Source of the DNA: Octopus sinensis
Taxonomy: Eukaryota
Assembly: GCF_006345805.1 (NCBI RefSeq)
Contig: NC_043008.1
Location: 42,904,001 to 42,968,000, forward strand
DNA: 64,000 nucleotides
Direction of reading: 5' to 3'
This document shows, piece by piece, positions 1 through 64,000 of the stretch. The notes below the pieces were generated by a model. That model searched no databases, had not been told where the DNA came from, and saw nothing but the letters and a program-made list of their open reading frames with translations. The position numbers and the translations under genes are program-made. Position 1 is the first letter of the stretch. Every line of letters starts with the position of its first letter.

Positions 1-727
1 ATTATCTTCACCACCAGTCCTAGCCCCACCTTCATCACCATCCCTACCCTCCTTCCTCTCCCCTTCCCCTGCTCTTCCTACCGTTCTCCTCCTCCGCTTT
101 CTTCATATCATCTCTCCCTTTCTCCATATTTCGGATGTGGTTTTGGTACCTTTACCTAGGTGTGGGTTCTTTTACCGTGTCCCAGATAACAGTAAGAGGA
201 AAGGAGAATATTTTATATTCAGACTAGACATGTGATGCGAAACCTTGTTACCAGAGTGTGCTAAGCTAGAGGCACACAAGGGCCACGCGAGGACGTTAAG
301 CAAAGCAATGTCTTGACCCCAAGAGTTCATCAGTTTTTGGAGCTTTCTATATCAAAGGAAACTCCAGAAGATTCTTCCTTTGTTTATGCAACGTACTGAC
401 CACAAAATTTATTGAAATTGTTTTTGTCGCTTCTTCGTGATGAATTCATATTAATCTGTAACAAAAAAAGATTAAACACAAGTATGTTGAAAATTAGATT
501 GAAATAAAACATTGTTGAAAGCTAAAAAGATTAACTTAATCCTACGGCATCAGCTAACAATTATAGGTTGTGTAGCAGTGAAATCTTTATTTGACATGGA
601 AGGAAGGAAGACGTCAAAAACCAGACTCGATCTGACGAAAGTAATGTTGTTTTTTTATGAGTCAACACTTCCAGCGAAGCCAAACCAGCTTGCTTCTTTT
701 AATAGTAATAATAATCCTTTCTAGTAA

Positions 728-927
728 AGGCACAAAGCCTGAAATTTGAGGGGAGGGGACTAGTCGATTACGTCGACCCCAGTGTTTTACTGGTACTTAA
801 TTTATCGACCCCGATAGCATGAAAGGCGAAGTTGACCTCAGTCGGTTTGGAACTCAGAACGTAAAGAGATGAAAATAAAACAAACGCCTCCAAGCATTTA
901 TCAGATGCTGGAACCGATTCTGCCATC
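728..927 (-). mobile_element. SINE family A copy (tRNA-like head)
   Basis: Shares the blocks ggcacaa.gcc, ttatcgaccc, gaaaggc.aagt.gacctc, gaactcagaacgtaaaga and gattctgcca with copies at 3785-4648, 30111, 36378 and 51656. Confidence 0.8.
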
Positions 928-959
928 GGAGAAAAGCACTTTGCAGTATTCAGTTGCGT

Positions 960-1117
960 GACTCTTAAGTTCTGAATTCAAGTTCTTCCGAAGTTGACTT
1001 TGCTTTGCATCTGTCGAGAATCGATAAAATAATATTCTGTTCAACTACTGGGATCGATGGTACCAACTACTTCCCACCCCATTCAAAATTGCTGGCCTAG
1101 TGCCAGAATTAGAAACC
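960..1117 (+). mobile_element. SINE family A, degraded partial copy
   Basis: ttctgaattcaa..gttgactttgc..atcgataaaat..ctggcctagtgcc matches the same family in the opposite orientation to 728-927. Confidence 0.6.
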
Positions 1118-1224
1118 GTTGTTTTCTCTTATCTTCACAGATATCCAGGAAACTGTTTAAACCAACTTTTCCAATAATTTTCACTTATTTTTGTAAAATT
1201 TCGAGTTGAATTGGATATATTCAG

Positions 1225-1258
<34 letters not shown>

Positions 1259-3784
1259 GTATATTTACATATGTATGCATATATATACATACATACATAT
1301 ATATATATATGTATATATATGTGCATGTATATATATATGTATATATATATTGTATTTAATATATGTATATATGTAATACATATGTATAATATTTATATCA
1401 GTTTATTTATTTATGCATATCTGTGTGTGTGTGTATGCATTTTCCATGTTCTGATGCACGTGTAAAGAAATGATAAAAAAGGGGGGATGGGGGATGGGGA
1501 ACCGTGCTACATTTAATCATTTCCTTTATTTCTTATTTCCCTTCCAAACACTTTTAGTCGTAATCTATTTTGCCGACGATCTTTCCAGGTCGAACATGGA
1601 ACTTTCACAATTTCCGGTTTACCGTTGATATCAAGTGACTTTGGCTATAAATTTGGTTAACCAATCCAGTTCCTCACAAGTTTCTCACTAAATTATACTC
1701 AATAAGATAGCCATCTTTTTCTTTGGTCTTTCTCTATTTGATTTCGCTTTAAACTTTCCTTCGCCATTTCTCTTCTTCTCTAACATCCATACATCAAGTG
1801 GTTCCATGAGATCAGATACCATTTTCGATAATACTTGCTCTTTTTTTTTATTTATGGAAATATTTCTTCAATACGATATACATTCTGTTAATGGAGCGAT
1901 GTTTTTAGAGCCAAATATTTAGAAATGGACCAGGTTGTGCTATGTTCGGTAGTTAAAACACATTTGCGGTCTTTGATTATATTATTGAAGAAGAATTAAG
2001 TGCCAAATGTCAAAATTTGTTACAAGGATTATTTCTAGATTAAAAGCTGTGGATCAGCATGCGAAAAGGTTGATGGTTACAGATGTGTGATCGATAGATT
2101 TTATATCTTTGCATTGGAATATTCCCAGCTACCCTAATTCCACCCTGATCATCGCCAAGATACTTAATTCTCAGATTTCATGACCACCCAACGCTAAGTA
2201 GATATCATTAGGTGGTTACTGAGGCTAGCAGTAAGCAGTGTCAGTATAGTAAAACTGCCTAGTGTTTCAGTAAGTTGCAGTTACTAAGGCAACCGACGTG
2301 TGTAGGTACAATTCAACGAGGTGGGCTCTATATAGTCGCACTACCTGCTGGAAATACCAGCCGCATCTAGCCAAGATCGCTTAAAGAAAGGAAGGACACT
2401 TTGGGTAATGTCCAAGACGGGATGTTTACTGCTGGAACGCTGGTGATCAATTAAGGTTAATCCAGGGCTAAAAAACAATAAGACCATTATCAACAATAAC
2501 GGGTGAAGGTAAGATATAAAGAGTGTTTAGTTGCCAGACTCATCCGTGACTGACGTTGTGAGTTACTCGGTCCATTTTATTCGTATTACAACCCTTTCTG
2601 TTTATAATATTTTTCTCAATGTTAGATACTTTATTTCCCTACACGTTAAATACTATTGTTGGCTAATCTTTTCACCCCCTCACATATTTTGTGAACCCTA
2701 AATCACAAGAACCATATTTTTATATTAACAATCGCATGACTTAAACCAGACACACCTGATTACAAAGTTCTACATGTTTGGCTGAACGATGAACAATAAC
2801 ACAACTCCAACGTTAAACAATAAATATCTTCTAATAATATCTTTCCATTAGAACTCACCCAAGAAACATACTTTTTTCCACATTCTTTTATGACCTCACC
2901 TTACCCCTTTTTCTCAGACGTACATACACAAAACCTAATTTACATCCCACACTGCTCAATCTACTTCAGACTGTTTAATTAACCACCAACTATATAAAGC
3001 CAAGATAAACCTAAATATATCACAATCCGACGGAGATCGGTAAAGCGAATCTTTCACCCTTTTTCTTGTAAACATATGTACATGTATGTGTGTAAAAATT
3101 ATATATATGTATGTATATGTGTGTGTAAACATATATATATGTATATTTGTGTAAACACATATTTATGTATATGTGTGTAAACATATGTGTATGTATATGT
3201 ACAGGTACACACACAAACATATACACATACTTATGGAGCTTTTGAATCGACCGAAAAGTTACAAGAAGGAAACAAGGGCCTAGAGGTTCGTATATTGTAT
3301 TCAAAACAGTGGACAGTTTGACTTCCTACTTTCATCGAAATTCCAACTAAAAGTGATTTTCTCGAAGACTGGTATTACAAGTGGAATTCCTTCTTTTCAT
3401 TCGTGACAAATAATTACCAATAATTTCTTTTCGGATATGAATTGACGAGATGTCGGCTTTCCGGGAATTCTTTAATAACTTTTCGATCAGCAGTTATCAC
3501 GTAATTTATTCAATCAAAGAATTTAAATATTGGTCGAAGTTCTCCAGTTCCAAACAAACATTTAATCCAAATCAGCATGAAGACTTGTTTAATACGCTTG
3601 TTAAGTTATTGAACAGAAACAACAGAAATAGTTAGCGAAGCGACAGGTGGTGGTGTTGGTGGTGGTGGTGGTGTTGGTGGTGGTGATGGTGGTGATAGTG
3701 GTAGTTTTGGTGGTGATGATGGTGGAGGGCGAAGAGGGAATGGAAAGAGCAGACATCACGGAATAATTACTTCCAGATTAAGCG

Positions 3785-4648
3785 CAAAACCTTCGATTTT
3801 TAAGGGAATAGGTGGGTTAGTCGATTGCATTGACTCCAGTAGATGACTGGTATTTTATAGACCACCGAAGATGAAAGAGAAAGAAGACATTGACAAGATT
3901 TGAACCCATTATAAAATCTTTTCTAATTAGGGCCCAAAGTTAGTGATTTTGAGGGGAGGGGCTTGGTGGATAGCATTAATCTCATCCCTTTATTTTATCG
4001 ATTTCAAATGGATGGAAAGCTATATTGGTTTTAGTGGAAGTTGAACTCAGAAAAAAAAAGCCGGACACACCACCGTGTAATAATGATAAATAAAATTGAG
4101 GGGAGGGGGAAGACTTATTACATGATCGCAGTATTTCACTGGTACTTTATTTTATCGACCCTAAAAGGATGAAAAGTGAAGTCAACCTCAGCCGAATTTG
4201 AACTCATAATATAAAGAACCGGAAACATCACTGAATAATTTTAGTTTCAAATTTTGGCACAAGGCCAGCAATTTCGGGGGAGGGGTAAATCGATTACCTC
4301 GACCCTGGTACATGACCGGTACTTATTTTAGCGATCCTGAAAGGAAATGTAAAGTCGACCTCAGCGGAATTTGAACTGTGACCGTGAAGATGGACAAAAT
4401 GTCACTTAAACTCTACCCAGTGTGCTAACGATTCTGCCAGCTCACCGTCTTAAGCAGCGCTCGAAATTTTGGGGGAAGAGGCCAGTCGAGTTTATCGACC
4501 CCAGCACGCAACTGGTACTTAATTTATCGACCCCGAAAATATGAAAGGCAAAGTCGACCTCAGCTGAATTTGAACTCAGAACGTAAAGACAGACGAAATA
4601 CTGGTAAACATTTCGCCCAGCGTGCTAACGTTTCTGCCAGCTCAGCGC
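3785..4648 (-). mobile_element. Head-to-tail stack of about 5 family A SINE copies
   Basis: The motif set gggagggg / gtcgat / ttatcga / gatgaaa / ttgaac recurs at about 3785-3910, 3930-4075, 4095-4235, 4250-4452 and 4455-4648. Confidence 0.8.
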
Positions 4649-6030
4649 TGCGTGATATTAACACATTTTGGTAAACTGAATCCAAATGCTACCATCAGGA
4701 AATATTTTGGCCGAGCGTTAAGATCAGATCTCATTTAAATAAAGGTTAATTACTTTTGTAATTATTTATTCGGTTTATATTCTGTGCAATTATTTAGTGA
4801 AAACCTAATGGATTTTCACCATTAAGCACGGAGATGTAACGAAAAAATAAAACGAGGATAAAGAGTGTTTAATTTTATTACAAAAACAGCCATTCCGAAG
4901 TAACTTTTGCGCCAAACTGTATTACAAACTCATAGTTAAGCAATACGTCAGTGTGTGGGTGTGTGTGTGTGTGTGTGTGTGTTTGCGTGCGTGTGTGTAT
5001 GTGTATATATATATATATATATAATATACATACATAATTTTCTCTGGACTGTCTTCTCCTTCCACCTTTTCTTCTTCTCAAGACTTTTACCTCTATCCAA
5101 CGAAGATCCATGATCGAAACGTCGTTTGTGCTCCTATTTTCCTGTCTAACATTTTCACTGAGCGTCAATTTAATACCTTCTTTGTGTACATCGAATAGGT
5201 CTTCGCTGCTTATTTTCTTCATTTCTGCCTCTCTCTAAACTTCCCCCTCTCTCTATATATATATAGGTATAAGTTTATGCTAATGAATTAATTCTTACGT
5301 AATTCTTGTTCCCTTTCATTCATTGATTAATCTGAAGCGCTGTACTCGCTTACGCGTTACTGCAAATCATAGGTGTTCTAAGCTTTAACAACTCGCCATT
5401 AATATTACTGTGTCTGAAGGAGATCATAAAATTATGTATATTTGTATATACATACATACGTACACACACACACGCGCACAGGTTTATATGTATGTATGTT
5501 TGTGCGTATTTATGTAGTGTATAAACGTACGTGTATTATGTGTGCAATATATATGCAATATACATTAAAAAAGTTGGTTTATTACAAATTAATGCTTTAA
5601 TTTATAAATCTCTAAATGTCCATATATAGCATTCTTTGTGTAATTACGTCTAAATGTGAATTCGTTACACACACATACACACACACACATTAACACACAC
5701 ATATATATACATATATATATACATATATATGTATAGACGTATGCAACACACACACACATTAACGCACATATATATATATACATATATATGCATAGACGTA
5801 TGCAACACACACACATGTATACACACATACACTCTCCCTCTCTAACACACACACATATACATACATATATACATATATATTTGCCTCTGTATATATGTGT
5901 GTGCTTATCCATATCCGTATTGGTGGCTGTGTATGGAGGGTAGTTCGATGAAAGAGTACACAAATTCATATTGTTATATATGTGTGCGTGTGTGTGTGTG
6001 TACCTATATCTGTGTATGTATATGTATGTT

Positions 6031-6065
<35 letters not shown>

Positions 6066-6320
6066 CCGTCTGGCTGTGTGCCTGTCGGGGTGTCTGGAAG
6101 ACTATATTAAATTGCTTTCCGCTATGCTAATCAATATTTAGACAATAAAATGTTACAGTCTGTAACAGAGAGAAATCATTGGAAAATATGTTGAACAACA
6201 ACCAAATGGCGGGAGTAAGAGGGGGAGGAGGAGACATGGGTAGGTGGGTGGATGTGGAATGGGAGAGAAGGAGGGAAGGGAGGAGAGAGAAAAGAAGGAA
6301 ATAAAGAAATAATTAAATGC

Positions 6321-6378
<58 letters not shown>

Positions 6379-7189
6379 TAGATAGATATATATCATTTAA
6401 TTATATATGTACGTATGTGTTCGTTTCGTATTGTAAACGAGAAGAAAGAGAAGTCCCCACGTTAAGCGTATATTAGCTTTTATTTGCTGAGAATGCTACG
6501 GGAGTTACACAAAGCTCTGAAGTTTCGTTACAAAGCATTTTTCAGACTTATCCGAAAGTAATTGCCAGGGAACAAAGCTGTAAGCTCTTTTATGTATACT
6601 AAATTGAATACAGCATCTCTTGTAATATTCTCAGCCAATAAAAGATTATATAAGCATATATATATATATATATATATACACGAAACTAAATAGCCAGATA
6701 GCTAGATTAGTAGATAGATAATAAGATATATTCACAGATATCGGAACATTTAGATATAGAGATATACAACCAAGTAGATACACAAATGGATGGAAGAGAA
6801 GATCTAAAAATAAAATATTTGGTTGTGGAGAATAAATTTCGCTCGTCTGGAGAGGAAAACCATATTCTTCAGAGTTTCAAAAGGACTAAGATCTTCGTTA
6901 TCGATTTTTATCTTCCTACGCGTCCAAACGCTCACACGCACACGGAATACGTAAATACATACATCTAGCTATAGATATGCATGTCCATCTACATGTATGT
7001 ATGTACACGCTCATACTATACATATATCTATGTGCGTGTGCGTATGCGAGTGTGTGTGTATATATAATATATATACATATTATATACATATAATATATGT
7101 ATATATGTATGTGTGTGTTTATATATCTATCTATACATATAAATGTATAAATACATACTTATATATGTGTATATATATATCTATATCTA

Positions 7190-7247
<58 letters not shown>

Positions 7248-7639
7248 CACGCACATATTTATTCCAATGTATTTTTAATAGCTGTTTTCAAATCAGTGAA
7301 GGTACCATTATATTAATTTATTCAGCTCTAAACTCTTGTCTATGGAGCACTTGAAGAGATTCTATTAAATATTTCTCATTTATTTTCAGAAATATTCCTA
7401 TCTACAAATACAGGCAAAGTTGTACTCGTTGACGCAATTGGCAGTAAATAGACCATCAGCAAGTAGAAGAGATTCCAAGCCTGAATTATGCACCCAATGC
7501 TTACATATCGTAGCTTTCCACTTTGTAGCCGTAGATGAATATATTCTTGGTAAATCTGAATTTTATTCTTCGATTGAAGACGGTTGTGATGGTGTTTTAT
7601 GAATACCGTTTATTGCCAGAAACACAAAAACATCTTATT

Positions 7640-8110
7640 TTATTATATTATCTTGTATATTTTATCTTCTTGTTTCAGTCATCAAACTGCAGAAATGCTG
7701 GGGCACCACATACAAGAATATTTTCGTCTCTTTTATAAAGCCTGGTACTTATTCTATCAGTGTCCTTTACCGAAATGCTAAGTTACGGGCACGTAAACAC
7801 ACCATCACCAGTTGTCAAGCAGTGGTGGGGGCGGGGGACAAACAGACACAGAGATACACACACATACACACACACACAAATGTATATATATATGTGCATC
7901 TTTATGTCTGCGTTTGTCCCCCATCACTACATATATATATATATTCATACATACACAGACATATACAACGGCATCCTTTTAGTTTCCGTATATCAAATCC
8001 ACTCAGAAGGGTTTGGCCGACCCGAGGCTATAGCAGAAGACATTTGGCCAAGGTGCCACGCAGTGAGAATGAACTCGGAAGCTTGTGGTTATGAAGCGAA
8101 CGTCCCACGA
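7640..8110 (-). mobile_element. SINE family B copy with internal (CA/TA) microsatellite
   Basis: Blocks gtaaacac.cc..ca.ttgtcaagc, caaatccactca.aagg.ttgg, ccaaggtgccacgcagtg are shared with copies at 45665-46640, 49625, 53068 and 57680. Confidence 0.8.
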
Positions 8111-10203
8111 AACAGCTACGCCTGCACCTATAAGTGGTAAGAATGAAATTGTTTTGGGTTAGATAGTTGATTGTTTCTGGTTGTAGCATTCAAAGATAAA
8201 CACAACATTGTTTCATAGAGATGACTTCACAACAAGCAGAGTTCAAAACTGGAAGATTAAAAATCTAATTTTGGAAAAATACACGAAAACCGTTGGCGAT
8301 GTCTGTATGTCTCCCTATTATGTGGCGGCCATCTTACACTCGATCCATTGCTTATTTAACTCAGCCATTTTAACTTCATCACTATCATACTTCAACTAGA
8401 ACTGATTTAGCCAGGAAAAGTGGATGGATTTTCATTTATGACTCACCTTTCTACTTGATCCCTGAAAACATTCCACTTATTTTCCTTTTTCGACATGAAT
8501 TCTTTAATTGGGATTGAAATATCGATATACAATGGGAAGTCCCAACCCGTCCCCTGCTCAGCATTTGACAGGCATTATCTTCGTGTCAATGAAACGGCAG
8601 TAATGTGTAAACATGGCGGAAATGTAGGTGGGTATTGAATATCGATAATAGCCTTCAGACTGATGCTCGAATTTAACAGTTGGTGGTTGTATGAGAAACA
8701 AAAGAAAGATACGCAATTATTTAAAGACAATTCCTCTCATAAGAGTCCTGTTTATCACATTCTAACAGGAAGAGATTTTAATTAATTAATTATTGTAATC
8801 AAAACCAGGAGGTTCGACAATATTGGATTTTGTTTCTCACATAAACTCGTGTCAAAGTGTCTTCAATTACATAAAGGTAACATGGAGACACGGGAAGATA
8901 ACTCCTACTTTACTCAGAGCGAGTGTTTATATCGTTATCCCGATGCTTCTCTGGAGGATTAGCTATCAACCATAATGACTGTGTTAGCAATAACTATTGT
9001 CCATTCCAAAATGGTAATTTTTAGATAAAATGGTTAGTTTCTGTTGTTGAGTATTTAGTTTCTATCTGTTACATTTGGGCTTATAATCCTCCTGGGTCCA
9101 CTCAGCTTTTCATTCCTTCTTAGATCGATAAAATAATTATCATTATTACACTGGACTACTTTCAGCGCCACCAATGGTAAATTCCTAAAAGTGTTCTGTG
9201 AGTTTAGTGACAAAAGTAGTTTTAAATGGCGTTTTGTGGGAGAATAAACTTTGTCTCCTTACATGAAACCACATCATTTCAATCCTAGTAAATATTTCCC
9301 ATTCTGCAAACTTTAAATTTCTCAATGTCTGAACAATGACACTTCCAACAATTCTACTCTCTCCACCCATTCAGAGCGCCCTGTTTCAGTGTATCAATCC
9401 ATCTTCACAAACTCAGTCCATGAATAAAAGAAACACTCCATCTTGAAAACGATTGAATCACTTTTATTTGTTTTCCTCAACAAACAACTTTATTGTCCGA
9501 TGTAAATAATTTTCCTTTCAGTTATAAAACCAACAGACTTCGATTAGTCGACCGAACATTTACCGTTCGTCAAATAAATTTGTGTGACCAAAGCCATGCA
9601 AACATTTAAACCAAACTGGTTCCTTTCTTATTTTTTTCCCCTGCTTGTTCTTCATTTTTTTAACCATTTTTCTTTATGGCTATTTCTCGAAATTACGACC
9701 TGTTCAGGTTTCGCTTCCATTAAAAACTCAACCATTTACATTTCTATGATTTGTTTTGGTTCATTTTCGTTTTCTGTTATCAATTGGAATGGCGAAATGC
9801 GTTCCACCCTTCATGTGTTTGTATTCCATCAAAGAAGCAGACACAACTAGAATGTAAAATGGCGTGTATGACGCACACACTGCGTGTGCATGTGTGCATG
9901 CGCGGATGCGTGTGTGCACGCGCGTGTATGTGTGTGTGTGCGTGTGCGTTTATTGTTGTGTGTCTACAGAACAAGAGTTACACCCCCAGCGTCTCCTTCG
10001 TCTACGAAATATTTACTTCATTTATCCAACATCATAAAACGAGACGCCATATAGGACCGGAAGTCCTCCATTAGTTCTCTAAATATTATTTCACTCACCT
10101 AATTCAGATTCAAAGCTATTCAAGAGAAAACATCAAATATTTTCAAATCAAGGAAAAGAGAAGGTGAAAGAGGAATCGAAACTTTAAATCTATTGATGCT
10201 GAG

Positions 10204-10239
<36 letters not shown>

Positions 10240-10422
10240 GGCAAGCAATCCAGCCATCCAAGTTCGATGTTTCATTTAAACAATCTTATTTAGCATAACG
10301 GAAGAAATCGGTGATGTCAATATTGTTTCGTCTTCCATTTTATAATTTTACTTTTTTCAAATCATTCGTAATTAAGGAAACCTAAGTCTACATTGTGATG
10401 GGGAGGGAAGAAGTGAAGGTGT

Positions 10423-10475
<53 letters not shown>

Positions 10476-11560
10476 TGTGTGTAAGTGTGGAGGGGTAACT
10501 TCAAAGGTGACTTTGACTTCTAATCCAATTGTTTGTTTAACCCGTGATCTGCGCTGCCAAACTATCAGGTCACACCAACGATCAAGCACATTCCACCCAT
10601 GATCACCCCATCGAACATTCTTTTATTTAAGGCGGTAAACCTTTATATCAGTAAGGTTTAGTTGTTCATTGTCCATCCTCTAGTTGTTGTTGTTTAGTCC
10701 GAAGCCAACGTCGAACCCGCACTGCTGCAATTAAAGCCGCTCAACCCATGACCATTCCGTATATTTTCAGGAATGGAATTTGAAAGTACTTCAGCATCAC
10801 TGCACGCATTTGGATTCAGTGAGGAAATCTAAAAGTAAAAACTGAACAGAATTCTCCGATGAGTAAATCGTTTACTAAAACTTGATGTGAATATCATAAA
10901 CAGTAATGGCAACAACAGATGGGCAACGCCTGTTGTTTAGTGGTGGTTCAATACATTCCTTGAAACTATTTTAAGCAGGAACTCAGCCAAATGGATATAC
11001 AAGTCTTTAGATTCTGCATCTGATAAAAATGCATCATCGCTGAAATGACGCACATCGAATAATTTGGCCTCCAAATGAAGATGGCGAACTTCTTTTTCAG
11101 TCTGTCTTTCAAGGCAAAACAAGTTGCATACAGATATTATATTAGTGATGTTATTCAATGAAAGTCGAAGAGAGTCATGACGTTAATTGTTGAAAATTGT
11201 AGGAAAATTGTTCGATGTTGAGGTCCATAATCCTTAAGGCAGATTGTGTCACCAAACTTATCTACGAAAATATATTCCAGAGCAAATAAATGTTTGTGTG
11301 TGCATATATATATATGCACACACAAACTGAAAATAGCACTCAAGACTTGACTCTAAAACCACGCTGAAAATAGCACTCAAGACTTGACTCTAAAACCAAC
11401 ATTAAATGTTCATATAGCACTAGTAGAGAAGACAAAGAGACAAAATAAACTAGCAAAAAGAAAAAAGAAATTACTGGATAATTCCAGATCCCGGACTTCT
11501 GACTTTGCGTATGGGATGGTCTGCCTTCATCAGTGGAATACACTGAGATAGCACATAAAT

Positions 11561-11591
<31 letters not shown>

Positions 11592-11720
11592 ACGGGAAGC
11601 TTTATGAAAATAGACAAAAGACGAAGGCAGGTTTACGGAAATAAACAAAAGACGAAGGCAGGTGGAATACAAACAAACAATTGTATTAGTATGGCGCTCA
11701 GGAAATATAAATAAAACAAG

Positions 11721-11758
11721 TCTTTAACGTTTCGAGCCTACGCTCTTCAACAGAAAGA
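11721..11758 (-). ncRNA. Minimal type I hammerhead-like motif (A6U core variant), Penelope-like element end
   Basis: Minus strand: UCUUU CUGUUGA A GAGC-GUAG-GCUC GAA AC GU U AAAGA. Stem I is 5 bp, stem II is 4 bp and stem III is the ACGU palindrome. Confidence 0.55.
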
Positions 11759-12159
11759 TACACAGAGAAGAAACACAGAAAGAAGGAGAGAAAAAAATGC
11801 GTGCAGAGGCTAGCGAATCAACATGGCGATATATATATATATATATATACATACAACATATATGCTGGCCACTTGATAAGATCGATATTTAAATATCGAT
11901 CTTATCCTTATTTATATAAATTTATATATATATATACGTACGTTTATTAATTCATTTTGTGCAAGATTCCTGATGTGAAATCGTGTGTTGTAACATATAT
12001 TGTATTTCGAGATGGTCATTTCATGTATTATTACTTTTTCTTTGCAAAATAAACACACGCACTATCGATACATTTTCCTTTACTCGTTTATTACTGTTAT
12101 TTTATTATTTTAACGCCTCTCCAATATCCGGAAATCTTTCATCATATATCTGTGACCAC

Positions 12160-12312
12160 TTCAGCGACACTTTTCTGTCTACTAAATCCACCCACAAGGC
12201 TTTGGTCGGCCCAAAGTTATATTTCTCAAGTTGCCATGCAGTAGGACAGAACCCGGAACCTTACCGGAACCCTATGCTTGGGGAGTAAACTTCATACCAC
12301 ACAGTCACGCCT
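12160..12312 (-). mobile_element. SINE family B, 5' part
   Basis: aaatccacccacaaggctttggtcggccc...gaacccggaacc..cttcataccacacagtcacgcc. Confidence 0.7.
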
Positions 12313-12716
12313 CACCTTGCATATTGTTTAATAAATCTTCATCAAAGGAAGAGTTAAAGGAATACCAGGAGAACCTAATCGAAATGTTTTTTCTTCACAG
12401 TTTGTAGAGTCAAATAATTTTCTGGATATTCTGTATCGGTTTTTATAAGAAGGTCTTAAATTGGCACCGAGTGACAAGTGCACCAAAGGATACATCATTC
12501 ATAGTCACATAGGCTGCATCCATTTTCTAAACCCCAATTCCATCATTAATCTTAATATTTGGTTTTTCTATTCCCTGTCATCCTTCCTTTATCTTTGAAA
12601 TTCCTTCTTTGCAATTAATTTTCTAACATTTGACCAATTATTCTATCGAAGCGAGATAAACCACTCCCCATCTCCGTCTCTCCCTCTTCCTTTCCCTCAC
12701 ACTCACTCTCTTTTAG

Positions 12717-12754
<38 letters not shown>

Positions 12755-13419
12755 ACGCTCTCTCGCTCTTCCTATCTCTTTTTCTTTCTCTCTGAAATCC
12801 CCCTTTTTCAAATCTCTGTATTTTGGTCTCTTTCTGTGAAATTACTATATCCAACTCTATTTCAGTGAAACTGCTTTTGTCGTTCTGTTAGAAATGGTAG
12901 TGGAAGCAATGGCACTGATTGGTGAATCTATTCTGGTGCTGATGGATCTATTTTGGTGTTTGTGATCTGTTCCGATGAAGATGGTTCTGTTGTAGTGTGT
13001 CGCTGGTGTATCTGTTCTGGGATTTCTTCATCGATCTGTTATGGTGTTGATTGGTTTCCATAAGTGGTGCTGTTTGTATCTCAATACTGGAATTGGTACT
13101 GAATCTGGTGATGATGTGTCTGCGTTGTTGCTGGAAAGAATGTTTTGCATGAAGTACTCTTCTTTCCTTTTCTTTTCTCGCTTTTTATTCATCCTCCCAC
13201 TCTTTGCATCCACCTCTTTTTTTCACGTGATTACTCAGATACCAACATTTTGATATTCAAATCGAACAGACCATGCGTTGTGCTTAAAGATTGCTTGGAG
13301 ACACAACGCATGTTCTAAAAACCTACATAGATACGTGTCTTCACAGCAAGAAACTATCAATAGCTTGTATCTGTATACTGTGTACATTAAATATTTATCT
13401 CTCACTGGATCAAGTCATA

Positions 13420-13426
13420 TCTATCA

Positions 13427-13508
<82 letters not shown>

Positions 13509-13568
13509 ATATCTATCTATCTATCTACCTATCTACCTACCTACCTACCTACCTACCTACCTACCTAC

Positions 13569-13611
<43 letters not shown>

Positions 13612-13640
13612 CCTACCTACCTACCTACCTACCTACCTAC

Positions 13641-13702
<62 letters not shown>

Positions 13703-13830
13703 GTCTGTCAGTCTGTCTGTTTATCTCTCTCTCTCTTTCTCTCTCTCTCTCTTTGTCTTTCTATCTTTCTATGTATCTGCTGGTCTGTCTGTCTCTCTGT
13801 CTATCTATCAATTTGTCTATGTATATACAT
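13420..13830. repeat. Compound (CTAT)n/(CTAC)n/(CTGT)n/(CT)n microsatellite
   Basis: Seen directly. Explains the 219-aa and 227-aa pseudo-ORFs. Confidence 0.95.
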
Positions 13831-15647
13831 ATATACATATATACACACACACCTACATTGTACATATATATGTGTGTGTATATATTTATGCTTGTATGTA
13901 CATTTGTGTGGGTACAAATGTGTGCTTGTGTTCATAGGTGTACCAATGTATTTAAATGCTTATATGTAATTTAAATTCATAGGAAACAAACAGCTTCTAG
14001 GTTACAGAGTGTGGGCAAGAGTCGAATATTTCCACCCATTGTTACAGGCAGCGATGTTTACATTCACACTCAGTTTGACTAATGTGTTTCACATCACAGG
14101 AAGATATATGTTACCAGCTTATATTACGAAAAAACAAATCTGCTTTCAATAGCAATTATATGCTCTTCTTGCCTTCCATATATATATATATATTAAAGAA
14201 CGATAAATATATTGTTTCTTTTAATTTTTTCTGTTTAGTCACCACAAACATAGAAACGTATATTATATGTGATGGCATGTGTGTGTTATGTGTGTGTGTG
14301 TGTGTATATTTTTTACATACTCATATCTATTTTACCATACATGCATGTACACACACACACATATGTACTCACATGTATTGTATATTCTTTTATGCATGTA
14401 TGCTTGTATACATGCTTGTGTGAGTGTATGTATTTAAACATATATATGTATATATATAGACACACATACATTTATATGTGTATATATAGTTATATATACA
14501 TACACCACATTACACATATGTGTATTCGTATGTAGATATACAATGTATACGCATACACACATACGTATGTATGATATATGTGAGTATGTATATGTATGAT
14601 ATATGTGGGTATGTATATATATATATATATATACTTGCTTGCATGCATATATAATTACATACATATGTACATACGTGTGTGTGTTTGTAAATGTGTGTGC
14701 ATGATAATAATAATAATAATCATAATAACAACAACAATAATAATAACAATAATAATAACAATAATAATAATAATAATAATAACGATAATATTAAATTGAT
14801 AAATGGAGAGAGAATATTGATTTCTTGCAGAAAGAGTCTTCCACCACCAAACATGGAGATCAGATTTTTTTTTTATATTCCCAAGACATGATTCATGCTT
14901 AAAGTTCAGCCCTGTTCTGTCTCTGTGTCTCAGTAAGAATCTCCAAGAAACAGAATCAAATTTGCCATTTTCTTTTTCATTCTGTTAGTTCATCAAGTAT
15001 TTTGTTTAAATTTTGTTCGAAAGACGATGAAGGGGTGGTAGGTGTGCGAAAATGTGAGGTGGCGGGTGTGGGTGGTGGTGGTGGTGGGGGTTAATCCGGC
15101 AATAACAAGCACTATTAAATTGATTGGAAAAGCGTTTTACTAATCTGTTTAAAAGTCAATTATGGAATTTTACCCCTGGATTACGTTAGCAAATCATCGA
15201 AGCAAGAAATTGGACGATTCCTCCTCATGAAACGGAGAGAAATTGCATAAAAAAAACAGGAAAGAAAAATATTGAAAATAAAATTACAAATGAAAAATAC
15301 AAATAAAAAACAGAAAATTACTAAAAGGAAAATAAAAAAATCAGTGTGGAAAACTAACTTGAAGAAGTTTGTTAAATATTTGTAAAAAATGTCCGTCTTT
15401 ATATATTTGCAGTTAATTTCCAGTTGACTAGAATCGTGTAGTCGTATTGATGTGTTGAGGCAAATATCTAAAGATTTGGTTAAGGCTCATCGAGCGTTAT
15501 GCCGAAGACGGTAATAGTTTAATTATAATAGAATTTTGTTTTACACAAGGGACTCCTTCCTGTATCTAAATGTAATTCCATGGAGGCCAACTGGTTAGGT
15601 TAAGAAGATTAATAATAATAATGATAATGATGATAATAATAATAATA

Positions 15648-15694
<47 letters not shown>

Positions 15695-15837
15695 CAAGAA
15701 AAGGAAGTGTCGGTAACATTAAAAATAAACATTGTTATTTATTGGCAAACGTTATTAAAAACATAATTTATTAGTGAACTGGCTTAGAATGACAGATAGT
15801 CGTTGGAAGGGGATGCTCAGGAATTAATATATAAAAG

Positions 15838-15869
<32 letters not shown>

Positions 15870-16459
15870 AGGTGAGAGAGAGATGGGGTGAGAGGGAAAG
15901 GAAAGACATGGAGAGAAGTGGAGAGACAGAGTAAGAGAAAGACAGAGAGAGAAGAGCAAGTGGGCGGTTTAATAGGTAAAAAGATAAAATAAATGGAAAG
16001 GTTAATAGATAGACAATGATATGCAGGAAGATAGATGTTTCCCAGTTTCTTGGAACTTAAAGCTCAGTTTTACGAGAGAACAAATAAGAAATGAAATGAA
16101 AATAAAATAAAATGCAGAAATGAAATATTGCAAAGTAATTTATGGAATTCTTTAATGGCGATTTCTATTTGTTTTTAAAAGAAGATATTCAAGGGAAGAA
16201 ACTCTACAAACATTTCGGGGGTTTTTTTTTACTGTTTAAACCCGATTATATATTTGAGGTAAAACAAAATGAGGAGAGGGTTTTCTACTTTTATTGTTCG
16301 TAGGACCATTTAGATTAGTAGCCAACTTGAAATTCCGAAGGACAGTGATGTTAACGAAAAAAAATGTTCAAGAATGTTTTATTTCTGGAAAGAAATGGTT
16401 TATCAAAAAGTTTGAGAGGAAACGTGGAGGCTAGTCACTAGAGATAGAACTTGTAGAAA

Positions 16460-17015
16460 TATTGAAAGTTTGTTCAATGGAAATTGTTTGAGAAGTACGG
16501 TCTTGAAAGAACACGGAAGTGGTGCCAACATGAAGCAGAAGGTATCACGGAGAATAATAGATATAAGATCTTTTGGTATTTTACAACCCAATGTGACTCA
16601 CTAATTGATGCTCGGAGACCAGACATTGTTGTAGTAGACAAAAGGAACAAGACAACCAAAATCATAGATATTGCCATTCTCAGGGATGGAAAAGATGAAA
16701 AATACAAGTTGCTAAAAGACGAAATTGCAAGAATGTGGGCAATGAAGAGAGTAACTTTCAGCTCAGTAATTGTAAGGGCACTGGGAACATTTAGAACCAG
16801 GTTTAAGAAATATGCCAGAGAAACTGCAATTGGCATGAGGGTAGAGAAAACTAAAAAAATTGATCTGTTGGGGACAGCAAGGATTTTGAAATTGGTACTT
16901 GGGTGTTAAGTATCGTGGAAAGAGATCCTGTGAGACTTTTGACAACAGGAAGCTGTTCGCTCTTAAAGAAATAACCGGAGCAAGTAAAATCAAAGGCCCT
17001 GAGAATTAAAAGGAC
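16460..17015 (+). mobile_element. R4/Dong-clade non-LTR retrotransposon 3' fragment (RLE domain and 3'UTR)
   Basis: ORF 16484-16909 has ARRPDIVVVDK, IIDIA, EKYKLLK, ALGT and LGTARIL, a PD-(D/E)xK restriction-like endonuclease C-terminus. Followed by (AAT)n. Confidence 0.85.
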
Positions 17016-17022
17016 AATAATA

Positions 17023-17069
<47 letters not shown>

Positions 17070-17104
17070 TGATGATGATGATGATGATGATCATCATCAT
17101 CATC

Positions 17105-17178
<74 letters not shown>

Positions 17179-17191
17179 CATCATCATCATC

Positions 17192-17223
<32 letters not shown>

Positions 17224-17225
17224 TA

Positions 17226-17714
17226 TCATGTACATTGTTTTGTCTTGGTATAAAAGATGGGCTACAGCAAATATTCTGCTCAATACCACAGATTTGCTTG
17301 TCAGTTGTTTGACCTTAACCAGTTGAGCATGTCCCTTAGTGGCTGGCGATATGTGCATCTCTGATCACGAGCAGAAGTAGTGGGGGAGCATCATAGCATG
17401 TGTTGAGAGGGATTCTTTGGGGTTTGAATAGTTCACCTCTGGAAACATGGGTGGTTCTTTCAACATCCTTAAACAACCCTTATTCAGGGACCGTTTGAGC
17501 GGGATGGGCTACTCAACCTGAAGAAAATTCTAACTGGGCCCCACCTGCAAGGTCATGTGCTGTTTATCTTGATATGAGATCACCATGTCGCGCACATAGG
17601 GTTGTGATGCATGTGCCTGGTGTACCTTATCAGACGGGTAGTCATGATGGGTATATTGGGCTTCGTATATTTTACCCCAGTGTCACTTTGATGGCATGAA
17701 ATGCTCTCTCACTC

Positions 17715-17715
<1 letters not shown>
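17226..17715. mobile_element. About 490-bp non-coding interspersed-type element flanked by (AAT)n on both sides
   Basis: A complex, GC-richer block with sharp boundaries inside an AAT array. No ORF and no tRNA box recognised. Confidence 0.5.
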
Positions 17716-17741
<26 letters not shown>

Positions 17742-17745
<4 letters not shown>

Positions 17746-18330
17746 GTGGGAATACAAAGCACCTCCAGTGCTCGGAAAAGGACCACATCTCACTCCACTG
17801 GAACATCACCATTCAAACTGACAGAAAGATAGATGCAAATAGGCCAGACATTATATTGAAAGACTTCAGACAAAAATCCTGCCTCCTCATTCATATGACT
17901 CCCAATCGATATCAAAAACTGAGCAAATATAAAGATCTTGAAATAGAAATTAGTAAAATGTGGAACATGAAGACTAAAACAATACCTGTTGTCGTAGGTA
18001 CGCTAGGAATGATAGCAAAAGGGGATGATTGTTACCTAGCTCAGATACCAGAAAACCTGAAAATGGCAGAAATTCAAAAGATAGTGTTTGTGGGAACTGC
18101 CCATATCGTACGTAAAATTCTGACTTTGTAATCCCAAATTTTAAAACGAACTCATAATTTTCTAATGTTTTCTTAAACATTCACCAGAACAATACTATGA
18201 GAAAAAAACAAATATATGGCACCCCAGGCATAACACCAACATGAACTTCTAACTTGTCTCTTGAGGTCTCTGGGTAAGACTTGGAGCCAACTTGTACAAA
18301 TACAAAGCAAAAGTCAAACATAATTGTAAT
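17742..18330 (+). mobile_element. R4/Dong-clade 3' fragment (second subfamily)
   Basis: KLSKYKDLEIEISKMWNMKTKTIPVVVGTLG...GTAHIVRKIL, then 3'UTR and TAA repeats. The 5' junction lies in (AAT)n. Confidence 0.85.
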
Positions 18331-18334
18331 AATA

Positions 18335-19965
18335 AACTGAAGACCTCACATTCAGTGGTGTTGGATGTTGACACAGTCATAAAATAACTCGAGCAGGAAG
18401 AAACTTACAAATACCTCGGAATAAATGAGGGTTCTGGCATTCAGCATGTGAGTATGAAAGAGAAGATCAGGAAGAAGTGTTACAGGAGAGTTCGAGCAGT
18501 TCTGAAATATGAGTTAAATGCACGTAACAAGGTGTTAGTTATAAATTCCTTTGCATTTTCGGTTGTTATTTACAGTTTCAATGTATTGAACTGGATTGGC
18601 AGGAAAATCCGTAAGATGCTGACTTGCAATAAGATGCATCATCCAAAGGCAGCCGCAGATCATCTTTACCTACCCAAAGATCAGGAAGGTCGAGGCTTGA
18701 CCCAATTTGAAATCGCCTACAAAACCACCTCAATTGGATTTGCAAAATATCTTGAAATATTTAACGATTGGATGCTAAAGCTCGTTGAAAACCACGGGGA
18801 ACGTAAGATGTTTCATCCTGTTATGAAGGAGAGCAATATATTTTCAAGTGAGTTTATGCATAAATACCCAGGCTGAACAGCATGAGGGAAGTGCAGCAAC
18901 TGTAGTTGCAAAGAAGGTGAAATCAATAGCAAAGCAAAATGCGTTTGAACATTGGTTGATAGGTGAGAACATAAACCCTGCATGGCAAATATGTGACCCG
19001 TAGCAAACAAGCTGATGTAAACCAGAAGCACACCCATCAGTGGTTATGGAGCTCAGGGTTAAAGGCAGAGAGTGAAGGATTTATCTTGGCTTCCTAAGAT
19101 CAGAGCTTATTGACCCGGAACTATCAGACCAATGTGATAAAAAATGGTATAGACCAAAAGTTCCGATACTGCAACGATAGAATAAAAACAGTGGATCAGC
19201 TAATCTCTTGATGTAAGGTTTTAGCACCTGTAGAGTAGAAATCAAGACATGACAGATTTGGCCAATATCTACATTGGATAATATGTCGGCATTATAAAGT
19301 CAAAGCTGCTGATAAATGGTACACGTACTGCCTTGAGGCTGTAACCGAGGGAGAAAATGTAACTATTCTTTGGGATTTTCCAGTATGTACAGACCGGACC
19401 ATCAGAGCAAATAAATCAGATGTTGTTGTGAAAGACCAAAACAATAAAGTCTGTTTACTGATTGACATGAGAACACCCTGTGACCATAATATCTCGGTAA
19501 AAGAATTTGATAAGCTCAGCAAATATAAAGATTTGCTAATCGAAATGGAAAAGATGTGGCATCTCAAGATGGTTACAATACCAGTGATTGTATGAGCACT
19601 TGGAATGATTAAAAAAGGAACCGAAAATTATTTAAGAATGATCCCTGGCTTACCATCCCTGCAGGAAATGTAAAAGATTATCTCAACTGGTACGTCACAC
19701 ATATTGAGAAGAGATTTGTCGCTGGGAAATTCCTTCCCCACCTTTATTTGTTTACTGTTCTATTTAAAAAATTTTTTTCCTTTTTCTCTCTGTCTTCACC
19801 TTTTTCTCTATCACATGACTCTCTAAATGAACAATGTGGCGTGCTTGTTTTAATGGCCATACCAATGTTTACGGTATGTTTGTCTGCTCTAGGTGTCAGG
19901 AAGACACTCGGCAAGAAATGGAAACCGAATTGAAAGAAGATGCAAATGAAAATAATAATGATAAT
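18335..19965 (+). mobile_element. R4/Dong-clade 5'-truncated copy (RT C-terminus, degenerate Zn knuckle, RLE), pseudogenised
   Basis: TYKYLGI, HHPKAAADHLYLP..GRGL, RHD, KSDVVVKD, LLIDM, KLSKYKDLLIE, GTSHILRR with several stops and frameshifts. Ends in (AAT)n. Confidence 0.9.
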
Positions 19966-20981
19966 AATAATAGTGACCCTGTTGCTTTTGTTATTTAACC
20001 CTTGGTCAACTCTGATTTAGTATGTTCTATCATTAAAGATGTTCCAGCGATGACCACCATCTGCTTTTGTTTAACAATGTCTCCATTACTTTTCTGTTTT
20101 AAAGTCAGCAGGATATGATCTGAAGCATCTTTTGCCCTTATTTGCATCAGTAAGCGACTGAGTAGAGGAATTTTATGTTGGTTACAAATTGGAAAATATG
20201 TGTGGTGAGAATGATGAGGATGGTGGTATTGGTGAAGCCGATGACGTGTGTGTTGGCGGTAGTGTTTGTATTCGTGGTGGTGTTGATGGCGTTGATGATG
20301 GCTTGGTGGTTGTGGTTGCGCTGGTATTATTTTCCCAATATCTCTGTGATTTTAACATCATCTCTGCATGTCAAGTTTTCCAATAAAAGTAGAAGAAATA
20401 ATAATAAAAAATTTATGAAAAGTGAACACGAAAAAGTAAAGAAAAGAAAAACAAAGAAATCTCTGAAAGATGCTGCAAGTTCCAGTGTGAAGAATAGAAA
20501 TAAATATTCTGGTAACAAGAATTATTTCGACAACAACAGTAATTCTTTAATGAGGATCAGAGTTCTGTTGTGACCATTCCACCGTAAAATCGAAAAACTC
20601 CGATACAAATGTAGCCATAGAAAAAAACAAAAAAAACAAAGGAATAAAACGAAACAAAGATGGTTTTAGAACAAAACCTATAAAAAATTATAAAAAAAAT
20701 TTGGAAAAAAAAAGGATTTTTGAATGTTGTCTCTAGATTAAAACGAGTGTGTGTGTCAGTGTGTATGTGTATGTACGTGTGTGTATATATGTGTCAGTGT
20801 GTGTGTGTGGGAAGTTTAGAAGAAAAGATAAACGATGAAAGAATTGGCATCTCTTGAGAAATCTTGAGGTGTTTTTTAGTTCAAAAAATTTTCATTAGAA
20901 AATATTTTTGGACAAAACACCAAAGAATTGTTAAAAATTAGAAAAATATGCCGGCAAAATGAAGACATTATTATTAATTTA

Positions 20982-21056
<75 letters not shown>

Positions 21057-21739
21057 GTTGTTGTTGTTATCTGTATCGTCATCATGGTCGTTGTTGTCAT
21101 CATTATTGACGCGTAGAGTGAAGATGTCTTTTTGATTTTCGCTTCAAAACATGTTTCACTTCAAGCATCACCAAATAAATCATTTTTCTGAAAAGCTCGA
21201 AAAAAGAGTTACAACTGTCTAAGGAGGGTTTTCTCTCCTTACGCCCGGGTGTAGGGCAACATTTTCACATCTAAAATGGCGACCACACAGGATTATGCTA
21301 CGCAACAAAATAATACGATGGGTGAAAAAACAACACAAAACCAGCACAATTGAATGTAAAAGGGAAGAAGAAAATTAACAATACGAATAATTAATAGAAG
21401 AAAATGCTTCAAATACTCACAAAAGTAGCGGCAGTAGTAGTAGTAGCAGCAGCAGCAGCAGCAGTGATGATCTTACATAATTCCAAATCCTGCGACTCGT
21501 TCGAATAGCCGTTGTGTGAAGACAAAGCTTTCCTCAACGCTAAACGAAGAAAGAATCTTTGGTTCCATCACACGTGCAAGGAAAACAAAATGGAGGTAGG
21601 AGAACTTTGTGAAACCTAACGGTGTTTCTTTGACACAGGGGGAGATAACTGAAAAGAGGACGAAGAGAAAAATTGTTATCACTTTCTATGAGAATTTAAG
21701 ATGCGGATTAAATTTTCCCTCATGTCTAGTTGTACATCA

Positions 21740-21968
21740 ATTGACTAGGGCATATTGGGAGGAATTATGGCACCAACTGAAGGAAGAAAAAGCTATGGCA
21801 CCAATTACAAGTTCTTGCAATACCGGTAGAAATTGGGTACAGCTCGCATTCTAAGGAGAGTATTGTCTCTTTGAGTCACAGGAGAAGGCACTACTTGAAA
21901 CCTTTGGTGATTTGTTATTGCCTGCTTTCAAGTAAAGAACAACAGTAAATAGAACAGCGAGAATAAAA

Positions 21969-21970
<2 letters not shown>
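21740..21970 (+). mobile_element. R4/Dong-clade short 3' end
   Basis: Frame LGTARILRRVLSL* (TGA at 21872-21874), about 95 bp of 3'UTR, then (AAT)n at 21970-22040. Confidence 0.7.
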
Positions 21971-22041
<71 letters not shown>

Positions 22042-22307
22042 TTTTTCTTCTCCACAGGGGAATCATATGCAGTCATTACCTGGACAGTTAACAATTTGTG
22101 TGAGAATTTACATAAAAGATGAGGATAAAGAAAAATAGGGTGAAACGAGATGAAAGTATGGAGAATATGTAAGGGATGGGAAGACATGAATGGTTGAGTC
22201 GTTCTCATACGGGATATCCCCCTGCTAGGGCCATTCAAAGAACCTTAGGACCCTACTGATGACTAAAGGCACTAGTCATCGCCCAAGAGTGAGCGATAAC
22301 ATCAGTC

Positions 22308-22371
<64 letters not shown>

Positions 22372-23299
22372 TCCTTCTTTCTTTCAGTCTGCCTATCTGT
22401 CTGTGTGACACACTCTCTCTCTGTATCCCTTATTCTCTCCATTTCTCTCCCCTTCTGCATTCATCCAGTCTTAACTACGAAGTCCCCGCAACCAAAACCG
22501 CTGCCGTTTGCTCAGACCGTCACCAATTTCATCTATTTCCATATTTTTACCCATTCAGGCAGGTAACTCATGGCCGACTCAGTTAAATAGTTTTATTTTC
22601 GAGATCAAATTGCGAATAATCGATATATGAAAGTCATTTCTAAGAATAGACAAATAAATAAAACGAAAAACTAATGTAAGTTTTGTTCCTGTCCAAATCA
22701 TTTTATCGCGATGAGGTTTGACAGTTAATTGACATGACGGGCGAAATGTCAGCACGGAAACGTCATTGTTCGCATCGATGATGCATTAATGCGCCTCTTG
22801 AAATCGATGGAATATAAAGAGAATAAAGAGAATTCGGCTGTAATAAAGCAAGATTTAAATTCGATCTCGGTGAATTATTTGTCGTAATAGGTAATATGGA
22901 AATGCCAATGGACATTAGATCGAGATGGCGAACGGCCATTCTAAATCTGCAAACATAAACTTATACGTACACATTTTGTGTGTGTGTGTGTGCATTTAAG
23001 TATGTATTTATGCATGTGTGCATATGCATGTACATATATATGTGTGTGTGTATACATATAAGTATACACACACACCTATATGTACATACACATACATGGG
23101 TGGATGGATGCACACGCGTAATTAGAGCACTTGCACATATATACACACATATACACTATACATAATTATTAGTTTTGGAAATGCTTTGTGTTCCCTTCTT
23201 TGAATGAGTCGTATCTCGTAAGTACACAACAGATCTTTCTCCCTCACTCTAAGTTTGCCTCTTTCTCTCTCTCTTTCCCTCTGTATGTGTATACACCTC

Positions 23300-23335
<36 letters not shown>

Positions 23336-23483
23336 GTTAGAAGAACAGAGAGAATAGAAGGACAGAGAAATATATAGATAGATAGACAGACAGATAGATA
23401 AAACGACAGAGAACGAGATAAATAAGTAGATATATAGATAGAGGGTGAGAGAGAGAGTGTGCGTGAGAGGGAGAGAATGACGG

Positions 23484-23524
<41 letters not shown>

Positions 23525-23685
23525 AATAAAAGGTGCGAAGCAGAGAAAAGGTGGGGAAACAAAAATGATCATTTACTCCGAGGATAGTGGAACGTGCTCT
23601 CTAAATATAACTACACACACTCACACATCGATATATAGTGACATATAAACGGAAATGAGTACGTACGTGTGTGCATATTATATAT

Positions 23686-23729
<44 letters not shown>

Positions 23730-24000
23730 CATATGGATATATATATACATATATAAAGACATATATACGTGTATATACATACATACACACAACACACGCG
23801 CATACACGCACACATATGTGTTTTATATAAGAAGACGGGATGAATGAAGAGAGGGAAAGAGTTAGCTAGATACAGAGATAGAAAGATTTCGAGAGAGAAG
23901 GAGAGATTGAATGAGAGAGCGATCATTCTCTTTTTTTATCCATTTTAAGTGAAAGTAATCAGTGTATGACTGCTTATGGTGTACCCTATACATCATGTAT

Positions 24001-24043
<43 letters not shown>

Positions 24044-25469
24044 ACGCACCGCAGTTACACACATACATATATGCATGTATATACGATTGTATAATAGGTC
24101 TAATTTGGAAATCCACAGACCGCATTTATCAAAAGGAATTCCCATTTGCAATCCAAAGCAGAATCGGTGAGAGTTCGTAGAAAGTAAGAAAGCATGAAAG
24201 AGTGATGTACCACAGAGTGTGATTGATTCCTTAACCGTTGTGTAATAAATCAAAGATTATTAACGAAAACGAATGGTAAAAATATAGTGAGAGATATTCA
24301 TTGGATGGCCTCGGTGGGTGTCGGGTGAGGTGAGGAGGCATGATAAGGTGGAGTTAATAAAGAATAATGGTTAATAGAGGTAGGTTTTGTGGTGCGGTGC
24401 GGTGTAAGGTTGTATTTTTAGTGGTGGGGTGGATGGCGATACGATTGTATTTTAATGTGAGGTGAGATGGTGAGCTGTTAGCTAAGGAAACCGGTATGGA
24501 TAGGTAACAAGCCAATTTCCTTAGTAATGGACATTTTTAGTGATGAGGCTTGATCGATTCCTTATGAGATTGAAGTAAAATGGAGAAGATTGCGGCGAAA
24601 GATTCTTTGACACCATTAGAGGGAACCGGAGCGGAATGATAAAAGTGATTGCTGTGACAGGCACGCAGAAGGGTGTATATATATGTATATATATATATAT
24701 ATACATATATACATATATATATTTATATATATACATATGTACATATATATATATTTACATATGTGTGTGTATAAATGCACACACACATACATATTTATAT
24801 CGTGCACAATGATGCACATATACACACATACATGTACTATAGAATACAAATACACATGCCAGTACTAACGCATGCGCACAATGGAGTCCAGCGCACACAA
24901 TGACATACACATAGAATGACAATCATAAATACACACAAATACACACCAACAAAGACAAACACACACAAGTAAGTAGGAATGCTAACACGGATATCAGAAC
25001 AGAGAGAAAGAGAGAGAGAGAGAGAGAACTCTGGAGAGAGAGAGAGAAATGGAGTAAGAGAGGGAGAGAGGAAGGGATAGAGAGAGACTAGAATAGAAAA
25101 TGAGAAGTAGAGAGTGGAAGTGAGGAAGAGAAGGAGGGAAAGTGAGGGAGTGAAGAAGAGGAAGAGAGAGAGCGAGGGAGAAAGGAAGAGGGAGAGAGCG
25201 AGAGAGGAAGGGATAGAGATGGAGAGCAGTGAAGGCGAAAGATAGAATGTTCCAGGTATATTTTATAGCGACGCGTATTGGCAAGCTGCAATTGGAAAAT
25301 TGCTTCAGAACTCTGCATTAATATTCTTTACAACAACACAATTCTAGGTTTTAGCATCGCCTAACAGCAAGTTTTTGCCATTATTTCATATCTCTGGCTT
25401 TATTTATTGTATTTCCTGATTCTATGTAGAGAAATGCAACACAGAGTTTGCTGTAGGATACCATAATGA

Positions 25470-25475
25470 TGCTGA

Positions 25476-25532
<57 letters not shown>

Positions 25533-25538
25533 CTGATG

Positions 25539-25580
<42 letters not shown>

Positions 25581-25729
25581 TAATAATAATAATAATAATA
25601 ATATGCTGATAATATATAATAATAATATATAATATAATAATAATAATAATAATAATAAAATAATAGTAGTAGTAGTAGTATAATAATAATAATATAATAA
25701 TAATAATAATGATGATGATGATGATGATG

Positions 25730-25775
<46 letters not shown>

Positions 25776-25820
25776 CAACAATGATAATAATAATAACAAC
25801 AACAATAATGATAATAACAA
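25470..25820. repeat. (AAT)n-rich trinucleotide array with GAT/AAC variants
   Basis: Seen directly. Confidence 0.95.
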
Positions 25821-26127
25821 TAATAGCAGTGGAGGGAAGGAATTACTTTGTGAAAGAAATAATGGAAAAAAATAGAAGTACAACAAATGAAACATGGAGA
25901 ACGGCCAATAAAATATATATTTTCGAAAAATGTCTCTAATTGAATGTTGGATGTTTTAGCCATTTACATGGAATCTAGAAAGCCAGAATAATTCTACGAA
26001 AGTCTAACGAGATGGTAAACAAACACACACACACACACACACACACAAATACATATATATAAATACATATATATATATATGTGTGTGTGCATTTACATAA
26101 AGTATATATCTATCTATCTATATACAT

Positions 26128-26163
<36 letters not shown>

Positions 26164-26238
26164 GTGGTGTGTGTGTAAGTATATAAGTGCATTATGTATT
26201 TATATATATATATATAATATAAATAATATATATGCATT

Positions 26239-26282
<44 letters not shown>

Positions 26283-27054
26283 GTATATGTACATAATTAC
26301 ATCTATACGTATATAAACATGCATATGTGGACTCAGGACGTCACGAAACGTGTACAACAAAAAGTACGAACCACGAGTACATGGAGCATGGAATATTCTT
26401 TCGGACAACGAAAGATACAAATGGAAAACAAATCAAACAACATAAAGAACGACCCTTCATCAGTTGTTGGCTGTTCTTCTAGTCTCACATACATACATAT
26501 GTATGTGCTTGTGTGTATTTGTATGTATGTGTGCGCATGCGCATGTATATACTCACATATGCACATATACACACAGCTCTAAACCTCGATATAGTTTGAC
26601 CAGTATCAACCAGGCTATGCCCAACCTTATAGCGCCACCTGGTTATATTTTGTGCCGCCATAGTCCACTGAAGTAAAGAATTGTTGTTAGTCGAAACGTA
26701 GCCTCGTACAGGTAGGTTGTCTTGTATCCCTTGTAACAATTTGTCATGTTTGTTTTGTTTAGAGACAAGGTGAAATAAAGCCGGTGGGCTGGTCGAAGTC
26801 AGATAATTGGATCGTAATATTTTTATGCGCCGTGAGTCTGATTTATGTGTGGGGCATGACTGGTACAGTGTCTCAGTCTTGGCTGAAGTGGTTTTTAAGT
26901 TTGATGTTGATTTGCGTATTGCTGTTTGTATCTTTTCTATCTTGAACATATGATGTAGAGTTCAGGGCACCTTTGAAGGGAACAGATTCTAAGATTTTTG
27001 AGGCAGTTCCCATAATTAAGGAACGACATGAAGTCGACAGGTTGCTATAGCAAC

Positions 27055-27787
27055 ACCAGTCTGCGCATGTTGTTTTTCTCATAATTTCTTCACCCGACTC
27101 GAATCGCTTCCTTTCCAGCGTGGTTTTCAGTTTGGGGAAGAGTCAGAAATCACATGGCGCCATGTCAGGAGAGTAGGGACTCTGTCGAGCGAGTGATGTG
27201 CTGTTCTTGACCAGGAAAGGTTGGATTGTGAGGTACGTTCAAAAAGTCTTTCATTCATTCTCTTGCCGACACATTCTGCATGCACAAACCCTCCCTTAAA
27301 GCGGAATGCAGTGATCGTGTCCTTATTCGTACTTCGTGAGTAATTCCCTGGATTGTATTGCTACATGGCGGTCGTGTATGACTATTCGCCGAGTTCTCTC
27401 AATCGGTTTCTCGTTTCAGTTTGTGGATGGCCTGCATAAGCATGCCTCGCTCTCCACTGATCTGCGGCGGCCATGTTTGAAGCGTTTTGTGCATGACTTT
27501 ATCGCCAAAGGCCTGCCGAATCTTCTGGATGCTTTGAGCTTGAGTAGCAGCAAACTTTTGGCAAAGCTTGATGTAGTATCTCTGCTCGATGCGTTCGATC
27601 ATCTTGTGTGAAAACGAAAATATGACGAGCGCGCACTACACGTCTGTACTCTCGGCGTGACAGCCGGAAACCGACGCACTTTATTGGCACGAAAATGTTC
27701 ACGTATGTGCAGCAAGGCGGACGCCACTACTCATCCAAAGGATTTTGACCACATAGTGGGAAAATACTTTTGAACCGCACCTTGGTA
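27055..27787 (-). mobile_element. Mariner-family DNA transposon, internally deleted relic
   Basis: N-terminal HTH (IEQRYYIKLCQK...AFGD), GRPST linker and C-terminal PYSPDMAPCDF*LFPKLK motif. TIR-like end TACCAAGGTGCGGTTCAAAAG at 27787. Catalytic middle is missing and the 3' TIR was not found. Confidence 0.85.
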
Positions 27788-29859
27788 TTAGTTTGTCGAG
27801 AAAAAACTTTTGAATGCACCTCGTATAGGAAAAAATATGATAAACAGAGGTTGCAGTTTATATCATTTATTTCCTACAAACGTTTCGCCATTGTAGATAT
27901 TTGCATCCTCTACAGTGGTTATTCATTCTGCACTTTGATGCAGATCCACAATGGTTCTCCATCGGAACACTTTATTACATTATGTTGACACAGAGCAAAT
28001 GCATTTGATAACAATGTAATGAAGTTTGTCTCTGAAAAACCGTTGTGGATAAAAAACCGATTGTACTATGAACACCGACTGCAGAGGGTGCCAAAAGCCA
28101 CAACGGCGATATCATTATGTCTGTACCATATATCCGTGTTTACTTTACGATCATATAGAAAGTGTGTTTAAGTGGGTGTATATATTTGTTTATATAAGAA
28201 AATCATTTGTACATTATTATTAAATTATTGCATTCTTATTTAATAAAGCAAGTCAATTGTTGCTTTTCATTTGATCCGCTCCGATCATAAACAGCCACTA
28301 ATGACAAGGAGGATGTTTGAACAGAAATTGATCAAGCAACAGCGAAACTTCATTACGAACGATTTTTCACAAAAAACAAAACAAAAAGAAAACTGCTACA
28401 AGAATTTCTCGGACATCCAAGTACTGACCAGAAAGTATTATTATACTTCACGTTGCTCTGCGTTGAAATAATGCTTCCAGTGCGTTCTATTTTACAACAG
28501 CAGGAATTGTTCTTTAAATTCAAAATATAATAAGAATTTTGTCGAGATTGCCTACTCCAGTGCATATCAATGGGTCCAGTTATTATGAAAACCACAATAG
28601 TAGTGATACATTAATGAGTTTCTGTTTCCAAGAGAGCAGTGTGCTTGGCAACTGGTTGAACTAGTCTCCCGTTCTGTTGTTTGACCTCAGGTCAGTCATA
28701 ATTAGGCAGACTGGCAATCAAAGGCGTCCCAGTTATGCCCATCTTGTCTTATTTTCTTTTAATATCTCAAGAACATTGTCGAGCGTTCCCTTGAAAAAGA
28801 AAACAGCAGAATGTAACTTGAGGAAATCTGGCTAGTATTTCTAGCGGGCTGAGTTGCCACCTAGAGTTTCCCATGGCTTGTATTTTCGCGTATAAACGTT
28901 TTCGATGTTCTAATAGTAATCAAAATTCCTAATTTAAATAATGTTGAACAAGGTCGGTATAGCCGGGGCGTGTAAATATAGGGAGAATCGAAACCGTGCT
29001 CATATCTATTTGTGGCTTAATGTACAATTAGCTTCGATTAACATGTCAAATCAGTATCACCATTTGTACGCAACAGGATCGATATTAAATGAATACAGGT
29101 GTCTAGGAGAACATATTTACCGTTTCGACCCGACTCGCTGATAGCGGGCACTCGAAAAACAATCAAGATGGCAATCGTCGTTACTGATCACGTGATGTCT
29201 TATACTCGGTACTTCAGGTCTTGGAAGCAATATTTTTTTCAGTCAAGAATATGCGTATGTGTATGTGTAGGTGTGGGTGGTGGTGGTGGCGGCGGCGGCG
29301 ATGGTGGTGGTGTGTATATGTGTGCGCGTGTATACGCGCGCGTGTTTGTGCTGGTCTTCGTATGTGTCTTTATGTGAACATATTTATTATCTGGTTTTAT
29401 GTGTGAATGAATATATGTTAGTAAATATTTAAAAGTATATACTTATTAATATATTTGTATGAATGTACACCCCCCCACACACACTCTCTAACTACGCCAT
29501 TTTAAAATTAGTTCGTATAATGAACATATCTTGAGAGCTCTGACATCTTTAAAGAATTTAACAATTGTTCATATAAAATGGATATCATTCCATTTTGCTT
29601 TAAAGTCCTTTTGTAACAGACCTATCAGAGATCTCACAAAAGAATCGCTATTAATTCCTCGCATTTTATTCTCCATGTCACCAAACGTCTAAAGCTGATA
29701 ACAGGATCAGTGAAATATTCAATAATCATAACTCTAATAACCGTGACAAATCGAACTTCTTTCTCTAATATCGATTTCAGAGATTCAGCTGAATATGGAC
29801 GGTTCCGAAATCACCAGCACGTTAGGGGAAAATCGGAAGGACAGACTGGTATTTGGGGG

Positions 29860-30080
29860 GTGGATATGAGAGTACAGCAACGGTAGAGGACGCCTAGTAG
29901 AGTACATTGGTAGCAGGACTTATATAAGAGGAAGCTTCGATGTTAGGGATAATATAAGAAGGCACGACAACGCTTGGGGACATATGGGAGAGTAAGTACA
30001 CCGATGGCAGAGGACATATGATAGAGTACAGCAATAGTGGAAGACATATGGGTGAGTACCCGAATGGTAGGAGACATACA
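29860..30080. repeat. Degenerate minisatellite of about 30 bp
   Basis: Recurring units of the form gacatatg(g/a)(g/t)agagtac..aatggtaga. Confidence 0.6.
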
Positions 30081-30110
30081 AAGACACGCTAATATTAATG
30101 GTGTCACTCT

Positions 30111-30304
30111 AAGGCGGCGAGCTGGCAGAATCGTTAGGATGCTGGACATAATTGTTAGTAGCATTTCGCCGGTCTTTGCGCGCTGAGTTCAAACCCTGCC
30201 GAGGTCGACTTTATCTTTCATCCTTTCGGAGTTGACGAAATAAGAAGTTGAAGGCCTGTCCCCACCCGCTCAAATTGCTGGTCTTGTATCAACATTTGAA
30301 ACCC
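30111..30304 (+). mobile_element. SINE family A, near full length
   Basis: aaggcggcgagctggcagaatcgttag...ctgagttcaaa...gaggtcgacttt..tttcatcctttcgg...tttgaaacc. Confidence 0.85.
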
Positions 30305-30904
30305 TTATCATGGTGTCGTTCTTTATCCTCATCACCCCTGACGAATCAAAATAAAACCAATAAAACAAAAAGATGACTTTTGAAGAGTGTTCACGACTGT
30401 TGCTGCTGTGTAGCCCCTGGTCAGTCCCCGTCCAGTTGACCGTCGTTATGCATTTAGTCGACAGAACGACTAAACATCATCTATACATCTATGTTTTGTT
30501 TTTGATAATTTGAAGGCAATTTAACTGCCAATTCTAGCAAGTCGAGAGATCGATTAGAGGCTCCATCGTCTACGCCGTCATTCTACACGTTGCAAAACTT
30601 CTGACTGTCCAATAAATATATAATTATTTAATAACGGTTAATTATCGATTGATAAACTCTATAACATGTCAATTTAATTATAACTTCTTTCATTTTAATC
30701 GTCCGCCATTATTTGGGTTTAGAATTTGATAGGAATATCAGCGGTTTCGGTTGACTTTTAGTCTCACGTTCTACGTTGATGTAATTAGTATCGTCGTCGT
30801 CATGATGATGATGATGGTGCTGCTGCTGCTGATGGTGATGATGATGATGATGATGATGATGATCATCATCATCATCATCATCATTATCGTATGGACTTTA
30901 GCGT

Positions 30905-31245
30905 AAAGGTGCGTGGCTTAGTGGTTAGGGGATTGGTCTCACGATCGTAAAGTCATGAGTTCCATTCCCGGCGGAGCGTTGTGTCTTTAAGTAATTCGCT
31001 CTATTTCACTTTGTCCCCATTGTACCCAGCTGGCAAAAATGAGTTGTACCAGTAATTCAAAGGAGGAAGGGGGCAGCCTTGTAACATTCTGTGTCACGCT
31101 GAATCTCTCTCAGAACTACGTTAAGCGCATGCGTATCTGTGGAGTCCTCAGCCACTTGTTCATTAATTGTATAAGCGGGCTATTCCATCGAAGAGATCAA
31201 CTGGAACCCTCGTCGTCGTAACCGACAGAATGCCAGTTTTTGCAT
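30905..31245 (+). mobile_element. tRNA-derived SINE family D
   Basis: A box-like tggcttagtggttag and B box-like gagttccattccc. Tail ctggaaccctcgtcgtcgtaaccgacaga matches 33605-33917 in reverse. Confidence 0.8.
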
Positions 31246-32300
31246 TACAAGCATCAAGGGCCATTGATCTGTTTTACATGTCTGATTTTCGACAAATGGC
31301 CTTCTTGACACCATTCAACGGAACACGCAACGCACTTTCAATTGAATGGGTTGGAGCAAGCTGAACAAAAACAAAACAAAAAAAAAATACGAAATTGTCC
31401 TTGCCTAAAAAACGCTGTCGACTTCAGGAATCGATCCTATAACGTTGCTATTCTCAGTCCAACAGTCCAATTCGTTCAATCTTGATGTAATAGGATATTT
31501 ATCCTTACCACGTTACAGTAAATATGTTACCTCAGTTGTGTTACCCAAATTGCATCCCACCCTTAAGTTACCTCGATTGTGTTACACCGACTATCTTACT
31601 CCGGTTTTAGGACAATATTATCATACTTCAACATTATATTTCGCTTCAGTTTTCGTGACGTCACTATAGCAACATCATGTTGGAAGTGCTTACTTCCACT
31701 TTGTTTGTTTCTTTCTTTCTCCCAATTAAGCGAAGAAATACTTCTGCCTCACGTTGTAATTTACTCCATCTCACAAGATTGATTTAAATTAGATCCAGAC
31801 CTCTATAACAATAGTATTTTCTGAACCCTCACTGACCAAACAATTGTCCGTCTCAGACACAGAGTTGTCAACAATTTGTGTGGCCAGTAAGTTTACAAAA
31901 TCTTTTATTAACTGTATTCATACACCGTTACTTCTCCCTACACGAAATAGAATGAAATTCTGTGCTGAAGAACAAGTCAGACTCTATCAGCAACCAAATT
32001 GACAAACTGTTACTTTCAATTTGTTCCACAAACTCTCCACGGAGAGCTAATTACTGACTTCCACTCAAATTGTGTCCATTAGACACACGTTGTGCTTCAC
32101 TTTCGTCGCCCCCATTTTTTTTGTTCTTAATCGCCTTTCTTACCCATTTCTTCTCTTTATTTCATTCTTCGTTTTTTGTTCATTCGATCTCTTTCCAGAA
32201 ACTTCGGTGTGTTTCTATGTTTCTTTCTCATTAATGATTTCCGTTCAACTCTATTGGTCGTCTTCGCACAGAAATATACGGCCAAAACTCGCGCAGATGC

Positions 32301-32366
<66 letters not shown>

Positions 32367-32561
32367 ATCTATCAGTCTGTCTGTCAATCTGTCCGCCCGC
32401 CTGCCCGCTTGCCTGTCTGTCTGTCTGTCTTTATACACACACACACGCACACACACACACACACACACACCACACGCACACACACACACACACATATATA
32501 TATGTATATATATATAACCTCTGTTGTAGATATATTAGCAGACAGACAGGCAGGCTATTTG

Positions 32562-32661
<100 letters not shown>

Positions 32662-32664
32662 CAT

Positions 32665-32756
32665 ATGATGGTATCTAGGAAAAAAAAACACGGTATTGGC
32701 TGCTTATTTCTCTTGAGATTAGTCAAAGGGATGAAGACATCTCTGATGAGAATCCA

Positions 32757-32830
<74 letters not shown>

Positions 32831-32886
32831 CATATATATATATATATAATATATATATATATAATATATATATATATATGTGTGTG

Positions 32887-32945
<59 letters not shown>

Positions 32946-33139
32946 TGTATGTATAACCCCTGTAGTAGATATATGAACAAGCCAAAAGTAACTAGATTGA
33001 AAAGATTGAAAAGATGCTGAACATCTTCAATCGATATTGGAACCTTATTGGATTCTCATCAGAGACGTCTTCATCCCTTTGACTAATCTCAAGAGAAATA
33101 AGCAGCCAATACCGTGTTTTTTTTCCTAGATACCATCAT
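32665..33139. repeat. Inverted repeat, arms about 95 bp (32665-32759 and 33046-33139)
   Basis: Arms are reverse complements apart from one substitution (gacat/gacgt) and an A9/T8 homopolymer difference. The spacer is largely (TA)n. Confidence 0.9.
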
Positions 33140-33604
33140 TTCGTGTCCTGAATTAAACGCACATATAAACACCTGTATTTTGCTGCGCACAGAGGTGTTA
33201 TGTGAAGAAAATTGCTTGTTCCTCCTACACGTGTGACAAAGAATAGTGTGGCGTTAGGGCCTGAAATTGCGATTGTGCTGGTTGGAAATATGAGGGTGGA
33301 AATAATTTCGAGATGTTCTGTTTGTCTGTCGTGATAGTCTGTGTCTATCACGATGAATACATCACTCTCCCTCTTCTCTCCCCCCTTTCTCTCTCCTTCT
33401 TCCTTTTCTCTCTCTCGGATACAGTATTCCAGAAACTCACACGCACACGTATACATTCATGCGTTTATTCGGTCATAAATTTCATACATACATGCGTACG
33501 AGTATACATGCGTACGTATTGACACATGCACATACACATACATACACAGACATACATACGTACATACATTCAAGCATATATACAAGCATACATACATAAA
33601 AATA

Positions 33605-33917
33605 ATCTGGCACTCTGTCGGTTACGACGACGAGGGTTCCAGTTGATCCGATCAACGGAACAGCTTGCTCGCGAGATTAACGTGCAAGTGGGTGAGTACT
33701 CCACAGACACACGTACCCCTTCACATACTTTTCAGAGAGATTCAGCATGACACAGAGTATGACAAGGCTGGTCCCTTGAAATGCAGGTACTACTGAGTGG
33801 ACTAGAGCAACGTGTAATACAGTGTCTTGCTCAAGGACAAAACACACGGCCGGGAATCGAACTCGTGACCCTACGATCGCGAGCCCAGTACGCTAACCAC
33901 TAAGCCTCGCGCCTTCA
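33605..33917 (-). mobile_element. tRNA-derived SINE family D
   Basis: Minus strand ggcgcgaggcttagtggttagcg...gagttcgattcccggcc gives clear A and B boxes, followed by the ccttgagcaagacact core. Confidence 0.85.
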
Positions 33918-34048
33918 TACATACATGCATACATAATACATAAATACATACATACATACATGTGTCTTACAAGATATATTCAAGGTAACAACGACCAAGT
34001 TTCTTTTCACGATGGATGATAGTCATCACAATGTGACCATATATATAT

Positions 34049-34091
<43 letters not shown>

Positions 34092-34639
34092 ATATACATA
34101 CATAAATACATACACTCACATTATATATATTCAATCTGGCACACTCACACACACGCACACACACGCGTAGATCTATATAGCGTGAGTGTTTGTGTTCGAT
34201 ATTCAAAAGGCATATCTATTCTCCACACTATAGCAAGTTTTCCTATAATATTTATCTATATTTTTCATCTATCGATCTCCAAATGTCTTTCCTGTTGCAA
34301 CATTCTGCTCCCCCCCACCACCTCCAACCCCTCACAGAGTCGTCAGTTCCAGAATAAACGTAAAATGGTAGTGAAAAATCAACTTCAAAAGAAGTTTAAT
34401 CCTGCAGAGTTTCTTTGGCATCGAACTGTCAGCCAATAAATTCATAGTTTTTATAGGATGTGTTGATTAAATTTTATTGAACACACAGAATATGAAGCAA
34501 TATTTATTACGTAACTGTTCGATGCGAGCGAGACATTTATTTGAAGAATATTTTACACACAACAGCGATAAAAGAAACCCCGCGATAACTGTGCATCTGC
34601 AATGGTGAAAAACTTTCCATTTACATTTGCACACACACA

Positions 34640-34914
34640 CACACGCACAAGCACAACCTATGCATTTACATACACACATGCATATATGTGGTGTGTATAT
34701 ATATATACATATATATATATATTATATATTTATTATATACACACATATGTATGTATATATATATACACACACATATATATATATGTATGTATATGTATAT
34801 ATATACATATATATATATATATAATATATATAGTATATATATGTATATATATACTATATATATTCTATATATATATATATAGGTATATATGTATATATGT
34901 ATATATATACATAT

Positions 34915-34955
<41 letters not shown>

Positions 34956-35020
34956 GTATATATATACATATATATATATTATATATATATATATATATGT
35001 AATATGTATATATATATACT

Positions 35021-35057
<37 letters not shown>

Positions 35058-35065
35058 GTATAATG

Positions 35066-35110
<45 letters not shown>
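34640..35110. repeat. Long imperfect (TA)n array
   Basis: Seen directly. Confidence 0.95.
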
Positions 35111-35265
35111 GATAAATAGATAGATATATGTATGTATATAGCCAGAGACAGCACAACAGGTTGTGTTGATGTTTTCAAAAATATTCGAGACAAATTAATC
35201 CATATAGGCTTTGACACAGTTATGTTTTTTATGTGTTTATGTATGAATACGTATGTGTCCACGAA

Positions 35266-35325
<60 letters not shown>

Positions 35326-35488
35326 TTATATATATAGTATATATATATTATTATATTATGTATATATGTATGCATAATAATGGAAGTCCTATATTTTTAA
35401 AAGAGACAAAAAGATTCCGACTGTCGTAAACATTTTCCACCCGAGAGCATTAGCGGCTGCAACTCTATGATGCAAGACACGCTCACAC

Positions 35489-35534
<46 letters not shown>

Positions 35535-36377
35535 GTATATATATGTATATATAGTGTATGTATACGTAAATATATGTATGCATGTATGTATGAGACAGAC
35601 GTGCCTAGCTTTTCTCAGATCATCGAAATAAAATGCCTCATTTATATTTGTGATCTAGACTGGACAATTTGTTGAGATTCCATTTGGTTTGAAAGGTACC
35701 ACGACCACCCGGCAAATGATAGATACAAAGATCGACTCTTGACTAGGCTCGGTTTCCTTTCTCCGTCTGTGAGTGTGTGTACCTAAGGACATAGATAACT
35801 CGAGAAACATGGAGTAGCAATGGGATGAATCCTGAGTATCTCTCTCTCTCCACACACACACAAACAGATATAACCATACTAACACACATACATATGCATG
35901 TGAATAAAAGTGCGTATCTATATGTACAGATATATATATTTATATATATATATATATAATTAATAATATCAAAGGATAATCAGAAATATTTGAAATTTCA
36001 ATAAAAAGTGGCCTAGCGTGTAAAAATTTAGTCAATAGACAATATATTTCTCATATAAATACAGTGTACATTTAAACACATAAGATGCATCCATCATAGG
36101 ACTCCTTGCACGCTAGAGAGGACAGTTAAATTGCAAACTACTATTAAGGATAAAATTCGAAGGGAATGAAAAGTAAAAACATTTACCATCTAACTCCTGG
36201 ACCAATGGTTTCAGACTTTTTTTTAGCAAATAAAATAATTTGCTAGGCGAAGTCTTCTTCAGTAGGTACAAAATATATTAAATTTATATACACGAGGCAA
36301 TCCAGTATATGCCCCGCGCTTATACATTCTAATTTATATATATGTATATATATATATATATTCTCTTCTTCTCTTGG

Positions 36378-36527
36378 CACAAGGCCTGAAATTGTTAGGG
36401 TACTAAATCTATCTATTCGTACCGAAAGGATGAAAGGCAAAGTCGACAGCGGCGGAATTTGAACTCACAACGTAAAGACATACGAAATACCGCTAAGCAT
36501 TTCGCCCGGCGTGCCAACGTTTCTGCA
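36378..36527 (-). mobile_element. SINE family A copy
   Basis: ggcacaaggcctgaa...gatgaaaggcaaagtcgac..ggaatttgaactc...cgtaaagaca.acgaaataccgctaagcatttcgccc. Confidence 0.8.
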
Positions 36528-36769
36528 TGTATATATACATGTGTGTGTGTATGCTTTCAGTGACACACACACACACACACTCACACACACACACATCTAT
36601 ATATAAACTACGTGATTCCCAGTAAATAAATGCTGCTACCTTTGTTTCCAGATTTCCTTTTCAAGATGTTTTAACTCGTTTCTTTTCTTCAAAAAATACT
36701 TCCTTTCACGTCTTATATCTTTATTTCCATATAAAGCTAAACATCTCTCCATTGATGTCTCTTACCTAT

Positions 36770-37050
<281 letters not shown>

Positions 37051-37778
37051 TTTCTTTGTGGTGTTTGTTTTCCGTTTTCTTTTTCCTTCACCGATCGATT
37101 AAACTTGCAAGCCATTCTGCATTCTGCTTTCGGTTCGTGTCCGACATCCATATGCATGTTGCACCGTTTTCTGCAGCTAGTAATGATGGAAGCACAGAAG
37201 ATCACAAAAGATATGCAGAAAGTATTGAAAGCTTTCCATACATAGAGATACGGAGCAAACAGTAACAACAACAAAAACAAGAACAAGAGCAGCAGCAGCA
37301 GTAGCAAGAAGAAGAAGAAAAAAGAGCGGGAATAAAGAAAACTTCATGAACACGTCCATGACTGAAGTCACGTTCGTCTATTGTGTGAGTTGTTTAGTTT
37401 AAAGTAACGAGAACGATGCTTTGCCCATCCTTTATCAAAGATAATATATATTTACATATATATACACACACACCGATATATATATATTTACATATATATA
37501 CATATATATATGTAGATATATATATATGTAGATATATATATGTACATATAATATATGCATATCTATGTATATAGATGCATATGCATATATGTATATATAT
37601 TAATATATATATATATATTATATATATATATATACACACACACACATACTGACATGTTTATGAATATGTATCGGTATTTACATATATGTATCAGTATGTA
37701 TGAATATTTACAAGATACATATATACATATTTATGTATCTATGCATATATATATATATATATATATCTATATATATAT

Positions 37779-37848
<70 letters not shown>

Positions 37849-38779
37849 GTGTGTGTATGTACAAGATACAGTACACTATACAGTAGAATATATGCATAGA
37901 AATGTATGTGTATAGCATATATAAATGAATAAGTATGCGTATATACTTATATATATATATATATATATATATATAAGTATATATGCATACATGATGCAAG
38001 CACACACACACATATGGGTGAAGAAACGGAATAAAGACGCTTTCAAAACGTTGAAAGTGAAGCATCGTCTGCGTCCATGAAACTTTGAGTAATGTGGTAA
38101 ATCAACGCATTTCTTACGCGTCAGACAAGACAAATGGTTATTTCCAATTTTTCGCAAACTAAAATATTGCAGTTTCGGGTGAGTGATCTAAATTTCCATG
38201 GTCTGTAGCCTGTATCGTAGCAGAGAACCATACTTAACGAGCTCGGGACACGAAATCCAGATATGTAAACAATTATTTCGTTTAAAACTTTTAAGACTTG
38301 CTCGCTCTCCCTTTCCGCAGCATAGTTCAGCCGATTAAGGATCTATTGGTTTGGCATTGCTCCTTCGGAAACATATAGACATGTAGGCAAAGACAATCTT
38401 CGTAGACTCAGAGAGTAGATCTTTGGTCCTAGATGTAAGCACCAATAGAATACTTCCAGATATGTGACCGCTTGTAAAACTCAGTGTCTGTAAAACCTGG
38501 TTTCTTTAAAAAAGTAGAAGTTTTCATATAAAAAAATCACTCGTTAGTGTTATTGCGCAACAAGGATGGTATTTTGAATGTAGCCAGGGATTGCCAGAAC
38601 ACGCTAGCGGATCATCCAGGACATAAAAAGACAGATTACTTTAAGTTAGCTAATAGGGATTGAATAAGTTGTCCATGGTGCTGGATAGTGGCTACACTGT
38701 CCACAGGTGCTTGATAAGCACAGTCGACTTAAACAAGACTAAAAGTCAGAGTCACGGGTACTAGGCAATGAATGCATCG

Positions 38780-39300
38780 TTCTCTAAGATTTCAAGAATT
38801 GGCGCAACGAATTAGGTAAGAGAGAAGTGACGGGTGAAAATATTGATAACAGTGCGACATTAATCGCTGGATTGTTGAGATATCTGCAACTTCGTACAAG
38901 AAGGTATGTTGATGGATGGATGTAGAAAGGAATATGAAGGTCCTGATGACCCACGACGACCACAGAGCAACCCCAAGACTGTACCTGGAAAACCTCAACT
39001 CAACCTGAGATCATTTGTAGAATCATAATTCATCTGTTGACCAGAACGAGGTGTTGACCAGGTCCGTCAGTGGTCTTAAAAACTAAATATAAGTAAATGA
39101 AATAAGCATGGTGTGAGTGTCATAGCCATTGTTTTATGAAGCGGAGGAGTCAATGGAGGCTGGAAGGTTGTGGAAAAGTGTCCTGGAGGAAGTTTTCTAC
39201 AAAAAGAAGTGCAGAAGAGAAAAATGAGTTCAAAGAGGTAACAGCAATGAGGTGGAGGACATGTTATTCTGGAAGATTCAGAGTCGTTCGAAGAGCCAAC
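38780..39300 (+). mobile_element. Heavily degraded R4-like RT fragment
   Basis: Frames give EVTGENI..LIAGLLRY and MKVLMTHDDHRATPRLYLE, resembling the post-RT segment seen at 18335-19965. Weak similarity judged by eye. Confidence 0.4.
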
Positions 39301-40319
39301 ATCTGTCGGATACCCGGCATGAAAGAAGAATATGAAGACGATGTGGTGATAGGGGTGGAGGTAATAGAACCAGAAAGATAAAAATAGTCAGGTAATAAAT
39401 ACATACAAAACATGACTGTGGCAAAGCAATATACACGTGGATGGCGCGTCATCTTCTGAAACGGGAAAATCCAAAAGAGGCGGCGGATTGTTTTGCTTTT
39501 ACCTGGTCTAATCCAGAGGCCTCTCATGGCTTGTTTTGACTGCGTCCGGCTCTTGTTTGAGCAGTGGAAGACTGTTGGAATGGTAGGGTGGTTCCATCGA
39601 AAGTACGAAGTGGATTCTCATCCAAGTGGTATTTTTTGTTTATATTTCGTTCAATTATATTCGAACGTGTGTATGTGTGTGTGTGTTTCCTGTGTGCCCG
39701 ACACTGTAGCTGTAACATCGTCTGCGTATTCATTCTCGAACGAAAGAAGGCGACTCTGGCGGACAGGCAGAATGTACGAAGTGCATCTGTTCCGATAGAC
39801 GACCGTTTATTGTGATCGCGGAACAATTTACCGTTATCTATTGTAGTGATCCTGGGAATATGCTTCAAGATTTCTATCCACTCCATTCGGCAGCCTCGTC
39901 CAGCTGTTAGTTTAAGGGTAATTGAAACCCTTTCTCATCTTTTGCACAGGAGATATTTTCCTCCTGGCTAATTCTTGGATAAGACCCTCATATTAGAAGT
40001 GATTTTCTAACTCAACATGTTGGAGTCATGTTGTTTATTATTGTTTTTGTCCCACTTGCTCATATCCAATGCGTCTCCTTGATTAGCAACGCTGGCAAAA
40101 ATGATATTGTTGTCAAGGCAAATAAATGTTTTCGTTTAAAAATTGCTTTATATTTGACAAAGTGTATTTATATGTTTGTTTAAGAGAGTTAATAATTTTT
40201 TACTGCCTTTGTACCATTTATTTTTAATTTCCGCGTTAGTTTTCTCGGGAAGTTTCCTGGTACTTTAGAAGCAGAAGCTACCATGTAATGAATGTGAACT
40301 CGAAATGAAATTTCCCCAA

Positions 40320-40365
40320 GACACCTGATGAAGGCTGGAGGGTATATCAGCCGAAACGTTGTGTT
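40320..40365 (+). ncRNA. Minimal type I hammerhead ribozyme motif (Penelope-like element type)
   Basis: GACAC CUGAUGA A GGCUG-GAGGGUAUAU-CAGCC GAA AC GU U GUGUU. Core is intact, stems I and II are 5 bp each, stem III is the ACGU palindrome and the cleavage triplet is GUU. Confidence 0.7.
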
Positions 40366-41246
40366 AACAACAAACAAGATGAGGACAAATATCCGTTAAA
40401 CGTAAATATGTAAATAATGCTCCGATTTCATAATTACTCAAGAAGGCATCGTCAGTTAGCTACTCCCCCCAAAATGACAATGTAAACCTCATATAATGAA
40501 GATATCTTCGGTCTGATGAGCAGTTTAGTACTCGCCATTGTGTAATTATTACATCAGAGGATTTGCTAGCAAGGAAACATACGTAGTGTGCATTCTACCT
40601 GTTCCACTCCCTGAATTTCGATATATTGATATATATATATATATATGTATGTGTGGGTGTGTGTTAATGTTTGCGTTCGTACCCCCTCACTACTTGACAG
40701 CCGGTGTTAGTTTGATTACGTCCGCTAAATATAGGATAAGTACCAGGCTTAAAAAATATACGGAGGTCGATTCATCCGACTAAAACTTCTTCAAGGCGAT
40801 GTCCCAGCATGGCCGCAGTCTAATGACTGAAACGAGTAAAAGATAAGAGATAAAAAAAATAACCCAGATAACTCTGTTGAGTCCAAGATATTGGTTCTGT
40901 TAGTGAGGAATTCCAAATTCCTCTCTCTGTAAGGTAGTTCTCTTTTCCAGAGCCTTAGCAGGAAGCGTCCGCTCGCTCTAAAATCAGAACAACGACAATA
41001 ACAACAGCAATAAGAACAACAAAAACAATTTGAATAATTAACAATAACAAAAGACAGTTTAACTGGAATAGTAATATTTAATTTTAAACGAAGAAGGAAT
41101 ACTTGATGAGTCATAATACAGTTCAAGGCTGTCACTGAGTGTATAGAGGTATGTGTGTGTGTCTGCAGGTATGTATGTGTAAGTAGTATGTGTGTATGCA
41201 TGTATGTATAAAATGAGTGTATATATATATATATATATATATATAC

Positions 41247-41278
<32 letters not shown>

Positions 41279-41496
41279 TATACATATATACATATGTTTA
41301 TGTATATGTATATATAATATTAGTGTTTGCTTTTATGTTTAAATAAAAACAATTGTACATTAAAATGAGGAGGATTACTCAATCCATTTGGTAGAGTATA
41401 AACATATTCTTTAGCAAGAATAGCATTGACAGTGACTTCGAAGTCAGCTATCAATACTATTCTTGTTAATGAATAATAAATATGTATGTGTGTGTA

Positions 41497-41528
<32 letters not shown>

Positions 41529-41899
41529 ATATGTATATATATATTATATATATGTATATATATATGTATATATATATATATATATATGTATGTATATATA
41601 TATATATATATGTATATAAACATGTACATGAGTGTATGTATATGCATATAGGGAGCAATGTAAGAATATAACTGGTTTTGAAGAGGCAAGGTAAATGGAG
41701 ATGATAACAGGGGAGATAACCCTGCAAATAGAGGCAGTCAGTGTGGAGAAACCGGTGCAGTTGTAAATAACTAAAGAGAAACGTGCAGAGCAGTGTATGG
41801 GTGTATAGAGAATATATGTACACATCGGTCTCATATACATACATACATACATACATATATATATAATAATATATATATATATATATATATATTATTAAT

Positions 41900-41951
<52 letters not shown>

Positions 41952-42340
41952 ATATATACATATGTACATATGTGTATATATGTATATATATATGTATATA
42001 TATATTACATTATATATATATATATATATGTATATATAGGGTGTATTCATATCTTCCACCACGTCTGATGGATTAAATGCAAATGACTAATAAAATACGT
42101 TGTAACAATCATCGTGTCTGTCGATATTGATGAAGATATATACAAAAACAGAGACACACAGACACACACACACATATATACGCATAGATATACATATATC
42201 TGTCGTGTATGTATATATGTATCCCCTTCTTTCTCTCTCTTTTTCTCTCTCTCCCTCTCTCTCTCAATATATATATATATGTATATGCATATAATAATAT
42301 ATGTATAGCCATATAAGTATATTTATACATACACACACAT

Positions 42341-42379
<39 letters not shown>

Positions 42380-42417
42380 ACGTTTATATACATACATGTA
42401 TAACGTATATAATTACG

Positions 42418-42481
<64 letters not shown>

Positions 42482-42519
42482 ACATACACACACACACACA
42501 CACATAGTGTATGTATATG

Positions 42520-43090
42520 CAAGAGGGTGAGTCAAAAAGTAATGTTATTTTTTTAAGGACAGGTATAATTACCAACACAGGAACTTGTATCATACATCAA
42601 AATGAAGCTGGTCCTCTGTGGATCACATCCCTACTTCTCAACATAGTCACCGTTTCTCTCAATAGCAATGTTCCACCTTCGAATGAGAGCATGTATCCCT
42701 GACCCGTGGAGTTCTGTTGACTGTTCTTTGAGCCACTTCTTCGTTACAGTTTTCGCTTCTTCGTCACTGGAATAATGCTTGCCTCTCAAAGTCTCTTTCA
42801 CGAGGCCAAAGAGATGATAGTCTGAAGGCGCTACATTATTCCAGGGACGAGGAAGTGGACCTGTAGTGACGAAGTGGCTCAAAGAACAGCCAACAGAGTT
42901 TTACGGGGCAGGGATACATGCTCTCATTCGAAGGTGGAACATTGCTATTGAGAGAAACGGTGGCTATGTTGAGAAGTAGGGATGTGATCCACAAAGGACC
43001 AGCTTCATTTTGATGCATGATACATGTTCCTGTGTGGGTAATTATACCTGTCCTAAACGAAACGGCATTACTTTTTGACTCACCTTCGAA
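42520..43090. mobile_element. Mariner-derived fold-back element made of two inverted 3' ends
   Basis: Both arms (42520-42777 and 42834-43090) encode the transposase C-terminus (KWLKEQ..GIHALIRRWNIAIERNG.YVEK) and end in a GGTGAGTCAAAAAGTAATG TIR. The 56-nt spacer encodes APSDYHLFG. Confidence 0.9.
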
Positions 43091-43287
43091 CATATATATA
43101 CTCATACGAACATTGAATTTGTATGTAATCTATGTATATATGCTTGAGCATTCGTATATACATGTATGTGTGTGTGTTTGTGTGTATATATATATCATAT
43201 AATATATATATATAATATATATCTATATATCTATATATATATATATATATATACACACACATATATATGTAAATAAATAATAATATA

Positions 43288-43372
<85 letters not shown>

Positions 43373-43629
43373 GTAAAAATAGTGACAATTACTCGGTAAC
43401 CAAGATAAAACTCTGGTGGAAATCCACACCACCATCTCTTCGGTTATCTGGAGATGGCCAGATAACCGAAGAGATGGTGTTGTGGATTTCCACTTCAGCA
43501 TCTGAAACTCAGAGTTTTATCTTGGCTACCGAATATTGTCACATATTATTTTACGGATAAATTCCTCTATTTACATAATATGAGGTCTCTTTCTTTGTTT
43601 ATCTTACCGTTTTTACCTTATATTATAAT

Positions 43630-43676
<47 letters not shown>

Positions 43677-44010
43677 TATATTGCAATCATCCGTGATAGA
43701 ATATTCAACAAAAAAGTACTCCTACATACATATATACATACAAACATACATACAGATATACATGAATCATGCACACACACATATACACACACACACGCGC
43801 GTGCCTTCATATATATAAATCGGGGCTAAACTGTCACTTCGCTGTCCGCTGCATATTTGTCAAAGGCGCAACTTGAAATGACATTCAGCCCCTTCGTAAA
43901 ATAAATTTAACTCTGCTCTCACTGTTGAGGCCTTTCAACAGCAGCAATTATTTGTTGTGTGTCACTCAACAAACTTAACATTAATACATACATACATACA
44001 TATATACATG

Positions 44011-44050
<40 letters not shown>

Positions 44051-44226
44051 TATGTATATAATATATATCATGTTATATCATATATTAATTTTTTTTATTA
44101 GTACTTTAATATTGAGTAACGTCGATGTGTGATTTATATGAATAGATCTATGCACATAGATTTGTATACACACTGCACCACATACACACACACACATATA
44201 TACATACTGTGTATATATATATATGC

Positions 44227-44263
<37 letters not shown>

Positions 44264-44310
44264 ATATATGTATTATATTATATATATATATATATTATAT
44301 AATATATATA

Positions 44311-44357
<47 letters not shown>

Positions 44358-44769
44358 ATGTACATACTTATAAGACAATATATTTGTAACGGTTTCTATT
44401 CAATAAAATATTCGTTGATTCCCTTTGTTCGACATGTTTCCCCGTTGCTCGCATCGATCATCGATCTTGTAATCTTTACATAACAATTTCAAACTCAACA
44501 TTTTGCTAGCTAAATAAATGCCAGATGTACAATAACCAGACATCCGTAGTATCAACATTTTAATAAGAATCTACCATTTATTAGTATTATTTTTTTTATA
44601 TATATCTTAGAACATTTTCTTTTTTCTTTTTCTTTATGTTTAAATCTCTGATTAATGTTAAAACATAACAAATATTTCAAAATTATTTCCGTTTTAAATT
44701 TCATTTTTTCTCTTATTTTTTAAACAAGAATCTTCGTTTCGTTTCAGGTTTTTTCGTTTCTGTTACCAT

Positions 44770-45448
44770 TTATCTTTTACATATATTTTCAAATATTCGG
44801 AGAAAAGCACCACGGACCTCCTGGTACGTTAACCACAGCAGCGGGTTTAGTCCGAGAAATGATATCCCTAACAAATAGAAAATATGTGGCCGGTCTGAAG
44901 GTGGCATGCAATTATCCGTCTCACAAAAGGCCATGACAGCATTTTCGCAGTTGTAGGGGAAACTCATGGCGAGGAAAAAAAAGTTGACCAAACATACGGA
45001 AAACAGCGAGTTGTGTTCACGGAACGGATACGGAAGTTGCGGTTGACCTTGTTCGTCAAACATATGGGTTCCGTCTGGAGGTTGTCGGTGATGAGGATGG
45101 AGAACCACGGTGACCAGTATGGCGAAGGTAAGACCTAGAATAATTAAGGCGGGGATGAAATACATGACAAAGGGCGAAACCATGGCGTATTCTTTGTGTA
45201 GCGCATAGACACACATTCCTGGGAAATCTGGGAAAAACTGTTTGCCTTTCACCCATATAATGATGACCAATGAAATGCCGAGCAGCCATGGAAAGATGAC
45301 CATCAGAATGAGAGCAATGACCTTCATGTTCTTCACATAACGTTTCGCATCAAGGACAAACATCAAACGATCGATGTTCATCATTACAATGACCAGAGCA
45401 GAAATACAGCTGAGGGTGACGTCCATTAAAACCCAGGCTTCACAAAAT
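44770..45448 (-). CDS. Class A GPCR, coding exon 3 (TM3-TM7, helix 8, stop)
   Basis: Acceptor ttcctttctcttttgtag|A at 45449/45448 completes the phase-2 Arg codon, giving WSLGQR-FCEAWVLMDV. Then IDRL (DRY-like), W4.50, ECL2 Cys, P5.50, FPY (P6.50), NPLLW and helix-8 RGAF. Open frame to the stop at 44770. Confidence 0.95.
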
Positions 45449-45664
45449 CTACAAAAGAGAAAGGAAATGAGAAGAAAATTAGGGAAATATTACAACGAAT
45501 GGGAGGAGAGAAGGATTGCGATCTCCATCTTCAAAATTTTTTTATTCCTCCCCATCCACATCACCCCCTTTGCCTCCTGCTTTGGAATTGCTACCTATTT
45601 GTTCATATGTATTGTATATGTATGTGTGTATGTATGTGTGTATGTATGTACGTACGTACGTTCG

Positions 45665-46640
45665 TATTCTTTTATTCTTTTACTTGTTTCAGTCATTTGA
45701 CTGTGGCCATGATGGAGCACCGCCTTTAGCCGAGGAAATCGACCCCAGGACTTATTCTTTGTAAGCCTAATACTTATTCTATCGGTCATTTTTTCGCCGA
45801 ACAGCTATATTACGGGGGACGTAAACACACCAGCATCGGTTATCAAGCGATGTGGGGGGACAAACACAGACACACAAACATATACACACATATAAATAAA
45901 TAAATAAATATATATATATATAGATAGATAGATAGATAGATATACATTTAAATGCCGCACGCTAGGAGGGACTTTTAGAGTCATAACTACCAAATATAAA
46001 CAAATCGTACCGAATGCAATTCTCGAAGCGAGTCATTTAAAAACAGAATTTAGCTCCAGATCACCTGTGATTTCGCAATCAACGCAGTATCCGCGTCCCT
46101 GCTCGTCAGTGAAGCGAATTCAAGATATATCATGTTTATTCATGATATAGCTTGAATTCGCTTCACTGACGAGCAAGGGACGCGGATACTGCGTTGATTG
46201 CGAAATCACAGGTGATCTGGAGCTAAATTCTGTTTTTAAATGACTCGCTTCGAGAATTGCATTCGGTACGATTTGTTTATATTTGGTAGTTATGACTTTA
46301 AAAGTCCCTCCTAGCGTGCGGCATTTATGTGTAATAATGCCCTCTATATAATATAAATAAATATTTTCAAGTGAAAAAATTTATAGATTTTTTCTCTTAT
46401 GAGGTTTTTCACGCTAACTACTTGATAATTTCTTATTAAGATTTTATCCTATTTTTTAAATATATATACATACATATATACTACGGGATTCTTTCATTTT
46501 CCGTCTAGCATATCCACTCACAAGGCTTTGGTTGGGCCGAGGCTATAATAGAAGACATTTGCCCAAGGTGCCACGCAGTGGGACTGAACCCGGAACCATG
46601 TGGTTGATAAGCAAGCTACTTACCATACAGCCACTGCTGC
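45665..46640 (-). mobile_element. SINE family B copy split by an insertion (halves about 45665-45890 and 46480-46640)
   Basis: The 3' and 5' halves match the intact copies at 49625-49990 and 53068-53445 and are colinear. Confidence 0.75.
45949..46327. repeat. Near-perfect palindrome: arms of 186 and 187 bp, 6-nt loop (TTTATT, 46135-46140)
   Basis: Arms are reverse complements with 2 substitutions and 1 single-base indel by my count. TA at both outer ends. Confidence 0.95.
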
Positions 46641-46701
46641 GTTTGTGTGATGTACGTATGTATGCATACACACACATACTATTAATATATGCATACATAC
46701 A

Positions 46702-46740
<39 letters not shown>

Positions 46741-47517
46741 CATGCTTGTACACACACGCACGCACCCACACACACGCACCCACACACATATATATGCGTG
46801 TGTGTGTATGGTAGAGATATTGCTGTTTAGTGGCAAATGTAGGCTCCAAGTATTTTTTCTTTAAATTCTTGCGATTCTGGCTTCATACATCTGAGAATGT
46901 AGTCGCCTGTCTGCACCTACAAGCCTTCTGGTAACATGGAGCAGAGGGAAATTCTTATTAAATATATATGTATATATGCATATACACCCATGCATACACG
47001 CATACACACATCCACACACGCGCGTGCGTGCACCCCCATACATATATATACATATATATATATATACAATACATATAATGTTTAGTTTTAGGTCCTTTCT
47101 TCTCCAACCTTTCCTTCCCGGGAATTATTATGCAGCGTTTATCGCGGCATTAAATCTTAATTAAACATGTTTCACAACATTATATAACATCCCCAATTGT
47201 TTACGTCTAAAATAACATTGTTTGAAATTATCGATCGAGACCGCCTTTCTTCTATTCATGCCACATTATAGAGTTGCCATCGGAATTCCTTGTTTTGTCT
47301 TCGTAGCGTTCTCTTGTTTGTTTTAAAGACGTCTTGCTTAATAAGGAATCTATGGCGCTAATCGACGAGGTATTGGTGCGAGTTCTTTGAAATATTGCGA
47401 GTTGATATAGAATACAATATTTAATTGAGTCACATTACACATACACGCCTATATATATACATATACATATATGTTTGTATGGTCATATATATATATGTAT
47501 GCATATATATATATATC

Positions 47518-47570
<53 letters not shown>

Positions 47571-47633
47571 TATATACATATATATATATACATATATATA
47601 TGCATACATACATATATATATAACCATACAAAC

Positions 47634-47673
<40 letters not shown>

Positions 47674-47742
47674 GTAAATATATATATATACATACATACA
47701 TACATATATATACACACACACACACACACCACACACACACAC

Positions 47743-47784
<42 letters not shown>

Positions 47785-48619
47785 TATATACATACGATGA
47801 TTGATCTCTTTGATATGTTTCTAGAGGAACGAATTGTAAAGTCGAATTAGATATTGGCAGATCAGTTGATCGTATTGACTTTGAGATATCGATGTGCCGA
47901 GTGTGATAGTCGTTATCTGGCTCTGTGTGTTTAGAACCGAAGAATGGTAAGAATTAGACGGAATATTTGTGAAGTCATTGTTTGAGGGTCAACCACTGCA
48001 AGACTATTGTTCTCTTGTTCTCTGCATTGGCACACATTTTTCTCCTGCGCCCTCTGCCTCCTCCTCATTCCCTCCCCCTCTCCTCCTCTTTTTATGAGTC
48101 CATATTTTTGGCAGCACACACACATCACTCATACACACGCATAGACATCTCTCTCTTTCTCAGTGTATACAGATATACACATACATTTACGTGCCTGTAT
48201 ATGTATGTATATATATGTATATATATATATACATACACACATATATATATATATATATACATACATGCATATATACATATGCATCCATTTATATATATAT
48301 ATATACATATGTATGTCTTACACTATATATAAAAGTTAATACATTATACATACAACATACACATACATATATATTTGTATGTGTGTGTGTGTGCACGGGT
48401 TCGCATGTGTGTTAGAACAAACAGGATGAAGAGAAAACAATACATGCCTGTATATATATTTTAATGATTATAATCGGCAGAGTTCGCAGAGTGACTTGAG
48501 TGTCGAAAACTTCGTTCATGGGATGTAATTGATCTCTTATACGTCCCATGAAACACGAAACACTCGGCCCTTGAGTTACATTGTAATTCCCGATTAAACG
48601 TGAAAATAAAAGTGATCTG

Positions 48620-49330
48620 AGCATTGACAATGGCGAGTGTTACATCCTTCCATGTGCATATTAACCAAGTTGGCAATCAAATGCAGGTGGTGGACCGGAT
48701 GGAGTCTTAGAACATTCAGAAGAAGAACGCAGAAAACCATGATGGTCTTCTGGAGGATATTTCTCCTAAGCTGCCTTGACTAGTGTTCCCAACTACGGCC
48801 ACCACACCGCGTGAAATTAATAGCGGAACTTGGTGCAGTCAAGCGAATCTACACGAAGAAGATAGCCGTAATGCAGCGAATTAGCCACTAGGAAAGATTG
48901 AAGAGGCTAAGACTTTACTTCCTGGAAAAAAAAAAGGTGGGAAAGAGATGCTGCAATATACATCTTGAAGATTCTGGAAGTAATTGTCCCAAACATTGGC
49001 ACTGAAAGTTATACAAATGCCAGAACAGGGCATCATTGCTTAGTGCTTAAAATCCTTGCCCTGGCGTCAAAATACAGGACCAGATATTGCAATAGCTTGC
49101 GATTCAAGGGATTCAAAGAATGCCGGCGTCTTCAAGACTAAACTGGATATCCTACTGCCAAGAGTCCCAGATGAACCAACTTCACAACAGGAAGATGTAA
49201 TAAGGGGAACAGCATCAAACTCCCTCGTTCTCCAAAAGCCAGGTATGAAAGGAAAATTAATGAAGGGGCAGCACGCCATTTGGCGGTGCTCCAGAATGGC
49301 CACAAAACTTGAGCGGAATTAATAAAAAAT
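48620..49330 (+). mobile_element. CR1/L2-group LINE 3' fragment, antisense within GPCR intron 2
   Basis: Broken frames give LRTFRRR, ERLK.LRLY, YI.KILE..VPN.G, YCNSL.FKG and FKTKLD.LL..VPDEP, typical of a post-RT C-terminus. Confidence 0.75.
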
Positions 49331-49624
49331 ACAGGTATACTCATTTACTACATAGGTATATATCTACGTATGTAAAGTTGAAAAAGTAAAGCGCTTACAC
49401 ACAAAATATACACTTTTACGAAATCATTTTCGCAAAGATTTTTCTTTAAAACAATTTTTTTAGAAAATATTAAAAACTAAACAAATCTTTCTTTAATTAT
49501 GGTGGCTGTGCGGAGTATATTTTGCAGAAGCTTTTAAATATGTACACACACACGTACACACATACACGCGCACACACATACACGCACATATCACACATAC
49601 ACGCACATATACACACATATCTTT

Positions 49625-49990
49625 TATCTTGTTTTAATTGTTTCAATCATTAGACTGCGGCCATGCTGGGGCACCACTTGGAAGAATTTGTAGCCGAATG
49701 AATCGACACAAAGACTTAAATTTTAAAGCCTGGTAATTATTCTATTGCTCTTTTTTGCTGAACCGCTAAGTTACGGGGACACAAACATACCAACGCCGGT
49801 TGTCAATCGCTAGTGGATGATAGAAAGATACACACATGCACACATATTTATACGAAGGGTTTCTTTCAGTTTCCGCTTGCCAAATCCACTGATAAGGCTT
49901 CGGGATGTTTGAGGCTACAGCAGAAGACTGAACCCCGAAACCATGCGGCTGGGAAGCGAAGTTCTTACCACACAGCCACACCTGCACCAG
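49625..49990 (-). mobile_element. SINE family B copy starting about 27 nt inside GPCR intron 2
   Basis: Family B blocks from ttgtttcaatcattagactgcggccatg to cttaccacacagccac. Confidence 0.8.
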
Positions 49991-50017
49991 TATACACCTG
50001 ACGGATCATATACATAC

Positions 50018-50337
50018 CTTTGTCCCAGACTCCATTTGTGTAGATCATCATAAACGGCAAATGGTAGATTTACAACACACATCAAAAGCTGGATGGTGGT
50101 CAAACTGAGTATGTACAAGGTAATAACCAGTCGGCGTGCGCTTTTCGATGAAACGAGGGCAATGATGAGTATTAAGTTGGCAAGAAATCCCCAAAAGGCC
50201 AGCAGCCCTTGGAAAATGACCATTCCATAACGAGTTTTACCGTCTTCACCTTCAACAGGAATTAGTTTCCCAGCTGATGAGTTGTAGTAGAGCGTGTAGA
50301 CGTATTTGTAGCCATCGGAGTCTTCGTAGGAACCCAT
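50018..50337 (-). CDS. Class A GPCR, coding exon 2 (N-terminus, TM1, TM2, ECL1)
   Basis: Acceptor tttttcttttaccttcag|ATG at 50338/50337. Encodes TM1 (GFLANLILI, N1.50), TM2 (SLTTIQLLMCVVNLPF) and the ECL1 motif WSLG. Donor CAAAG|GTATGT at 50018/50017 is phase 2. Confidence 0.92.
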
Positions 50338-50873
50338 CTGAAGGTAAAAGAAAAATTGGTTAATGATAATGCTACTATTAATAATTATATTATATTACTA
50401 CTACTAATAATAATTATAATCACAACAATGATGATGATGATGATGATCAGCACTCAACTACCGAGGGTTCCGAGAAGTTAAATATGATAATAATGACAAT
50501 TTCTTAAATCGTCACAAGGCCAGGAATTTGTTGAGGAGGTGGATGGTGGGAAGAGGCGTTATATGAAAAGTTGACTGAGGTGGAATTTGAACTCACAAAG
50601 TGAAGAGACGTAATCAAATACAAATGATCTAATATAACAATATCATCTCCATTACTCCATCTAATGCAAACAAACCTACGAGAGCTGGTCGTTGTAGATA
50701 CTAGAAATGGTTTGTATTGATACATTAGTCGCCATTGTAAACTTAATCGAAGGATTAACGATAATCTGAAAAGGTTAACATATATATATAACGCATCGTA
50801 TTCAGTTCTTGTACATTCGAGTTTGTAAAATATGGCCAGGGAAGGCCATAGACTGTCACAGGGCAGACGTTAC

Positions 50874-50927
50874 CGGGTGGAGACAGAGGTATGTTTCGTT
50901 GCTTAGTGAGAGGTTAGGGCCATTCAT
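50874..50927 (-). CDS. Class A (rhodopsin-like) GPCR, putative coding exon 1 (MNGPNLSLSNETYLCLHP)
   Basis: Not in the ORF track. Minus strand reads ATG at 50927, then 18 codons ending CCG|GTAACGT (phase-0 donor at 50873). Phase matches the acceptor directly before 50337. It encodes two N-glycosylation sequons (NLS, NET), typical of GPCR N-termini. Confidence 0.75.
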
Positions 50928-50933
50928 TTCGTG

Positions 50934-50972
50934 TCAGTATCTCAGAGATTTGTGCAGAGCAATGGAAGACAT
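50934..50972 (-). promoter_or_regulatory. Upstream ORF (MSSIALHKSLRY*) in frame with the GPCR start
   Basis: ATG at 50972 with A at -3, TGA at 50936-50934, then CAC GAA before the GPCR ATG at 50927. Confidence 0.55.
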
Positions 50973-51560
50973 TATTTTCAGACTGGAGACTTGCCCTAAA
51001 TGCTTCCAGTAGAATCGACAACGAGAAAAAGGCAGCTGTGCTGTGGTGTTGAATTTGGGTCACGTATTAAACCAACTACCAAAGTTGAAAAGCGGACAAG
51101 CAGAATCTCTTCAGAAGAAGATACTTAAAGAGATTTCATAATATTTTCATGAAAGCACCAATGGAATCATAACAATGAACGACAGAAAATGGTTAGCAAA
51201 GAATTCTTCCTGATGTAAAAATAGTTTTGAAAAATAGAAATAAAACAAATTGAATTTGAAATATCGATTGTCAGAGTTTGATACCACAATGCGTTTGACT
51301 AATCCGGTTTGTGTTTGTAAATATGACAAATCGTGCAATGAAGGTTGTTTTAAATTAAACCCTGAACCGATGCGACTATCAGCTCACAAAGTATCTTATT
51401 GCATTTATGATAACAATAATTGGAATCTCAATAGGTCACTTGCTGATCTTGTTCTAACTGTTTACTGGCGGTTTAACCCGAAATGTCAACAAGGACTAAA
51501 CTTGCTTGAACACACAAATTAAACTCATAAAATACGATGAACTCTCGCAAATATTGTTGT
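50973..51560 (-). promoter_or_regulatory. Candidate GPCR 5'UTR or proximal promoter
   Basis: About 600 bp with no microsatellite or SINE directly upstream of exon 1, in a window where repeats are dense. No TSS can be defined from sequence. Confidence 0.3.
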
Positions 51561-51655
51561 ATAAGTTCAACCGTTGGAATTTTTTGTTGTTTTATGGAGG
51601 ACAAAGTTTAAAATAGTAGCATAAGCTGGGCGAGATTACTTTGTAAATAATATTT

Positions 51656-51868
51656 GGCGGCGTGTAGGGAGAATCGTTAGCACGCCGGACAAAATGCTTG
51701 ACGGCATTTCGTCCGCCTTCACGTTCTGAGTTCAAATTTCGTCGAGGTCGACTTAGTCTTTCATCCTTTCGAGGTCGATGAAATTAGTACCAGTTCTTCG
51801 CTGGGTCGGAGTAATCGACTTATTTCCTCCCACAAAGTTGCTGGCCTTGTGACAAAATTTGAAATCCA
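51656..51868 (+). mobile_element. SINE family A, near full length
   Basis: gaatcgttagcacgccggacaaaatgc...ttctgagttcaaatt..gaggtcgactt..tttcatcctttcgaggtcgat. Confidence 0.85.
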
Positions 51869-51906
51869 TATATATATATATGCGTATGTGTGTGTGTGTG
51901 TGTATG

Positions 51907-51942
<36 letters not shown>

Positions 51943-52828
51943 CGTGTGTGTATGTCTGAACATAAAGTCAGGAGGGATGAGAGGTGAATATGTATTTATA
52001 TAACGATGTGACTTCCATAGGATTACAGCCGTTTCACAACATTCTTCATGTAATATTGATTTGCAAAACGGCCATAATATTATAGAAGTCACGTGATTAA
52101 ATAAATATATATTCACCTCTCATACCTCCTGAGTTTATGGCTTTATATAATCCGCATGAAATAATTTCATCGATCAGATCTTTTGGATTTTCAATCGCAT
52201 GGACACAGTGCATTACGTTTCTTTGTAAATGATTACTAGTCAACTGATAGCCGAGTCCGCAAGAGAGGCTTTCTGTGACTGCCGTATGATTCCGTCACAT
52301 ACTATATTACTCATTTATAAATACAATACAATACAATATAATACAATACACACACACACATTTACACTTTTACGCATGTATACACACAGATCACAGTATC
52401 GACCAGACTACCGGATGTTGTTATATATCGCTGATTATAATACATCTTCGAATGATGCCACTTTCTTGGGTAGGAGGGCTGGCCATACACGCACATATAC
52501 ACGTTTATATATATACGTCTACATATATTTGCTTTAAACAAAATGGCGATAAAGCATTATGTTAATTAATCTCTATTGTTTACCAAAGGTTATGTGCATG
52601 GACGTGTTGCGTTCAGTTTATCTTTTATTTTTAATACCGAAGCTCTGTCTTAAAAATATTCGATGTCACACGCACACAGACAAGTGGCATCAACTTCGCC
52701 ATTACAGACGGATACAGAAAAAAGACCTCTACACATAAGAACAATAGAAATGTCTAACAGAGTATTGGCGATATGCGGCAGTTATCTTAGTAAAGGGCAA
52801 AAAGAGGACATATGCAGTCTTTCAAAAC

Positions 52829-52873
<45 letters not shown>

Positions 52874-53067
52874 ACACACACACACACAGATATTGTTTGA
52901 TGGAGAAACATACACCGAGAATCTTGAATTCCTCGCTCGTCATTCATTTTTGTCATTTTGGTGAGAAAATAGTTTTTTTTTATCGTAAAACAGGAATTTC
53001 TTCGAGAAAGACTGCGTAAAATCTACACAGAAATATTTCAAAATCCATTTAAAGGATTGCAGAATAA

Positions 53068-53445
53068 TTTTAAACTTTAGCCGCAGGAGTGGCTATGTGG
53101 TTCCGGGTTCAGTCTCACTGCGTGGCACCTTGGGCAAGTGTCTTCTACTATAACCTCGGGCCGAGCAAATCCTTGCGAGTGGATTTGGTAGACGGAAGCT
53201 AAAAGAAACCCGTCGTATATATGTATATATATATATATGTATGTGTGTGTATATGTTTGTGTGTCTGTGCTTGTCCCTCCAACATCGCTTGACAACCGAT
53301 GCTGGTGTGTTTACGTCCCCGTGACTTAGTGGTTCGGCAAAAAGAACCCATAGAATAAGTACTAGAAAGTCCTGGAGTTGATTTGCTCGACTAAAGGCGG
53401 TGCTTCAGCATGGCCACAGTCAAATGAATGAAACAAGTAAAAGAA
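53068..53445 (+). mobile_element. SINE family B, near full length
   Basis: gcaggagtggct.tgtgg..ccgggttcagtc.cactgcgtggcaccttgggcaag...ggccacagtcaaatgaatgaaacaagtaaaaga. Confidence 0.85.
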
Positions 53446-55640
53446 TAAAAGAATAACTGGAAAGAGCGACGAAAGGGGAGAATAAAGTTGAAAACGTCGA
53501 AGAATTGGGATAAAAAATACGTTAAGGATGGGGGAAGATATTGTGTGGAGAAAATAAGCGAATGATACTCTCTCTTTCTCTTTCTCACTCTCACTCTTTC
53601 TCACGCACAGATGCACACACATCACTACTATTTCACTGTATCGGCCAGAATAGCCAGTGTTGGTATACACCGCTGGTCACAATGCGCTTCCGGTTCTTCC
53701 TATAAATATATATGTATACATGCATACATGCATACATACATGGGTGTGTGTATGTAAACGTGTGTGTGAATAAAAAGATATTTTACAAAATATAAAATTC
53801 TTAAAAGGGGAAAACATACTCTTTAAGCCATTTAAGCCATAAGTTTACTTATCTTTATGGTACTGAAGATAATCATGATAGAAGCGACCGTCATAATGGT
53901 GTTGTGGAGGAGAAAGAAATAAGGATGAGGTGGAAGTAAGAAAAGAAGAGGACAAAAGAATAGAGTCGTAGGATGAGGAAAAGAAGAGGAAGAAAGAAAA
54001 GAAAGAAGAAGAGCAAGGACAAAAGAGACAATGATTTTGATAATCATTCTGGGGTGGTGACCACGATTTTGATAAATTTTAGTGTTTTAGAAACTAAAGC
54101 GATTTATATATTTAACAATTAAGCTGCGTCTCCCCCGTCGTCTCCACACGATTTGTGAGGAATTCTTTATTTGAGAAAACAGAAGAAAAAAGCAAAATGA
54201 AACCAGGAACAATAGTAATTAATTAATTGGTTTCACTTATGGTAATTAATTAATAATCTACTTAAAGAAACAGTCAGTGCTGATGTAGGGGTCTTGCTCT
54301 TCTCGAATAGATTAAAATGGTTTGCTGGGGACAATTCCAGCAGGGGGTGGAGTAGGTTATAAAGGAACAGGCTCAAGCATGGGGTATTGATTAAAGTGTA
54401 TCGTGGTGATGGTGTTGTTGTTGTTGGTGATGATGGTGGTAGTGTTGTTGGTGATGGTGGTGCTGAGGAAGACAGTGGTAAAGGAGGTGGCGATTGGATG
54501 GTGCTGAAGACGGTGGGAGTGGTGGGAGTGTTGATTGTTAAAGTTGATCGGTGGTGGTGGTGGTGGAGTTGATGATGATGGCAAAGACGATGGTGCTGCT
54601 GATGGTGGTTGTGGAGGGGGAGAAGACAAAACGGAAGAAGGAAGAAAGAGGCGAAGTATATAAAGGGAACGATTGGAAAATTTTTGAAATCACTTCAAAC
54701 AGCTGTTTATGTAGGATGGACAAAGAGAGTGTGTGAGAGAGAGAGAGAGAGAGGGGGAAAGAGTGAGTGAAAGTGGCGAGAGAAATAGGGAGAGGGAGAA
54801 AGAGAAGGCATGAAAGAGGGGTGGGTGTATGTATGTATATAAATATATATACATACATACATACATATATATATGTATGTATGTATAAATATATAATATA
54901 TATATATATATATATATGCATATATGTATACGCACATATACGTACATATAAACGTGTATATGTAAATACACACGTATATATATATGTGTCTATAGCTATC
55001 TACTTATATATATATATATATATATATACATATATGATATGTATATAGACGATGTGAAATTAAGTCCTGTGAAGAACAGAAAGGTGTGTGTGTGAGAGAG
55101 AGAGAAGAGTGAGAGGAGGGATAGAGAAAGAAGAGTGTAAGTGTGTGTGTGTGTGTGTGTAGAAGGGAAAACAGAAATATTGGGTTCCTATAGAGAAAGA
55201 AAAACAAAATAAAAAGCCAAAACAACAAAATAAACAATAAAATTAAAAAGAAAGGAAGGAAGGAATGAAGAAAAGAAAGAAGGAAGACACAAAACACAGA
55301 AGAAAGGAAGTAAAGAAAAGTGATGTTAGTCTGTGTGTGTATGTCTGTGTGGTTAATACACACACACAATTTCACGGACACAATCGCGCTCACATACACA
55401 ACCACACGCCCAAACGCCACACACTCACACACACATTAACGCACACAATTATAATTACACACACACACACGCACACACACACTCACACACAAACACACAC
55501 AGACAAGTATATGTAAATGTGGTAAATAATTCTAAACAATAACAAACTCAATATCGAAATGCTAAGTCGAACAACTTCACTGAATTAACCATCGATTTTA
55601 TTACAATTGTTATACCAGCATCTGTGTGTGCTTATGTATG

Positions 55641-55673
<33 letters not shown>

Positions 55674-55681
<8 letters not shown>

Positions 55682-56363
55682 ATATTTCGGAATGGTCATA
55701 TTGCCAGTTTAGCCAATAAAAACACACGCACTATATATTTGGTGTTATTTTGCTTCAGTGATATTTATTTTTTACATTAATCTTAATCTTATTTCGGCCA
55801 AAGTTCTTTCGTCACACTCCTGTGACCGCATCAGTGGTCCTTTGTTTTCTTCTCACTTACTTGTGTCTCTCCTTACTAACCGTCAGCCATTTTGTATTTC
55901 TATTGTATGTCTTCATTTGCGCATGCTTATATCTCTATGTGCGTCTATGTTTATTTAGTGTGTGTGTGGGGGGGATGCCTGTAATATTTGTATCTTCTGG
56001 TTATATACATTCTTGTAATTTGTATTTTGTTTTTGTTGTTGTTGCTTTTGTTCTAATTTTGTTCATGTGCTTACATCCACCCATTATTATCATTACATAT
56101 GCTTGTATGTATGTATAACAACAATATTAGTAATAATAATAATAAATCTAATTGAAAAAAAAAAAATAATATAATAGAAAATAAACCTAGCCTGAATAGA
56201 AAACTAGAATGGAGCAATAGCGCACACCACAACATATGACGATAGTGGATCCTGCAAACATAATAAATACACAGATAATTAAAGAAATAGAAATGAATAA
56301 CTATATATATGTATATGTGTATATATGTGTGTATGTATATGTGTATATGTGTGTGTATATATG

Positions 56364-56396
<33 letters not shown>

Positions 56397-56397
56397 G

Positions 56398-56482
<85 letters not shown>

Positions 56483-56965
56483 TTTCAATTAGATTTATTA
56501 TTATTATTACTAATATTGTTGTTATACATACATACAAGCATATGTAATGATAATAATGGGTGGATGTAAACACATGAACAAAATTAGAACAAAAGCAACA
56601 ACAACAAAAACAAAATACAAATTACAAGAATGTATATAACCAGAAGATACAAATATTACAGGCATCCCCCCACACACACACTAAATAAACATAGACGCAC
56701 ATAGAGATATAAGCATGCGCAAATGAAGACATACAATAGAAATACAAAATGGCTGACGGTTAGTAAGGAGAGACACAAGTAAGTGAGAAGAAAACAAAGG
56801 ACCACTGATGCGGTCACAGGAGTGTGACGAAAGAACTTTGGCCGAAATAAGATTAAGATTAATGTAAAAAATAAATATCACTGAAGCAAAATAACACCAA
56901 ATATATAGTGCGTGTGTTTTTATTGGCTAAACTGGCAATATGACCATTCCGAAATATAACAATAT
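55674..56965. repeat. Inverted duplication with arms of about 490 bp (55674-56166 and about 56474-56965), probable Penelope-like terminal repeat
   Basis: Arms are nearly identical: one substitution and homopolymer differences seen. The same 66-aa pseudo-ORF appears on both strands. Each arm has a degenerate hammerhead-like motif (55796-55840 minus, 56799-56843 plus). Confidence 0.9.
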
Positions 56966-57236
56966 CTGTTTCAACACACGACTTCACATAAAAAATCTTG
57001 CACAACAAATATTTAAACGTATATTATATATATATATATATATACGAACATACACATACATACATGCATATGCATATATAAACACATACATATGTGGTGT
57101 GTATGTGTGTGCAGTGTGTGTATACGTTTATATGAACATACACTTATTAGGCAACGGGCATAAACAGGATACAGCACTGGAGAGACACGTTTTAACAAAT
57201 GCATGAATTTAACGCTTAAGAAAAGAAGTGGAGGAG

Positions 57237-57272
57237 TTCCGACGTTTCAGACGCTAGTCTTTCGTCAGAAAA
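57237..57272 (-). ncRNA. Minimal type I hammerhead ribozyme motif
   Basis: Minus strand UUUU CUGACGA A AGAC-UAGC-GUCU GAA AC GU C GGAA. Canonical core, GUC triplet and ACGU palindrome. Stem I is weak (two G-U pairs). Confidence 0.65.
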
Positions 57273-57679
57273 ATAATAACAGAATAAGAAAAAGGTGATA
57301 GGGAAAATAAAAAGCGTGGGGAAAAGATGGTTGGAAAAATATAAAATTGTTAGGGACCAGGTGCGAATGCGGTTCTGTGAGGGGAAATTAGGAAGGAGGC
57401 AGAAAACCGGATGTTTTGTTGAGTGGGAGGGCGTCGGTGAATTGAGGTGGGTATAGCATGATGTATATATGCGTTAGGTTTCTTGGGTGGCATACTTCAA
57501 TGTATTATATGTATTAATGTATATGTATGCATTTACATATATACGCGGACATGAATGCACACACGTATCTAAATATAAGCGAAACAAAATTGAGCTGAGA
57601 GAAATAACTCAGTGTGGCCAGTGGCATGTGTTTGAAGAACGAAGGTGAATAGATGCAGGCGCGGCTGTGCCGTACGGAA

Positions 57680-57786
57680 TAAGCCCTGCTGTGTGCCACC
57701 TTGAGCAATGTCTTTTCTTATTGCGCCTCGGACTGACCAAAACCTTGTGAGTGGGTTTGTTAGACGGAAACGGAAAGAAGCCCGTC

Positions 57787-57839
<53 letters not shown>

Positions 57840-58035
57840 CATATCTATGAGTGTGTGTGTGCCTTTGTTTCTGTGATGTATCCCTCCCCCCGCTGCTTGA
57901 CAAGCAGTGTTGCTGTCTTTACATCCCTGTAACTTAGCAGTTCTGCAAAAGGGACCCGGCTTGAAAAAATAAGTCATGGGGTCGATTTATTCAACTAAAA
58001 ACTCTTCAAGACCGTGCTCCAGCATGGCTGGAACA
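57680..58035 (+). mobile_element. SINE family B copy
   Basis: tgtgccaccttgagcaa...tagacggaaacggaaagaagcccgtcg(ta)n...cttgacaagc...gctccagcatggc. Confidence 0.8.
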
Positions 58036-59384
58036 AGTTTAAAATAAAAATATAAAAGATATATTGAATAACATACAACGCAATTTCTTGGTCTAATGAA
58101 ATTATTTCTGTTTTTAAAGAAGGTAGACAAATCATTTAGTGGCAATTGGGAGGCGACTCTGAAAGGGCGGTGGAGACGACATAATTGGCAGAGCGTCAAG
58201 TAAAATAGCTTGTGGCAACTGCTTTAATGTTTTTACTTTACAGGGATCAATGAAATCAATGCTCATCACTATAGTGTTCGATATGATTGACTGCCGCGTC
58301 GTAGGTGATGCTCCAGTATGACCACAATCATCACTGAAACAAAGGTAAGTTAGGGAAATCAATTGGCGATTATTTCCCCCTCCTCCTCCTCCTCCTCAAC
58401 CACTCCCCTCTCCCTTTTTCGTCTTCTTCCCCTTCGTCTACTTTCTCTTCCTACTCCACCTTCTCCTTCTTCTTCCCTCCCCTCTTGTCTTTCTCACCTT
58501 CTTCACTAATACCACCACCAATCCCAACACCTTCGTCATCATAACCGAAGAGGCAAGGGTTCGCATATCATATTCTGACTCAGACCATTTAACTATCGAG
58601 AGAGCTCTGAGTGTCTAACGAGTTTCCTTAACTTTCAAACTGGTGTTTGGCCATCATTGTGAATGTTAAGGACACACATTCAGGAGTTGTCACATCCCAG
58701 ATTAACTTATCAAAATTACTTAATTAAGGGATAATCTGACACATTTACTTCCTCAAGTATTCCTTTCAACTATAGGCACAAGGCCTGAACCTTTTGGTGC
58801 AGGGGAATAGTCGAGCGCATCGTAAAGAGCCGAAAGAAATGCCGCTAAGCATTTTGTCCGACATGATGACGGTTCTGTTAGCTCGACGTCTTAATGAGCC
58901 TAAATATTTAGAAAATTAATTATCGTTGTTAATTTATTAACCCTGTTCCTGCTCCCTCGAATGAAATAAAAAATCAAGAGATCAAATACTAAGCAACAAA
59001 AGCGCCCCCATGTGGTCGCTACACCAAGAAGAGATAGCTGTTAAATACCTCACAATTTGACCACGTAGATATAGCTGCTGTGTTTAGAAATAACGATCGT
59101 ATCTTTCCGAATTCACATTTTACGGTCGTAAAATAAATGAAATATAAAAAAATAAAATATGTATTTTCAGAGATAAAACCGGGACGCTTTTGTAAGAGAT
59201 ATGCTCTGTGAGGGATGGCCAGGGGTTAAACTACAACAACAGTAATAATAATAACAACAGCAACAACAAAAGGAGAGAAATGGATCAAACTTTAATAAAT
59301 TTCAGGTGTAAATTAAATTTTTTTTTCAATTAGACTTGAAATGATGACATTGATGTTTATTATATAAAGTGGGGTAGTGGTGTT

Positions 59385-59530
59385 GGTGGTAGTGGTGATG
59401 GTAGTGGTGGTGTTGGTGTTAGTAGTGTTGGTGGTGGTGGTGATGGTAGTGGTGGTGTTGGTGTTAGTAGAGTTGGTGGTGGTGGTGATGGTAGTGGTGG
59501 TGTTGGTGGTGTTGGTTGTAGTGGTGGTGG
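59385..59530. repeat. (GGT)n-type array with a 45-bp higher-order unit (59401-59445, 59446-59490, partial third)
   Basis: Seen directly. The two full units differ at one base. Confidence 0.85.
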
Positions 59531-60759
59531 AGAAAGTGTGAAGCGAGGCAAATATAAATTATAAAACTGTAAAAGCAAACGGGCGAAATAGCGTTTTTAT
59601 TGCTAATGAAAATTAATGAAGTGATCCGTGATATTGTAATTAATTTAAAATTACAACCTTAATGAGGAGTAAAATAGTTTTCGTCGTGATTTGTTGTTGT
59701 CAAGATTAGTAGGGGGTGACCACCTGAGGACATAAAATGAAATGAATTAGAAATAGATTATAATGCAAAGTGAGCCCGTTCTGCGCTATCTCATAAGAGT
59801 AATAACTTTGGACATGTTTCGGTTTTATTACACCGCTTCAAGGAATTATAGTCTAATCGTCACTATCAAATCTTACATGACCAGAGATATTCTTTAGAAT
59901 TTTAGTGAATAAACAGTAGGTTTTTGTTATGACTTAGAAGAGTAATTAGCGGAAAATAGAAAGGGACTAATTAACAAATTAAATAAAACGTCTTGGTTCT
60001 CAATATTATATAGGTTAGTACTTATTTTACTATTTGTTTAAGGAGCAGAAAGGATAGTTGGTCATTTTCCCTAATTTTCTTTTAAATTTTGTTGTACGCT
60101 TTTCTCTGCAGTGATCAGAAACGAAAAAAAATACTCCACATACCTAAACCACTACCAATGGTCTAATAAAGAATAGAAGATAATCTAAATCGTTGTATAA
60201 TCTTTTGAATGTATAACTAAAGGTATTAACGATGTGTAATTGTTAATAGAGCACATTGCTGTCGAATCTACAGTATTTTCCAACTAAGTTTACTTGAAGA
60301 GTTTTTTTATGAAGGAAAAAAATGAGAAGATTTATTTTCCCAGTGCTGTCTCAAGTGACTGCTTTAAATGACATTTCCGATACAAAATGGAGACGGAAAT
60401 TAACTTGGAACTGCTGTCGTCAAATGTAATGTTTCCTAGGCACTAAGTCGGAAAGAACGGATATATATATAGTAACAAGAATATATGTTTAGAATCACAA
60501 ATATTCGTTTCTAATGTCTGAAATCAGCACACACATACACATACATGCATATAAACACATGCATAGATACATATATACACGCAAACACACGTGCATATTC
60601 CTGTAGCATTGGCAAAAAGTCATACATTTTAAAGGAGAGATATACTTGATTGTACAGACTCTAGTATTTATTGGTAACTTGTTTCACCGTAAAAGGATGA
60701 ATGTTGCTTCTCGAGCTCTGCCAAACTCATAAGGACCGGTTTCCCGGTTTCAGTGGCGT

Positions 60760-60948
60760 AGAAATTCTCCACCTGGACGGGATGTCGGTCCGTCGCAGGA
60801 TTACTAATTTTTGCTTGCTGAGTGGACTGGAGCAACGTGAAATGAAGTGTTTTGCTCAAGAACACAACGCATCGTTCGGTCTAGGAATCGAAACCACAAC
60901 CTTACGATCATGAGTTCAACACCCTAACCACTTAGCCACGCGCCTCCA
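60760..60948 (-). mobile_element. tRNA-derived SINE with family D head and a different body
   Basis: Minus strand ggcgcgtggctaagtggttagggtgttgaactcatgatcgtaagg.tgtggtttcgattcc, then ttcttgagcaaaacact..gctccagtccactcagc. Confidence 0.75.
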
Positions 60949-62299
60949 CGTAAAAGGATGAAAGCCAAAGTTAATTTCAGCGTGGTTTGAACTCAGAATG
61001 TAAAGAAACCAACTAACACAACAAAACATTTTCTTCCACAGATTTATATCAAAATTCAAAATCATGTCGAAAAATCCTGCACTGGTCTCATGCATTCTTC
61101 TTTTATCCGAGCACAGTATCAGATTTCCATGCATTTCCCGACCGCGTTACGCAATCGATACAAATGTAACCGGATATTGAAAGCGAATGACGAAACCAAC
61201 TCAGTGAGAGTTCATTGTTGCTGAATAGATGTGAATTGGAAAGTATTATAACACACACCCCTCCCAAACCACCCCTACTTCATTTGTGTCTTTCTCTAAG
61301 AAACGAAGAATGGCTACACAATTACTTCTGAATTCACTGGCATCATTTACTAAGATTTCACGAGCTTCGTTCAAGAGGGTCACTAGGTTATTTCGTAAAT
61401 ATCATAAACTATTCAGACACATTTTATGTTCTAGATAATTCTCAATGATGTTCAGTTAAATTATAATTATTGCTTTATAGAAATCTGTAATGGAATTCCT
61501 GTCATATATTTCAATAAAACGAACACATTATTTCATGACCGGTGATTAGCATAATATATTCATAAACCTTGAACAAGGAAATGTTCAACAAGATACCAGT
61601 TAATCGCTAATTTGTAACCCGGTCATCTAGATTTCATGCAACGGAGAGCGTTTCTTGTGTATCGTTCCTTTCAAGACATCACGTTTAGCTTTGAAAAATT
61701 CAACGAAAAAAAAAAACAAAAAAACAAAAACAAAAACAAAAAAAAAACAAACGTAAATGAAAAAGAAATGGAATCTGTGGAATTGTTATCGATGTTTCAG
61801 AATTTCGTTTGTGTTTCTTAATTAAAGAAAATTTAATTACCCAAGTGAATGTTTGAAGAACTTTGCTTGTTTTGCGTCGAAAATAATTGTCTGGCATTCG
61901 CTACTGTTTCGTCTTTTTATATAATCAAAGTGTGCCTAGAATATTAACGAACACATTATATATATACTTGATTAACCAGCACACTGCCACTTGCTTTGTG
62001 TGTGTGTGTGTGTGTGTGTGTGTACGTGCTCGCGCGTATATATATATATGTATATGTATGTATATATGTATGCATATATATAGTAAGTATATGTATATAT
62101 ACATATATTTACATATGTACACACGAAGACATGTGCGTGCGTGTGGATGTCTGTGTATAATTCCTCTAACAGCGATATATATAATATATATTATATATAT
62201 ATATAGCCGAGCACTTACATTTATATAATGATAATAATAATAATAATAATATAATAATAATAATAATAATATAATAATAATAATAATATAATAATAACA

Positions 62300-62552
62300 A
62301 TAGGTTGATGAAAAAGGTGGTAGTAATACCAATAATTGTCGGAGCCCTGGGAACTGAGCAAAAATCTCGAGAAGTACGCGGAACAAATAGGGGCTGCAAT
62401 AAGGGTGGAGCACTTGCAGAAAACAGCACTGCTTGGAACCGGTCGAATACTCTGGGAGGTGCTCGGAAAATAAGAGGTGTTACCTTAGTTCACTGGTTGT
62501 GAACAGCTGACACCGTAGTACATCTCCAGAGTTAGAAGCTGTGCAAAGGCAA
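62300..62552 (+). mobile_element. R4/Dong-clade 3' end embedded in (AAT)n
   Basis: KKVVVIPIIVGALG and LQKTALLGT, short 3'UTR, (AAT)n on both sides. Confidence 0.8.
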
Positions 62553-62554
62553 TG

Positions 62555-62657
<103 letters not shown>

Positions 62658-63460
62658 TAATAATACTTGTTGTTCTTATCATTATTCTTATCGGTCGTAT
62701 TAGTATTAATATGCTGCATAGAGTTTTAATGGTTGTGTATACTCTTCATCCACTGTGGGGAGACAAACGCGATGTACTTGACGACAATCTTCCTCCCTTT
62801 GCGGCCTCAAACTGCTTTGATGCCGTAAATATATATTGACGTTGGTTTGGCCAACACGATTTTCCCGTTCTTGCACCTTGGTATCATCTGTGTAGTCTCC
62901 ATTCCAAAACAAGAAGCCTTGCCTGTAAAGTGATGTCACGTACTTTTCAAAATTAAAACAGGCTTGTGTTTCATTTCCAGATTATTCCTAAAAACGCATA
63001 TGTTTTGATTTATCAATACCGGACATCGACGACTGAAGTGATATGCAAATGAGCAATGTTACTCATTGGTTTTCAGCCAATGTCGACTACTCGCACTGTC
63101 TGTCGATACGATGAAGTAGACATTTCCGACGAGCTTGTAAAGGCAGGTAAAACTAAAGGAGTTGTTATTCTTATCGTTCGGTAATAAGACAATTCTGTGG
63201 CCGAATCACGGAGTTATTTAACAGAACAGGTATTTAGAAAGATTTGATGTATATTTATTAAACTAGACACGTAAAATTATTTACAGCTTATGAATATAAG
63301 GGGTATGTATGTCCATGTCTCTTTATGCATACGTGCATACACATACACACACTCACGCACAGACACACGTCATTTACGACCGTGAGTGCTTCATATGATT
63401 TGCTAAAATAGCTGTTTCTTTTAAGATTTCATCAGAAAAAGGTAATTAAAGTTCATTAAA

Positions 63461-64000
63461 ATGACAGATCTGTCGGACTTTCAAAAAGGTCAAATTATTG
63501 GTGCTCATATTGCAGGCATTAGCATAACGAAAACAGCCGAAATTTTTGGTGTATCAAGAAGTACTATCTCGAAAGTAATGACAGCCTTTGAGAAAGAGGG
63601 TAGAACCTCCTCGCCGAAACAAAACTCCGGACTCTTTCGCGAATTGTTAGAAAGGATCACAAAAGTACAGCTCCCAAAATTACAGCAGAGCTTAATGACC
63701 ACCTTAAGAACCTAGTTTCCACAAAAACTGTTCGCCGGGAGCTGCACAAAGTCGGATTTCACGGGAGGGCTGCAATCAGAAAACCACTACTTTCAAAAAC
63801 AAATGTTGCAAAGCGTTTAGATTGGAGTAAACACCTACAGAATTTGTCCTTAGAGTAGCGGAAGAATGTTATTTTCTCGGACGAGTCATCTTTTACCTTA
63901 TTTCCGACTACCGGCCGAGTATACGTGTGGAAACATCCAAAAGAAGCATTTGACTCAGACTACCTTCTTCCAACTGTTAAACATGGAAGAGGATCTTTGA
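63461..64000 (+). mobile_element. Tc1-family transposase relic, runs off the window end
   Basis: Paired-like HTH (DLSDFQKGQIIGA...GVSRSTISKV). After a frameshift: GRAAIRKPLL, VIFSDESSF (first catalytic Asp) and PTVKHG. One in-frame stop. Confidence 0.9.

Follow-up and report, generated by a model that had tools for sequence, protein, structure and literature searches.

A Conserved Octopus Gene Predicted to Encode an Amine-Receptor-like Orphan GPCR with Altered Activation Switches

RESULTS

A Two-Exon Gene on the Minus Strand

Within the window (the whole 64,000-nucleotide stretch of Octopus sinensis DNA that was analyzed), two coding exons on the minus strand splice to give a 332-residue class A GPCR (Table 1). 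The product is 100% identical to XP_036363774-777, named "dopamine receptor 1-like [Octopus sinensis]" by NCBI, where four transcript accessions yield this one protein. Exon 1 runs from the ATG at 50337-50335 to a donor at 50018 (AAG/gtatgt) and encodes a Tyr- and acid-rich N terminus with an N-glycosylation sequon (N19-S-S), TM1, TM2, and ECL1; its landmarks are N54 (1.50), Q83 (2.50), P92 (2.59), and W102 in ECL1, and it matches Pfam 7tm_1 with an E value of 3.8e-06. Exon 2, which ends with the TAA at 44772-44770, matches the same Pfam family with 53.5 bits (cut-off 30.5; E = 3.1e-14). It carries C109 (3.25), W112 (3.28), D116 (3.32), D133-R134-L135, and W161 (4.50) in TM3-TM4; C186 (45.50), S198 (5.42), P206 (5.50), and T214 (5.58) in ECL2-TM5; E251 (6.30), M268-S269-F270-P271, Y272 (6.51), and N276 (6.55) in TM6; and C282/C287 in ECL3, followed by N308-P309-L-L-W312 and, near the C terminus, C330.

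The first-pass annotation had described an uninterrupted 350-residue ORF, in which an upstream exon (50927..50874) was spliced to the acceptor immediately before the true ATG. The gene is indeed uninterrupted, but this model is 18 residues too long. We rejected the upstream exon because the annotated proteins of three octopods begin at the downstream ATG and because an in-frame TGA lies two codons before the ATG in 11 of the 11 Sepia mRNA contigs examined; searches reaching 2 kb upstream in O. bimaculoides and Argonauta found no counterpart of it. The ...ccttcag/ATG arrangement is also kept in these two species, and an acceptor sequence abutting the start codon implies at least one upstream non-coding 5' UTR exon. 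Residues are numbered here on the 332-residue model, to which 18 must be added to obtain the earlier numbering (D116 is the former D134).

Table 1. Features of the receptor locus
Feature	Position	Strand	Basis or content
Hypothetical 18-codon first exon of the first-pass annotation (ATG ... /gtaacg)	50874..50927	-	Unsupported as coding
Polypyrimidine tract and CAG acceptor adjoining the start codon	50338..50355	-	Sequence
Coding exon 1, 320 nt	50018..50337	-	Met1 to Gln106 and two bases of Arg107
Phase-2 intron, 4569 nt (gtatgt...ttttgtag)	45449..50017	-	Splice sites and Sepia mRNA colinearity
Intronic inverted repeat	45943..46333	.	Arms 45943-46100 and 46176-46333
Coding exon 2, 679 nt including TAA	44770..45448	-	TM3 to helix 8

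The intron, in which TA/CA microsatellites are abundant, has counterparts of 2466 nt in O. bimaculoides and 990 nt in Argonauta that interrupt the same codon position; exon 1 of both species is again 320 nt long, keeps the phase, and ends at a GT donor. Across the splice junction, exons 1 and 2 align colinearly with Sepia mRNA contigs. The arms of the intronic inverted repeat are 158 nt long and 98% complementary, with a 75 nt spacer; they probably represent a short repeat element present twice, head to head, and they lie outside the coding gene. Mirrored ORF translations are visible there.

Conservation and Expression in Cephalopods

Orthologues of 332 residues without indels were found in O. 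bimaculoides (99% identity), Argonauta hians (90%), and Sepia esculenta (82%). All three are intact, and dN/dS (omega) among the cephalopod orthologues is 0.03-0.05, a range that holds for the unsaturated O. sinensis-O. bimaculoides pair as well; neither the disablements nor the value near 1 that the first-pass annotation had named as marks of a young pseudogene were seen. By these measures, the gene is under strong purifying selection. Switch and pocket residues are invariant among the orthologues except for N6.55S and G7.42S (both in Sepia) and A3.40G (in Argonauta), and R3.50, E6.30, N7.49-P7.50, helix 8, and the C-terminal Cys do not vary. From octopus to cuttlefish, 24 of the 27 pocket-lining positions checked are invariant, including D116 (3.32), W3.28, S5.42, Y6.51, N6.52, and Y7.39, as are 78% of ICL3 and the N-terminal segment Y10-N19.

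Spliced poly(A) transcripts are present in many Sepia esculenta RNA-seq runs from several accession series, and two of the runs are documented in papers as RNA-seq of this species. At least 25 Sepia contigs were obtained (1 for P0004 and 24 for P0157), with an uninterrupted 999-nt ORF in 11 of the 11 examined, and full-length transcripts were assembled from Sepia larval libraries of several projects. The proposal of an intact gene with a spliced mRNA is thus borne out in the Sepia orthologue. A count of paralogues, suggested by the same annotation, found a single copy in the O. sinensis genome and no expansion, the next best genome match being 28% identical. Comparative sequence analysis indicates that the locus is a real, strongly conserved O. 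sinensis gene for a predicted orphan cell-surface receptor.

An Aminergic Framework with Changed Switches

The resemblance of the protein to aminergic receptors is, at the sequence level, far above chance. The best 60 PDB matches listed for exon 2 were all aminergic (HMMER), as were the best 60 for the profile of its family (E = 1e-45 to 1e-40). An AlphaFold2 model (pLDDT 80.8, pTM 0.83) predicts a 7TM bundle plus helix 8 that is nearest to adrenergic, dopamine, and 5-HT receptors: the best 50 Foldseek matches were all alpha1A, beta1/2, D1, D4/D5, 5-HT1, or H2 receptors, with target TM-scores of 0.8-0.9 for chains without fusion partners. By both sequence and predicted fold, the best matches are the monoamine receptors of vertebrates and insects (alpha1A, alpha2B, beta1, and beta2 adrenergic, D1, and 5-HT1A/1B/2), in keeping with the original description of an amine-receptor-like GPCR, although identity is only about 20%.

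Ballesteros-Weinstein positions were assigned from HMMER alignments to turkey beta1AR, alpha2B, and D1 and from an alignment of 146 sequences, and these reproduced all of the residue calls made earlier. The octopus protein shares with monoamine receptors the C3.25-C45.50 pair, W3.28, D3.32, S3.39, D3.49-R3.50, W4.50, S5.42, P5.50, E6.30, F6.44, P6.50, an aromatic residue at 6.51 (Tyr), N7.49-P7.50, helix 8, and the ECL3 Cys pair (C282/C287); N1.50, V3.33, and N6.55 are also kept. It differs from them by D2.50Q, Y3.51L, S5.43P, S5.46M, and Y5.58T in TM2-TM5 (the TM5 serine triad reads S-P-M); by C6.47M, W6.48S, F6.52N, W7.40L, Y7.43I, N7.45F, S7.46L, and Y7.53W in TM6-TM7; by the absence of F8.50 (V318 instead); by Lys at ICL2 position 34.51, which is L, I, or F in canonical relatives; and by a very short ICL3 (about 23 residues) and a tail that stops a few residues past helix 8. 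The losses include W6.48, F6.52, W7.40, Y7.43, S5.43, and S5.46, residues that contribute to defining aminergic pockets. The alignments thus uphold the retention of D3.32 alongside a non-canonical switch set. The octopus's own canonical aminergic paralogues retain every motif, which indicates that the switch changes are not genome-wide drift.

A Family Shared with Other Molluscs and an Annelid

In a tree made by a quick search without outgroups, and in which the cephalopod stem is long, the locus falls in a 48-row clade (99% SH-aLRT) of bivalves, gastropods, cephalopods, and one named annelid, which we call the W7.53 family. The stem of the cephalopod pair measures 1.39 substitutions per site, and the pair's sister group (94%) comprises 26 rows in which every named member is a mollusc. 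Common to the clade are W7.53, the absence of Y5.58, M or L at 6.47, DR(L/F), and loss of an acidic residue at 2.50; among the 46 members from outside the cephalopods, 36 keep D3.32. The "canonical" class used for comparison was partly defined by four motifs, which it therefore shows in 67 of 67 cases by construction.

Relatives such as Argopecten XP_069137436, Pecten XP_033750538, Haliotis XP_046559082, Pinctada KAK3108462, Sinanodonta KAL3866993, and Owenia CAH1797106 are only 24-30% identical to the cephalopod protein, yet they have in common with it a short ICL3, an ECL3 C-x-x-C-x-P motif, and a Tyr- and acid-rich N terminus and, in most cases, W7.53, a non-Tyr residue at 5.58, M/L6.47, and DR(L/F). 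In most of the relatives, W6.48 and W7.40 are retained and position 2.50 is N or D, and N7.49 has been lost from many; the cephalopod protein instead carries Q2.50, S6.48, L7.40, and I7.43, with N7.49 and E6.30 intact. Only these four substitutions are typical of the cephalopod pair, and they are older than the octopus-cuttlefish split. The pattern as a whole is not lineage-specific, as had been proposed, because most of the changed switches are common to the bivalve, gastropod, and annelid relatives. The first-pass annotation had also allowed for placement in an already characterized clade with the same substitutions; a clade sharing many of them exists, and a literature search found no characterization of it.

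N termini in the family are short (median 34 residues) and rich in Tyr flanked by Asp/Glu, with a Tyr content of 8.5% versus 2.4% in canonical relatives (Mann-Whitney p = 1.7e-07, without phylogenetic correction).

DISCUSSION

We consider it reasonably probable that the locus, present as a single copy, is the coleoid-cephalopod orthologue in an old, uncharacterized class A GPCR family derived from, or sister to, the monoamine receptors, and that its product is an orphan receptor whose activation has been rewired and whose ligand is endogenous, cationic, and conserved. The receptor would act at the plasma membrane, where D3.32 would give the counter-charge to a ligand that is most likely a small amine but, because the N terminus is rich in Tyr and acidic residues, could be a basic peptide. 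The signal would run through a rewired core in which the R3.50-E6.30 pair and F6.44/P5.50/P6.50 are retained, the sodium pocket (D2.50, N7.45, S7.46) has become Q2.50, F, and L, the Y5.58/Y7.53 pair has become T and W, the toggle W6.48 is Ser, and the usual hydrophobic ICL2 anchor (34.51) is Lys. N7.49 could still pair with Q2.50, sodium modulation would be expected to be absent, and the coupling profile would be expected to be atypical; signaling has probably been altered, not lost. After a burst of change on its stem, the cephalopod branch shows stasis on the order of hundreds of millions of years, which points to a functional shift on that stem that was later fixed.

The joint loss of D2.50, Y5.58, Y7.53, W6.48, and the ICL2 anchor would be equally expected of a non-G-protein or ligand-independent receptor. 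An atypical receptor of this sort, which would bind its ligand but serve as a scavenger, be arrestin-biased, constitutively active, or ligand-independent, or assist another GPCR as a chaperone or modulatory partner, would also accord with the missing F8.50, and the short, largely invariant ICL3 would suit a fixed protein partner. We nevertheless regard it as unlikely, as R3.50, E6.30, N7.49-P7.50, helix 8, and the C-terminal Cys are retained without variation, and the near-invariant pocket speaks for the importance of ligand recognition. Bitter-taste receptors and nematode chemoreceptors lack the class A microswitches yet signal through G proteins, so motif loss does not show silence. Atypical chemokine receptors and further non-canonical members of class A likewise pair a conserved ligand pocket with changed motifs for activation or coupling, and the acidic, Tyr-rich octopus N terminus recalls those of chemokine receptors, but there is no sequence relationship beyond class A and the octopus protein keeps DR and E6.30. 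A TAAR-like chemosensory receptor had been suggested as well; it would detect environmental amines in the suckers or olfactory organ. TAARs are also amine-type class A receptors with D3.32, which is kept here within an otherwise unusual pocket, and there are weak Pfam matches to Srsx, a nematode chemoreceptor family. The fit is poor and the idea improbable: TAARs keep canonical switches and form expanded, fast-evolving clusters, as chemoreceptor families typically do, whereas the octopus gene has altered switches, shows neither tandem nor dispersed expansion, evolves very slowly with one-to-one, equal-length orthologues in Octopus, Argonauta, and Sepia, and has a Sepia orthologue whose full-length transcripts assemble from larval libraries.

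An Asp at 3.32 also occurs outside the amine receptors: in opioid, somatostatin, and MCH receptors it binds the cationic groups of peptides, so D3.32 alone does not imply a small-amine ligand. Those receptors keep the canonical switches, however, and are not the closest to the octopus gene by sequence or fold. We would give little weight to a receptor for a basic peptide or protein, in which a sulfotyrosine-type acidic N terminus would capture the cationic ligand and D3.32 would take its amine or an Arg/Lys side chain. The Tyr enrichment of the N termini, the invariance of Y10-N19, and the loss of aromatic residues from the aminergic pocket all speak for such a receptor; but the sequence and fold similarities point to aminergic and not peptide receptors, W3.28 and D3.32 are kept, ECL2 is short, sulfation is putative, and amino acid composition or a link to glycosylation could account for the enrichment. 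That the gene encodes a true D1-type dopamine receptor, in line with its NCBI name, or is a young pseudogene is very improbable. Although D1 structures are among the best PDB matches, the 99% SH-aLRT branch sets the locus apart from all canonical receptors, including an insect Dop1 (P0042), the TM5 serine triad reads S-P-M, and the automatic names of the relatives are mutually inconsistent (beta-3 adrenergic-like, 5-HT5B-like, 5-HT1D-like, 5-HT1B-like, and alpha-1D); we reject the D1 assignment as far as sequence analysis reaches. A pseudogene is excluded by the low omega, the intact orthologues, and the mRNAs.

The gene belongs to an old, unstudied receptor family of molluscs and an annelid and is not an oddity of the octopus.

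Structure, Transcription and Constraint of the Gene

The gene lies in the window at C12:42904001-42968000 of the 2.72-Gb Octopus sinensis assembly and has two coding exons. Their spliced product of 332 aa (P0003) is 100% identical to XP_036363774-777, annotated as "dopamine receptor 1-like [Octopus sinensis]". The first-pass annotation had proposed a spliced ORF of 350 aa; an uninterrupted ORF was borne out over two coding exons, and the additional 18-codon exon, which had been joined to the CAG acceptor abutting the ATG, was rejected. In both O. bimaculoides and Argonauta hians, the annotated orthologue begins at the same downstream Met. An in-frame TGA is found two codons 5′ of the ATG in 11 of the 11 cuttlefish mRNA contigs examined. 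No counterpart of the exon was found within 2 kb upstream of the ATG in O. bimaculoides or Argonauta. The arrangement of a polypyrimidine tract and CAG acceptor next to the ATG (...ccttcag/ATG) is conserved across O. sinensis, O. bimaculoides, and Argonauta. Because this acceptor abuts the start codon and has no supported coding exon to join, it most likely receives one or more non-coding 5′ UTR exons.

Features of the window and two further octopus loci (window positions unless a contig is named)
Feature	Position	Strand	Details
Coding exon 1	50337..50018	minus	320 nt; opens with ATG at 50337; donor AAG/gtatgt
Intron	between 50018 and 45448	minus	4569 nt; phase 2; acceptor ttttgtag/
Coding exon 2	45448..44770	minus	679 nt; closes with TAA
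Polypyrimidine tract and CAG acceptor	50338-50355		directly abuts start codon
Upstream coding exon (rejected)	50927..50874		18 codons
Intronic inverted repeat	45943-46100 and 46176-46333		158-nt arms, 98% complementary, 75 nt between
TA and CA/TG microsatellites	43600-44360, 46650-46720, 47450-47794, 48198-48314, many others		dense; flank gene and fill intron
Three ORFs	16466-18876	plus	143-162 aa
Similar translated stretches	46460-46864 and 7603-8140
L003 (encodes P0168)	G000:C4:132426361-132427191	minus	382 aa; single exon
L017	C12:35008235		poor alignment

At least 25 Logan contigs of 1–4 kb (1 for P0004, 24 for P0157) encode the Sepia esculenta orthologue (P0004 and its cluster), a protein that again has 332 aa and is 82%–83% identical to that of octopus. 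Of these contigs, 11 were examined; in each, an unbroken 999-nt ORF follows exon 1 and exon 2 colinearly across the octopus splice junction. According to published papers, two of these runs are Sepia esculenta RNA-seq, SRR19578100 being poly(A)-selected larval RNA-seq. A spliced mRNA therefore exists in a decapodiform orthologue. One Logan protein of 252 aa matches the product of octopus exon 2 at 99% identity but was discarded as evidence of splicing in Octopus, because its first 26 residues are unrelated to exon 1; it is an unspliced or genomic read-through call that bears on splicing in neither direction.

The genomic orthologues (O. bimaculoides, 99% identity; Argonauta hians, 90%) all encode 332 aa without indels, and their introns (2466 nt and 990 nt, respectively) interrupt the same codon position in the same phase as in O. 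sinensis, with GT..AG ends. Pairwise omega is 0.03–0.05 throughout, including the unsaturated O. sinensis–O. bimaculoides pair (dN 0.003, dS 0.07–0.10). Between Octopus and Sepia, dN is 0.11 and dS is saturated (>2.3); NG86 and YN00 estimates of dS fail at that distance, and we relied on maximum likelihood and on the closer pairs. Comparison of dN and dS among cephalopod orthologues and a count of paralogues had both been suggested earlier. The omega values and the intact orthologues, which carry no disablement, exclude a young pseudogene, and the count gave a single copy in the assembly, the next best place in the genome being only 28% identical. We conclude that the octopus carries one intact copy of this gene under strong constraint, and that the cuttlefish orthologue is transcribed and spliced.

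Across four cephalopods (O. sinensis, O. bimaculoides, Argonauta hians, and Sepia esculenta), the share of invariant positions is 77% for the transmembrane segments, 71% for the extracellular parts, and 74% for the intracellular parts, with TM7 (96%) and TM6 (86%) the highest; as conservation is roughly uniform, the idea that it might be stronger in loops than in helices was dropped. Among the pocket-lining positions checked, 24 of 27 are invariant. ICL3 (P0003 residues 224–246) is short, and the model gives it no regular structure; yet 78% of its positions are unchanged between octopus and cuttlefish, which looks high for a loop of this kind and hints at a fixed intracellular partner.

The inverted repeat in the intron would fold into a long hairpin in the pre-mRNA; it is probably a short interspersed element present twice, head to head. 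The microsatellites account for the majority of long but spurious ORFs across the window. The three plus-strand ORFs look by eye like mobile-element remnants, and a similar stretch containing RPDI occurs in two of them; comparison with Pfam at E 0.01 gave no match for any of the three. The two similar translated stretches suggest copies of one interspersed repeat family.

An Aminergic-like Receptor with a Non-canonical Switch Set

Pfam family PF00001 (7tm_1) matches exon 2 with 53.5 bits against a cut-off of 30.5 and exon 1 alone with 27 bits (E 3.8e-06), and the match is also precomputed for the full-length octopus protein. An AlphaFold2 model built on the family alignment (pLDDT 80.8, pTM 0.83) has seven long helices and helix 8 (H316-331), and the cysteines of the TM3–ECL2 disulfide, C109 and C186, are present and invariant. 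By its HMM match, its predicted seven-helix bundle with helix 8, and its disulfide cysteines, the octopus protein is a class A GPCR.

Its closest characterized relatives are aminergic, a group that here includes muscarinic and histamine receptors. When exon 2 was compared with PDB sequences, the best 60 listed matches were all aminergic, as were the top 60 matches to the family profile (5-HT1A/1B, alpha2, D1, 5-HT2, alpha1B, D2/D4, beta1/2, and 5-HT4 at E 1e-45 to 1e-40). The top 50 Foldseek matches to the model comprised structures of alpha1A, beta1, beta2, D1, D4/D5, 5-HT1A/1D, and H2, with target TM-scores of 0.8–0.9 for GPCR chains without fusion partners. D116 aligns with D3.32 of beta1AR, alpha2B, and D1, and it is invariant in alignment A1, the query of a profile search described below, and in the four cephalopods. 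Residue numbers here run 18 below those of the first-pass annotation, where D116 is D134. The protein thus shares two properties of the monoamine group: D3.32, and closest characterized relatives by both sequence and fold.

We set the Ballesteros-Weinstein register by aligning exon 2 with turkey beta1AR, alpha2B, and D1 in HMMER, independently of the first-pass annotation, and an alignment of 146 sequences gave the same register. The residues retained are N1.50 (N54), C3.25, W3.28, D3.32, V3.33, S3.39, D3.49-R3.50, W4.50, C45.50, S5.42, P5.50, E6.30, F6.44, P6.50, Y6.51, N6.55, N7.49-P7.50, helix 8, and the ECL3 pair C282/C287. Those changed are D2.50Q (Q83), Y3.51L, S5.43P, S5.46M, Y5.58T, C6.47M, W6.48S, F6.52N, W7.40L, Y7.43I, N7.45F, S7.46L, and Y7.53W, and every substitution listed earlier was upheld. 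In the alignment to beta1AR, F8.50 is replaced by V and the ICL2 anchor 34.51 by K.

Instead of the class A microswitches D2.50, D/ERY, CWxP, NPxxY, and Y5.58, which we treated as typical of the class and not as strictly defining it, the receptor has Q2.50, DRL, M-S-F-P, N-P-L-L-W, and T5.58. Of the aromatic residues of the aminergic pocket (W6.48, F6.51, F6.52, W7.40, and Y7.43), Y6.51 alone is left, the others being S6.48, N6.52, L7.40, and I7.43. As an internal control, about 10 canonical aminergic paralogues of the same octopus genome keep every motif, including all five pocket aromatics. The encoded protein is thus a class A receptor of aminergic-like type, in which the pocket is conserved and the set of switches is non-canonical.

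A Receptor Family of Molluscs and at Least One Annelid

Searched exhaustively with HMMER, 1.84 billion representatives yielded 7 proteins below E 1e-30 and 90 below 1e-10. The best matches outside cephalopods are full-length proteins of 320–400 aa that are 24%–30% identical to the octopus receptor. A profile search with alignment A1 of a 5.8-billion-protein collection gave at least five matches, with no further taxon names among the matches listed. When 31 landmark positions were tabulated over 146 matches, the sequences split cleanly, the canonical receptors bearing the full aminergic motif set; because the canonical class was defined by four of these motifs, its counts of 67/67 in those columns are circular, and the other columns are free of this circularity. 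In the tree, 48 sequences, which we provisionally call the W7.53 family, lie on one side of a branch with 99% SH-aLRT support, apart from the canonical receptors that were sampled. This tree, from a quick search and with no peptide-receptor or opsin outgroup, is compatible with a position of the family either inside or beside the monoamine clade.

Named members come from the scallops Argopecten, Pecten, and Ylistrum, from Sinanodonta, Pinctada, Haliotis, Batillaria, and Elysia, and from the annelid Owenia; unlabelled ENA and Logan records supply the unnamed members, so this taxonomic range is a lower bound. The automatic names of family members conflict (dopamine receptor 1-like, beta-3 adrenergic-like, 5-HT5B-like, 5-HT1D-like, 5-HT1B-like, alpha-1D, and histamine H2-like). 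Among the 46 non-cephalopod members, position 7.53 is W in 39, position 5.58 is most often T, I, N, or S (38 together), 6.47 is M in 28 and L in 10, and 3.51 is L in 26 and F in 12. Position 34.51 is mostly K, S, or R, against L, I, or F in canonical receptors. The aminergic residues are common at other positions: D3.32 in 36/46, W6.48 in 33/46, and W7.40 in 38/46; position 2.50 is N in 20, D in 18, and Q in 4. The octopus receptor is a clade member with all four family states: Trp at 7.53, a residue other than Tyr at 5.58, M/L at 6.47, and DR(L/F). It belongs to an old family of molluscs and at least one annelid.

The changed switches had been read in the first-pass annotation as lineage specific. 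Given the family-wide residue frequencies and the 48-row clade, most of them are instead ancient family traits; what survives of the earlier reading is that Q2.50, S6.48, L7.40, and I7.43, all fixed before octopods and cuttlefish diverged, set the cephalopod pair (Octopus and Sepia) apart from most of the family. The sister group of this pair (94%) comprises 26 rows, with molluscs as its only named members, and the stem of the pair is 1.39 substitutions per site long, compared with 0.04 and 0.21 for the two tips.

Octopus has a second W7.53-type receptor, P0168, which carries D2.50, E3.32 (instead of D), R6.48, and NPLAW; the counterpart in Argonauta bears the automatic name "histamine H2 receptor-like". 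L017 may be a third such locus.

Family N-termini are short and rich in Tyr with Asp/Glu flanks (8.5% Tyr, compared with 2.4% in canonical relatives; p 1.7e-07 by a Mann-Whitney test without correction for phylogeny). Their resemblance to the sulfotyrosine motifs of receptors that bind basic peptides may be taken as a lead only. The AlphaFold2 model places low-confidence beta-strands at P0003 residues 12–19 and 24–31, within the N-terminus (residues 1–35).

Discussion

The octopus gene is already annotated, under a misleading name. The TM5 positions 5.42/5.43/5.46 read S-P-M and not a serine triad, and the 99% SH-aLRT branch parts the protein from the canonical group that holds insect Dop1 (P0042); assignment as a D1-like dopamine receptor is thus not supported by these comparisons. 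We found no description of the W7.53 family or of a W7.53 signature in the literature, our coverage of which was incomplete, so that absence is not proof; the family goes unmentioned in one paper on the dopamine receptors of Sepia and in another on the monoamine receptors of placozoans.

We infer that D3.32 recognizes a conserved endogenous cationic ligand, most likely a small amine and possibly a basic peptide. Signaling would proceed through a rewired core that retains the R3.50-E6.30 pair, F6.44, P5.50, P6.50, and N7.49-P7.50, and in which Q2.50 with hydrophobic residues at 7.45 and 7.46 would stand in for the sodium pocket, T5.58 and W7.53 for the tyrosine pair, and Ser for the toggle Trp. 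Atypical coupling is plausible in view of Lys at 34.51 and the absence of the two tyrosines. The same features, K34.51 and the loss of Y5.58 and Y7.53, are indirect hints of an atypical or scavenger receptor, which would bind its ligand without activating a G protein. The main rival reading is a role that is independent of G proteins or of ligand. Loss of motifs does not by itself prove silence, because receptors that lack them, such as bitter-taste receptors, still couple to G proteins.

A TAAR-like chemosensory amine receptor, also put forward in the first-pass annotation, is disfavored: such receptors would be expected to show multigene expansion or clustering and rapid evolution, and the gene is instead a slowly evolving single copy with strict one-to-one orthologues. 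A bolder proposal, which we consider unlikely, is that the W7.53 family represents an ancient and undescribed class of lophotrochozoan receptors that diverged from the monoamine receptors, kept the D3.32 anchor, and is activated with neither the D2.50 sodium site nor the Y5.58/Y7.53 pair and, in cephalopods, without the W6.48 toggle as well. On this view a cationic peptide or another non-classical transmitter could be the ligand, caught by a sulfotyrosine-like N-terminus, and re-tuning of the cephalopod member would have taken place on the coleoid stem. If true, the family would offer a natural experiment on a different route to class A activation.

If the receptor is an ordinary orphan with a modest ligand, interest is confined to annotation. 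Because the database names mislead, comparative studies should leave family members out of their counts of dopamine, adrenergic, or serotonin receptors. If the octopus receptor signals, it does so without four of the five textbook class A microswitches while keeping an aminergic-type anchor, which would make it a useful test for models of GPCR activation and sodium modulation, and it would add an unrecognized transmitter–receptor pair to cephalopod, and more broadly molluscan, neurobiology.
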